Positions 1-43,260 of a DNA stretch of 43,260 nt are shown one piece after another (position 1 is the first letter of the stretch; each line of letters opens with the position of its first letter). The DNA is from a virus. Its lineage: Duplodnaviria; Caudoviricetes. The position numbers and the translations under genes are program-made. The notes under the pieces were generated by a model. The model searched no databases. It saw nothing but the letters and a program-made list of their open reading frames with translations, and was not told where the DNA came from. Location of the stretch: positions 1 through 43,260 of the IMG/VR virus record IMGVR_UViG_3300017747_001658; one strand, written 5' to 3'.

Positions 1-150
1 CGCTTCGCTTACCGGCGCTTCGCTTACCGGCGCTTCGCTTACCGGCGCTTCGCTTACCGGCGCTTCGCTTACCGGCGCTTCGCTTACCGGCGCTTCGCTT
101 ACCGGCGCTTCGCTTACTGGCGCTTCGCTTACTGGCGCTTCGCTTACCGG
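1..150. repeat. 15-bp tandem repeat CGCTTCGCTTAC(C/T)GG, >=10 copies, encoding PVSEA repeats on the minus strand
   Basis: Ten units seen directly; the only variation (units 8-9) is a synonymous CCG/CCA Pro change. Confidence 0.95.
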
Positions 151-1731
151 AGGAACAGGGGGTTCTGCGCCTGTGCGCATATTTGGATACACTCGTGCAG
201 CTTCTTCTGCCTGCTGTGCTTCCCACGCCCTTTGCCGCTCCATTTCTAAGTAGTCGGCTTCACGCTTGTTTCTAGCAAGTTCTTTGATTTCCGCGCTGCG
301 CGCTCTGCTTGCGCCCCGTGCCTGTAATGGGCCTAACACTGAGGCTAGAACGCCACTCGTCTTATAAGACTCTAGGTATTGTTCTTTTGCCTCGTCATCC
401 CACAGGTCTTTGCCGAGGAACTTGCGTTCGGCAGCGGCGGAACCCGCCATAGCCGTACCCGCAGAAATAGCCGTAGCCCCGATATTTTTGGCGATAGATG
501 CAGCGGTAGTCTTTGCCGCAGCCTGTGCAGCTTCTGCACCTTGCGTCTTGAATATGTTATCTATCTTAGCAGCGGAAGGGCCTACGAGCCTGTCAAGCCC
601 TGCTCTGTTCAAAACCCCCGGTGCAAGCTCATAGATGGCTGTCTGTAACAGCGCATAGCCGTCAGATTTCATCAGGTCTTGTGGAATGCCCGCGTCTTTT
701 GCGGTACGATCCAATCCACCCGCTAACTGAGAGTAGAGCGCTAGGCCACTTAAAACAGGGTTGACAGCTTTTGCTGCCATTACCGGCCCCATGCTACCGC
801 CAAAGCCCATTACAGGCTCGAAGAACTTCTGGTTTGCTTGGGCGGCTAGTTCTTCCAACCGACCTTCTTTAGCTGCGGCGGCTATGTCGGCGTCGGTGGT
901 GGGGCGGTATATGTCTTTGCCTTGCTGGCGGAGTTCTTCTGCTTTCTTCAATACCGGCGCGGCCATCTTCTTGGTTTTCTCACCAAGCTCAGGGCCTATG
1001 TAATCCTGTACTTTCTTGCGCGCCCATTCAGCGGTATCTTCTGATACTGCCCCCATTAGCTTAGATTGCAACGCGGCTTTTGCAAGCCCTCCAACATTTT
1101 CAGCATTTAGCGCATCCAGATGGACGCCGCCAAAGTGCATCGGCCCAGCTACACCCTCTTCAAGAAATTTACCCGCAAGCGCGCGTAAACCACCAGTCTT
1201 TTCATACCACTCGTGGGGTTTCTCTACGGGGGGACGGGTTGTTTCTTGGGCGTAGGCTGCGGCTTGCGTCGGTATGGGAGCCTGAGCTAAGTCGGGTTGA
1301 AGCTCGGCGTTGAGCGCATTTTGAATAGGGTCAGGGTACTGCCGTTCTTTCTCAGGTAAACCCGCGTTGAACTTAGGATCAACGGCCTGTTTGGCAGCTA
1401 CGTGCTTATTGTTTATGCGATTCTGTGGAGGCGCAGCGGCCTCTTGTTTGCGGGTTTGCCGCTCGTTATCGTAGTCGTCGGCGGTCTTTAGTAGATGAGG
1501 ACGCTCTTGCTCGATAACGGCCATAGCCTCATCGTCAGTCATGTCGGAGCCGACCATGACATAGCTCCCATCGGGGAGCGTGAGGCGTCGTAGGGTCAGC
1601 TGATCAGACGGGGCTTCCTGTACAGGGGGTGGAGTTTGTGGCGCCACTCCGTATATTCGATCAAGGCTTTCGTATCCAGTTGTCGGAACATTACCTTGAA
1701 GCAGAGACATTAAGCCCCGTTGATCAGCCAT
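1..1731 (-). CDS. Large putative internal virion/ejection protein, truncated at window edge (>577 aa)
   Basis: Translated by hand from ATG at 1731 ([28 protein letters not shown]...); open to position 1, ending in (PVSEA)n; follows other ejection-like genes. Missing from the ORF track because it has no stop in the window. Confidence 0.75.
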
Positions 1732-1778
1732 ATTCTTGCCCTATAAAAACAGATTGCGAATACAGCTAGTTTACCGTA

Positions 1779-3203
1779 TTAGTATCGGAAGGCGCCACTC
1801 GTAATTACCCCCCGCATGAAATCGGAAGGATTGCCGCCTCCGTCTGAACGAGGGTTAAACTGGGCGCCTTGTTGTTTAAGTCTTGCTATCACTTGAGGGC
1901 GAAGCTGGTTAATAACTTCTTCCAAAGGAAGGCGGGACTGCGGGCTGTGAGGGTCTTTTTTAAGCTCCTTTGCTTCATTCAGGACGATATTTTCGATTTC
2001 TTCTGCTGTAACAGCATAGGTGTTAGCGCCTTTACCTCCCATAAGAATCTTAGCTTGTTCTACACGGGAGCGCTCATCTATCAGTTTAAGCTCTTTCTGT
2101 CCTGCAAACTTCCTATCAGCGGCTGCTCTATCAGCAATCTGCTTCGTGAGCATACCCACTGCGGCGCGCTTATCTGCATGCTGTTCTTTCTCGCCAGCCA
2201 GCTGAAGGGCCATAATCTGATCTTGAAGAGCGGATTCTTCTTTAGCGCCTTGCTGGTACCCAGCGGCTCCAGCCATTAACCCCGCGCCCACTGCTTGGCC
2301 TAGATGCGGAGATTGAGTCGCAAGGGCGGCGCCGAGTCCTTGAGTAAGGGCGTTGTACCATTTATCTTTTCCTGCCTCAGCTACCCGATTTTCGTATTTG
2401 CTCTGAAGTTCAGGAGACAGCGCAAAAGAAGGGCCATACAGACTCATCATGTCCTGTACACCCTCTTCCAAACTACGGTCTTGCGCGCGTTCTGCCTGTA
2501 TGCGTTCAGCGGAGCTACCGGGGCGCGGCGGGTTCACAATACCTGTATCGCGTTTGGGTTGTTTGGGGGCGGATAGCTTAGCTGGAAACAACCTTTCAGC
2601 TTGGTCGGGAGATAAGGCCGAGTCGGGAACGTCTTTGTCGTAATCTTCTTCAGCTTGGCGCCGCGCTTCTTCAGGATCAACAGGCGCTTCCTCTTCCTCC
2701 TCTTCTTCGTAGGGATACTCTTCTGTCCCTAGTTCTGGCAGTTCTTCGGCAGCATAAGGGTTTGTAGTAGCCCCGCCGTTAAAGAAGTGTCGAACAGCCC
2801 CACCCTGTGCTAGCGCGACTAAACCGCCTGTAGCGGCGCCTTGAGGAGGCGCGGCATTTTCGGGAGCAGCGCCAATGCCTGCATTCCGCATGGGGTCTTG
2901 TTGAGAGGCATCCTGCATAGCGTACTGATTAGCCCCTATGTCGGCTATACCGCCTTGCATGGGGTTCATGCTCTGCTGCAACTGCGCTATCTTCTGCTGA
3001 AAGACCGTTTGCGAGGGCGCCTGCTGTTGCTGCGAGCTCGCCTGTTGCTGATACTGTGTAGCCATTGCCAATGCCGTTGCTTCTGGGCTATCCGGGTTTT
3101 GCTGAACTGACTGTGCCAGTGACTGCAGCTGGTCTGGAGGCGCCAACTTGAGCATGTCGAATAAGCTCGTTACTTTCTGTCCGTAGTTCTCGTTCGTAAA
3201 CAT
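1779..3203 (-). CDS. Putative internal virion/DNA ejection protein
   Basis: 474 aa, Gln/Ala-rich helical, acidic tract, Gly/Ala hydrophobic segment (GLGAALAT...GAGLMAGAAG); located in the ejection-protein cluster. Confidence 0.6.
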   Translation of the reverse strand: MFTNENYGQKVTSLFDMLKLAPPDQLQSLAQSVQQNPDSPEATALAMATQYQQQASSQQQQAPSQTVFQQKIAQLQQSMNPMQGGIADIGANQYAMQDASQQDPMRNAGIGAAPENAAPPQGAATGGLVALAQGGAVRHFFNGGATTNPYAAEELPELGTEEYPYEEEEEEEAPVDPEEARRQAEEDYDKDVPDSALSPDQAERLFPAKLSAPKQPKRDTGIVNPPRPGSSAERIQAERAQDRSLEEGVQDMMSLYGPSFALSPELQSKYENRVAEAGKDKWYNALTQGLGAALATQSPHLGQAVGAGLMAGAAGYQQGAKEESALQDQIMALQLAGEKEQHADKRAAVGMLTKQIADRAAADRKFAGQKELKLIDERSRVEQAKILMGGKGANTYAVTAEEIENIVLNEAKELKKDPHSPQSRLPLEEVINQLRPQVIARLKQQGAQFNPRSDGGGNPSDFMRGVITSGAFRY

Positions 3204-3208
3204 AGCTA

Positions 3209-6200
3209 TTATCTCCTCGCCGCCGCAATGCCACGTCTATCCGGTGTTTTATGCCTAGCCGCCAGCCATGCTTCATACGCCCGTGTATGCTGTACTGACC
3301 CTCCCCGTGCAAACGGAGACGCGGGGGTGTTGGTGCCCGATGCTGTATTGACACCTCCGGTTGCAGCTTGAGCATTGATCGCATTGACCACAGGCTGGTT
3401 GATGGTGTTCGGCATATTGACCCAGTTACCAGCGTTAGCCGACATAGCGTCAGCATAGCTCTGGCCTAAGTTCTGCTGTGCTTCTACGCTTTTGCCTTGT
3501 GCCCCTAGATTTGCTAATTCAGCACCGCTTTTAGCAGAACCGACGCCCGCCAGCCCCTGTGCAACACCTGCCATTCCTTGCGCTGCGCCGATTGCCTGTT
3601 GATTTGCAGTGAGCCCCGCTTGTTGATTAGCCTGATCTGCGGTGAGTTTCGTCTGCTGGTTAGCCAGTTCAATCTGCTGCCGGTTCTCAGCATTGAAAGA
3701 CCGCGCCGCGTTTTCGGACACTTGATTGGCCTGTTCAGCGGTAAGCTGCCCACCATAAAAGGTCTTAGCAGCTTCAAGGTCTTGTTGAACCTTGAGTTGG
3801 CGCTGCTGATTGAGGGCCTCTTGGTCAGCTTTAGCCTTAGTTAAGGCAGCTTGTTGATTGGCGGTTTGCGCTGTTAAGGCGTTCTCCGCATATTGTGCGG
3901 AAGCTGTGTTCTTTGCTGTGGCTTCAAATTGAGCAGCGGTATTCTTTACCGCTTGGTCTGCTAGGTTAATCTGCTGTTGATTCTCAGCGTTGAAAGTATT
4001 TGCCGCGTTCTTGGCAACCTGATTGGCCTGTTCAGCGGTAAGCTTCCCACCGTATTTAGCTTTTTCGGCTTCAAGGGCTTGCTGTACTTTGGTTTCCCGT
4101 TGCTGGTTGATAGCGTCTTGGTTCGCCTTGGCCGTTGCAACATCGGCTTGCAGCTGTGCAGAACCTTTAGCAATGTCTGCGCTTTGGTTGGCTTTTTGCG
4201 CTTCCTGTGCAGACGTAGCGGTATATTGTTTGGCTTCGTTCTGTGCCCTTTGATTAGCCTCAGATTCTGACAGCCCCATGCTCATGTATTTGTCTTTGAG
4301 CGTGTTGACCATCTGCGCGTTAGCTTTAGCTACATCAGTAGAGAGCCCTTGTTCAGAAGTAAACTGGCTCATACCTGCCTGATAGGCTTCTTGCTGTCCT
4401 TTAGCCTGAATGTCGGCTAATTGCTGGGCATAGTTCTTTTGCAGTTGGCTTTCCATGATAGCCTGCCGTGAGCCACCAAATGCCCCCGCGCCTGCGGCAC
4501 CAGCTTGAAGTTCTTGCAGCTGTTTCTGATAGTCTATGCCCGCTTCGCGTTTCTGTGCATCAACCACCTCTTGCATGTACGGCGACATGTACTGACTGGC
4601 AACACCGGCATCAGTCCAAGATTTAGGCGCGGCTGCGGTGGCAGCTTCTTCACGTTTTGTCTTGGCAATGTCAGAAGCATCGTACTTTTGACCTGCGACA
4701 TCCCGTACATTGCCGAATTTCTCGCCTTTCTGCTGCGCGGCTTCGTAATCAGAGACCTTAATGTCTTCCGGCGCTTTCATTTCAGCGGCGGTGTACTGTG
4801 TACCTTTTCCAACTGTAGCTGCGTTATAGCCTGTGACGTCTGCTTTCTTTGCAGTTACGTCCCTAGCAGGTGCCATCTTTTCCGCGTTATACGAGGTAAC
4901 GGCAAACTTGTCCGGGGCTTCCATTTTAGCGCCAGTGTACTCTTGGGCTTTGGCCGCAGTCGCCTGCACTTCTTCAGGCTTGTACTTGATTAACTCCTTC
5001 AAGGCATCAGCCGCAACCCCATACTGTTTCGACGCGGCGTCGAACTCTGCGGGGGTCTTCAGGTTGCGTACCTTTTCCTGAAGCGCAACAAAATCAGGCA
5101 GTGTCGATTTGCCCTTATCATCAACAAAGGCAATCTTACGCATAGTGTCCAGAAGGCTCATCTCCTGATCGCCTTTGCCGGTAGCGGCTCCCTCGACGTT
5201 GGCTGCTGTTGCGGCTTCAGCTTCTTTAGCGGCTGTAGCTTTGGTCTCTTTAACTACTGCGGGTGCTTTAGGGTACTCAGTTTTGATAGTTTCAAAGGGA
5301 GGCTGCCCAACAGGTTCAGGATATGTAGACGACTTAGTCGCTTTAGATATAGCAGCTTGAAGGTCTTTATTGCCAACTGCCGCAATACCGGAGTCAACCA
5401 AAGGCGATACGTTACGGCCCGTACGGGCTTCTGCGGCGTTCACTTTGTTAACGAGAGCTTCAGGCGGAGTTTGGCCTTTCGCTACCATGTTGTTGTATTT
5501 TGTAGCCGCAGCTAGTTCATTCGGCGTAAGGTCTTTGACTTTAGGCTTCGCAGGAGTAGTGTCTGTAGCTTTAGGCTTATTGTCAGTCTTAACCGTAGTA
5601 GTCTTAGGCTGGGTCGTCGTAGTCTTAGGCTTGGTCGTAGTTGTGGCCGTAGTAGTCTTAGGCTTGGCCGTAGTTGTGGCCGTAGTAGTCTTAGGCTTGA
5701 TCGTAGTTGTGGCCGTAGCAGTCTTAGGCTGGGCCGGGGTCGTAGTGGTCTTAGGCTTGGCCGGGGTCGTAGTGGTCTTAGGCTTGGCCGTGGTCGTAGT
5801 AGTCTTAGGCTTGGCCGTGGTCGTAGTAGTCTTAGGCTTGGCCGTGGTCGTAGTAGTCTTAGGCTTGGCCGTGGTCGTAGCGGTCTTAGGCGCGGTTTGC
5901 CCCCCTACAGTTCTAACTGTTACAGGGTTATTCGTTTTAGGCTTGCCGCCTTTGGCGTACCCTGTAAGCGCCATGAGGCCGCCTTCGGCAGCGCCTTGTG
6001 GGTTGAATCGTGAAAGCCCGCCTAACTGCTCGCGCGTTATGCCAGAGTCATTTAGGGTGTTGTACTGTTGCGTAAGCTTATTGGCGTTCCGCAGCATGCT
6101 AGTGATCGGGCCGGGGTTATTCTTCGTACCCAGCATGAGCGCTTGGTACGTTTTGTTTTGCCACGGAGACTGATTTACAGTAGTTTCAGAAGTTGTATGG

Positions 6201-6229
6201 GCTGGAACCCCACCGCCGCCACCGCTCAT
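3209..6229 (-). CDS. Putative DNA transfer/ejection protein with Thr/Lys-rich repeats
   Basis: 1006 aa; MSGGGGG start, YMSPYMQEVVD...GAGAFGGSRQA core, Ala/Gln/Asn-rich helical repeats; follows a GNAT-like gene, as in podovirus ejection modules. Confidence 0.65.
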   Translation of the reverse strand: MSGGGGGVPAHTTSETTVNQSPWQNKTYQALMLGTKNNPGPITSMLRNANKLTQQYNTLNDSGITREQLGGLSRFNPQGAAEGGLMALTGYAKGGKPKTNNPVTVRTVGGQTAPKTATTTAKPKTTTTTAKPKTTTTTAKPKTTTTTAKPKTTTTPAKPKTTTTPAQPKTATATTTIKPKTTTATTTAKPKTTTATTTTKPKTTTTQPKTTTVKTDNKPKATDTTPAKPKVKDLTPNELAAATKYNNMVAKGQTPPEALVNKVNAAEARTGRNVSPLVDSGIAAVGNKDLQAAISKATKSSTYPEPVGQPPFETIKTEYPKAPAVVKETKATAAKEAEAATAANVEGAATGKGDQEMSLLDTMRKIAFVDDKGKSTLPDFVALQEKVRNLKTPAEFDAASKQYGVAADALKELIKYKPEEVQATAAKAQEYTGAKMEAPDKFAVTSYNAEKMAPARDVTAKKADVTGYNAATVGKGTQYTAAEMKAPEDIKVSDYEAAQQKGEKFGNVRDVAGQKYDASDIAKTKREEAATAAAPKSWTDAGVASQYMSPYMQEVVDAQKREAGIDYQKQLQELQAGAAGAGAFGGSRQAIMESQLQKNYAQQLADIQAKGQQEAYQAGMSQFTSEQGLSTDVAKANAQMVNTLKDKYMSMGLSESEANQRAQNEAKQYTATSAQEAQKANQSADIAKGSAQLQADVATAKANQDAINQQRETKVQQALEAEKAKYGGKLTAEQANQVAKNAANTFNAENQQQINLADQAVKNTAAQFEATAKNTASAQYAENALTAQTANQQAALTKAKADQEALNQQRQLKVQQDLEAAKTFYGGQLTAEQANQVSENAARSFNAENRQQIELANQQTKLTADQANQQAGLTANQQAIGAAQGMAGVAQGLAGVGSAKSGAELANLGAQGKSVEAQQNLGQSYADAMSANAGNWVNMPNTINQPVVNAINAQAATGGVNTASGTNTPASPFARGGSVQHTRAYEAWLAARHKTPDRRGIAAARR
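5590..5892. repeat. Coding tandem repeat, 27-33 bp units (TTAKPKTTT-like)
   Basis: Repeated GTAGTCTTAGGCTTGGCCGTGGTC-type units, about 10 copies. Confidence 0.9.
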
Positions 6230-6654
6230 ATGCTTACCTCTTGCAGGTTCTTACCAACTATTGAGTATTTGTGTTGTGTGCCCCTACGTGCACACAACCT
6301 TGCCACTGAATCTCTTACTGCGCATTCTAAGTACGTGGCGCCATTAGCACGCATTATAGCCTCTAACTGTTCCCATGTATCTTGATTTGCAATAAATTTC
6401 CCGCCCGCTACCACTATGAAAGCTATCCTGTGGGAAGGGCGGTTAAAATACGAGACTACAGCCACCCCGTGAACCACAGAATCAGGGCTAGTAGCGATAA
6501 CAAGACTCCACTGCCCACCAGTAAGATAGCCCCTAACATCTCGAACAGTGTAATCGCCCTGAGAGAACTCAAGCGCCGCAGCAACAAAGTTTTCAACATG
6601 AGGCCACACTTGATGCACATACTGAAGAGGTACTTCTTGAACACTGTGTATCAT
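6226..6654 (-). CDS. GNAT-fold-like virion assembly protein (positionally like P22 gp14 / T7 gp13)
   Basis: 142 aa; pattern VWPHVENFV...AFIVVAGG...GATYLECAVRDSVARL; directly upstream of ejection genes. Confidence 0.55.
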   Translation of the reverse strand: MIHSVQEVPLQYVHQVWPHVENFVAAALEFSQGDYTVRDVRGYLTGGQWSLVIATSPDSVVHGVAVVSYFNRPSHRIAFIVVAGGKFIANQDTWEQLEAIMRANGATYLECAVRDSVARLCARRGTQHKYSIVGKNLQEVSI

Positions 6655-7163
6655 GCGCTTTGTTTGCTTTTTATAGCCCCTAGCCCCTGCTGCCTGATAG
6701 CTTTACGGCGCACTTCGGCAAGGAGGTTTCTTAGGAACTCTGCACCCGCTTTAGATGAACCGTTTCCAAGCGCACTGACTACGTCTGCTGGAATGATATA
6801 AGCCCCGTCCTTTAGCGGAACATGCCCGCCCTGTTTTAGTGTAAGCATTCCACCCGTCGCTGCTGATTGTTTTCCAATATCACCTAACCCTGATACGGGG
6901 CTCTCCGCTATGCCTGTTGCGTCGGTTACCGCTGTCGGAACCGCAGCCTGATTTGCCATATATTTCTGCTGCTGCGCTCTGTTTGCGGCCACAGCTTCGT
7001 CGGCATTAACAGCGTCATCAATGGCGGTACCTATACCCGCAGCCGCCGCGCCAAGGGCGCCCGTACCCACAATACCAGCGGCTACCCCGGCGCCAAGCCC
7101 AAGGCTTGCGCCTGCTGTCATGCTAACGCCTAGCGTCGTGCCAACGAGAACAACTAGCGACAT
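6651..7163 (-). CDS. Putative internal virion protein (Gly/Ala-rich N-terminus)
   Basis: 170 aa; C-terminal LKDGAYIIPADVVSALGNGSSKAGAEFL resembles the C-terminus of 7569..8951. Confidence 0.6.
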   Translation of the reverse strand: MSLVVLVGTTLGVSMTAGASLGLGAGVAAGIVGTGALGAAAAGIGTAIDDAVNADEAVAANRAQQQKYMANQAAVPTAVTDATGIAESPVSGLGDIGKQSAATGGMLTLKQGGHVPLKDGAYIIPADVVSALGNGSSKAGAEFLRNLLAEVRRKAIRQQGLGAIKSKQSA

Positions 7164-7603
7164 GCTGGTGCCTCCAAGAGATTACATTCTTCGTATTCTT
7201 TCATCGTTTCAAACCCCAGCACGTCCTTAACTTTTTCGTCATCTTGTTCAGTGCAATGGTTCACCGTAATCCAATCAAGCTCTTCATGGACAAATATCGC
7301 GCGCTGCGTGCCTGCTTTAGTAATAAACACTTCAGGCGCCCGAATCTCATGCTCTTCGCCATCTTGGTCAACAATAGTAAGGTGCCCTCTAAGCACTATT
7401 GTGATGTTATCCAGCTTGTGAACCATCGTGGTGAGCACGGAGTCTTTAGGCACCACAATCCGACGCCCGTACAGGTCAGCGGTGTGGTAATGAGATAGTG
7501 GGATTTCAACAGAAGCCAGCTCGCCTAGCTCAAGTGCAGAGGCTAGCGCATAACGAAATTCGTCAATACTAACTCGCGGCTTGGATTCCTGAATGTTCTG
7601 CAT
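7154..7603 (-). CDS. Cupin-like (double-stranded beta-helix) phage protein
   Basis: 149 aa; HYHTADLYGRRIVVPKDSVLTTMVHK...APEVFITKAGTQRAIFVHEE pattern. Confidence 0.55.
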   Translation of the reverse strand: MQNIQESKPRVSIDEFRYALASALELGELASVEIPLSHYHTADLYGRRIVVPKDSVLTTMVHKLDNITIVLRGHLTIVDQDGEEHEIRAPEVFITKAGTQRAIFVHEELDWITVNHCTEQDDEKVKDVLGFETMKEYEECNLLEAPACR

Positions 7604-8951
7604 TGTCCCCTCGGCCTACGGCGCGTTTGATAAACTTTTCTGCGGCTAGTTTACCAGCATTTTGCTTGACTTGCTCTCGCTTACCATGCGCAGCTTCGCG
7701 CACCATAGGCAGTAATTGATCGAGCAGTTTTGCACCTTTCTCGGGGTCACCGTCACCAATCATCCGTACAATTTCAGGCGGGATAACGAACTCCCCATCA
7801 GCTAGCCGTACCTCTTCTTTCCCATCAATGTTGGCGGGAATGTCATCGCTCATACCATCACCGGGGCCATCTAGGAACCCCCCTTTTTCGTATCCCCGTA
7901 CCATCTCATGGCGCATTGGCGTAGACGCTGGGTACGGCTGTGCTTTCGGTATTTCTGATTGCGGGTGGAACCTTTGCGGGTTTATAGGGGTGGTGTTGGC
8001 ATAGCCTCCCGTTGCGAAACCAGTAAGTGGTGCGGTCATCGCTTCTGTTTGGAACTCATCAAGCGCCTTTGGCAGCGCCGTTTGTATATGCGGGCTGTTG
8101 ACATCAGAAACGTATTTCACTGGAACGGTGGTGTGGATAGGCACACCCGCTACATTCCTCTGTGCTGTAATAGGCCCACCCGCTGCTTTGCCTTGCGGCG
8201 GCGTGATGATGTCCATGTAATAGTTACGTTGTGACGCAGGATCGTTGGGGTCAATCTCAGACAGAGAATTTAGAGGAATGCCAAGGCTGTTGTAGTATTC
8301 GACCTCTTCATCAGCCGCGCGCTGCTTGGCTAGCTTTTCTTGGCGTAGCTGCGTTGCAGTAGCAGCGGAAGACTCCATCATCCCCTGAGCTGAAGTCCCA
8401 AGAAGCGCCCCCATTCCGACAGGCTTAAGGAGGCTCTCGGCGCCAGTCTTAGTCAGCATGCCTGCGCCTTGTTTACCAAGCGCAGACGCAAAAGAAGGTG
8501 CGGGCTGTATGGGGCCGCCTCCCAGAGCATCGGCAGGCGCCACGGGGGCGGAGGCTCCGCCCGGAAGATCAGTACCGCCAAACCCGCCAAGGCCGCCGCT
8601 GAGAGCGCCGCCTAAAGCGCCGGAGCCAAATCCACGACCTTGCGCCGCACTGATTCCACCCCCTAGTAATGCACCTGTACCGGCACCAACAGCTGCGCCA
8701 CCAAGACCCCCTATAGCAGGCAGGGCTGCGGCGGCTGCGCCGCCCGTCATGGCCCCAGCAAGACCAATACCTACGGAGGTAAGTATATCTGTCCAGTTGA
8801 ATGCTTCGGGTAGGCCAGTGTCTGGGTTTGTAGTCACAGGGCCGAGCAGCTGTTGTAGACCCTCAATCTCTTTCGGGTTGACGTGCATAAGCGTCGAATC
8901 GCCATTGCGTCCAAGTGCGGCCAAACCTTGTGCGGTGCGATGATATGCCAT
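7569..8951 (-). CDS. Putative internal virion protein
   Basis: Start moved to MAYHRTAQGLAALGRNGDSTLMHVNP (AGGA 7 nt upstream); Gly-rich hydrophobic region; C-terminal GPGDGMSDDIPANIDG...LADGEFVIP domain. Confidence 0.65.
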   Translation of the reverse strand: MAYHRTAQGLAALGRNGDSTLMHVNPKEIEGLQQLLGPVTTNPDTGLPEAFNWTDILTSVGIGLAGAMTGGAAAAALPAIGGLGGAAVGAGTGALLGGGISAAQGRGFGSGALGGALSGGLGGFGGTDLPGGASAPVAPADALGGGPIQPAPSFASALGKQGAGMLTKTGAESLLKPVGMGALLGTSAQGMMESSAATATQLRQEKLAKQRAADEEVEYYNSLGIPLNSLSEIDPNDPASQRNYYMDIITPPQGKAAGGPITAQRNVAGVPIHTTVPVKYVSDVNSPHIQTALPKALDEFQTEAMTAPLTGFATGGYANTTPINPQRFHPQSEIPKAQPYPASTPMRHEMVRGYEKGGFLDGPGDGMSDDIPANIDGKEEVRLADGEFVIPPEIVRMIGDGDPEKGAKLLDQLLPMVREAAHGKREQVKQNAGKLAAEKFIKRAVGRGDNAEHSGIQAAS

Positions 8952-8959
8952 GTGTATTC

Positions 8960-9268
8960 CTAAGCTATTTTCAAAGTGCCCGAGTCGTTCCAAAGCTGGC
9001 CCGGATCAAGCCCTGTAGCGCTTGTTGGTAGCGCTGCGATAACGATCTTCACGACGTTTGAATTGTACGCAAGCGTGTCGATCACTACATCAGGATCAGG
9101 GGATATGTTGTTAGCCAGTTCCAGTGACACGCCTCGAACTATGCCGGGATTGTCTTGCTGCTGCATGAAGTAGGTAAGAGTTCGGACAAGGGTCTGCATG
9201 TACCGGACGTCGTACTCAAGCGGCGGTATGGGTAGTACCGGAGAAGGTACATTGTTCTTGTTAGCCAT
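8960..9268 (-). CDS. Hypothetical tail-associated protein
   Basis: 102 aa; TAATG-coupled to the upstream gene; ends LPTSATGLDPGQLWNDSGTLKIA. Confidence 0.65.
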   Translation of the reverse strand: MANKNNVPSPVLPIPPLEYDVRYMQTLVRTLTYFMQQQDNPGIVRGVSLELANNISPDPDVVIDTLAYNSNVVKIVIAALPTSATGLDPGQLWNDSGTLKIA

Positions 9269-11622
9269 TAACGCTTACCATCTGGCTGGATTTCAAGACG
9301 CGGTGTGCCAAGCTGCCACTGCACTCCAAGTGTGTTGCTTTCTATACGGAATATGACCTGCCTGCCCCGTAGCCTCACCCACGATTGAGTAGTGTAGTTG
9401 TACACCTGTGTAGAGACTTTTGTGCCCGCTACCCCCGCGCCTGTAGTTTGCATCGGGTTGGTGATGACCCCTACGCCCGGAAAGTTTCTAGCCTGCAACG
9501 TCATGGTTACAGATGGCGTGGTGTTGTTCGAGCCGATAAAATCTACGTCGGGGATGATGCGCTTTACAAACGAGAACTGATTCCCGCCTTCGCCCAGATC
9601 GAAGTCTGCGCTTTCAATATACGCATTGACTGGACTAGGTGGGTTAGTCGAGCCGTCGTCGGCGCCGTACTCTTGGTAGTAAAGCTGTCCTCGCTCTGTG
9701 ACGAGGTCGTAGGTTGTAGTAACAGGGTATGTTCTAATGTGGGAGTCGTACCAAGAAGTGCGATCCAAAGTACCGTAGTACCACAGCTTTTCTAAGTAGT
9801 TGTACACCACATAGCGGTCGTTGTTGAGGGAATCAGTCGAAGGGTAGCACCACCAGATTTCGTTGTAGCGCTCGTTGGTACCCGCGTAGACCTGATCCAG
9901 CTGGTTGTTGTTGATGTCCTCGAATATGTACTGACGCAGCGAGCAAGGCAGCGTATCCACCTGCCCTGAATACACATAGAATTTGTCCAGCCCCATCCAG
10001 TAGGTCACACCGTTAGCTGTAGCTGCGGCATTCATAGAGGCAATGGTAACCGCGCTGGACATTACGTTGAACCCGAAGATATACGGAGGCCCGAGGTAGC
10101 GCATAGAGTACAGCGCTGAGTCTGTCCAAATCAGGGTTTCCTGCCGCGTTTTTTCAGCGGTAACTATCTTGCTTCCGTACGTTAAGCGCTGGTTACCTGC
10201 GGTGTTGGTGACATCTGCGGGGTTCCATATGGTAGGGTGTTCTTGATCGCACCAGCTGACCATTAGAGGGTCTTGAACGGTATTACCCGGCGTAAACGTA
10301 TCGGGCGAACCGAGGGCAATTATGTATCGTTCGTCAGTCACTATAACTTTTATAGCTATAGTAGGCGCATAGCCGTCAGCACCAGCGAGGTCTCCTATGT
10401 CGATTCCGGGGGCTGTGACAATCCCCGTGGTGCTGCTCATATTTGCAATGGCATCCCAGTAATAAATCGGCCCGTTACGATAACCGTAAACGAGGTTTTG
10501 CCCGAAGTTGTCACCGCTCCAAAGCCGTACATACGCTGCGGCAAGGGCGGAGGTGTAAGGCGTGTTCCACGCTCTACCTATAGCTGTATAGACAATGTCA
10601 TAGACCATGGCCCCCGCCATGTGCCCTTTAGAATTTGTAGTGCTCCGCACGACAGTAAGCGAAGTTGGCGAAGCCAGCGTATAGGCCATCAGTTCCGCGT
10701 CCACCATCAGGTAACCTGACGCTGGAAAAGACGCTGTGCTGGCGACAGTGAGCGTCGTCACACTACTGTTGATCGTAGTGGATAGCGTGGAGTACGCTGT
10801 ACCGTAAGCAAGTGACTGCCAAGGCCCTGCACTCCAGCCCGCTCCTAAGATAGAATACGGTGCCCCTGCATGAATCTGATACTTCGCGACAACCGAACTG
10901 CCGCCGCCCGCAGTAGCTGAAGTGCTCGTTGCATTTATGTCGAGAACTATGTAGTTTAGGTCGGCAGCGCCAATACGGTATTCGTTATTGAGCTGCGCAA
11001 GAGTATAGGTAGAAAAGGCGGTTGCACCGCTAAAAGTCACCCAATCGCCCGTCTCTGCGTTATTTCCAAAGCTGTTCACGACTATCCAAGAACTTGCGAC
11101 TGTCGCGCCCAAAGAGTGTGTTGCTGCCGTTGTGCCGTTATAACCTCTGACACAGTTGTACAAATTGTTGCCGCTGGCGTTAGCTACATAGATTTCTTCA
11201 GCGTCAATTCTTATGACATACGGCGTTATACGGGTGAAGGAGGTGCCGCTTGTGACTGGGATGGTGGTAGCACTGTCAGAAATACCCGCAGACAACGTAG
11301 AGTAGATAGGCAGAAAAGGGTTCGCACCCAGCGTAGAAGTCAGGCGGATAGGCGTTATGTTGTAGTAAACGCCCCCGCTGAATATGTAGTATTTCTGGTT
11401 TGTGCCTACGCCAAGAAGCAAAAAATTGAACAGCGTTACCCATTCAAGTGTATGCCGACATGCCCCATCAAATGGAGGCCCTTGCTGAACCCAACCCCCT
11501 ATTTTCTCAGGGAATCCTGAACGGAAGCGGATTTTGTCGCATGCGTAATATGCCCCCTCGTTGGCATAGCTGGTAGACTCGCGGCTGACTCCGGGTCTAA
11601 ATTGAAGCATTTGCAAGGGCAT
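9268..11622 (-). CDS. Tail tubular/nozzle (stabilisation) protein
   Basis: 784 aa, beta-rich (propeller-like: VSWCDQE, YWMG, EIWWCYP, YVVYNY); size and position typical of podovirus nozzle proteins. Confidence 0.65.
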   Translation of the reverse strand: MPLQMLQFRPGVSRESTSYANEGAYYACDKIRFRSGFPEKIGGWVQQGPPFDGACRHTLEWVTLFNFLLLGVGTNQKYYIFSGGVYYNITPIRLTSTLGANPFLPIYSTLSAGISDSATTIPVTSGTSFTRITPYVIRIDAEEIYVANASGNNLYNCVRGYNGTTAATHSLGATVASSWIVVNSFGNNAETGDWVTFSGATAFSTYTLAQLNNEYRIGAADLNYIVLDINATSTSATAGGGSSVVAKYQIHAGAPYSILGAGWSAGPWQSLAYGTAYSTLSTTINSSVTTLTVASTASFPASGYLMVDAELMAYTLASPTSLTVVRSTTNSKGHMAGAMVYDIVYTAIGRAWNTPYTSALAAAYVRLWSGDNFGQNLVYGYRNGPIYYWDAIANMSSTTGIVTAPGIDIGDLAGADGYAPTIAIKVIVTDERYIIALGSPDTFTPGNTVQDPLMVSWCDQEHPTIWNPADVTNTAGNQRLTYGSKIVTAEKTRQETLIWTDSALYSMRYLGPPYIFGFNVMSSAVTIASMNAAATANGVTYWMGLDKFYVYSGQVDTLPCSLRQYIFEDINNNQLDQVYAGTNERYNEIWWCYPSTDSLNNDRYVVYNYLEKLWYYGTLDRTSWYDSHIRTYPVTTTYDLVTERGQLYYQEYGADDGSTNPPSPVNAYIESADFDLGEGGNQFSFVKRIIPDVDFIGSNNTTPSVTMTLQARNFPGVGVITNPMQTTGAGVAGTKVSTQVYNYTTQSWVRLRGRQVIFRIESNTLGVQWQLGTPRLEIQPDGKR

Positions 11623-11634
11623 TGCTATGACCTC

Positions 11635-12108
11635 TTAGTTAAGACCGACGTCTACAGTAGCCCCTGCGCGGGTTAGAACTTGAAGGGCTGTTGACCCCGC
11701 GTAGTAAAAGTCCCCGCCCATAGTGAAGACAACGCGCGTAGTACCGTTGGGTACGCTAACACTTTGTGACACACCCCCAGAGGATATGTTTACGGGATAG
11801 CCTCCGTCACTTTCGTTTATAATGACGTACATTTTAGGGACGGCGGGCGCAATGATATTGGCGGGCATGGTGAGTACGACTATCGTCGGTATGAATAACG
11901 TCATGCAACGCGCTTCATCATTTGAGCCGTCAAAAGCAAGCAACGTGTAATCTATCCCATCCTGTATAGCGCTTAGCACTGCGTAGCCAGTGATAGCATT
12001 CTCGATCAGCGTGCCAAGGTTGTAGTTGGTAGTGTTACCCCAGACGTTCTGCTGTTCACCGGAACCAATAAGCTCTAAGCGTAAATTGGGAGAATAGGTA
12101 CTAGGCAT
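11635..12108 (-). CDS. Tail-associated protein (fibre-anchor-like N-terminus)
   Basis: 157 aa; MPSTYSPNLRLELIGSGEQQNVWGNTTN resembles phage tail-fibre N-termini. Confidence 0.55.
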   Translation of the reverse strand: MPSTYSPNLRLELIGSGEQQNVWGNTTNYNLGTLIENAITGYAVLSAIQDGIDYTLLAFDGSNDEARCMTLFIPTIVVLTMPANIIAPAVPKMYVIINESDGGYPVNISSGGVSQSVSVPNGTTRVVFTMGGDFYYAGSTALQVLTRAGATVDVGLN

Positions 12109-12109
12109 C

Positions 12110-12295
12110 TTATTTCTTCTCTTTGGTAACGAACGCTACAACACTAGCGGTGGCTGCTGCCAGCTCTACGATACTCTGAGTAAGCTCAGAGTTGAAATGG
12201 ATATTCACTGAGGCTAGAAACCCTATGATGGCGTACCACGAGGTCTTTTCTTGCAGTCGGTCAAGAAGCCATTGCGTGAAGGAGTTCAGTTTCAT
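12110..12295 (-). CDS. Putative holin
   Basis: 61 aa from MKLNSF (ATGA overlap with endolysin stop); two hydrophobic segments and a basic C-terminus (KEKK). Confidence 0.65.
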   Translation of the reverse strand: MKLNSFTQWLLDRLQEKTSWYAIIGFLASVNIHFNSELTQSIVELAAATASVVAFVTKEKK

Positions 12296-12663
12296 CTCGG
12301 TATCTGCCAATGCGGGCCATCGGGGAATTTCTTCCAATCCCCTCCCCAAGTAATATCTACATCCAATTCTTTAGCCGCCTGCTTCATCGCAGGGGCTAGC
12401 TCTCTGTAATACTTCCAATCCCAACTTGCCTGCCCATCTACGAGTGGCGCTATGTCTACTGCATGGCCCGTAATATGGTAGGAGTTCATGGTTTTGGATG
12501 CGCCTTTGGCTACCAGATATTGCTGGCGGGCTTTCGTCCGTAAGCCTTCAATCACTACGAAATCAATAGGGGTGATCTCAATAGCGCGTTTGACGACTTT
12601 CACCAAGTCAGGGTGCACCCCTTCAAGGCGTTTCAAGGATTTAGAACTTAAGCCAAAGGCCAT
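12292..12663 (-). CDS. Endolysin, peptidase M15 family (L-Ala-D-Glu peptidase-like)
   Basis: Motifs EGLRT..RQ, SYHITGHAVD, WGGDW, DGPHWQ. Confidence 0.9.
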   Translation of the reverse strand: MAFGLSSKSLKRLEGVHPDLVKVVKRAIEITPIDFVVIEGLRTKARQQYLVAKGASKTMNSYHITGHAVDIAPLVDGQASWDWKYYRELAPAMKQAAKELDVDITWGGDWKKFPDGPHWQIPR

Positions 12664-12674
12664 CTCGTTACTCC

Positions 12675-12830
12675 TTACGCTTCGCTTTCGTCAGACTTTA
12701 CCTGCTCTTCAGCCTGCTCCTTGATCTTTATGACCAGAGGGAATGCTCCTGACTTGGTAGGCAGATCGCCCAGCACAGCCAGAATAGCGTTGACTTCATC
12801 GACGGTAAGGAACAGAGAGATTTCTTTCAT
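12675..12830 (-). CDS. Small hypothetical protein (51 aa), possible tail-fibre chaperone
   Basis: Hand-translated MKEISLFLTVDEVNAILAVLGDLPTKSGAFPLVIKIKEQAEEQVKSDESEA; TAATG-coupled; fills the gap between flanking genes. Confidence 0.65.
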   Translation of the reverse strand: MKEISLFLTVDEVNAILAVLGDLPTKSGAFPLVIKIKEQAEEQVKSDESEA

Positions 12831-13177
12831 TATGCGACCTTTTCAGATTCGTTGGTTGGCATCCATGGTAGGACGATTGATTGCGGTTGCGGGGTGCGCT
12901 GTCTTTCAATTTGCTCGATAACGCGATCCTCGAACTCCTTTACTCTATCACCCAGAGCCTTCTTTGTCCATGCAACCGCCTGCTCCTTCGTCACCTGCTC
13001 AATAGGCGTGAACGTGGCGGGATCGGTACTACCAAAAGATACATCACTCTGCGTAAACCCCTGTAGGTCTCCATCTGACCCTTTGACATCGAAGCATGCT
13101 TGAATAGCGACATTGTTAAGGCCGTCTTTGTTTACGACTTCCAGACGGGTGATGATCCATTCGATTGCTATTGCCAT
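12830..13177 (-). CDS. Tail-fibre-associated protein
   Basis: 115 aa directly after the tail fibre; FTPIEQVTKEQAVAW...LPW pattern. Confidence 0.65.
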   Translation of the reverse strand: MAIAIEWIITRLEVVNKDGLNNVAIQACFDVKGSDGDLQGFTQSDVSFGSTDPATFTPIEQVTKEQAVAWTKKALGDRVKEFEDRVIEQIERQRTPQPQSIVLPWMPTNESEKVA

Positions 13178-13195
13178 TTGTGTTTCCTAAGTTGA

Positions 13196-16100
13196 TTAAG
13201 CCAACAGAACTTTCTTCCAAGCCCCATTATAAACGTAAAAGTTATTGTTAGTGGTGTCATAATACATTGGCACTCGGCCTGCAATAGCAGTGGGTACACC
13301 AGACGGAGCGCCAGCAGCGGAAGGTATATAGAAGAATCCATCCGTCATAGCGGTTGTGCCAGAGGTGCCGTGGATATTTCCGGTTGACGTAACCCGCATC
13401 CTTTCGGTTCCGCCCGTAGTGAGGGTCAAATCTGCGCTAATTGCACCTATTCTAGTGTTGTTAGAGGTAGTGACTGAGTTTCTTAGAATAAAAAAGCACT
13501 CAGTGCCCCCTGTGTTTGCTATAATAGCGGTACTTGAAGTGGCTACTGTTTGTACATGGAAAGGGGCGGCGGGGGCAGTGCCTATTCCCACATAACCATT
13601 TGCTGCAATCTGCATCCTTTCAGTGGGCGCACCTGCATTGGAAGTACCAAAAGAAAGATATGCGCTGCCGCCGCCGCCTGACTGGATATAAGCGTATCTA
13701 TTATCTGAAAAATCAAAAGTGCTAGTTATAAAGGCTAGTTCTGACAATGGCGTGCCTGAACCATTCCTATTTTGAATAATGGTTCTAGTGGTGCCGTCTT
13801 GATCCTGTCGAACATGCAGTCTTGACGCGGGCGAGGTTTGCCCAATACCCACATTGCCCGCGTTGCTTATCCGCATTCTTTCAGTCGGGCTTGAAGCGCC
13901 GTCAGCCGTTGTTTGAAAAACAATGCGCCCCGGCATATCGTTGGTGCCGGGAGTACCATCAACATGAAAGTTAATTTGCGCAAGCTGAATGAAGTTAGTA
14001 CCGTCAAATCCACGTACGTCAAAGCGCCCCGCCTCATCACCAGAAGATACGACTGTTTTGGACGATATTGTCCCATTCGACCGATAGGCGGCAAAAATAG
14101 GGATGCCCGCCGCAGCGTTATTCCTTACCCAGTTTGTTGCACTGGCAAATGTCTCCAAGGCAACACTAGCATCACCGCCTATACCGACATTACCCGCAAA
14201 GTAGTTACTAGCATTGCCTGCCGCGTAGAAGTTGTAGCGGCCTGAGCCGGAGGGTATGTTGGAGTGGAAGCCGAAGTTGTTGGTGGCTCCTGTTAAGCTG
14301 CTATCAGCGGCAAATCCGTATTGATTTGTAATCGTTGATCCGGCCCCAAAAGAAGCTTGTTGCGCTCTAAAACCATAGTAGTTACCTAGAGTAAAGACCG
14401 CCGCCGCTGTTTTGGCTTGCGATAAAAATGACTGGCATGAGTTGGTTACATCAGATTGTGCGGTGCCGTCAACAGCTATGCCAATACCTGCGGTTGAGCC
14501 TGTGATGCTTTTTGAAACAACTACGGAAGCCCCGGCATAAGGCAAACCCCCAATCCCAACAGCGCCAGCAAAATAGTTGTCAGCCGTACCCGCCGCGTAG
14601 AAATTCCATCGCCCTGTGCCGGAGGCTATGTTTGAGTAGAAGCCGTAGTTGTTGGTAGCTCCTGTTAAGGTGCTGTCGGCAACAAATCCATACTGATTGG
14701 TTACGGAAGAGCTAGCGCCTATCGAGCCTTGCGTTGCTAAATACCCCCTTGCGTTGCTTAGGGAAAAAGCTGCTGCCGCTGTATTGATGTTAGCCAAATA
14801 GTAATTTGCTGCGCTAGTCACATCAGATTGAACAACCGCCGACACAAGTGCACCATAAGAGGTGGTCGCGCCAGTGATATTTTTGTAATTACCAAAGTTC
14901 TGACCCGCTGCGGGTGCTCCCCCGATTCCAATCCTACCTTGATTATCAATCCGCATTCTTTCAGTCGGGCTAGACGCCCCATCAGCCGTGGTGCTGAACA
15001 CCAACCTTCCGGGCATGTCGCTTGGGCCGGGAGTGCCGTCAACGTCTACTCTTATTTCTGCTGCATAAGATTGCAGAGTAGTTCCATCAGCGCCCGCCCA
15101 TCTAATTGCGCCAAGTGAGTCACCATTGCTCACGATTGCAAACGAAGTTGTGTCGTTGCCTCTTGATTTACCAAAAGCAAATACTGATCCACTCCCATCC
15201 GCACTAAATCTTGAAAATGCCGCTCCAGCCGAGCCTCCCGTAGGATCGCCAACAATAGCAGATTGTAATTGCCGAGCAAATGGGCTGCCAACAGGAATAG
15301 AATTAGTTAATCCAATGCGAATTTCGCCATTCGTACCAACGATAAACGGTGTGCTATCAGGATTCGCGCTATCCTCAACTACCAACGCATTGCCTGCGCC
15401 CGTTTGTGTGATGCGTAGGGCATCTGAGGCTGAAGCGGCTACGACGTTTAGTCGCGCCCCCGGAGAAATAGTCCCGATTCCCACATTGCCAGAAGTGTCG
15501 ATGCGTACTTGTTCAGCACCGCCCGTGTAGAACGTAATAGGCAGGTACGTTCCTGCGCCGTAGTAGTCAGCAGATAGGCGAACGTCGTTACCAGAACCCG
15601 ACACACGCAGGTCGAAGTAGGAGGCGTTGGTAAGAGTAGAGCTATTGGTACCGTAGATGATAGACGTAGTGCCCGTTCCACGCGGCATGATACCCACAGC
15701 CGTAGTACTGTTAGCGGTCGAAGTCTGGAACAACACACGGTTAGCGGCAGTGCCGTTACTGAAGTCGCCCGTTATCCGCGTACCAGACTGGCTGAACTGG
15801 AAATCTGCCGGCGCACCAGAGTTAGCCGTTATGCGTACTTGCTCTAAGCCGCCTGTGTAGAAGGTGATAGGCAGGTACGTTCCCGCACCGTAGTAGTCGG
15901 AAGTCAGACGAACATCGTTACCGGAACCCGACACGCGCAGGTCGAAGTATGAAGCATTGGTCAGCGTCGAGCTGTTGACGCCATAGATACCTGAAGTGCT
16001 GCCAGTGCCGTTAGGCATAATACCAACAAGCGTAGTGCTGTTAGCCGTTGAGGTCTGGAACAGCAGGCGATTGGTTGCGATAGGGTCGCTGAAATTAGCC

Positions 16101-16231
16101 TTTACCCTAGCACCGGTACCCGTGAACGTCAGGTCTCCTGAGATAGACGCTGAGGTGATGTCGATAGAATCAGCGGGTTGAAGCTCTTCAATAGTAGCGC
16201 CATTCAGCACTAAGGGGTAACGAATTGCCAT
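13196..16231 (-). CDS. Tail fibre protein
   Basis: 1011 aa, Gly/Ser/Thr-rich; repeated ERMRI..GNVGIG and VDGTPG..DMPGR.VF.TTADGASSPT modules. Confidence 0.85.
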   Translation of the reverse strand: MAIRYPLVLNGATIEELQPADSIDITSASISGDLTFTGTGARVKANFSDPIATNRLLFQTSTANSTTLVGIMPNGTGSTSGIYGVNSSTLTNASYFDLRVSGSGNDVRLTSDYYGAGTYLPITFYTGGLEQVRITANSGAPADFQFSQSGTRITGDFSNGTAANRVLFQTSTANSTTAVGIMPRGTGTTSIIYGTNSSTLTNASYFDLRVSGSGNDVRLSADYYGAGTYLPITFYTGGAEQVRIDTSGNVGIGTISPGARLNVVAASASDALRITQTGAGNALVVEDSANPDSTPFIVGTNGEIRIGLTNSIPVGSPFARQLQSAIVGDPTGGSAGAAFSRFSADGSGSVFAFGKSRGNDTTSFAIVSNGDSLGAIRWAGADGTTLQSYAAEIRVDVDGTPGPSDMPGRLVFSTTADGASSPTERMRIDNQGRIGIGGAPAAGQNFGNYKNITGATTSYGALVSAVVQSDVTSAANYYLANINTAAAAFSLSNARGYLATQGSIGASSSVTNQYGFVADSTLTGATNNYGFYSNIASGTGRWNFYAAGTADNYFAGAVGIGGLPYAGASVVVSKSITGSTAGIGIAVDGTAQSDVTNSCQSFLSQAKTAAAVFTLGNYYGFRAQQASFGAGSTITNQYGFAADSSLTGATNNFGFHSNIPSGSGRYNFYAAGNASNYFAGNVGIGGDASVALETFASATNWVRNNAAAGIPIFAAYRSNGTISSKTVVSSGDEAGRFDVRGFDGTNFIQLAQINFHVDGTPGTNDMPGRIVFQTTADGASSPTERMRISNAGNVGIGQTSPASRLHVRQDQDGTTRTIIQNRNGSGTPLSELAFITSTFDFSDNRYAYIQSGGGGSAYLSFGTSNAGAPTERMQIAANGYVGIGTAPAAPFHVQTVATSSTAIIANTGGTECFFILRNSVTTSNNTRIGAISADLTLTTGGTERMRVTSTGNIHGTSGTTAMTDGFFYIPSAAGAPSGVPTAIAGRVPMYYDTTNNNFYVYNGAWKKVLLA

Positions 16232-16243
16232 GTATATTCCTTG

Positions 16244-16678
16244 TTAGGTCACTGTAATTACTGCGGTCGTGCTTGTAGCGGGAGGGAACTGCACTGTGAA
16301 TGTATTGCTGGTCGCTATGTACGTACCGCCAAAATTAAGCACTGCCACCGCAGGTTTGCCTACAGCTGAGTCGTTATAGATCAACGCTCCTGCCGCAGAG
16401 AATGACGCCGCTAGCCACACAGAATCATTGAAGTCTATGAAGGTGGTTGTTCCTGCTTGCCCGATGCTTTGGCCTGTTAAGACGTTTCCGCCCGTGGTGT
16501 ATCCGCTACCGTTAGGGACTTCACCTGTGGTGCCTGTGTAGCTTACCGTTGCAGAATCCAGATTGGCGTTGGCTGTGTACAAGGCAATCTTGAACGTATC
16601 CCCGCCAACAGCAAAGTCATGCACGCCTTGGAACAGCTCGGATTTGAATGTCGAAACAATACTTTGGGTAATAGCCAT
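16244..16678 (-). CDS. Virion structural protein
   Basis: 144 aa; FKIALYT...GYTTGG...ALIYN...AVLNFGG; translationally coupled in the structural operon. Confidence 0.65.
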   Translation of the reverse strand: MAITQSIVSTFKSELFQGVHDFAVGGDTFKIALYTANANLDSATVSYTGTTGEVPNGSGYTTGGNVLTGQSIGQAGTTTFIDFNDSVWLAASFSAAGALIYNDSAVGKPAVAVLNFGGTYIATSNTFTVQFPPATSTTAVITVT

Positions 16679-17319
16679 TATGTCACCACATCCCTGACTT
16701 GCCCTTTACGGTATGTATCGCCTCTATTCTTACCATCACCCAACTGTTTCAGTTCTGCCATAGCTTCTTGGAATTTGGCTTGATAGGTTTGAATCAGTTC
16801 AGGCTCACCTTTGAGGTAAATGTATGCTTCGACTAGCGTGCCCCAGAGCAGCACATTGGAGAAGTTAACTCCCAGCCAGCTCGTCCCTGCGGTTACGATA
16901 CTCGGTGGGTAAGCGTAGTAATTTACGTTCAGCGAGTAGACGGCATTAGGCGTCGGCCCCAGCGCTATTTGAGTTGCATCGTTCAGCGCGTAGGTTGTGG
17001 GGAGACCAGTAGTGGCGGGGAACGGATAGGCTTCTCTGATGTAGTTTACATCTTTGTTTAGCAGGTACACGTACCCCTCTGTAGGGCTGATGACGGCTAC
17101 CGAGAACATAGACAAAAAGCCAGAAGGCAGCGCTACATACTGATTGCTTGCTACGGTCGATAGAGTGGCAGTCTGCCTAAACGCAGGGAGCTGGACGCTG
17201 TTGTTTACTATCACCTCAGTGTTTTGAACAAACACAGGGATGTTGGAAATGAACGTAGGTTCGTCAACTTCAGTAAACTGTTGAACGGCAGTGACCAACT
17301 GTGCGTATGTAAGACTCAT
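16678..17319 (-). CDS. Head-tail adaptor / tail tubular protein
   Basis: 213 aa; GLPTTYA...LGPTPNAVY...LLWGTLVEAY pattern typical of adaptor-type proteins. Confidence 0.65.
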   Translation of the reverse strand: MSLTYAQLVTAVQQFTEVDEPTFISNIPVFVQNTEVIVNNSVQLPAFRQTATLSTVASNQYVALPSGFLSMFSVAVISPTEGYVYLLNKDVNYIREAYPFPATTGLPTTYALNDATQIALGPTPNAVYSLNVNYYAYPPSIVTAGTSWLGVNFSNVLLWGTLVEAYIYLKGEPELIQTYQAKFQEAMAELKQLGDGKNRGDTYRKGQVRDVVT

Positions 17320-17322
17320 GTT

Positions 17323-17508
17323 TTAGCCTAGTTTAGAACTGCATTTGGTGCCCTTGATAGCCGCGCCAGTGCCGCGAACTTTTACAGTCTTGGTCTCCGT
17401 GATTTCAACGGGGTAGCCGTTGCCTTTGGGAGTGGGCACTGATTTGACGCCAGCGTACTCAGCGCTGCCCTCTTTATGATCGCAGCATGCAGGTTTGAAT
17501 TTACGCAT
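17323..17508 (-). CDS. Small basic hypothetical protein
   Basis: 61 aa, TAATG-coupled; ends VRGTGAAIKG. Confidence 0.6.
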   Translation of the reverse strand: MRKFKPACCDHKEGSAEYAGVKSVPTPKGNGYPVEITETKTVKVRGTGAAIKGTKCSSKLG

Positions 17509-17726
17509 TATCTTGACCTCTGATTAGCGACACGGGCTAGGTTACGCCCCATCTTCTTAGCTGCCATAGGGGTTACACCACCTTTCTTTAAGCCTTTCAT
17601 AGACTTCTGCTTGTCGTGCTTCTTGTCCATCGGGGATTTCTCCCAGTCACTGAAAGACATCTTGTGCTTCTTCGCAAGCTTCTTGTCTTGCGAAACGTCT
17701 TTAGCAGAACCTTCCCATTTAGCCAT
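17508..17726 (-). CDS. Small basic hypothetical protein
   Basis: 72 aa, Lys-rich, GAGG RBS, LKKGG motif. Confidence 0.65.
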   Translation of the reverse strand: MAKWEGSAKDVSQDKKLAKKHKMSFSDWEKSPMDKKHDKQKSMKGLKKGGVTPMAAKKMGRNLARVANQRSR

Positions 17727-17737
17727 CTTAATTACCT

Positions 17738-18064
17738 CTAAGTAATTTTAACAAATACATCATTAAGTGTCGTCGTTATCTGTTGCGAAGCAACAGGAGT
17801 AAAAGCAAAAAACCCACGGGAAGCGTCTAAGTTTGTGTCGGGTCTCGGGTTGCGTAGCGCTTGAGGATCGTTAGATACCTTCTGCGCACCGATTATGCCC
17901 ACCCAGTTCTGAGGATGGTCGATCTCCCAACACTCAGGGCACACACGCATGTTGATGCGCTTGCCCATGATCATGTAGGTCTTAAGCCGCTTTAGGTCGT
18001 ACCTGAACCCACACCTATCGCAGAAGCCAAACGCTTTCTTCTCAGAAGCAAAACGAGTCGCCAT
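17738..18064 (-). CDS. Zn-ribbon protein
   Basis: 108 aa; CDRCG...CPEC; DPQALRNPRPD. Confidence 0.7.
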   Translation of the reverse strand: MATRFASEKKAFGFCDRCGFRYDLKRLKTYMIMGKRINMRVCPECWEIDHPQNWVGIIGAQKVSNDPQALRNPRPDTNLDASRGFFAFTPVASQQITTTLNDVFVKIT

Positions 18065-18768
18065 TACCAGCCACCACCTAAGTACCCCATGTGTGGAATG
18101 AATCGAACAGGTGAGCGATCACGATCTTCATCTGCCGCCTCTTGAAACGCCTCATCGTACAGCGTCTTTAACAGCTGAACGCGATCCATAGCCTCTGGGT
18201 TTTTCAAAGCCAGATAATACGCTAGCCCTGCAACAATAGCGGGTATAAACCTGAAAGGCATATCAACGGTGTTCGACCCCGGTTGCCCTGCATCTTGAAT
18301 ACGCCGCAGCCTCCAATACCTGAAGATGTACGTGTTCGCCATATTTGGAGTAGGCCATATATGGATTTTAGGCGTAGGCGCTTGGCGGTCTACATACACT
18401 TGAACAGGGCGCCCCACTGCCGACTTGTTAGGTATAGCCGCGTAGGTTGGAAGTGCAATACGGGGGATGACAAGGTCTACTTGAGTTGCTGGGTTACCCT
18501 GATTCTGGCGAATCACATGCTCAATGATGTCAACAGTGTCGTTAGGAAGGTCATAGTCTCCTTCACCGTAATCCAACGCAATCTCGTCAGCTTCAATAGT
18601 CCAGAGGTTGAGGCCCTTGTTAGCCCATTCCTGAAACAACAGATTGAGGCTGCGCCTTGCTGTCTTAAATTGATAGCCAGTGCGGATTTCTATGCCTGCG
18701 CGCTCGTACGATTCTTCGATGATCTCAGCAATATCTGGAGTCCACGAAGATGTTCCTGATGTAGCCAT
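18064..18768 (-). CDS. Head-tail adaptor / tail tubular protein
   Basis: 234 aa; ARRSLNLLFQEWANKGLNLWT, WPTP, PFRFIPAIVAGLAYYLA. Confidence 0.65.
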   Translation of the reverse strand: MATSGTSSWTPDIAEIIEESYERAGIEIRTGYQFKTARRSLNLLFQEWANKGLNLWTIEADEIALDYGEGDYDLPNDTVDIIEHVIRQNQGNPATQVDLVIPRIALPTYAAIPNKSAVGRPVQVYVDRQAPTPKIHIWPTPNMANTYIFRYWRLRRIQDAGQPGSNTVDMPFRFIPAIVAGLAYYLALKNPEAMDRVQLLKTLYDEAFQEAADEDRDRSPVRFIPHMGYLGGGW

Positions 18769-19029
18769 TTAACAGTTCCACGCTCTCAAAGATTTATTGA
18801 TGCGGCTGTTCGGGTCTTTAGCAGTTTTTGCGGAAGTGTTGACCTTCTTCATGCCTTCCATGCGAGCACAGAATGATTTACGCCGTGCGGCATCTTTTGA
18901 CGTCTTAGGTTTAGGCGCAGGAGGCTTCAGGTTCATACCCTGAGCTTTAGCGCTAGCGCGGCCCTTTGCATTGAGCCCGCCCTTCGGATTCTTACCTTCT
19001 GATCTAGTCCATGCCGGTGACTTAGCCAT
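18769..19029 (-). CDS. Small basic phage protein
   Basis: 86 aa; GKNPKGGLNAKGR, RRKSFCARM, SLRAWNC. Confidence 0.7.
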   Translation of the reverse strand: MAKSPAWTRSEGKNPKGGLNAKGRASAKAQGMNLKPPAPKPKTSKDAARRKSFCARMEGMKKVNTSAKTAKDPNSRINKSLRAWNC

Positions 19030-19187
19030 TATTTCTTCCTCGCAGCTCTCATGTTATCAACGAGATTCGGATACGGACGCCCTGCTTTCTTAGCCATAGC
19101 CTTAGCCGAGGTCTTCTTAGCCGAGCTTAGCTTCTTTGGTTTATCCAACCCTTTCGGTCTTGGTTTGTCCCAAATTGCTTTAGCCAT
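19029..19187 (-). CDS. Small basic protein (52 aa)
   Basis: Hand-translated MAKAIWDKPRPKGLDKPKKLSSAKKTSAKAMAKKAGRPYPNLVDNMRAARKK; TAATG overlaps at both ends. Confidence 0.7.
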   Translation of the reverse strand: MAKAIWDKPRPKGLDKPKKLSSAKKTSAKAMAKKAGRPYPNLVDNMRAARKK

Positions 19188-19978
19188 TAGGTTTGCCCAT
19201 CGTTCTTGATAAGGATCATACCGAAATACGAGGATAATGTATTGGTACCGCTGGATGTGATTGCCCTAGCTTCTATGTCAGATTTCTCTGGTATAGCAAT
19301 AGGATACGGAAAGTCATAATTGACCTGCCCTGTGGCAAACACTGTTACGGCTGATGTTACGAATGGCGAACCTTGGTTACTGACTACCAATCGACCCGTA
19401 ACGTACCCAGCGCCATTATCCTGTCCTGACAACCCGCCTACTCTCAAATATGCTGTGTAGCCTGCGGGAACGGTGTAAACTCCTGACGCTTCTTTATTAA
19501 AGCCGGGAGGTACCAATTCGTGCACAACAGCCGGTACACCTGTGGTTACAGTGCCAGTGCCAACATAAAGCGTGCCGACGTTGCCGCCGTTTACGCCCTT
19601 ATCAACAACCGTGATCCCTATTACGCGCAGGTAGGTCTTAGTCGTAGCTACTGCCGTCTGGCCCGCCAGCGTAATTCGTTCTGAAATAGGGTTGTAGTTT
19701 TGATCCAAGCCTTCAATCAGAACAATGTGTGCGCCTGTACCAGAAGGTGACGTGTCGTTAGCAGAACTCGATGACACAGTCATCGTTGCAGCAGTAGTCA
19801 GGTACACGCGGGCGGCGGCTAAGTTCCAGATGGGAATCAAGGTACCGTCCACTACTGTAGAGTACCCAAACTTGTAAATGGCAGAGTGCATCGTAATCTG
19901 CCCACGAGCCACCTGAAGTTCAAATGGCTCGTACTTGCCAAAGCGCGAGATTGACGAAGGCACACTGCCGATAGCCAT
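19187..19978 (-). CDS. Virion structural protein (beta-rich)
   Basis: 263 aa; FELQVARGQI...YTVPAGYTAY...IPEKSDIE. Confidence 0.65.
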   Translation of the reverse strand: MAIGSVPSSISRFGKYEPFELQVARGQITMHSAIYKFGYSTVVDGTLIPIWNLAAARVYLTTAATMTVSSSSANDTSPSGTGAHIVLIEGLDQNYNPISERITLAGQTAVATTKTYLRVIGITVVDKGVNGGNVGTLYVGTGTVTTGVPAVVHELVPPGFNKEASGVYTVPAGYTAYLRVGGLSGQDNGAGYVTGRLVVSNQGSPFVTSAVTVFATGQVNYDFPYPIAIPEKSDIEARAITSSGTNTLSSYFGMILIKNDGQT

Positions 19979-20964
19979 TACCGCATGCTCCCTTTACCCC
20001 AGCCTTTTTGGGCTAGGCCAACACCGCGCGGCTTACCTTTACAACCGCCTACCTTCGCCATACCGCCCTTTTTCATCAATTGGCTGGCACCAGCATTGTT
20101 TATACGCGGAGGTGGAGGTGCCGGAGGCTTAGCCATAGGCGCAGGAGCAGGCGCCGGGGGTTTAACCATAGGAGCCGGGGGCTTAACCATAGGAGCCGGG
20201 GGCTTAACCATAGGAGCCGGGGGCTTAACCATAGGCGCAGGTGCCGGTTTAAGGGCCGCGAGACCCGCAGGGGCGGGGGCGGGGGCCGGAGGCTTAGTTG
20301 CCGGAGCCGCAGGCTTAGTTGCTGGCGTCGCAGTCTTAGGCGCAGGTTTAGGAGCCGCAGGCTTAGTTGCTGGCGCCGCAGCCTTAGGCGCAGGTTTAGG
20401 AGCCGCAGGCTTAGTTGCTGGCGCCGCAGTCTTAGGCGCAGGTTTAGGAGCCGCAGGCTTAGTTGCTGGCGTCGCAGTCTTAGGCGCAGGTTTAGGAGCC
20501 GCAGGCTTAGTTGCTGGCCCTTTAGAAGATGACATCAAACCAGCGCCTTTAGGCCCAGTGCCTTTAGCAGGCATCGGTGACGGCCTCTTAGGCCCAGTTC
20601 CCTTAGCAGGCGTCGGTGATGCTCCCATAGGCTTCGTGCCCTTTGCAGGAGTCGGTGACGGCCCTTTAGGCTTCGTGCCTTTAGCAGGCATCGGTGATGC
20701 TCCCATAGGCTTCGTGCCCTTTGCAGGAGTCGGTGACGGCCCTTTAGGCTTCGTGCCTTTAGCAGGCATTGGCGACGGCCCCATAGGCTTAGTTACTTTA
20801 GTCTTGGTTGCCTTGGTAGGAGAAGTCTGCTTAACAGCCGGCTTAGGCGCCGCAGGCTTAACAGCCGGTTTAGTAGGAGAAGTCTGCTTAACAGATGGTT
20901 TAGGCGCCGCAGGCTTAGTTGCTTTAGTGGAGGTTTTTGATAAAAGGCGGGTGCTTCTAGGCAT
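19978..20964 (-). CDS. Pro/Ala/Lys-rich repeat protein (histone H1/AlgP-like composition)
   Basis: 328 aa made of KPAAPK, PSPMPAKGTK and APMVKPP repeats; coupled to the downstream gene. Confidence 0.7.
   Translation of the reverse strand: MPRSTRLLSKTSTKATKPAAPKPSVKQTSPTKPAVKPAAPKPAVKQTSPTKATKTKVTKPMGPSPMPAKGTKPKGPSPTPAKGTKPMGASPMPAKGTKPKGPSPTPAKGTKPMGASPTPAKGTGPKRPSPMPAKGTGPKGAGLMSSSKGPATKPAAPKPAPKTATPATKPAAPKPAPKTAAPATKPAAPKPAPKAAAPATKPAAPKPAPKTATPATKPAAPATKPPAPAPAPAGLAALKPAPAPMVKPPAPMVKPPAPMVKPPAPMVKPPAPAPAPMAKPPAPPPPRINNAGASQLMKKGGMAKVGGCKGKPRGVGLAQKGWGKGSMR
20155..20925. repeat. Nested coding tandem repeats (21-, 45- and 39-bp units)
   Basis: About 4x 21 bp (20160-20235), 4x 45 bp (20300-20520) and about 6x 39 bp (20540-20790). 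Confidence 0.85.
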
Positions 20965-20997
20965 GGCTGTCTCTTAATTAAGGTGTTTAACTGTACG

Positions 20998-21483
20998 TTA
21001 GCGCTGCTGGGGCCTCTGAACGAACGATGACGTTGGATTGCCTTGAATTTGCAAGCCGCCCTGCGGAGGACGAAACTGGCTTAAACTCATAGGCTTGTTA
21101 CCAAGAGCCGGGGGCATTTGCGGCGGCTGATTCATGTTCGGCGGCTGCGGCGCTTGTGGGGGCTGCGGAGGCTGCGGCGGTTGTGGCGGTTGCCCCATAG
21201 ACTGAGGCATTTGCGGCGGAGCCATCGGCTGTGCCATGCCACCATATGCGTACCCATGCAGTGGAGACTGCATCTGATCTGCCGGTTGCCCGCCTACACC
21301 ACCGTCGCTGCCGCTGCCGTCAAACCCAAGGTCAATTGGAGGATACTCCATACCTGAGTCGGGGCCGCTTATATTCTGAGTGGGCGGTACATTGCCCATC
21401 AGCGCAGGAGGGGTAGGGGAGGCTGTGCCTCCGATTGCGTAACCTTGTTGGCCCGGTTGCTCGCCTTGTCCTCCGCCCGCCAT
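20998..21483 (-). CDS. Pro/Gln/Gly-rich hypothetical protein
   Basis: 161 aa, low complexity, TAATG-coupled. Confidence 0.6.
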   Translation of the reverse strand: MAGGGQGEQPGQQGYAIGGTASPTPPALMGNVPPTQNISGPDSGMEYPPIDLGFDGSGSDGGVGGQPADQMQSPLHGYAYGGMAQPMAPPQMPQSMGQPPQPPQPPQPPQAPQPPNMNQPPQMPPALGNKPMSLSQFRPPQGGLQIQGNPTSSFVQRPQQR

Positions 21484-21644
21484 TAGATGAATCTCCCTTT
21501 CGTACGGCCTTTTTTAGCAATGCCATCTGCATGAGCGGCGCTGCCACTCTTCTTAACTCCTGTAAGTTTCGGCGCCATCTTTGATTTAGACCCCATTGGG
21601 GGTTTTGGCCCCATCCCGAACTTTGGGCGTACTGATTTAGCCAT
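21483..21644 (-). CDS. Small basic protein (53 aa)
   Basis: Hand-translated MAKSVRPKFGMGPKPPMGSKSKMAPKLTGVKKSGSAAHADGIAKKGRTKGRFI; C-terminus matches the upstream gene. Confidence 0.7.
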   Translation of the reverse strand: MAKSVRPKFGMGPKPPMGSKSKMAPKLTGVKKSGSAAHADGIAKKGRTKGRFI

Positions 21645-21646
21645 AG

Positions 21647-21943
21647 TTACACCATTTTGCCTCTGGTGCGGCCTTTCTTGGCAACACCATCAATTGATCC
21701 ACCTTTCTTGTAACCTGTACAAGAACCGCCTTTTTTCATCCCAGCTGGGCCAAACCCCGGAATCGGGCCGGACGTCTTAGCTGAATTGAGAGACCCCGAG
21801 TTCATTGCGGGGGCGCGGCGCGTGACCTTAGTCTTTACGGACTCTTTGTTACTCAGGGTGGGCATCCCACCTTTAAGCTTTTTCATAGATTTACCTCTGG
21901 CTTTTTCCTGTATGGGGGATAGCCCCCGCGATGGTCTGGTCAT
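21647..21943 (-). CDS. Small basic protein
   Basis: 98 aa; MKKGG/YKKGG motifs; ends DGVAKKGRTRGKMV. Confidence 0.7.
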   Translation of the reverse strand: MTRPSRGLSPIQEKARGKSMKKLKGGMPTLSNKESVKTKVTRRAPAMNSGSLNSAKTSGPIPGFGPAGMKKGGSCTGYKKGGSIDGVAKKGRTRGKMV

Positions 21944-22188
21944 TGCTTATCCACCTTGCCGTCTAGTTTGTCCATTATCCGGTTGAACATGCCTTTGATC
22001 TCAGCAATCTCAACACGGTAATCGTCTTTTCTGACGTAGCTTTCATGGAGGGTTTGGTTGGTGTCTTTGATGTCTTTCTGAAGCTCTTTGATAGCATCCC
22101 AGACCATCTTGAACAACCAACCAAACAAGGCCCCGACAAGTGCGATAACAGCGTCTACTATAACTTGCGGCTCCACTGGCGTAATCAT
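21940..22188 (-). CDS. Small membrane-anchored coiled-coil protein
   Basis: 82 aa; one N-terminal hydrophobic helix then coiled coil (YVRKDDY). Confidence 0.7.
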   Translation of the reverse strand: MITPVEPQVIVDAVIALVGALFGWLFKMVWDAIKELQKDIKDTNQTLHESYVRKDDYRVEIAEIKGMFNRIMDKLDGKVDKQ

Positions 22189-22466
22189 GCGTAGAAGATT
22201 GTGGCACTCGCCACATTGGTAAGGACTACATATACGCCTTCTTCAAACAGCACTCCTTCGCCGGGAATGGGGATGTACCCGTCATTTGCCACGGCGGCGG
22301 TGTTTATTGTGATGCTTGTAGTTGCGGTGCCTGTAGAGGCAGAGTCATAAAACACAGCCGTTCCAGCCGTAGTGCTATGACTCAACCATATACCTTTTAC
22401 CCTACACCGATAAGGCACTAGGTTAACCGTAGCTGTAGTGCTCGCTGACGAAACATCAGTTTGCAT
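22185..22466 (-). CDS. Small virion protein
   Basis: 93 aa beta-rich; IPGEGVLFEEGVYV. Confidence 0.65.
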   Translation of the reverse strand: MQTDVSSASTTATVNLVPYRCRVKGIWLSHSTTAGTAVFYDSASTGTATTSITINTAAVANDGYIPIPGEGVLFEEGVYVVLTNVASATIFYA

Positions 22467-22482
22467 AGCTATTGCCCTCTAG

Positions 22483-22923
22483 TTACGGAGTTGCTGGGTC
22501 TTGCGAGCCGTCGCTAGCTTTCTGTGCGTAGACAACAGTAATGAAGCCCGCACCTGCAACAGCCGTGGTGCCTGCCATGGTGACAGTTACCGCCACATCA
22601 GTAGTGCCGATGTTGGACATAGCCGTGAGCTGGGCTGCGGTGAACGTAATAGCCTGACGACCTGCAGCAGGAGTAGTAATCGCCGTTACATATGCGGCGG
22701 CAGTAGTGCCATCGCCAACAGCTAGCGTTGCGCCAGTGGTGAACGTCGTGGTTACATCAATGAAAATGTTCAGAATCTGCGCGCCCGCCGGTAGCGTACA
22801 CGCGATAGAAGACGTCAGACCAAGAACGGCTGACTGCGAAAGAACTGCAACGCCAGTGTTAATTCCGTCGCCATAGCGAACAGTACCGGAGCGAATGGGG
22901 CCAGAGAATGTTGAAAAAGCCAT
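22483..22923 (-). CDS. Virion structural protein (possible capsid decoration)
   Basis: 146 aa; MAFSTFSGPIRSG; GAGG RBS; first gene after the capsid terminator. Confidence 0.65.
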   Translation of the reverse strand: MAFSTFSGPIRSGTVRYGDGINTGVAVLSQSAVLGLTSSIACTLPAGAQILNIFIDVTTTFTTGATLAVGDGTTAAAYVTAITTPAAGRQAITFTAAQLTAMSNIGTTDVAVTVTMAGTTAVAGAGFITVVYAQKASDGSQDPATP

Positions 22924-22929
22924 CGAGTT

Positions 22930-23005
22930 TCCTCATGCACTTGCGCCTGAAATCTTGTGCTAGTCTGCTGGGCCAGTCTGACAGGCAATTTAGGATTCCC
23001 AGATT
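22930..23005 (-). ncRNA. Candidate structured RNA downstream of the capsid gene (possible Mu-gpT-DE-type motif)
   Basis: Leader with crossing pairings CTGGG/CCCAG and GCCTG/CAGGC and two CAGACT repeats; context matches the described Mu-gpT downstream element. Not tested with a covariance model. Confidence 0.45.
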
Positions 23006-23012
23006 TATGTTC

Positions 23013-23041
23013 TTTATAGGATATTTGCATTTACCTGTCAA
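23013..23041 (-). promoter_or_regulatory. Sigma70-type promoter TTGACA-17-TATAAA
   Basis: Minus strand TTGACAggtaaatgcaaatatccTATAAA, just after the capsid terminator. Confidence 0.75.
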
Positions 23042-23053
23042 GGAATTACGCAT

Positions 23054-23080
23054 AAAAAAAGGAGGCCGGAGCCTCCTTTT
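23054..23080 (-). terminator. Rho-independent terminator after major capsid gene
   Basis: Minus strand AAAAGGAGGC-TCCG-GCCTCC-TTTTTTT. Confidence 0.85.
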
Positions 23081-23103
23081 CTCGACCGGGAAACTCCCAA
23101 TCC

Positions 23104-24012
23104 TTAGCCCTGTGAACCGAACATTCCCAGCGGGTCGGAGAACCCGAAGCTGTAACGTTCACGAGCCTTGTAACGAGCGTTGCCCGTATCAAAGTCGCTG
23201 TCCATAGAGGTTGACAGTGCAGAACGTACGAAGTGCTTCATACCATTCGGTACGTCAGTCTGGAGGAACCAACCATTGGCGTCGGTTAGGAAGTGGTTGA
23301 TGGTGTAACCACCGGGGATACTGCCGTTGTTAACGAGGGCGTTAACATCGTTGTCAGTGGTGCCAACACGTAGCTGGGTTTCCAGCAGGCGGGTAGCAAC
23401 GAACTGCAGAGCCGGGGGAATGAACAACTTCTTTGGCTTTGCTGCGATGAGCAGGCCACGCTCGTCAGTCCACAAGCTGATCTGGATAACGGCGTTCTCA
23501 AGAGAAGTTTCGTTAAGGTCAGTCGGGGTAGACGGGACGTTAGAGATGGTTGAACCATTGACCAGCGGGTGGGCATTACTGAACAGCTCTTTACCGTCAC
23601 CACCAGCGTAGTTGCTGTTGAAGCCGTTGTTCAGAATGTTGGCACCTTTGATTTCCTTGGTGTACGCCATAGCACGAGCCAGTGCTTTGGTATAACGTGC
23701 AGACAGTGAGTCGTACAAGTTATCTTCTACAGCTTCCTCGGTCAGAGAGAAGCCGAGAGCGATGGTCTCGTGGGTGTATCGGGTAGACCATGCTTCCTGA
23801 GCGGTGTCATAGGTGATAGCAGAGCCTTCGTTCTTTACAGGAGCAGCGCCGAAACCGGACAGCTTCTGTTCTTCTTCAAAGGAACGGTCAGAACTTTCGG
23901 TATCGAACAGGTCTTTCCACTCTTCACCATAACGCTCATATTCCAGACCGAACAGGGCGTTCAGACCGGGGAGCAGTTCCTTAAGTAGTTGCGCGCGAGA
24001 AATAGCAGCCAT
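23104..24012 (-). CDS. Major capsid protein (Mu gpT-like family)
   Basis: 302 aa; AISRAQLLKELLPGLNALFGLEY, SDRSFEE, HETIALGFSLTEEA, YKARERYSFG; followed by a terminator. Confidence 0.88.
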   Translation of the reverse strand: MAAISRAQLLKELLPGLNALFGLEYERYGEEWKDLFDTESSDRSFEEEQKLSGFGAAPVKNEGSAITYDTAQEAWSTRYTHETIALGFSLTEEAVEDNLYDSLSARYTKALARAMAYTKEIKGANILNNGFNSNYAGGDGKELFSNAHPLVNGSTISNVPSTPTDLNETSLENAVIQISLWTDERGLLIAAKPKKLFIPPALQFVATRLLETQLRVGTTDNDVNALVNNGSIPGGYTINHFLTDANGWFLQTDVPNGMKHFVRSALSTSMDSDFDTGNARYKARERYSFGFSDPLGMFGSQG

Positions 24013-24025
24013 TGATAATTACTCC

Positions 24026-24661
24026 TTAGATGGGGGTAGACTGACGATAGAAATGCAGACCCCAGTTATAAATAACCTGAACCTGCGTAAACGTCCCATC
24101 GGTCAAAGCGCTTTCTTGCACTACATCAACAATGCGGAAAGGCAGAGTGGTGGTAGACCCCGAAGCGGAGGCCAAATTCAGAGACACCGTGCTGTTGCCA
24201 GAGGCATTAACGAGCGTAGCGGGCTGGTAGTACCCAATGTTGTTGCCGACATTGGCCTGAGTAGCCGCAGAAGCGGTGTATACAACACCAGAAGCATCAG
24301 TCAGGGTTACCTGAAAAACGGCATCCGGGTCGTCTACGACAACGGCGTACGCATCGGTAGCAGAGGTACCTGATACCCAGTTCTGAGAGTTCAGCGTATA
24401 CTTCAAGCCAGAAGACTGGGAGTAACCGCATCCAAGGAAAATACCAATCGGCTTCAGGGCAAAAGCTGCCTTGGCGCCAGAAGAGGTGTCAACACGAACT
24501 GCCTGACCGTTAGTATCCAAAGAGATAAGGTCACCAAAACCGATGTTCTGGGCGTAGCCAGAAGCAATCGGGATGTGTCGGGTTGCGCCCGCATATACAC
24601 GACCACCCAGCAGGTTTACCGGGAGGAAACCGGAAGGGCCGGGATTAAAAACACTAGCCAT
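24026..24661 (-). CDS. Capsid-associated (cement/decoration) protein
   Basis: 211 aa between scaffold region and capsid gene; GIFLGC, VVDDPDAVF. Confidence 0.6.
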   Translation of the reverse strand: MASVFNPGPSGFLPVNLLGGRVYAGATRHIPIASGYAQNIGFGDLISLDTNGQAVRVDTSSGAKAAFALKPIGIFLGCGYSQSSGLKYTLNSQNWVSGTSATDAYAVVVDDPDAVFQVTLTDASGVVYTASAATQANVGNNIGYYQPATLVNASGNSTVSLNLASASGSTTTLPFRIVDVVQESALTDGTFTQVQVIYNWGLHFYRQSTPI

Positions 24662-24691
24662 ATTAGACTCCTAAAATTGAATAAAGCTCAG

Positions 24692-25156
24692 CTATGAGCC
24701 TCTACCGAAAGAAACCTTCGTTCTGCTCTCCTTGAACAGGGGCATACGAGGGTCATTTTCACGCATAAAACTATTGTCAACGGCCTCTGCCTGACGATGT
24801 GTAAGATTTTCATAATAAGCCTTACGGGCGTCAGTGTTTTCGGACGTTGTTCTGCACAACACCAGACCACCGATTTCGATGATCCCTGTAGTGGCGAGAC
24901 CGAACGCGGCAAAGTCAGCTACCATCTCAGGATGATCTTCTGATTTGCACGGCTCCCATCCTTCTCTACGAGATTTAGCCATATTGTTTGGATCAGCACT
25001 ACCCAACATAGATACCCGAACCCACCTAAAATCATAGCCGTCATGCGGAGCAGGCGTTGGTAGGTCGTGTGCAGGCTTCCAAGAGACTTGGCGAATGTCC
25101 TTTTCCCGAGTTTCATTAGTGCGTGGTGCGCGAGTTGCGCGGTCTATGTTAGCCAT
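24692..25156 (-). CDS. Conserved head-module protein
   Basis: 154 aa; FRWVRVS...REGWEP...IGGLVLC...FMRENDPRMP. Confidence 0.65.
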   Translation of the reverse strand: MANIDRATRAPRTNETREKDIRQVSWKPAHDLPTPAPHDGYDFRWVRVSMLGSADPNNMAKSRREGWEPCKSEDHPEMVADFAAFGLATTGIIEIGGLVLCRTTSENTDARKAYYENLTHRQAEAVDNSFMRENDPRMPLFKESRTKVSFGRGS

Positions 25157-26120
25157 TGTTGCGTTTCTCCAATTTAACTACGTGTTGCGCATACTGTTCT
25201 GGGGTTACACCCAGTCGTTTTGCAATTGCGACCTGCGATTTGGTTAGTGTCATGACCTTTCTTGATGCAGAGGTTCTACCTACTGAAGCCACATTACTTG
25301 TTCGCTTAGATCGTTTGAAGTTGCCGGGAAATACTTCCCTTATGCGGGAGTCCACTCTTTCGTAGTATTCGTCGGAGGTGGGGTCTACACCGGATTTAAC
25401 TAGCTTTTCGTGCAGCCCATACGCGAAGGCAGTCATCTCTTCGTCTTTACCGAACCAAGGATTCCTAGAAGCCCAATTTTCGGCTTTATAGTCTCTTGGA
25501 GGCGGTGCAGGGGCCGTGTTTTGGTTACTATATACCGTACTATCTTCACGTTGTAAAGTATTTTGTTGCGGAGCCTGCTGTTGCTGTGAAAGGCGCAGAT
25601 TCGCAACCCGGTTACGCTCAATAGACAGAGCGTGCAGCTCATCTTGAGCCTCTAATACTCCGTCAGTGTCACCACTTTCAAACGCTCTTCGATATTTGTC
25701 CTGCGCAAGCTTCTGCGCATAGTCCAGCCTAGTCGTTGCTTCTTTGGCGTATTCCTGTTGCCCCCAAGTCAGCGTACGCTTCAGCTGTTCGTTTTCATCA
25801 ACAACTAGCTTTGCTAGCCGCAGAGCTTCTTCATTCTCTCGCGCTAGCCGTTCTTTCTCCCGCCGTTCATCGTGGACACGATGATTCAGCTGGTCAATTC
25901 GTTTCTTGACGCGCTTGGAGTAGCTCTCAACCTCTTCCTCGTGGCTGTCATCTTCAGCCTCAAGAGGTTTGCGTCCTTGGTCTTCTTCGGGGGTGTCGTC
26001 TACGATTTCAATCTCGTAGCCCTCATCGGCGTCATCGTCGTCGGCAAACCGCTTGCGTACCGGATTTACCTCTTCATCATCCCCAAAATCGTCTTCAAAA
26101 TCGTCTTCATAGCCCTGCAT
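25149..26120 (-). CDS. Putative scaffolding protein
   Basis: 323 aa; acidic N-terminus, coiled coil, NPWFG, C-terminal SQVAIAKRLGVTPEQYA; between portal and capsid genes. Confidence 0.7.
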   Translation of the reverse strand: MQGYEDDFEDDFGDDEEVNPVRKRFADDDDADEGYEIEIVDDTPEEDQGRKPLEAEDDSHEEEVESYSKRVKKRIDQLNHRVHDERREKERLARENEEALRLAKLVVDENEQLKRTLTWGQQEYAKEATTRLDYAQKLAQDKYRRAFESGDTDGVLEAQDELHALSIERNRVANLRLSQQQQAPQQNTLQREDSTVYSNQNTAPAPPPRDYKAENWASRNPWFGKDEEMTAFAYGLHEKLVKSGVDPTSDEYYERVDSRIREVFPGNFKRSKRTSNVASVGRTSASRKVMTLTKSQVAIAKRLGVTPEQYAQHVVKLEKRNNG

Positions 26121-26135
26121 AGGAATCTCCTAAGT

Positions 26136-26525
26136 TTAGTATGCCCTGTTAATACCGCGAGGGTCAGCAACTACACCCTCGATCATATCGTCATTGATGA
26201 TGATGAACTCTTTACCATCTACGCTAAACCGTGAGCCACGGTACGCACCAATGAGTACAAAATCGCCTTCTTTACACCACGCCCCCGTGGGGAATTTAGT
26301 CTCGTCCTTGTAGCACAGATCACCTTGTTTCAGTACGAGTCCTACAACGGCGCCAGCCTCTTCTTTGCGCAGGAACTCATGAGGTTTGATTATGCCTCCT
26401 TCTGTTTTCTCTTCGAGCTCAGGTTTGATTACCAACATTTTGTACCCGATAGGGTGCGGCAAGCGCTCGGATAGCTCTTCTGCTACGCCCAGTGTCTTGT
26501 CGGTGTCGATATTTGCTACTGACAT
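26136..26525 (-). CDS. groES: GroES/Cpn10-like co-chaperonin
   Basis: 129 aa; PIGYKMLV..EEKTEGGII, VGLVLKQG, GDFVL, FIIINDDMIEGVV. Confidence 0.82.
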   Translation of the reverse strand: MSVANIDTDKTLGVAEELSERLPHPIGYKMLVIKPELEEKTEGGIIKPHEFLRKEEAGAVVGLVLKQGDLCYKDETKFPTGAWCKEGDFVLIGAYRGSRFSVDGKEFIIINDDMIEGVVADPRGINRAY

Positions 26526-26710
26526 TAGTTTTCCTCTTGGTATTTTTGCAGGTCTTTTATGCGTTCCAGAGCAGAGGTCAGACCCGTGATTACCCCTACC
26601 AGATGCCGGTACTCGGCATAGTCAGCGACTGCGCCCGTGGCTAGGGCGTTTTTGCGTGATTCAATCACGGTCTCCAATTCTTTCTGCAGTACGTCAAGTA
26701 CAGTTGTCAT
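26525..26710 (-). CDS. Small hypothetical protein
   Basis: 61 aa helical; DYAEYRHLVGVITGL; TAATG-coupled. Confidence 0.7.
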   Translation of the reverse strand: MTTVLDVLQKELETVIESRKNALATGAVADYAEYRHLVGVITGLTSALERIKDLQKYQEEN

Positions 26711-26716
26711 TGTGTT

Positions 26717-29191
26717 TTACTGTGGTGGTTGTGAAGGTGGTGCTGGCGGCTGTTCGCCCCCTGCTGGTGGTTGTTCGCCCCCTGCTGGCGCTGGCGGCGC
26801 GGGCGGTGCTGTAACGTCTTGCATCATTTGGTCTTGTTGCGCGGCTATCATGTCCATGCCTTTGAATAGACCTTCGACCTTGGCATCCTCATTCTGAAGC
26901 ATGAGTTTTGCCTCGTTGTTGAGCATGGCAATTTCTTTCTGTGCCTTGATCTTTTCGAGCTCAATCGTCTTCTTGTCGTTGATCTCTTGCTCTCTAAGCT
27001 GCAGCTCTTTCTGCTGCATCTGCACCAGCGGGTCTTGCGACTGTTGCTGCGATTTGTCTTCCTGCTGTTTTGCTTGGTTGGCCTGTACCATTTGCTGTGC
27101 GGCTTCAGCCGACAGCTTAGCAAGCTGCATCTCGATCTCAGGGCTGAGTTGTTCGTCAGGCGGGGGCAGGGCCACCCCAAGCTGCTTTTCGAGCTCCTGA
27201 CGGAACCTGAAGCCTGCGTGCTCTCGAATGTGGGCCATGAGGGCGGCGTTTAGCGCGCTGGCGTTGGGGTCTTGCCCTATGATCTCCGCCATCTTAGGAT
27301 CATTGATCAGTGCCATGTGCACTGTAATATGCGACTCGTGATCCTGCTCAATGTAAGCCTTTACCGGCTTTGACTTGAGAATCTGCATATTCTCAGTGAC
27401 AGGATTCGTCGGTTTGACGTCCTCTTCAACCTCAACAATCTTGTCTGCATCTTTGATACCCATAACTTCGAGCATGTTACGGTGGAGCAGCGGGAGGTTA
27501 TAAATCTGCGGTGCTTGCTGAGCAAGCTGAGTCGCCGCTTGGTACTGAATAATCCGCTGCGCCATTGTCGTCGCGTTAGGATCACTGACCGGAATGATGT
27601 CAACCTTGTCATAGTCTGCCTGCTTGGCGGTGGGGCTTGCGCCATAATCCGGCTCGTAGTCATACACAGGCGCTGTGTAGTCGCGGATCAACGCTGCGAT
27701 CAGCTTGAACTCTTGTGCCATCGACGCATGCACGCGCGCCTGAACAGCCGACATTACCTTGAGCTCACGCTCCAAAATCGCCAGCGTAGTGCCAACCGGC
27801 GCTTCGCCGCTCATTTCTCCAAACTTTACCTCGGATACCGCCGCTAGCCTGCGCCCTTCCTCAACTACGTTCTGTAGAAGCTGGAACAGCGTCTGGCTTG
27901 GCTCTTTGTAGGGAAGGGGCAGGATATTGTCCTTGATGTTGGAACTTGGAACATCAACATCTCTCCACTCTCCCGGCATGATGGGTGTGTCATCGCCTTT
28001 GATTCGGAGACCCCTAGACTTTAGGCCACCCGGAAGATTGCTCAGGGTGCCCGCATCAACCAACTGACGCACAATAGACGTCGCGCTCTTTGCAAACCCA
28101 CCTATCAGGTGGATCAGACCATACCCGTAGGCGCCAAACCCCGGTATGTAAGTGTACTGTACGACGTGCTGTTTCTTGGCGCGTATCGGGTCGTGCTCGT
28201 CCCAGTTACGCCTAATCGCCAGAATCTCCTGTGAACCCCTGTCCACAGTGACCACGTACGGCAGGGCTATCCCTGTTTCTTCATCGTCATCTTCGTCAAT
28301 GTCTTCAAACCCCGGCAGGTCGAGGTCTACGCATATCTCCAGCAGCTGGTACCTATCGTCATAAAGCGCAGAATACCCTTCTGCCTCGTCTTTCCGCTTC
28401 TGGATGTCATCCTGTACTTTCGATGGCTCCCCAAGGTCAATATCCCGGTAAAACCCCGTGTATTGCAGCTTCTTAATCTCGTTTTTGGTCTTACGCATGA
28501 CATGCGTAATCCTCGGCGCAGTGCGCGCGTCCGACGCCCCATAGGGGATAACAAGGTCTTCAGCAGGTATGAACATGCTGACTTGTCTGTTTAGCGAAGG
28601 ATCGAAGTAGACTTTCTTGAACGCTGCACCTGTCAGCGCCAGTGCCCACAGCATCTTTTCATGCTCTGGCCTAAACTCCGTCATCTTTTCGGTCAGCTGG
28701 TAGTTCATGTCGGCTACCACCCGCGTCGCGGCTTCTTTGATCTCCTTGTCGTCTTTCCCTACGATTTTAGCCCGTACCGGCCCCTGTGCCGGGAACGTCT
28801 CTGCAATCATCTCCGCTTGGAACCGTACGGCTGCTTCAGTCAGGATCGGGTGGAACACCCCGCATGCGCCCTCCCACGGTTCGCTACGCTCTTCGATCTT
28901 GAGCCCCAGAAGGTCAAGCCCGTCCGTATAGGTTTTCTCCCACTCCTTGCGGCTCTGCTTGTCGTTGTCAAAATCATCAAGCAAATCCGCTGCAAGCTCC
29001 TGCAACTCAGAGGCGTCTATGTACTCCGCCAAGTTGGCGTCAAAGGAAGGCTCACGCTCAATCTCGACTTCAACTTCCATCTCAGGGGGATCGTTAGGGT
29101 CACCAATGCTGATTTCAATTGGCTCGTCGTCCTCCTCCATCAAAAATGGGCTTTGGGGGAGCATAGCTTTGTCGATGTTTGGGATTGCCAT
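26717..29191 (-). CDS. Portal protein
   Basis: 824 aa; PWEGACGVFHPILTEAAVRFQAE, AFKKVYFD, RQLVDAGTLSNLPGG; Gln-rich C-terminal barrel-like region; downstream of TerL. Confidence 0.85.
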   Translation of the reverse strand: MAIPNIDKAMLPQSPFLMEEDDEPIEISIGDPNDPPEMEVEVEIEREPSFDANLAEYIDASELQELAADLLDDFDNDKQSRKEWEKTYTDGLDLLGLKIEERSEPWEGACGVFHPILTEAAVRFQAEMIAETFPAQGPVRAKIVGKDDKEIKEAATRVVADMNYQLTEKMTEFRPEHEKMLWALALTGAAFKKVYFDPSLNRQVSMFIPAEDLVIPYGASDARTAPRITHVMRKTKNEIKKLQYTGFYRDIDLGEPSKVQDDIQKRKDEAEGYSALYDDRYQLLEICVDLDLPGFEDIDEDDDEETGIALPYVVTVDRGSQEILAIRRNWDEHDPIRAKKQHVVQYTYIPGFGAYGYGLIHLIGGFAKSATSIVRQLVDAGTLSNLPGGLKSRGLRIKGDDTPIMPGEWRDVDVPSSNIKDNILPLPYKEPSQTLFQLLQNVVEEGRRLAAVSEVKFGEMSGEAPVGTTLAILERELKVMSAVQARVHASMAQEFKLIAALIRDYTAPVYDYEPDYGASPTAKQADYDKVDIIPVSDPNATTMAQRIIQYQAATQLAQQAPQIYNLPLLHRNMLEVMGIKDADKIVEVEEDVKPTNPVTENMQILKSKPVKAYIEQDHESHITVHMALINDPKMAEIIGQDPNASALNAALMAHIREHAGFRFRQELEKQLGVALPPPDEQLSPEIEMQLAKLSAEAAQQMVQANQAKQQEDKSQQQSQDPLVQMQQKELQLREQEINDKKTIELEKIKAQKEIAMLNNEAKLMLQNEDAKVEGLFKGMDMIAAQQDQMMQDVTAPPAPPAPAGGEQPPAGGEQPPAPPSQPPQ

Positions 29192-29246
29192 TTAGGTTCC
29201 TGTGGGTTTGTGGGCTTGCCATAAGGCAGGGTGCGGGTATTCCCTA

Positions 29247-29639
29247 TTATTGCAGTATTTCTAGCAGCTTCTCAAGATAATGGTGGGCTTTCTGTATGTC
29301 TTCCTTGTACGGCCCCTTTTTGCCCGCTCGTGCTAGATATTTAAGGCTGTTACCAAGCAAGTACCCTCTGAACTCTTCAGGTGAAAGCCACGCCTCCATA
29401 GCCACCCAAGGCTGAATTGGCATCTTTTCGTAATGGTCTCCCGCGATTTCCCGTTTGTTGGCTTTTTGGATTGGTGGTACTTGTGGCGGCTGTAAGCCGT
29501 ACAGCTTTTCTAGGTCGCGTAGGTTCTTCGCGGTGGTATCACGTATCACCTGTGCGTGCGCCTCATCGGGGGACTTCGCTTCATCTCTTTCTTTGAAGAT
29601 CGCTTGAAACTCTTCTAGTGTCATTTTGTGTTTACTCAT
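29247..29639 (-). CDS. DUF3310 (SaV-like) domain protein
   Basis: C-terminal AGDHYEKMPIQPW...GNSLKYLARAGKKG..EDIQKA.HYL. Confidence 0.8.
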   Translation of the reverse strand: MSKHKMTLEEFQAIFKERDEAKSPDEAHAQVIRDTTAKNLRDLEKLYGLQPPQVPPIQKANKREIAGDHYEKMPIQPWVAMEAWLSPEEFRGYLLGNSLKYLARAGKKGPYKEDIQKAHHYLEKLLEILQ

Positions 29640-32059
29640 TAGTAGTATGCCGCGCGTCTTGATTTAAGTATCCAGTTGTCTTCGTCGTAGTCTTTGTCTT
29701 TAGCTGTACCGATGAACCCTCCTGAACGGAATCTGGCTAGCGCCAGAGAAACACAGTCTGTGTAGTCATCGTTCTTGCCCGCAGGGAACGCCGCCACCTC
29801 GTCAATCAACTCTTCCGCCCAGCGCTTGCGTGGCGCCCACACCTTACCTGACGCAAAAATGTCAGCGATAGCGTTGAGCCGTGTGATCTTGTCGTTGCCC
29901 TTGCTAGGTGTGAACTCTTGCGCGGGGATGCCCATACGCCGTAATTCGTAGATCAGTGGCGCCCCACTGGCCTTCTTTTCGATTATTACGCTGTCTGGCT
30001 CCCATTCTTCGTACAGCTCCAGCGTTTTAGCCTTCAGCTCGGGAAACTCAAGTCTGTCTCTCCAAGCGTTCAGCAGAATGATATTTGGCTGGTCACCATC
30101 CTCGTCGTTGTCCCAAACGCCAAAAATAACAGCGGCGCTGTAGTCAGCGGAGGTCTTCTTCTCGAAGGCCGTATCCATCGCCATGATAATGAACTCCACC
30201 TTGGGTGGGTCTTCGTAGGGCCATTCTTGCCACCACTCGCGCTTGATTATAGCGCTTTGTTCTGACGTTGGCTGCTGCTGGTACTGCGCCATCCACTTCC
30301 CGTTAGGGAGCACTTTACGGATGGCATCAAGCTCTTCGTGCTTCCAAAACTCAGGCCACAGGGGCTTACCCGATGGAAGAATAGCCGGAAACTCTACAAC
30401 CTCCCACTTATCGCCGCCTCTGGTGGATGCTGAATCCAACACCTGCCCCGTAAGATCACGGAGACTCCATCTTGTGTTGTGGCTAACAATACCATTGGCT
30501 ATGAAATTCTCGGTACGGTCAATCTCAACGTCAAAAACTTCTTCCTCCCCATCAGGAGTTATCGAGATTATTAAGTCCACTGTAAAGTCTGAGATACGCC
30601 GCAGCTCGTTCAAGTACCTCTGGTGTCTTACCATAGCCAACGGCGAGATTGCAGTCGTTGCAGAGGAGACCCCGAACTTCTCCAGTGTCGTGGCAATGGT
30701 CAATACACAGTTTGCCGCCCCAATGTGCCCTGACATTGCTTCCGGGCAGTTCTCCACATACCGCGCATTTTCCGTCTTGTTTTTCGAACATCGCTGCATA
30801 CTCTTCAAGCGTAATCCCGTATCGGATTTTAAGCCTTGTAGCCCTTCGTGACTCTGGGGTGCCCCTGCCGTACCCGTCTTGCCATCTTTTTGCGTTGTAG
30901 TGCGCGATACACAAGCCTTTAGATACCGCAGCAGCTTGGCAATCAATTTCGGAGCAACCTCGCCCTTTGTGTTTTCCGTGGTATCCGATGGGATGATAGG
31001 GTGCGTTTGGGTTTTTGCGGTGGTAGCTGTCTTTTGCTTGGCATGGGCTGCATTTTCCGGGTTTGGTTTTTGCTCTTGCCAGCCTGTTGCACCCTTCAAC
31101 GATACAAGTTGATCCCCCGGTCTCAAGCTCTTTAGTCTTGTCCATTCCAATACCCCTTCGTTCATTATGAGAAACGGATGCCTCTCATTTGCTCGGAGTA
31201 TTTTACCAGATTCTGTTTGTATTTTGTATATGGAATCAACACCACTTGACCGCCAGTTGTTAACCTTGCTAGTCGTTAATTTGCCATTGTCAAAAGTGGC
31301 TACACTATCGCCGGGGCGTATGTCCCGCAGGGGTTTTTCTGTCCCATCCGCCATCAAAACAAGTGTGCCACCTACCATACACATAACGATGATTATAGCC
31401 CCTCCCGGTTGCAGACGCTGACGTGGGCCGGATGTGTACCACTCAAACACCTTGTCATAGATAGCGGGGTTGAACTGAGCAAGCACCGCCTCGTTTTCAG
31501 AATGGGGGTCATCAATGATGAGCAGGTCAGCGCCTCGACCTGTAACTGTACCGCCGACGCCTGATGCAAAGTATTCGCCGTTGAAGTTGGTATTCCACCG
31601 CCCTGCCGCCTTTGAGTCGGTGCGTAGCTCAACGTCTGGGAATATGGCCTTGTACACGGCGTCATCTACCAAGTTACGCACTTTTCTACCGAAGCCCTCG
31701 GCCAGCTCTGCGGTGTTTGAAATTTGCATCACTTTCTTCTTGGGGAATTTACCCAGCATCCAGCTGGGCAGAAGATAGGATGCAAACTCAGATTTGGTAT
31801 GACGAGGCCCAAGATTGATGATGACCCGTTTCTTCTCGCCACGGGCCACGGCTTCAAAAATCTTGGCTATACGCCTGTGATGTGAACCGGAGATGAAATC
31901 CGGCCAGACTGCGTTTACATAGGCCAGAAAGTCTTCCTGAGCTAAGGCGCGGGTTTTCCGTATGTTCAGCTCTTTCACAAGCTCCAGCAGCTTGGCTTTT
32001 TCTTTGGGAGGAGCGTTGTCTATGGCGGTCTGTAACGCCTCCATATCTAGGTCTGTCAT
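29639..32059 (-). CDS. terL: Terminase large subunit, intein-containing (about 504 aa after splicing)
   Basis: Walker A-like GPRHTKSE, Walker B LLIIDDPH, IIIVM|TRW coupling motif split by the intein, nuclease residues MDTA and NDDYTD. Confidence 0.93.
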   Translation of the reverse strand: MTDLDMEALQTAIDNAPPKEKAKLLELVKELNIRKTRALAQEDFLAYVNAVWPDFISGSHHRRIAKIFEAVARGEKKRVIINLGPRHTKSEFASYLLPSWMLGKFPKKKVMQISNTAELAEGFGRKVRNLVDDAVYKAIFPDVELRTDSKAAGRWNTNFNGEYFASGVGGTVTGRGADLLIIDDPHSENEAVLAQFNPAIYDKVFEWYTSGPRQRLQPGGAIIIVMCMVGGTLVLMADGTEKPLRDIRPGDSVATFDNGKLTTSKVNNWRSSGVDSIYKIQTESGKILRANERHPFLIMNEGVLEWTRLKSLRPGDQLVSLKGATGWQEQKPNPENAAHAKQKTATTAKTQTHPIIPSDTTENTKGEVAPKLIAKLLRYLKACVSRTTTQKDGKTGTAGAPQSHEGLQGLKSDTGLRLKSMQRCSKNKTENARYVENCPEAMSGHIGAANCVLTIATTLEKFGVSSATTAISPLAMVRHQRYLNELRRISDFTVDLIISITPDGEEEVFDVEIDRTENFIANGIVSHNTRWSLRDLTGQVLDSASTRGGDKWEVVEFPAILPSGKPLWPEFWKHEELDAIRKVLPNGKWMAQYQQQPTSEQSAIIKREWWQEWPYEDPPKVEFIIMAMDTAFEKKTSADYSAAVIFGVWDNDEDGDQPNIILLNAWRDRLEFPELKAKTLELYEEWEPDSVIIEKKASGAPLIYELRRMGIPAQEFTPSKGNDKITRLNAIADIFASGKVWAPRKRWAEELIDEVAAFPAGKNDDYTDCVSLALARFRSGGFIGTAKDKDYDEDNWILKSRRAAYY
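30476..31381 (-). mobile_element. Intein (302 aa, TerL residues 227-528)
   Basis: Block A CMVGGTLVLMADG, block B ANERHPFL, block F VFDVEIDRTENFIANG, terminal SHN followed by +1 Thr. Confidence 0.93.
30552..31145 (-). CDS. Endonuclease VII-type HNH homing endonuclease, nested out of frame inside the intein
   Basis: 197 aa; RYGITLEEY..MFEKQDGKCAVC...LCIDHCHDTGEVRGLLCNDCNLAVG; N-terminal CxxxxC repeats; GAAGGGG 7 nt before the ATG. Confidence 0.88.
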   Translation of the reverse strand: MDKTKELETGGSTCIVEGCNRLARAKTKPGKCSPCQAKDSYHRKNPNAPYHPIGYHGKHKGRGCSEIDCQAAAVSKGLCIAHYNAKRWQDGYGRGTPESRRATRLKIRYGITLEEYAAMFEKQDGKCAVCGELPGSNVRAHWGGKLCIDHCHDTGEVRGLLCNDCNLAVGYGKTPEVLERAAAYLRLYSGLNNLDNS

Positions 32060-32571
32060 ACGCGGGTAGCTGTACCTTCAATGGTTTTCCCAGCGTAGCG
32101 CGCAATCGCGTCCCGTAGGGCCTTTTCGAGCTCTTCTGTAGATTTATGGACGATGGATATTTCCTGCTTGTCCACCATGAGCCCAACTATGCTGGTTTTT
32201 GCCAAGGCGTCCAAGGCGGGCTTAGCTATCTTAGGATCGGGGTCAAGAGTGAGCTCAAAGTATTTGCTCATGATGTAGGACTGCCATTGGTCTTGGGTGC
32301 CCGGAACCACAAAGTCATAGGCGGCAAGGTGCCGCTGTAAAGCTCTCTCAGCAGCGAGAGAGGGGGGAGGAGTGGAGCAAGTGGGGTTTTGTCCTTTTTC
32401 GACTATCCACGCCCTGTCGTAGGTAGATAGGGGGGTTTCTGCGGTGGTAGGTGGGTATCCGTCCTTGAAAGATTGCCGCGCAAACACTTCTTCCGCGCTA
32501 GCGGAATAGTTCAGAAACTGTATTGGGAAGTGGAGTTCTTCCAGAGCAGTCGGTATCTCGACGGTATCCAT
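32056..32571 (-). CDS. Putative terminase small subunit
   Basis: 171 aa, ATGA overlap with TerL; ALDALAK..IVGLMVDKQEI C-terminal pattern. Confidence 0.6.
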   Translation of the reverse strand: MDTVEIPTALEELHFPIQFLNYSASAEEVFARQSFKDGYPPTTAETPLSTYDRAWIVEKGQNPTCSTPPPSLAAERALQRHLAAYDFVVPGTQDQWQSYIMSKYFELTLDPDPKIAKPALDALAKTSIVGLMVDKQEISIVHKSTEELEKALRDAIARYAGKTIEGTATRV

Positions 32572-32601
32572 AATGTGCAGGTTGTGTAACCAGATGCGCT
32601 A

Positions 32602-32630
32602 AGCCTAGCAAACGTAAAAATCTATTGCAA
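32602..32630 (-). promoter_or_regulatory. Putative promoter for the packaging/structural arm, TTGCAA-17-TAGGCT
   Basis: Minus strand TTGCAAtagatttttacgtttgcTAGGCT with TGn extension, about 30 nt upstream of TerS. Confidence 0.55.
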
Positions 32631-33006
32631 TGCCCGAAAGGAAACGGGACTCTATTTTTTGTGACGGGGGGTGTTTTTCCCCCGCGTTATTAGCAGACGA
32701 TGTTGAAAAATTGGCTTACAAAATTGTAAAGCTTGTGACGGGTGTAACGGGGTGGTGAAACTGTGAGGCGACGTAGTGCGGAGCGGTGAGGCTGTGAAGC
32801 GACGGGGTGCGGAGCGACAAAGTGATCGTTGAATGTGCAGATCAATGTATATAGGCGAGGGGGGACTCCGAACCCCCGAAGGGGGTTCCCCCACGGGGTG
32901 GGGGTCGCGCGCGATGCGCGCGGGCGCGACGCGCGAGCGGGCGATACGCGCGACCACATTACAGCCACCGGCAAACTTCACAGCCTGTGAGGTTTGATTT
33001 TTCTTG

Positions 33007-33035
33007 TTGACAGTTCTGACAAGAGCGCGCATTAT
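33007..33035 (+). promoter_or_regulatory. Sigma70-type promoter TTGACA-17-CATTAT
   Basis: Seen directly upstream of the first plus-strand gene. Confidence 0.65.
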
Positions 33036-33095
33036 TTCCCCATGCCAGACGGCATACCGGCTCGGCGGTTCCCGAGATTAGATAGGAGAAAAACC

Positions 33096-33689
33096 ATGAC
33101 CGCAAAAATGAACAAAACCGACATGCTGTTGGCAGTTGCACATGACATCGGCACCGGAATCGGTGACGCATTGAGGGCTAAGGCGGTGGCGACGGACGCG
33201 GCGAGCCGCGGGAAGGCGGCGAAGGCGGCGGTAAACGCTGCAATCAAAAGGGGAGCCATAGCGGACATCAAGTGGCCGGAAGGTAACAAGAGGTCGAATC
33301 CAATGGCCGACGGGATTGCAAATGCCGTCGGAACCGTGGAAGGGATATCTTCCCGCACCAAAGACAACTATCTCGCCGCAGTCAAGTGGTGCTTCAAGGA
33401 ACGCGTCATCTTACAAACTTGGGACTTAGACGCTCAAAAGAAGAAGGATCAGATATGCGCTGTAACGGGGAAACCCAAGGCGGTCGCGGGATGCGGGGCA
33501 ACGATGCCACACTGTGCAAAAGGCTTTCACGCCATGCAGGAAAGTCAGGAAGGGTTCGAGGAATGGGTAGCTGTGCTTGCCACCATGGCCGACTACACAA
33601 AGGATGAAATGACCATCTTACTATGGGAAGCCATGGAGAAGGTAGGGCACGCTGAACGGTCGGATACCGGCGAATGGGTGGTCAAGTGA
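33096..33689 (+). CDS. Hypothetical early protein
   Basis: Start moved to MTAKMNKTDM after AGGAG RBS; 197 aa. Confidence 0.7.
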   Translation: MTAKMNKTDMLLAVAHDIGTGIGDALRAKAVATDAASRGKAAKAAVNAAIKRGAIADIKWPEGNKRSNPMADGIANAVGTVEGISSRTKDNYLAAVKWCFKERVILQTWDLDAQKKKDQICAVTGKPKAVAGCGATMPHCAKGFHAMQESQEGFEEWVAVLATMADYTKDEMTILLWEAMEKVGHAERSDTGEWVVK

Positions 33690-33787
33690 TCATTCGCGCC
33701 ATAGTCATCCTGATACTCTACATCTTGAGTAAAAGGGCCTAACAACAACAGGGCGGCGAGAGCCGCCCCACTAAACTGGAAAAAGCC

Positions 33788-34018
33788 ATGAATCAAAACA
33801 TAAACCAGAGCATTGAAAAACAGCGCCTAGTCGGGCGCCTTGTTAAGGCAACCAAGCATAAATTGAACGCACACGACGCGAACCGGATCATCAATCGGAT
33901 CATCTTGGAAATCACACAGCTAAATCTGGACTATAAGTCGGATGCCCACTATACGGGCTGGCTGGACTACAGGGACGAGCTCAGGCGCCTGTACCAGAGC
34001 GACTACGATATTGAGTAG
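33788..34018 (+). CDS. Hypothetical early protein
   Basis: 76 aa, GGA upstream, followed by a terminator. Confidence 0.65.
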   Translation: MNQNINQSIEKQRLVGRLVKATKHKLNAHDANRIINRIILEITQLNLDYKSDAHYTGWLDYRDELRRLYQSDYDIE

Positions 34019-34023
34019 CCACG

Positions 34024-34047
34024 GCCCCGCTTCGGCGGGGCTTTTTT
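34024..34047 (+). terminator. Rho-independent terminator
   Basis: GCCCCGC-TTCG-GCGGGGC-TTTTTT. Confidence 0.9.
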
Positions 34048-34222
34048 GTGCCCGCTGTTTGCCGCCCGTTTGAAACCAGTAAACAGGGTAAGGGGCGCCG
34101 CGCGTCAAGCCGCCGTGTACCAAACTTCACAGCCTGTGAAGTTTCATCAGATTCGGGCGCCAAACTTCACAGCCTGTGAAGTTTCACGAGACCAGTAGGG
34201 CGTGTAAGGGGCGCTCAGGCTT

Positions 34223-34619
34223 TGTTACCGGCTTTGTTACCTTGATATGCCCTTAGATCGCGGGTTCTGAGTGGTGCATTAGGGCTGCACATCAAGTGTC
34301 TCGCACAGGCAGTTTTGGGGTACGCCGTATCCGTACTGGGAAGGGGGTAGGAGTTCTAATAATAATAATAGTTATAATGATAATATATATAATGATTTGG
34401 AATTTGGATTTGCGCTCCTCCCTCTCCTTCTCTCAACCTCCTATAGGGGCTATACTTTTTATCACTATACATATCATTATTACAAAATTTATGCCCCTAA
34501 ACCCAGCAAGCCCGCCGCGTACCCCAAAACTGCCTGTGCGAGACACCTAATGTGCAGCTGTTTTGTTACTAGCGCAAGCCCCGATCTAAGGGTCTATCAA
34601 GGTAACATTATGGGTAACA
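34223..34619. repeat. About 400-bp imperfect inverted repeat with AT-rich inner arms (candidate origin or structural element)
   Basis: 34296-34325 is the exact reverse complement of 34517-34546 (30 bp); 34235-34260 vs 34582-34607 match 24/26. Confidence 0.9.
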
Positions 34620-34684
34620 GTAGTTGTTACCAACTCAAACTTCACAGGCTGTGAAGTTTGGCGGGATGCGTTAATGTTCAGCCC

Positions 34685-34712
34685 TTGCGTTCGCCGCGCC
34701 CGCGTGTATAAT
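34685..34712 (+). promoter_or_regulatory. Putative promoter TTGCGT-16-TATAAT
   Basis: Upstream of the 34805 gene and flanked by two 23-bp palindromes. Confidence 0.5.
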
Positions 34713-34804
34713 TCCCCTACCGGTAATGTTACCGGAAACATTGCGTATCCAAACTTCACAGGCTGTGAAGTTTGCGCTGTACATTAGCACAAACGAGGTG
34801 AATC

Positions 34805-35830
34805 ATGGAACCTAAGGCTTTGCTTGCGAAACATTACGACAAGACCCTCACCATACACTCAACAGAGGACATGCGGAAGAAAAGCTGTCGATTGAATACA
34901 GACAACACGTTTTCCTCTATTGATCCCGATTGCATAGCGATCAGGTACGAGCCCGATACAGAATACATGTTCGTGGATGCCGCATGGTTGGCGACAGAGC
35001 TGGATGAGGACAACGAGCCCCTGCTGAAATCCCTGCAAATGAACACCCAATACAAAGGGCCGTCCTCTATACGTCTATTGAAAGGTACAGGGCACGTCAG
35101 GCCAGCATGTAAAGTACACGTATTCGACCTGAGAGCAGGAAGCGCATTGCGCAATACTCGTACACCAACGGGGCGTGTAAACCTGCGTTCTAGGCTGATG
35201 CGTGAGCACAATGGGGATGTGAACATCGTTGCGAGAGCCCTAGCCTTATACGATGAGGCCGATGCCCTGATACAAGAGCCGGATTCAGATATAGAAGTTA
35301 TGAAGCAACTGATGCGCGACCTGAAGCGGGAGCGCAGGGCGCTAGAGCGGCTGGCGGGCGGCATGAAGCCCCTGAAACGGGCAAAGTCCAAGCGTGTGCA
35401 TATACCTGCACTGGATCAGTTCATTGTTGACAGCACCCAGATGCGTGCGCTGGATTTGAATCAAGTACGGCTAGACCAGAACGCGCGGATACCCGAGTTT
35501 GTGCGCAGAGACAAGCCAGCGCCTGTGAGTGAGGAGCACCTGTTAGGGGCGCTGAAGGAGAGTATCAATCTGAATGGTACACACCACACCAAGCGGGTCT
35601 ATCTGCGGATCAGCGTGTTACGAAGGGCCATACCGAACTACAGGCACGACTACAGATACGTGACAAGTCACTCTACATATGTGAGGTATAAAGACTCAGA
35701 CGACCCACACGCACCACACAAGAACACCACCATCTATTGCGCAGTGTTCGACCTGCTACGCAGCATAAGCAAAGCAGAGACCGAGACCGAACAGAACTTC
35801 ACAGACTGTGAAGTTTCACGAGACCAGTAA
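34805..35830 (+). CDS. Hypothetical early protein
   Basis: 341 aa, GAGGTG RBS; no family recognised. Confidence 0.7.
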   Translation: MEPKALLAKHYDKTLTIHSTEDMRKKSCRLNTDNTFSSIDPDCIAIRYEPDTEYMFVDAAWLATELDEDNEPLLKSLQMNTQYKGPSSIRLLKGTGHVRPACKVHVFDLRAGSALRNTRTPTGRVNLRSRLMREHNGDVNIVARALALYDEADALIQEPDSDIEVMKQLMRDLKRERRALERLAGGMKPLKRAKSKRVHIPALDQFIVDSTQMRALDLNQVRLDQNARIPEFVRRDKPAPVSEEHLLGALKESINLNGTHHTKRVYLRISVLRRAIPNYRHDYRYVTSHSTYVRYKDSDDPHAPHKNTTIYCAVFDLLRSISKAETETEQNFTDCEVSRDQ

Positions 35831-35861
35831 GTCGGCATGCTTGCAGGCGATTTCAAAACAC

Positions 35862-35890
35862 TTGACAAACCCGTCAAGAAGGTGTATAAT
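35862..35890 (+). promoter_or_regulatory. Consensus sigma70 promoter TTGACA-17-TATAAT
   Basis: Perfect consensus. Confidence 0.88.
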
Positions 35891-35979
35891 ATACCCTACA
35901 ATCAAAGATATAAATGAAGCAGAGGGCGAACTTCACAGCCTGTGAGGTTTGCCCCGAACCAAGAGCCTTCCCAAAACAC

Positions 35980-36008
35980 TTGACAAACCCGTCAAGAGGG
36001 CGTATAAT
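35980..36008 (+). promoter_or_regulatory. Consensus sigma70 promoter TTGACA-17-TATAAT (duplicate of 35862)
   Basis: Perfect consensus; near-identical block to the previous promoter. Confidence 0.88.
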
Positions 36009-36094
36009 AGGCTCCAGAATTGAAGAAAACGGCAGGTTACCTGCCTGACACCATAAACTTCACAGCCTGTGAGGTTTCACAACCGGAGAGAGCG

Positions 36095-36358
36095 ATGAGC
36101 AAGAACGTATACGTATTCTTCAGTGACGCGGGCCACGGCTGGCTTAGAGTTAAGCGCGCCGAGTTGGTAGAGCTCGGCCTAGCCGACAAAATCACACGCT
36201 ATTCGTACATCCGCAAAGACTGGGTGTACTTGGAAGAGGACTGCGACGCCACCCATTTCGTGATGGCGAAAGGGCGCAACAACATGGACGTACGCTATAA
36301 AAACTGTAAGGCATACAGCGCCATCAGGAGCTACGACCGCTATCACAACGGCAACTAA
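36095..36358 (+). CDS. Hypothetical phage protein (DxGHGWL motif)
   Basis: 87 aa from MSKNVYVFFSDAGHGWLRV after GGAG RBS; YLEEDCDA. Confidence 0.75.
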   Translation: MSKNVYVFFSDAGHGWLRVKRAELVELGLADKITRYSYIRKDWVYLEEDCDATHFVMAKGRNNMDVRYKNCKAYSAIRSYDRYHNGN

Positions 36359-36393
36359 ACTTCACAGACTGTGAAGTTTCACTGGAGAGAGAC

Positions 36394-37038
36394 ATGCAAT
36401 CAACTATCAGATGGTGCGGCGACATAGGTATGTTCGCCTATGATCGCCCAATTCCAGAGAGCTGTGTGCACGCCACAGCCTTTTGCAGGGAGACTTGTTA
36501 CAACGAGAAACTGTACGCCATGTACCCGCTGATGCAGGTCAAGGATGTGCGCAACGAAGCGTACTGGCAGCAGTTAGACGGTCTTCAGGTCAACTTCGAC
36601 CTGCGCAAGCGCCGTAAGCAGACGGATAGGCTGCGGCTGATGACGCGGGGTGAAGCGTTCAGAGACTTGCTCGACGTCGCCCGCGTCGAGTCTATAGCGG
36701 CCAATAACCCGCAGCGTCTTATATGGGTGCCAACCCGTGCATGGCGTAGTCCATTGCTGAATGCAATGGTGACAAGGCTCAGAAATACGTATAGCAACTT
36801 GCGTATACTCGCAAGCACCGACCCAACGACGACCGATGAGGAGTGGGCACAGCTCAGGGCACAGGGCTGGTCTACGATGTTCTACGGCGACGATGCCGTA
36901 CGCCATACGCCCAATGGCGATAAGTATTTCCTGTGTCCGAAGACGCACGGCGCCAAGGTCAGCGGTGCCTGTGCTAAATGTAAGCGGGGCTGTTTCCGCG
37001 CTGATAAGCGTATAGACGTCCATTTGGCACAACACTAA
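36394..37038 (+). CDS. Gp88-like Cys-rich protein (possible Fe-S/radical-SAM-like)
   Basis: 214 aa; SCVHATAFCRETCY, RL...GE, WVPTR, C-terminal CP...CAKCKRGC. Confidence 0.6.
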   Translation: MQSTIRWCGDIGMFAYDRPIPESCVHATAFCRETCYNEKLYAMYPLMQVKDVRNEAYWQQLDGLQVNFDLRKRRKQTDRLRLMTRGEAFRDLLDVARVESIAANNPQRLIWVPTRAWRSPLLNAMVTRLRNTYSNLRILASTDPTTTDEEWAQLRAQGWSTMFYGDDAVRHTPNGDKYFLCPKTHGAKVSGACAKCKRGCFRADKRIDVHLAQH

Positions 37039-37085
37039 CAACCAAACCTCACAGCCTGTGAAGTTTCACAATCGGAGAGAGAGCA

Positions 37086-37307
37086 ATGAGCATATACGAC
37101 AGCTGGAAAAGCCATGATGAGTTCGCTGAAGCCGCTGCTAGGGATGACCTAGCCCGTGAGCGGTGGTTAGAAGAGACCCCGCTGGCCGATGTGTTGGCCG
37201 ATGTGTTGGAAGACATCCTGCTTGAGGTTACCGTTGGTAACCTAGACTTAGCGCGTAAGATGGCTAAGCAAGCAATAGACCAAGCATGGGTGCGCCATGA
37301 GGGCTAA
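37086..37307 (+). CDS. Small acidic hypothetical protein
   Basis: 73 aa, GGAG RBS. Confidence 0.65.
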   Translation: MSIYDSWKSHDEFAEAAARDDLARERWLEETPLADVLADVLEDILLEVTVGNLDLARKMAKQAIDQAWVRHEG

Positions 37308-37497
37308 CATAGGAGTTAATGAGCAAGAGGTACACGTTATGTGTGCCTACTGCACCGAGGAGCGCGTATGGTACGTCCATTCGGTACTGTTCAAAGGTAC
37401 AGATATACGGGGCTGCTTGAGCCAGCCCCAGCTCGACGAGCTGGCCGCGCTGTGGATATTGAATGAGCAATGCGAGGACTACACTGATGGCCGGTAA
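37297..37497 (+). CDS. Hypothetical protein
   Basis: 66 aa, overlaps neighbours in the operon. Confidence 0.5.
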   Translation: MRANIGVNEQEVHVMCAYCTEERVWYVHSVLFKGTDIRGCLSQPQLDELAALWILNEQCEDYTDGR

Positions 37498-37747
37498 GAT
37501 TGATGTTAAGCATGAGCTGTGGGATGTAGGGCATGCGTGGTCACATTTTGTGACGATCACCATGACCAATGACAGGGGGACGACGTACCAAACACATGTA
37601 TTTAAGGAGTCCAAGTGCCGTCTACTAGGCCCGGGCCGTGTGACGAATTTATCAAAGCGCGTGGATATGAGAATACGCAGCGCCCCCAAGTGGGTGCAGA
37701 GAACAATCCATGAACAACTGCCCGTTGTGGCAATCATGTTATCGTGA
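37487..37747 (+). CDS. Hypothetical protein (shares C-terminus with 37757..38032)
   Basis: Start MAGKID after GAGGA; C-terminal APKWVQRTIHEQLP. Confidence 0.65.
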   Translation: MAGKIDVKHELWDVGHAWSHFVTITMTNDRGTTYQTHVFKESKCRLLGPGRVTNLSKRVDMRIRSAPKWVQRTIHEQLPVVAIMLS

Positions 37748-37756
37748 GGTAAGGCT

Positions 37757-38032
37757 ATGGAAATCAAGGTAGACTATAACGCTAATGCGTCGTTTTTAGG
37801 CGGCGGTTGGGTACAGGTTAAGAGCACCCATGTTGCGACGGGGTGCAGGTATTCGATGGACATCCTATCGCCCAAGCTACATGATGGGGTAACATTGCCC
37901 TACAGGGTGCTGCGTATGGGCAAGGCAGGCAAGCCCTCCTCTGCGGAATGTATCCTGATGCGCAATGCGCCCAAGTGGGTGCGGCGTACGATGCAAGAGC
38001 AGTTGCCCATCATCAAGATAATGTTTAGCTGA
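37757..38032 (+). CDS. Hypothetical protein
   Basis: 91 aa, GAGGT RBS; C-terminal APKWVRRTMQEQLP. Confidence 0.7.
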   Translation: MEIKVDYNANASFLGGGWVQVKSTHVATGCRYSMDILSPKLHDGVTLPYRVLRMGKAGKPSSAECILMRNAPKWVRRTMQEQLPIIKIMFS

Positions 38033-38198
38033 TCAAATGGGGGTAAGCTATGAGTGCCCCGCTTGCTGAATAACCATAGCAGTCTGCCACGAGTCCAGTT
38101 TGTGATTTGCTAGGTCATGGGCCTGCTCCGCACAACCTCTCTCCTCGGGGGCCGACCCTATGATGCTGACGGTTAACGCATCACCTATTTCAAAACGC

Positions 38199-38227
38199 TT
38201 GACATATGCGTCAACTATGTGTATAAT
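38199..38227 (+). promoter_or_regulatory. Consensus sigma70 promoter TTGACA-17-TATAAT
   Basis: Perfect consensus upstream of the AAA/vWA module. Confidence 0.88.
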
Positions 38228-38305
38228 ATGTCCTACGGTTGGAGGTTCCAACTTGACCCACAAACTTCACAGCCTGTGAAGTTAGATACAACAACGAGGT
38301 GTGTT

Positions 38306-39175
38306 ATGGCTATTTCGATTGCTTCTTCTGCTGTTCTGGTTCGTATGTCCATTGGCGTGTGGCAGGCACGCAAGAAAGATAATGCGGTGTCGTCTGAGGT
38401 AGACGCCGACAAGGGCGCCCGTGTAAGGGCAGGCAACTACAACAAGAACCTGTTACCCAATACGGTTGAGCTCGATGCAATCCAGAGCCAAGCCAGCGCT
38501 ACCCGTGCATGGATAGCTACGTTCACAACACCATGGGATGACAGCGGCTGGCGCCTATTGCCTACGACGTTCATGCTCAACAACGCAGCTGAATTAGACG
38601 CGCGTATCGCTGAGTTCTATAGGTTAGTAGACGAGTTGATCGCTGTGTACGAGCAGCGGATACAGGCTGCGCAGTTCAATCTTGTTGGCCTATTCCGTAG
38701 GGAAGACTACCCTACAGCAGAGCAGGTACGCGCCAAGTTCTACATGGTGCGTGAGTTCAGTCCTGTACCCCATGCAGGTGACTTCAGAGTAGACATAGGG
38801 CATGAGGCCGAGAAGGCATTGCTTGCTGATTTCCAAGCGGCCAGTGACAAGAAGTTGGCGGATGCGATGCAGTCCAACTGGGACAGGTTGTACAAGACTA
38901 TGCAAGTGCTGTCTCGACAGCTCGGTAGTTACGACAACAAAGAAGAGGGGCGGCGTGCCGGTGGGGTGCATGCCAGCGTGGTAGACAACGCACTTGAGCT
39001 GTGCGACATGCTCAAGGAGCTCAACATAACCAACGACCCCAACCTTGAGAAGATGCGTAGGGATTTGCAGATGACCCTGCAAGGGGTAGAGGTAAAGGAG
39101 TTGCGCAAGGAGGCGCAGGTACGTGACGGTGTAAAGGCAGAGATCGACGCTCTGCTCAGCAAGTTCAACTTTTAA
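38306..39175 (+). CDS. DUF3150-like protein
   Basis: Start MAISIASSAVLVRMSIGVWQARKKD after GAGGTG; TTPWDDSGWRLLP, FRREDYP; context with AAA+ and vWA genes. Confidence 0.6.
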   Translation: MAISIASSAVLVRMSIGVWQARKKDNAVSSEVDADKGARVRAGNYNKNLLPNTVELDAIQSQASATRAWIATFTTPWDDSGWRLLPTTFMLNNAAELDARIAEFYRLVDELIAVYEQRIQAAQFNLVGLFRREDYPTAEQVRAKFYMVREFSPVPHAGDFRVDIGHEAEKALLADFQAASDKKLADAMQSNWDRLYKTMQVLSRQLGSYDNKEEGRRAGGVHASVVDNALELCDMLKELNITNDPNLEKMRRDLQMTLQGVEVKELRKEAQVRDGVKAEIDALLSKFNF

Positions 39176-39222
39176 TCAAACTTCACAGCCTGTGAAGTAT
39201 TACACATAGAGAGACTACGACC

Positions 39223-40296
39223 ATGAAAGTAAGCAAGAACAACGACCTGACCCTGAAAGAAATCGCTGACCTTATCCTCAGCGTAGGTGAGACTGTAACC
39301 GTGCTTGTCGAGGGCCACATCGGTACCGGCAAGAGCACCCTGCTCCAGATCATCGCAGCTATGAGGCCGGATGCGTATCCGTGCTACTTCGACTGCACAA
39401 CCGCAGATGTCGGTGACTTAGCAGGGCCCAAGTATTCCACGGTCAATGGCGTGGATGTGCTGTCGTTCGTGCCGAATGAGAACCTTGGCATGCACCTCGA
39501 CAAGCCTGTCATCTTGATGTTCGACGAGTTCGCAAAGGGCCCACTGCCCGTACAGCGGGCGTCACGCCGCATCATGTTGGAGCGCAAGAACGGCATGCAC
39601 GCTCTGCCCAAGGGTTCTATTGTGTTCGCTACGACCAACCTTGGCCTTGAGGGTGTGGGTGACATCTTACCTGCACATGCTCGTAACGCTATCTGTGTGG
39701 TCAAGCTTGGCAAGGGCAAGCCCATGACATGGGTAGAGGACTACGCAATACCTAACAACTTGCACCCTGTAGTGATCGGCACGGCGCTGGAGTATCCCAC
39801 CATGTTCGAGAGCTTCGAGGACGTGGAAGACCCGAACTCTAATCCGTTCATCTTCCATCCCAAGCAGGCACGGGCTGCGTTCGTCACCTTGCGCTCACTG
39901 CGTATGGCGTCTGACATTATGTATGCGACAGAGCACATGACGTCTCATGTCCGTACCCATGCCCTTGCGGGTGTGATTGGCGAAGCAGCAGCGGCTGTAA
40001 TGATGACGCTCAGCGGTCTCAACGACGACCTGCCAGCGTGGGAGCGGGTGATTGCTGACCCTTACACATGCCCTGTGCCCAAGTCAGGCGTTGCCTGCTG
40101 CATGCTGGTGACCAAGGCGGCGATGCGTGTAGACCGCAGCAGCATTGATGCGTGGATGGAGTACCTCATACGTCTGCCCAAGGAGACGCAAGCGTTGTTT
40201 GCTCGCACCATAGTGCGCAGTTCCAACAGCGGTGTGGCTACGACCTGCGAGGCGTTCACTAACTTTGCGAAGAACAGCCTGTACCTTTTCACTTAA
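39223..40296 (+). CDS. AAA+ ATPase (MoxR/CbbQ-like)
   Basis: Walker A GHIGTGKS, Walker B ILMFDEF, sensor-1 ATTN, later VTLRSL. Confidence 0.85.
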   Translation: MKVSKNNDLTLKEIADLILSVGETVTVLVEGHIGTGKSTLLQIIAAMRPDAYPCYFDCTTADVGDLAGPKYSTVNGVDVLSFVPNENLGMHLDKPVILMFDEFAKGPLPVQRASRRIMLERKNGMHALPKGSIVFATTNLGLEGVGDILPAHARNAICVVKLGKGKPMTWVEDYAIPNNLHPVVIGTALEYPTMFESFEDVEDPNSNPFIFHPKQARAAFVTLRSLRMASDIMYATEHMTSHVRTHALAGVIGEAAAAVMMTLSGLNDDLPAWERVIADPYTCPVPKSGVACCMLVTKAAMRVDRSSIDAWMEYLIRLPKETQALFARTIVRSSNSGVATTCEAFTNFAKNSLYLFT

Positions 40297-40359
40297 TCAA
40301 ACCTCACAGCCTGTGAAGTTTTACGGGGCGGTGCGCCGCCCCCACAACCGGAGATAGAG

Positions 40360-40689
40360 ATGGCAAAAGCAACTGCACCACAGATCATGGCTAAGATTGA
40401 CGCTTCATCCACAGTGCTCGTACCACTGGAGATAGCCCACCAGATTCAAGCGCTACTGGCACAGCACGCCGTTAAGTACAACTGCATATACAGGGGCCGT
40501 GATTCAAGCGTGACCTATATAACAGACTATGAAATCCCATCTGTATCGGTCGTACCCAAGGATGCCCCTATCTATGACGCTATGGGTTTGACCCGAGAGC
40601 AGGTAGACGCATGGTACATGTCCGTGAGAGACGGCGACGGCCCCACAGTGATCGAGCCCAAACAATTCACCGCTATTGCAGGAGATTGA
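40360..40689 (+). CDS. Hypothetical protein
   Basis: 109 aa, GGAG RBS. Confidence 0.7.
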   Translation: MAKATAPQIMAKIDASSTVLVPLEIAHQIQALLAQHAVKYNCIYRGRDSSVTYITDYEIPSVSVVPKDAPIYDAMGLTREQVDAWYMSVRDGDGPTVIEPKQFTAIAGD

Positions 40690-40690
40690 T

Positions 40691-41830
40691 ATGTTGACAG
40701 TAGAACAACGCATAGAACGTGCACACGTTCGCATCATGAAGCACGATGCAACTCTAGGGTATGCGTCACTCATTATGATCGGTGACACCACGGTAGATGA
40801 TGTGACGCCCACTGCCTACACCAACGGCAGGGACAAGGTATACGGACGCGCTTTCGTCGAGGGTCTTAACGAGCAGGAGCTTGTAGGTCTTATCCTGCAC
40901 GAGGCAGGGCATGTGATGTATCAGCACGGCTATCTGTGGAAGCACTTGTGGGCACAGGATGCACAGCGCGCCAATCAGGCGGCTGACCACGTTATCAACA
41001 TCGAGATCGCAGAGCTCGCTGCCAAGTACCCTGACTTCGTGGCGCTGCCAGCCGGTGGCCTGTTAGATATGCAGTATCGTGGCATGGATACGCAGGAGAT
41101 ATTCAACCGCTTGCCAGCAGGTGGTGGTGGCGGTGCCGGTGGCGGTGGTGGCGGGTTCGACGAGCACAAGTTCGACGAGCTCAGCGAGGCCGAGGCCGAG
41201 GCACTGACCAAGGAGGTAGAGACCGCCGTACGTGAAGGCATGTATCGTATAGGCAAGAGCGGCGGCACTGCATCACGCGCCTTTACAGAGCTGACAGCGC
41301 CCAAGGTTAACTGGCGCGAAGAGCTGATCATGTTTGCCACCGAGGCCACCAAGGGTAGCGAAGATGCGTCATGGCGTAGGCTCAACCGCCGCTGGCTCAG
41401 TGCAGGTGTATTGATGCCTGCTTCTGAGGGTGTTACTGTAGCGCGTCTCAGTGTGGTGCTGGATGTGTCGGGCTCTGTCGATGACTTACTGGTCTCAACA
41501 TTCATGTCCGAGGTGGTTGGCATCTGTCACATGGTGCGCCCGCTGTTGGTAGATGTAATCTGCTGTGATCACGAAGTGCGCTCCCATGATGTGTATGACG
41601 CATCGTCGTACGCCGACTTGGAAAAGAAGCGCAATCTAGGCGGAGGGGGTGGCACAAATATGCCAGCTGCATTAGACTATATCGACAAGCAAGGGCTGAA
41701 CCCTAACGTGGTTCTGGTTCTGACTGATGGCTACACTCCGTACCCAACGGAGTTGAACAGACCCACTCTGTGGGGTATTACAACCAAGAAGGTCACCGCG
41801 CCTGTGGGAGTGACAATACATGTCCGATAA
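40691..41830 (+). CDS. Metallopeptidase + vWA domain protein (DUF2201-like)
   Basis: TAYTNG, HEAGH (HExxH), NQAADHVIN; MIDAS DVSGS, GGGGT, LTDGY. Confidence 0.85.
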   Translation: MLTVEQRIERAHVRIMKHDATLGYASLIMIGDTTVDDVTPTAYTNGRDKVYGRAFVEGLNEQELVGLILHEAGHVMYQHGYLWKHLWAQDAQRANQAADHVINIEIAELAAKYPDFVALPAGGLLDMQYRGMDTQEIFNRLPAGGGGGAGGGGGGFDEHKFDELSEAEAEALTKEVETAVREGMYRIGKSGGTASRAFTELTAPKVNWREELIMFATEATKGSEDASWRRLNRRWLSAGVLMPASEGVTVARLSVVLDVSGSVDDLLVSTFMSEVVGICHMVRPLLVDVICCDHEVRSHDVYDASSYADLEKKRNLGGGGGTNMPAALDYIDKQGLNPNVVLVLTDGYTPYPTELNRPTLWGITTKKVTAPVGVTIHVR

Positions 41831-42044
41831 CAGTCTGTATGAATGCTTGCGTGTAACAAAATCTGACGACGGATGGCGGGTGCAAGACTTCGTAGCAAAG
41901 ACAGACACTACGGTGAGGGCGTTAGACACTGACGCCCAGACCAAGATCAACCTGCTGATGATGGCAGATGACGACGACTGGGTAGAGGGTGTGGGCTACC
42001 GATACAGCGATTACATTTTCTATATTTCGAGGGTACACCTGTGA
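41820..42044 (+). CDS. Hypothetical protein
   Basis: 74 aa, GGGAG upstream; VEGVGYR. Confidence 0.65.
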   Translation: MSDNSLYECLRVTKSDDGWRVQDFVAKTDTTVRALDTDAQTKINLLMMADDDDWVEGVGYRYSDYIFYISRVHL

Positions 42045-42070
42045 GAGTGAATGAAATTGTAGGGGTGACA

Positions 42071-42202
42071 ATGTGCAAGAAGTGCGGGGGTGAGCACCCC
42101 GTGGAGACCTATAGAGGGCTGTTGTTCTATTACTGCCCTGTGGTTCACAGACTCTTATTGATAAGCGATGAGGTGAAAGATGTCCCGAACAATAATGATT
42201 GA
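42071..42202 (+). CDS. Possible small Cys-containing protein (43 aa)
   Basis: Hand-translated MCKKCGGEHPVETYRGLLFYYCPVVHRLLLISDEVKDVPNNND; AGGGG upstream; fills the gap. Confidence 0.35.
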   Translation: MCKKCGGEHPVETYRGLLFYYCPVVHRLLLISDEVKDVPNNND

Positions 42203-42686
42203 CCCAGAAGAGGTCAATGTGCCCGAACAAGCCGCCGAGCGTAGGCTGGCCGTAGAGGTAATGAACCGCGCGATAGAGGACGCGCGCTGCGCCGATGCGT
42301 ATGTGACCCTGTCCAACAGAAGGAGGAGTGCATCCAGCGCCATGACGCCCAAGGAAAGGGATAGGTACAAGCGGGGCTTCTGGAATGATGACTCGGTGCT
42401 GGCTGTCGATGCCATACACTTTCTGATGACGGATAGGTGCCACCACTACCTTAAGCTGCTGGACATAGACCCAAAGGTATTCGTGGAGCAGCTGATCCAG
42501 ACACAACACACGGAATGTGTCACACCTGTGGAGGACTTCGTAGATGATGGCGAGGTGTCACCAACAGGGACGCGCCGCACGGTTAAGATAGCGGCAGAGA
42601 ACAGAAAGCGGCGCATGTTCCGCAACAACTATAAGTTTTATCAAGAGCGTTTGCGCGCAGTATCAGGAGGTAGGCATGCACGTTGA
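42180..42686 (+). CDS. Hypothetical protein
   Basis: 168 aa, GAGGTG RBS; ERRLAVEVMNRAIEDA. Confidence 0.7.
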   Translation: MSRTIMIDPEEVNVPEQAAERRLAVEVMNRAIEDARCADAYVTLSNRRRSASSAMTPKERDRYKRGFWNDDSVLAVDAIHFLMTDRCHHYLKLLDIDPKVFVEQLIQTQHTECVTPVEDFVDDGEVSPTGTRRTVKIAAENRKRRMFRNNYKFYQERLRAVSGGRHAR

Positions 42687-43260
42687 GTTACTGGACTACA
42701 TGGGCAGCGATCTAGCTGTAGTAAATGCGGCGCGAGTCAGCTTTGATAAAGAATCAGAGTACGAATCAGCGATTGTTCTATCAGAAAAGGATGAGAAGTT
42801 AATCCACTACCTAGCGAAGCACAAACACTGGACACCGTTCGCACACACAAGCATCAAGTTCAGGGTGACGATGCCTATTTATGTGGCGCGTCAGTTGGCT
42901 AAGCATCAAGTTGGGGGCGTGGTAAATGAAGTGTCTCGACGGTACGTCAGTACAGCGCCAGTGCTGGATGTGCCAAAGAAGTGGCGTAAATCCGCAGAGA
43001 ATGTGAAGCAAGGCTCAAGCGATGAGCTAGTAAACGTAGATCAAGAGCATATAAATCAACTAATGGATCAGTGTTTGGCTACATACGACTACTTGATTGA
43101 AAGTGGTGTATGTCCCGAACAAGCACGAGCAGTGCTACCTCTGTGCTGTGAAACTACGTGGATATGGACAGGTAGCCTTTCGTTTTTTGCGCGTGTATGT
43201 AGGCTAAGGCTCGACCCTCACGCACAGAAGGAAACGAGGGACGTAGCTGAAAAAATTAGC
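42676..43260 (+). CDS. thyX: Flavin-dependent thymidylate synthase ThyX, truncated at window end
   Basis: Hand-translated MHVELLDYMGSDLAVVNAARVSF...HWTPFAH...VARQLAKHQVGGVVNEVSRRY...PEQARAVLP...HAQKE; AGGAGG RBS. Confidence 0.92.
   Translation, partial: MHVELLDYMGSDLAVVNAARVSFDKESEYESAIVLSEKDEKLIHYLAKHKHWTPFAHTSIKFRVTMPIYVARQLAKHQVGGVVNEVSRRYVSTAPVLDVPKKWRKSAENVKQGSSDELVNVDQEHINQLMDQCLATYDYLIESGVCPEQARAVLPLCCETTWIWTGSLSFFARVCRLRLDPHAQKETRDVAEKIS

Follow-up and report, generated by a model that had tools for sequence, protein, structure and literature searches.

How can an intein move between genes when no homing endonuclease can be recognized in its own reading frame? The question is raised by a terminase large subunit gene (terL) in the 43,260-nucleotide stretch of phage DNA analyzed here (the window), in which an intein interrupts the terminase ATPase and the same DNA, read in another frame, encodes a nuclease-like protein. 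Comparisons with related sequences lead us to consider it very probable that TerL harbors a class 1 intein whose likely excision restores the terminase, and that the overlapping frame-3 ORF specifies an intact endonuclease VII-type nuclease, likely translated as a free protein, which likely spreads the intein by homing into terL alleles that lack it.

Genomic setting

The window is a phage genome segment in which portal, major head, tail fibre and ThyX genes could be identified, the last of these (a Thy1 thymidylate synthase gene, 42676-43260, plus strand) being cut off by the window end. The 20 runs listed as containing this DNA are freshwater, lake or aquatic metagenomes; no RNA run is among them, which has no bearing on expression. 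An ATPase gene (39223-40296, plus strand; phrog_1297) lies near a gene for a DUF2201 metallopeptidase/VWA protein (40676-41830, plus strand); the latter bears the label "HNH endonuclease" in PHROG 1314, whereas Pfam identifies DUF2201_N and VWA. Antisense to each other and overlapping completely, two ORFs of 328 and 330 amino acids (19978-20964, minus strand, and 19985-20977, plus strand) have no Pfam match, and the minus-strand ORF has no PHROG match either.

A class 1 intein in the terminase large subunit

The terL gene (29639..32059, minus strand, as are all features of the locus described below) encodes a TerL precursor of 806 amino acids (PHROG 38, E 3.5e-93; Pfam Terminase_6C). An earlier note on this DNA had proposed a 302-amino-acid intein inserted between IIVM and TRW, and the coordinates, the splice residues and a Pfam Intein_splicing match above cutoff (E 5.6e-18) all bear this out. 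The intein (30476..31381) runs from Cys1 to His301-Asn302 and is followed by a +1 Thr, with VM/TRW as the insertion site; in TerL numbering it extends from Cys227 (codon at 31381) to His-Asn528 (ending at 30476). On one side lies an N-extein of residues 1-226 with the C-terminus AIIIVM (31382..32059), defined by translation and by comparison with an intein-free allele, L164, and on the other a C-extein that begins TRWSLR (29639..30475), defined by translation and Pfam. Insertion is in frame and precise, since alignment with empty alleles leaves an exact 906-nt gap, with a gap of 0 at the site in 69 of 80 relatives (the best 80 of 322 N-extein matches). The exteins are ~50% identical to the TerL proteins of pelagiphages HTVC023P/027P, the best intein-free TerL matches.

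The class 1 intein residues Cys1, His301, Asn302 and +1 Thr are invariant in 37 relatives. So are H68 and D284, as in a Hint splicing domain; we take them to be its block B histidine and block F aspartate. Columns that are invariant from C1 to V93 in 37 inteins, together with a peak of variation at codon position 3, mark out an N-terminal splicing region of intein residues 1 to ~93 (31105..31381), which includes His68 and Trp80. Invariant columns and codon-position variation similarly delimit a C-terminal splicing region of residues ~264-302 (30476..30592), which includes F283-D284 and H301-N302. The intein frame matches Hint-type families only, and no LAGLIDADG or HNH family of Pfam matches it at E<=0.1, in keeping with the earlier statement that its middle has neither motif. 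The same stretch had been described as rich in Thr, Ala and Lys; this holds for Thr (12.4% versus 4.2% in the exteins), but Ala (11 versus 10%) and Lys (9 versus 7.5%) are barely enriched. Single-sequence structure prediction of the intein gave a pLDDT of 40.7, too low to be informative.

A nested endonuclease VII-type ORF

The second coding sequence is an ORF of 197 amino acids (30552..31145) that starts 914 nt past the TerL start, an offset of 2 (914 mod 3) that places it in frame 3, or -1, relative to the intein. It matches Pfam Endonuclease_7 (PF02945) at E 2.1e-21, six PHROG endonuclease VII families, and T4 endonuclease VII (PDB 1e7d) at E 1.5e-4 with the CxxC, DHxH and CxxCN motifs aligned, and its relatives have dN/dS values of 0.12-0.15. 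The earlier view that the -1 frame holds a complete protein of this type is thereby upheld: profile searches of the two frames return Intein_splicing in one and Endonuclease_7 in the other. The motifs are C127AVC, D149HCH and RGLL-C162NDCN, and C127/C130, D149-H150, C162/C165 and N166 all align with T4 endonuclease VII; we assume that the two cysteine pairs bind zinc and that D149-H150 and N166 are catalytic. The CxxC...DHxH...CxxCN core is shared with T4 endonuclease VII and with another His-Me finger enzyme, Hpy99I (PDB 3fc3), although only ~60 residues align with these proteins. The predicted product begins MDKTK, and its N-terminal Cys-rich part has no sequence match in the PDB.

The ORF starts at intein codons 79/80 and stops near codon 277. 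Both ends lie within conserved blocks of the intein frame and inside the coding regions of the splicing domain, as had been pointed out. An antisense ORF of 202 amino acids (30243-30851) was dropped, having no Pfam match.

The same layout in relatives

In IMG/VR the intein had 194 matches and the nuclease 310, and the best 80 of each were used. From loci with an intein match 169 complete inteins were extracted, with 6 loci excluded for incomplete intein ends, and the 94 distinct inteins considered below comprise that of the window, 88 from IMG/VR and 5 from actinophages. Among the matches listed, every one of the 94 contains a frame-3 ORF (151-236 amino acids), so that the -1 frame is kept in homologues rather than routinely broken. 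The strict endonuclease VII pattern is present in 90 of these 94, and the other four differ at the RG position and retain DH and CxxCN. The intein frame is open in 93 of the 94 matches listed, and in none of them (0/94) is the nuclease in frame with the intein, as it is in the canonical bifunctional fusion.

In a collection of genomes the same frame and start were found at 13 of 15 loci, including assemblies of Bradyrhizobium, Mycolicibacterium, Oribacterium and Dysosmobacter; the remaining two (L257 and L260) missed the motif pattern. Two members of the metagenomic set stand apart. L057 has an intein of 1023 nt (117 nt longer) and a nuclease of 236 amino acids, with both frames open. L076, whose intein is 898 nt long, has the sole broken intein frame among the 94, caused by a late single-base shift that is either an error or the mark of a dead allele.

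Selection on the two frames

Removal of the 5 actinophages, L076 and one sequence with N from the 94 inteins left 87, which were reduced to 62 representatives at 95%. Among these 62, variation is greatest at third codon positions throughout, but the frame to which they belong depends on the region: the intein frame for intein residues 1-93 and 265-302, the nuclease frame for nuclease residues 14-186. Because the variable codon position changes frame there, the controlling frame can be said to switch at each end of the overlap.

Nei-Gojobori dN/dS in the overlap core was 0.15, 0.12 and 0.12 in the nuclease frame for 16, 11 and 31 disjoint pairs in three identity bands, and 1.11, 1.26 and 1.31 in the intein frame for the same bands and pairs; silent sites are near-saturated (pS 0.64). 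If only the nuclease protein were constrained, a mean of 2.6 intein-frame stops would be expected (~3.5 in the window, with P(0) ~0.01). None were seen in the 62 representatives, which had been pre-filtered for an open frame, and without this filter 93 of 94 are open. The nuclease frame is under purifying selection and the intein-frame core shows stop avoidance only. This is the pattern of selection that had been predicted, with ratios of 0.12-0.15 in the nuclease frame and of 1.1-1.3 in a stop-free intein-frame core.

A probable start site embedded in conserved intein codons

The ATG of the nested ORF (31143..31145) straddles two intein codons, taking its A from the end of Glu79 (GAA) and its TG from the beginning of Trp80 (TGG). 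The Shine-Dalgarno-like motif GAAGGGG that had been noticed before it is present at 31153..31159 with a spacing of 7 nt; in the intein frame it is spelled by Glu75-Gly76 plus the initial base of the Val77 codon. Among the matches listed, the frame-3 ORF starts at an identical position in all 94 distinct inteins (ATG in 85, GTG in 9), where the TG of the conserved intein Trp codon always joins the final base of the codon before it, and all 94 keep both the start codon and a purine-rich motif. Where the residue preceding Trp is Glu or Lys, a purine in the third position is unavoidable, and a start codon of some kind comes at no cost. The position is nonetheless kept even where that residue is Arg, Val or Thr, for which codons ending in a pyrimidine are also available.

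Codon usage around the site is skewed as well, with counts that are not independent across related inteins. The Glu before Trp80 is GAA in 49 cases and GAG in 2 (exteins use 43% GAA), and the Gly codon in the Shine-Dalgarno-like motif is GGA or GGG in 58 of 61 (35% in exteins). However, a control Glu (in NERH) is equally skewed in the opposite direction (GAG 44:2). Because of this control, and because shared ancestry inflates the counts, the skew supports but does not prove internal initiation. RNA folding around the start site was nothing unusual (z -0.82), and a promoter scan found 2 sites against 1.2 expected, neither of them upstream of the nested ATG within the intein. Given the conserved start site, the nuclease is likely made as a free protein from an internal start.

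Distribution and mobility

Among the best 80 of 322 N-extein matches, the 69 neighbors noted above are empty at the insertion site and 11 carry an intein. The closest extein among the matches listed is itself an empty allele, L164, with 97.4% nucleotide identity over 900 nt; the N-extein is 100% identical to that of L164 in amino acid sequence across the 193 residues searched. Conversely, among pairs of inteins that are >90% identical, the exteins are >10 points less identical in 44 of 68 pairs, which are not mutually independent; in one example the identities are 99.9% and 72.7%.

The first 6 nt of the C-extein (30470..30475) differ at 3 positions, all silent, from the empty allele that is otherwise near-identical, and are likely a co-conversion tract. 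At these six post-site bases the letters of L164 are those of a metagenomic contig (run X4, depth 26) that joins 30469 to 31382 and so represents an intein-free allele, with low-depth intein pieces alongside. In seven hand-picked pairs of filled and empty near-twins, mismatch is 0.162 at +1..+15 versus 0.01-0.07 in other bins, and position +3 differs in 6 of the 7. The signal is weak where the same intein sits in divergent exteins (mismatch 0.18 versus 0.25 at +1..+15 in 9 disjoint pairs). Metagenome assemblies may be chimeric around the shared 900-nt element, which could add noise to such comparisons. The flank pattern fits a short co-conversion tract or, alternatively, escape variants among the empty alleles. 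The locus thus presents hallmarks of homing: patchy distribution, a near-identical element in divergent hosts, and a flank signal as expected from co-conversion that is clear in the filled/empty pairs and weak in the same-intein pairs. Together, the per-frame selection and a distribution that fits homing support the idea, already put forward from the letters of this DNA, of a dual-coding selfish element.

Two further observations concern empty loci. In L232 and L233, terL is empty and the endonuclease VII ORF has a separate match at another place in the locus, which may be a free-standing relative beside terL. In L164, ~0.8 kb (2904-3730) separates the aligned blocks downstream of terL, versus ~0.3 kb in the window (29500-29201).

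Alternative readings

Two alternatives would deny the nuclease an existence of its own. One is that two compensating indels, introduced by sequencing or assembly, mask an ordinary in-frame nuclease intein. Such errors or mutations do occur, as the single late frameshift of L076 illustrates, but the offset is common to all 94 distinct inteins among the matches listed, cultured phages included, the intein frame is uninterrupted, and the nuclease ends at a stop codon of its own. In addition, four metagenome runs were compared over 29600-32300, none of which lists an indel. Run X1, which may be the source sample, spans the intein gap-free, and contigs of run X2, from a study different from that of the best-matching run, cover 29600-31264 and 31235-32298 with 0 gaps. 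We regard this artefact as refuted by the gap-free contigs of an independent study together with the shared offset, and assign it a negligible probability; the earlier observation that both frames stay open agrees with these contigs. The other is that a -1 ribosomal frameshift in the TerL frame yields a fusion of N-extein, N-intein and nuclease, with no internal initiation. In its favor, the window has 13 stop-free frame-3 codons leading up to the ATG, and one database protein, P0001, has the fused shape. This protein, however, derives from one contig and skips ~15 codons, and its end at the nuclease stop, with no C-terminal splicing domain, suggests either a dead allele or a misassembly. Several relatives (L003, L011, L017, L127 and L134) carry a frame-3 stop immediately before the start, the frame being open from codon 78, which makes frameshifting from upstream unlikely, and the retention of the start codon and purine-rich motif in all 94 matches listed likewise speaks against it. 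We therefore judge frameshifting highly improbable, and internal initiation is the reading we favor.

Two other alternatives accept a free nuclease and differ on what it is for or where it is heading. Domestication for a phage function, as a packaging cofactor or junction resolvase, with loss of homing, would be compatible with the purifying selection, which suits either role, and with the presence of an endonuclease VII family member in terL; phage HNH nucleases beside terL can also be packaging cofactors, a possibility also discussed in the accessible text of PMC4422536. Yet intein and nuclease ORF are absent from the site in 69 of the best 80 of 322 neighbors, the 97% twin among them, and near-identical inteins are found in divergent exteins, so we give this reading very little weight. 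The layout might instead be a transient intermediate toward an in-frame nuclease intein, as the earlier note had suggested and as is also put forward in the discussion of Gosselin et al. 2025 (bioRxiv), in the part accessible; two indels would suffice in principle. But none of the 94 distinct inteins among the matches listed is in frame, and the only fused protein found has no C-terminal splicing domain. Layout and start are common to aquatic phages, actinophages and sequences from bacterial assemblies, with near-saturated silent sites, and no complete in-frame fusion was present among 1885 longer-protein candidates, which is weak evidence. (An unrelated tandem endonuclease VII protein that surfaced in this search was set aside.) A transient intermediate is accordingly unlikely in our estimation, and the out-of-frame layout looks like a long-lived stable state.

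Relation to known systems

The earlier note left open how novel this architecture is, and novelty is unsupported because Gosselin et al. 2025 (bioRxiv) already describe it: the accessible text reports an "endonuclease VII-like HEN in frame 3" in TerL inteins and names four phages. In GenBank the top four phage matches of the nested ORF, filed under "terminase", are Angelicage, Affeca, Keitabear and Sedona (57-61% identity). Host gene, nuclease family, strand and frame are the same as in the accessible description of those inteins, and here too no nuclease is recognizable in the intein frame (Hint-type Pfam families only; core dN/dS 1.1-1.3). Angelicage shares the VM/TRW site, the frame and an ATG at the same Trp codon. 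In contrast to these actinophages, the window belongs to an aquatic lineage, with exteins ~50% identical to HTVC023P/027P TerL; its intein is longer (906 nt versus 762-801 in 4 of the 5 actinophages examined, AlanGrant having 900) and has an extra N-terminal Cys-rich module. The main text of Gosselin et al. 2025 makes no mention of "start codon", "ribosome", "synonymous" or "metagenom", and neither start-site conservation nor per-frame selection for such inteins was found in the literature searched, which for that preprint means the main text.

Several other systems offer partial parallels. Chandler gp6 (TerL6-f, mycobacteriophage clusters B3/B4) shares the C-motif insertion site and, according to the accessible text of Kelley et al. 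2016 (PMC5050341), spliced readily in a MIG reporter. We find that the Chandler intein contains a frame-3 endonuclease VII ORF with a GTG at the same Trp. That text has no mention of the nested ORF, and its endonuclease assays concern the LAGLIDADG inteins TerL1-b and TerL1-c, unlike the endonuclease VII type here. The accessible part of PMC4422536 (2015) describes an out-of-frame HNH gene inside a brucellaphage TerL intein, a similar arrangement with, to judge by description, a nuclease annotated as HNH and not endonuclease VII. The ShiLan domain of Arsenault et al. 2025 (PMC11855218), a hidden out-of-frame HNH in a phage methylase, is likewise a dual-coding homing insertion with its nuclease in another frame, but as described in the accessible text it has no splicing domain or detectable RBS, whereas the window has a full intein and a Shine-Dalgarno-like motif. 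The accessible text of PMC3029335 contains nothing on an out-of-frame intein layout. What our analysis adds is that the start always lies on the conserved Trp80 codon, that selection can be assigned per frame, and that a splicing relative, Chandler gp6, has the same layout.

A model for expression and homing

We envision a scenario in which TerL is translated through the intein frame, whose ~170-amino-acid middle is, on the evidence of sequence and selection, a passive stop-free linker. Splicing through Cys1, His-Asn and the +1 Thr would remove the intein, as has been found experimentally for the relative Chandler gp6. Ribosomes may also initiate internally at the Shine-Dalgarno-like motif and the ATG provided by the Glu-Gly and Glu-Trp codons of the intein, as their conservation suggests, producing a ~22-kDa nuclease. 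During co-infection this nuclease could cut or nick an intein-free terL near the VM/TRW codons, and repair off the intein-bearing genome would then copy the whole 906 nt together with a few flanking bases, steps to which the distribution and flank patterns point. The 97%-identical empty allele is a natural target, and a homing assay would therefore be straightforward.

We further speculate, on an idea that we think could go either way, that the nuclease arrived without translation signals: the conserved Glu-Gly and x-Trp80 codons of the intein would have supplied both its ribosome-binding site and its start codon, so that the Hint domain would be pre-wired to express whatever ORF lands in its linker in the -1 frame. 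On this view, capture out of frame would be no step toward in-frame fusion but a stable end state, widespread in aquatic phages, actinophages and prophages, in which control passes from one frame to the other at either end of the overlap.

With these findings the layout, recently described in a few clusters of actinophages, extends to a large family of aquatic phages (194 and 310 IMG/VR matches for intein and nuclease). Inteins of this kind can easily be mistaken for decayed or mini-inteins, and the extent of intein mobility is therefore probably underestimated.
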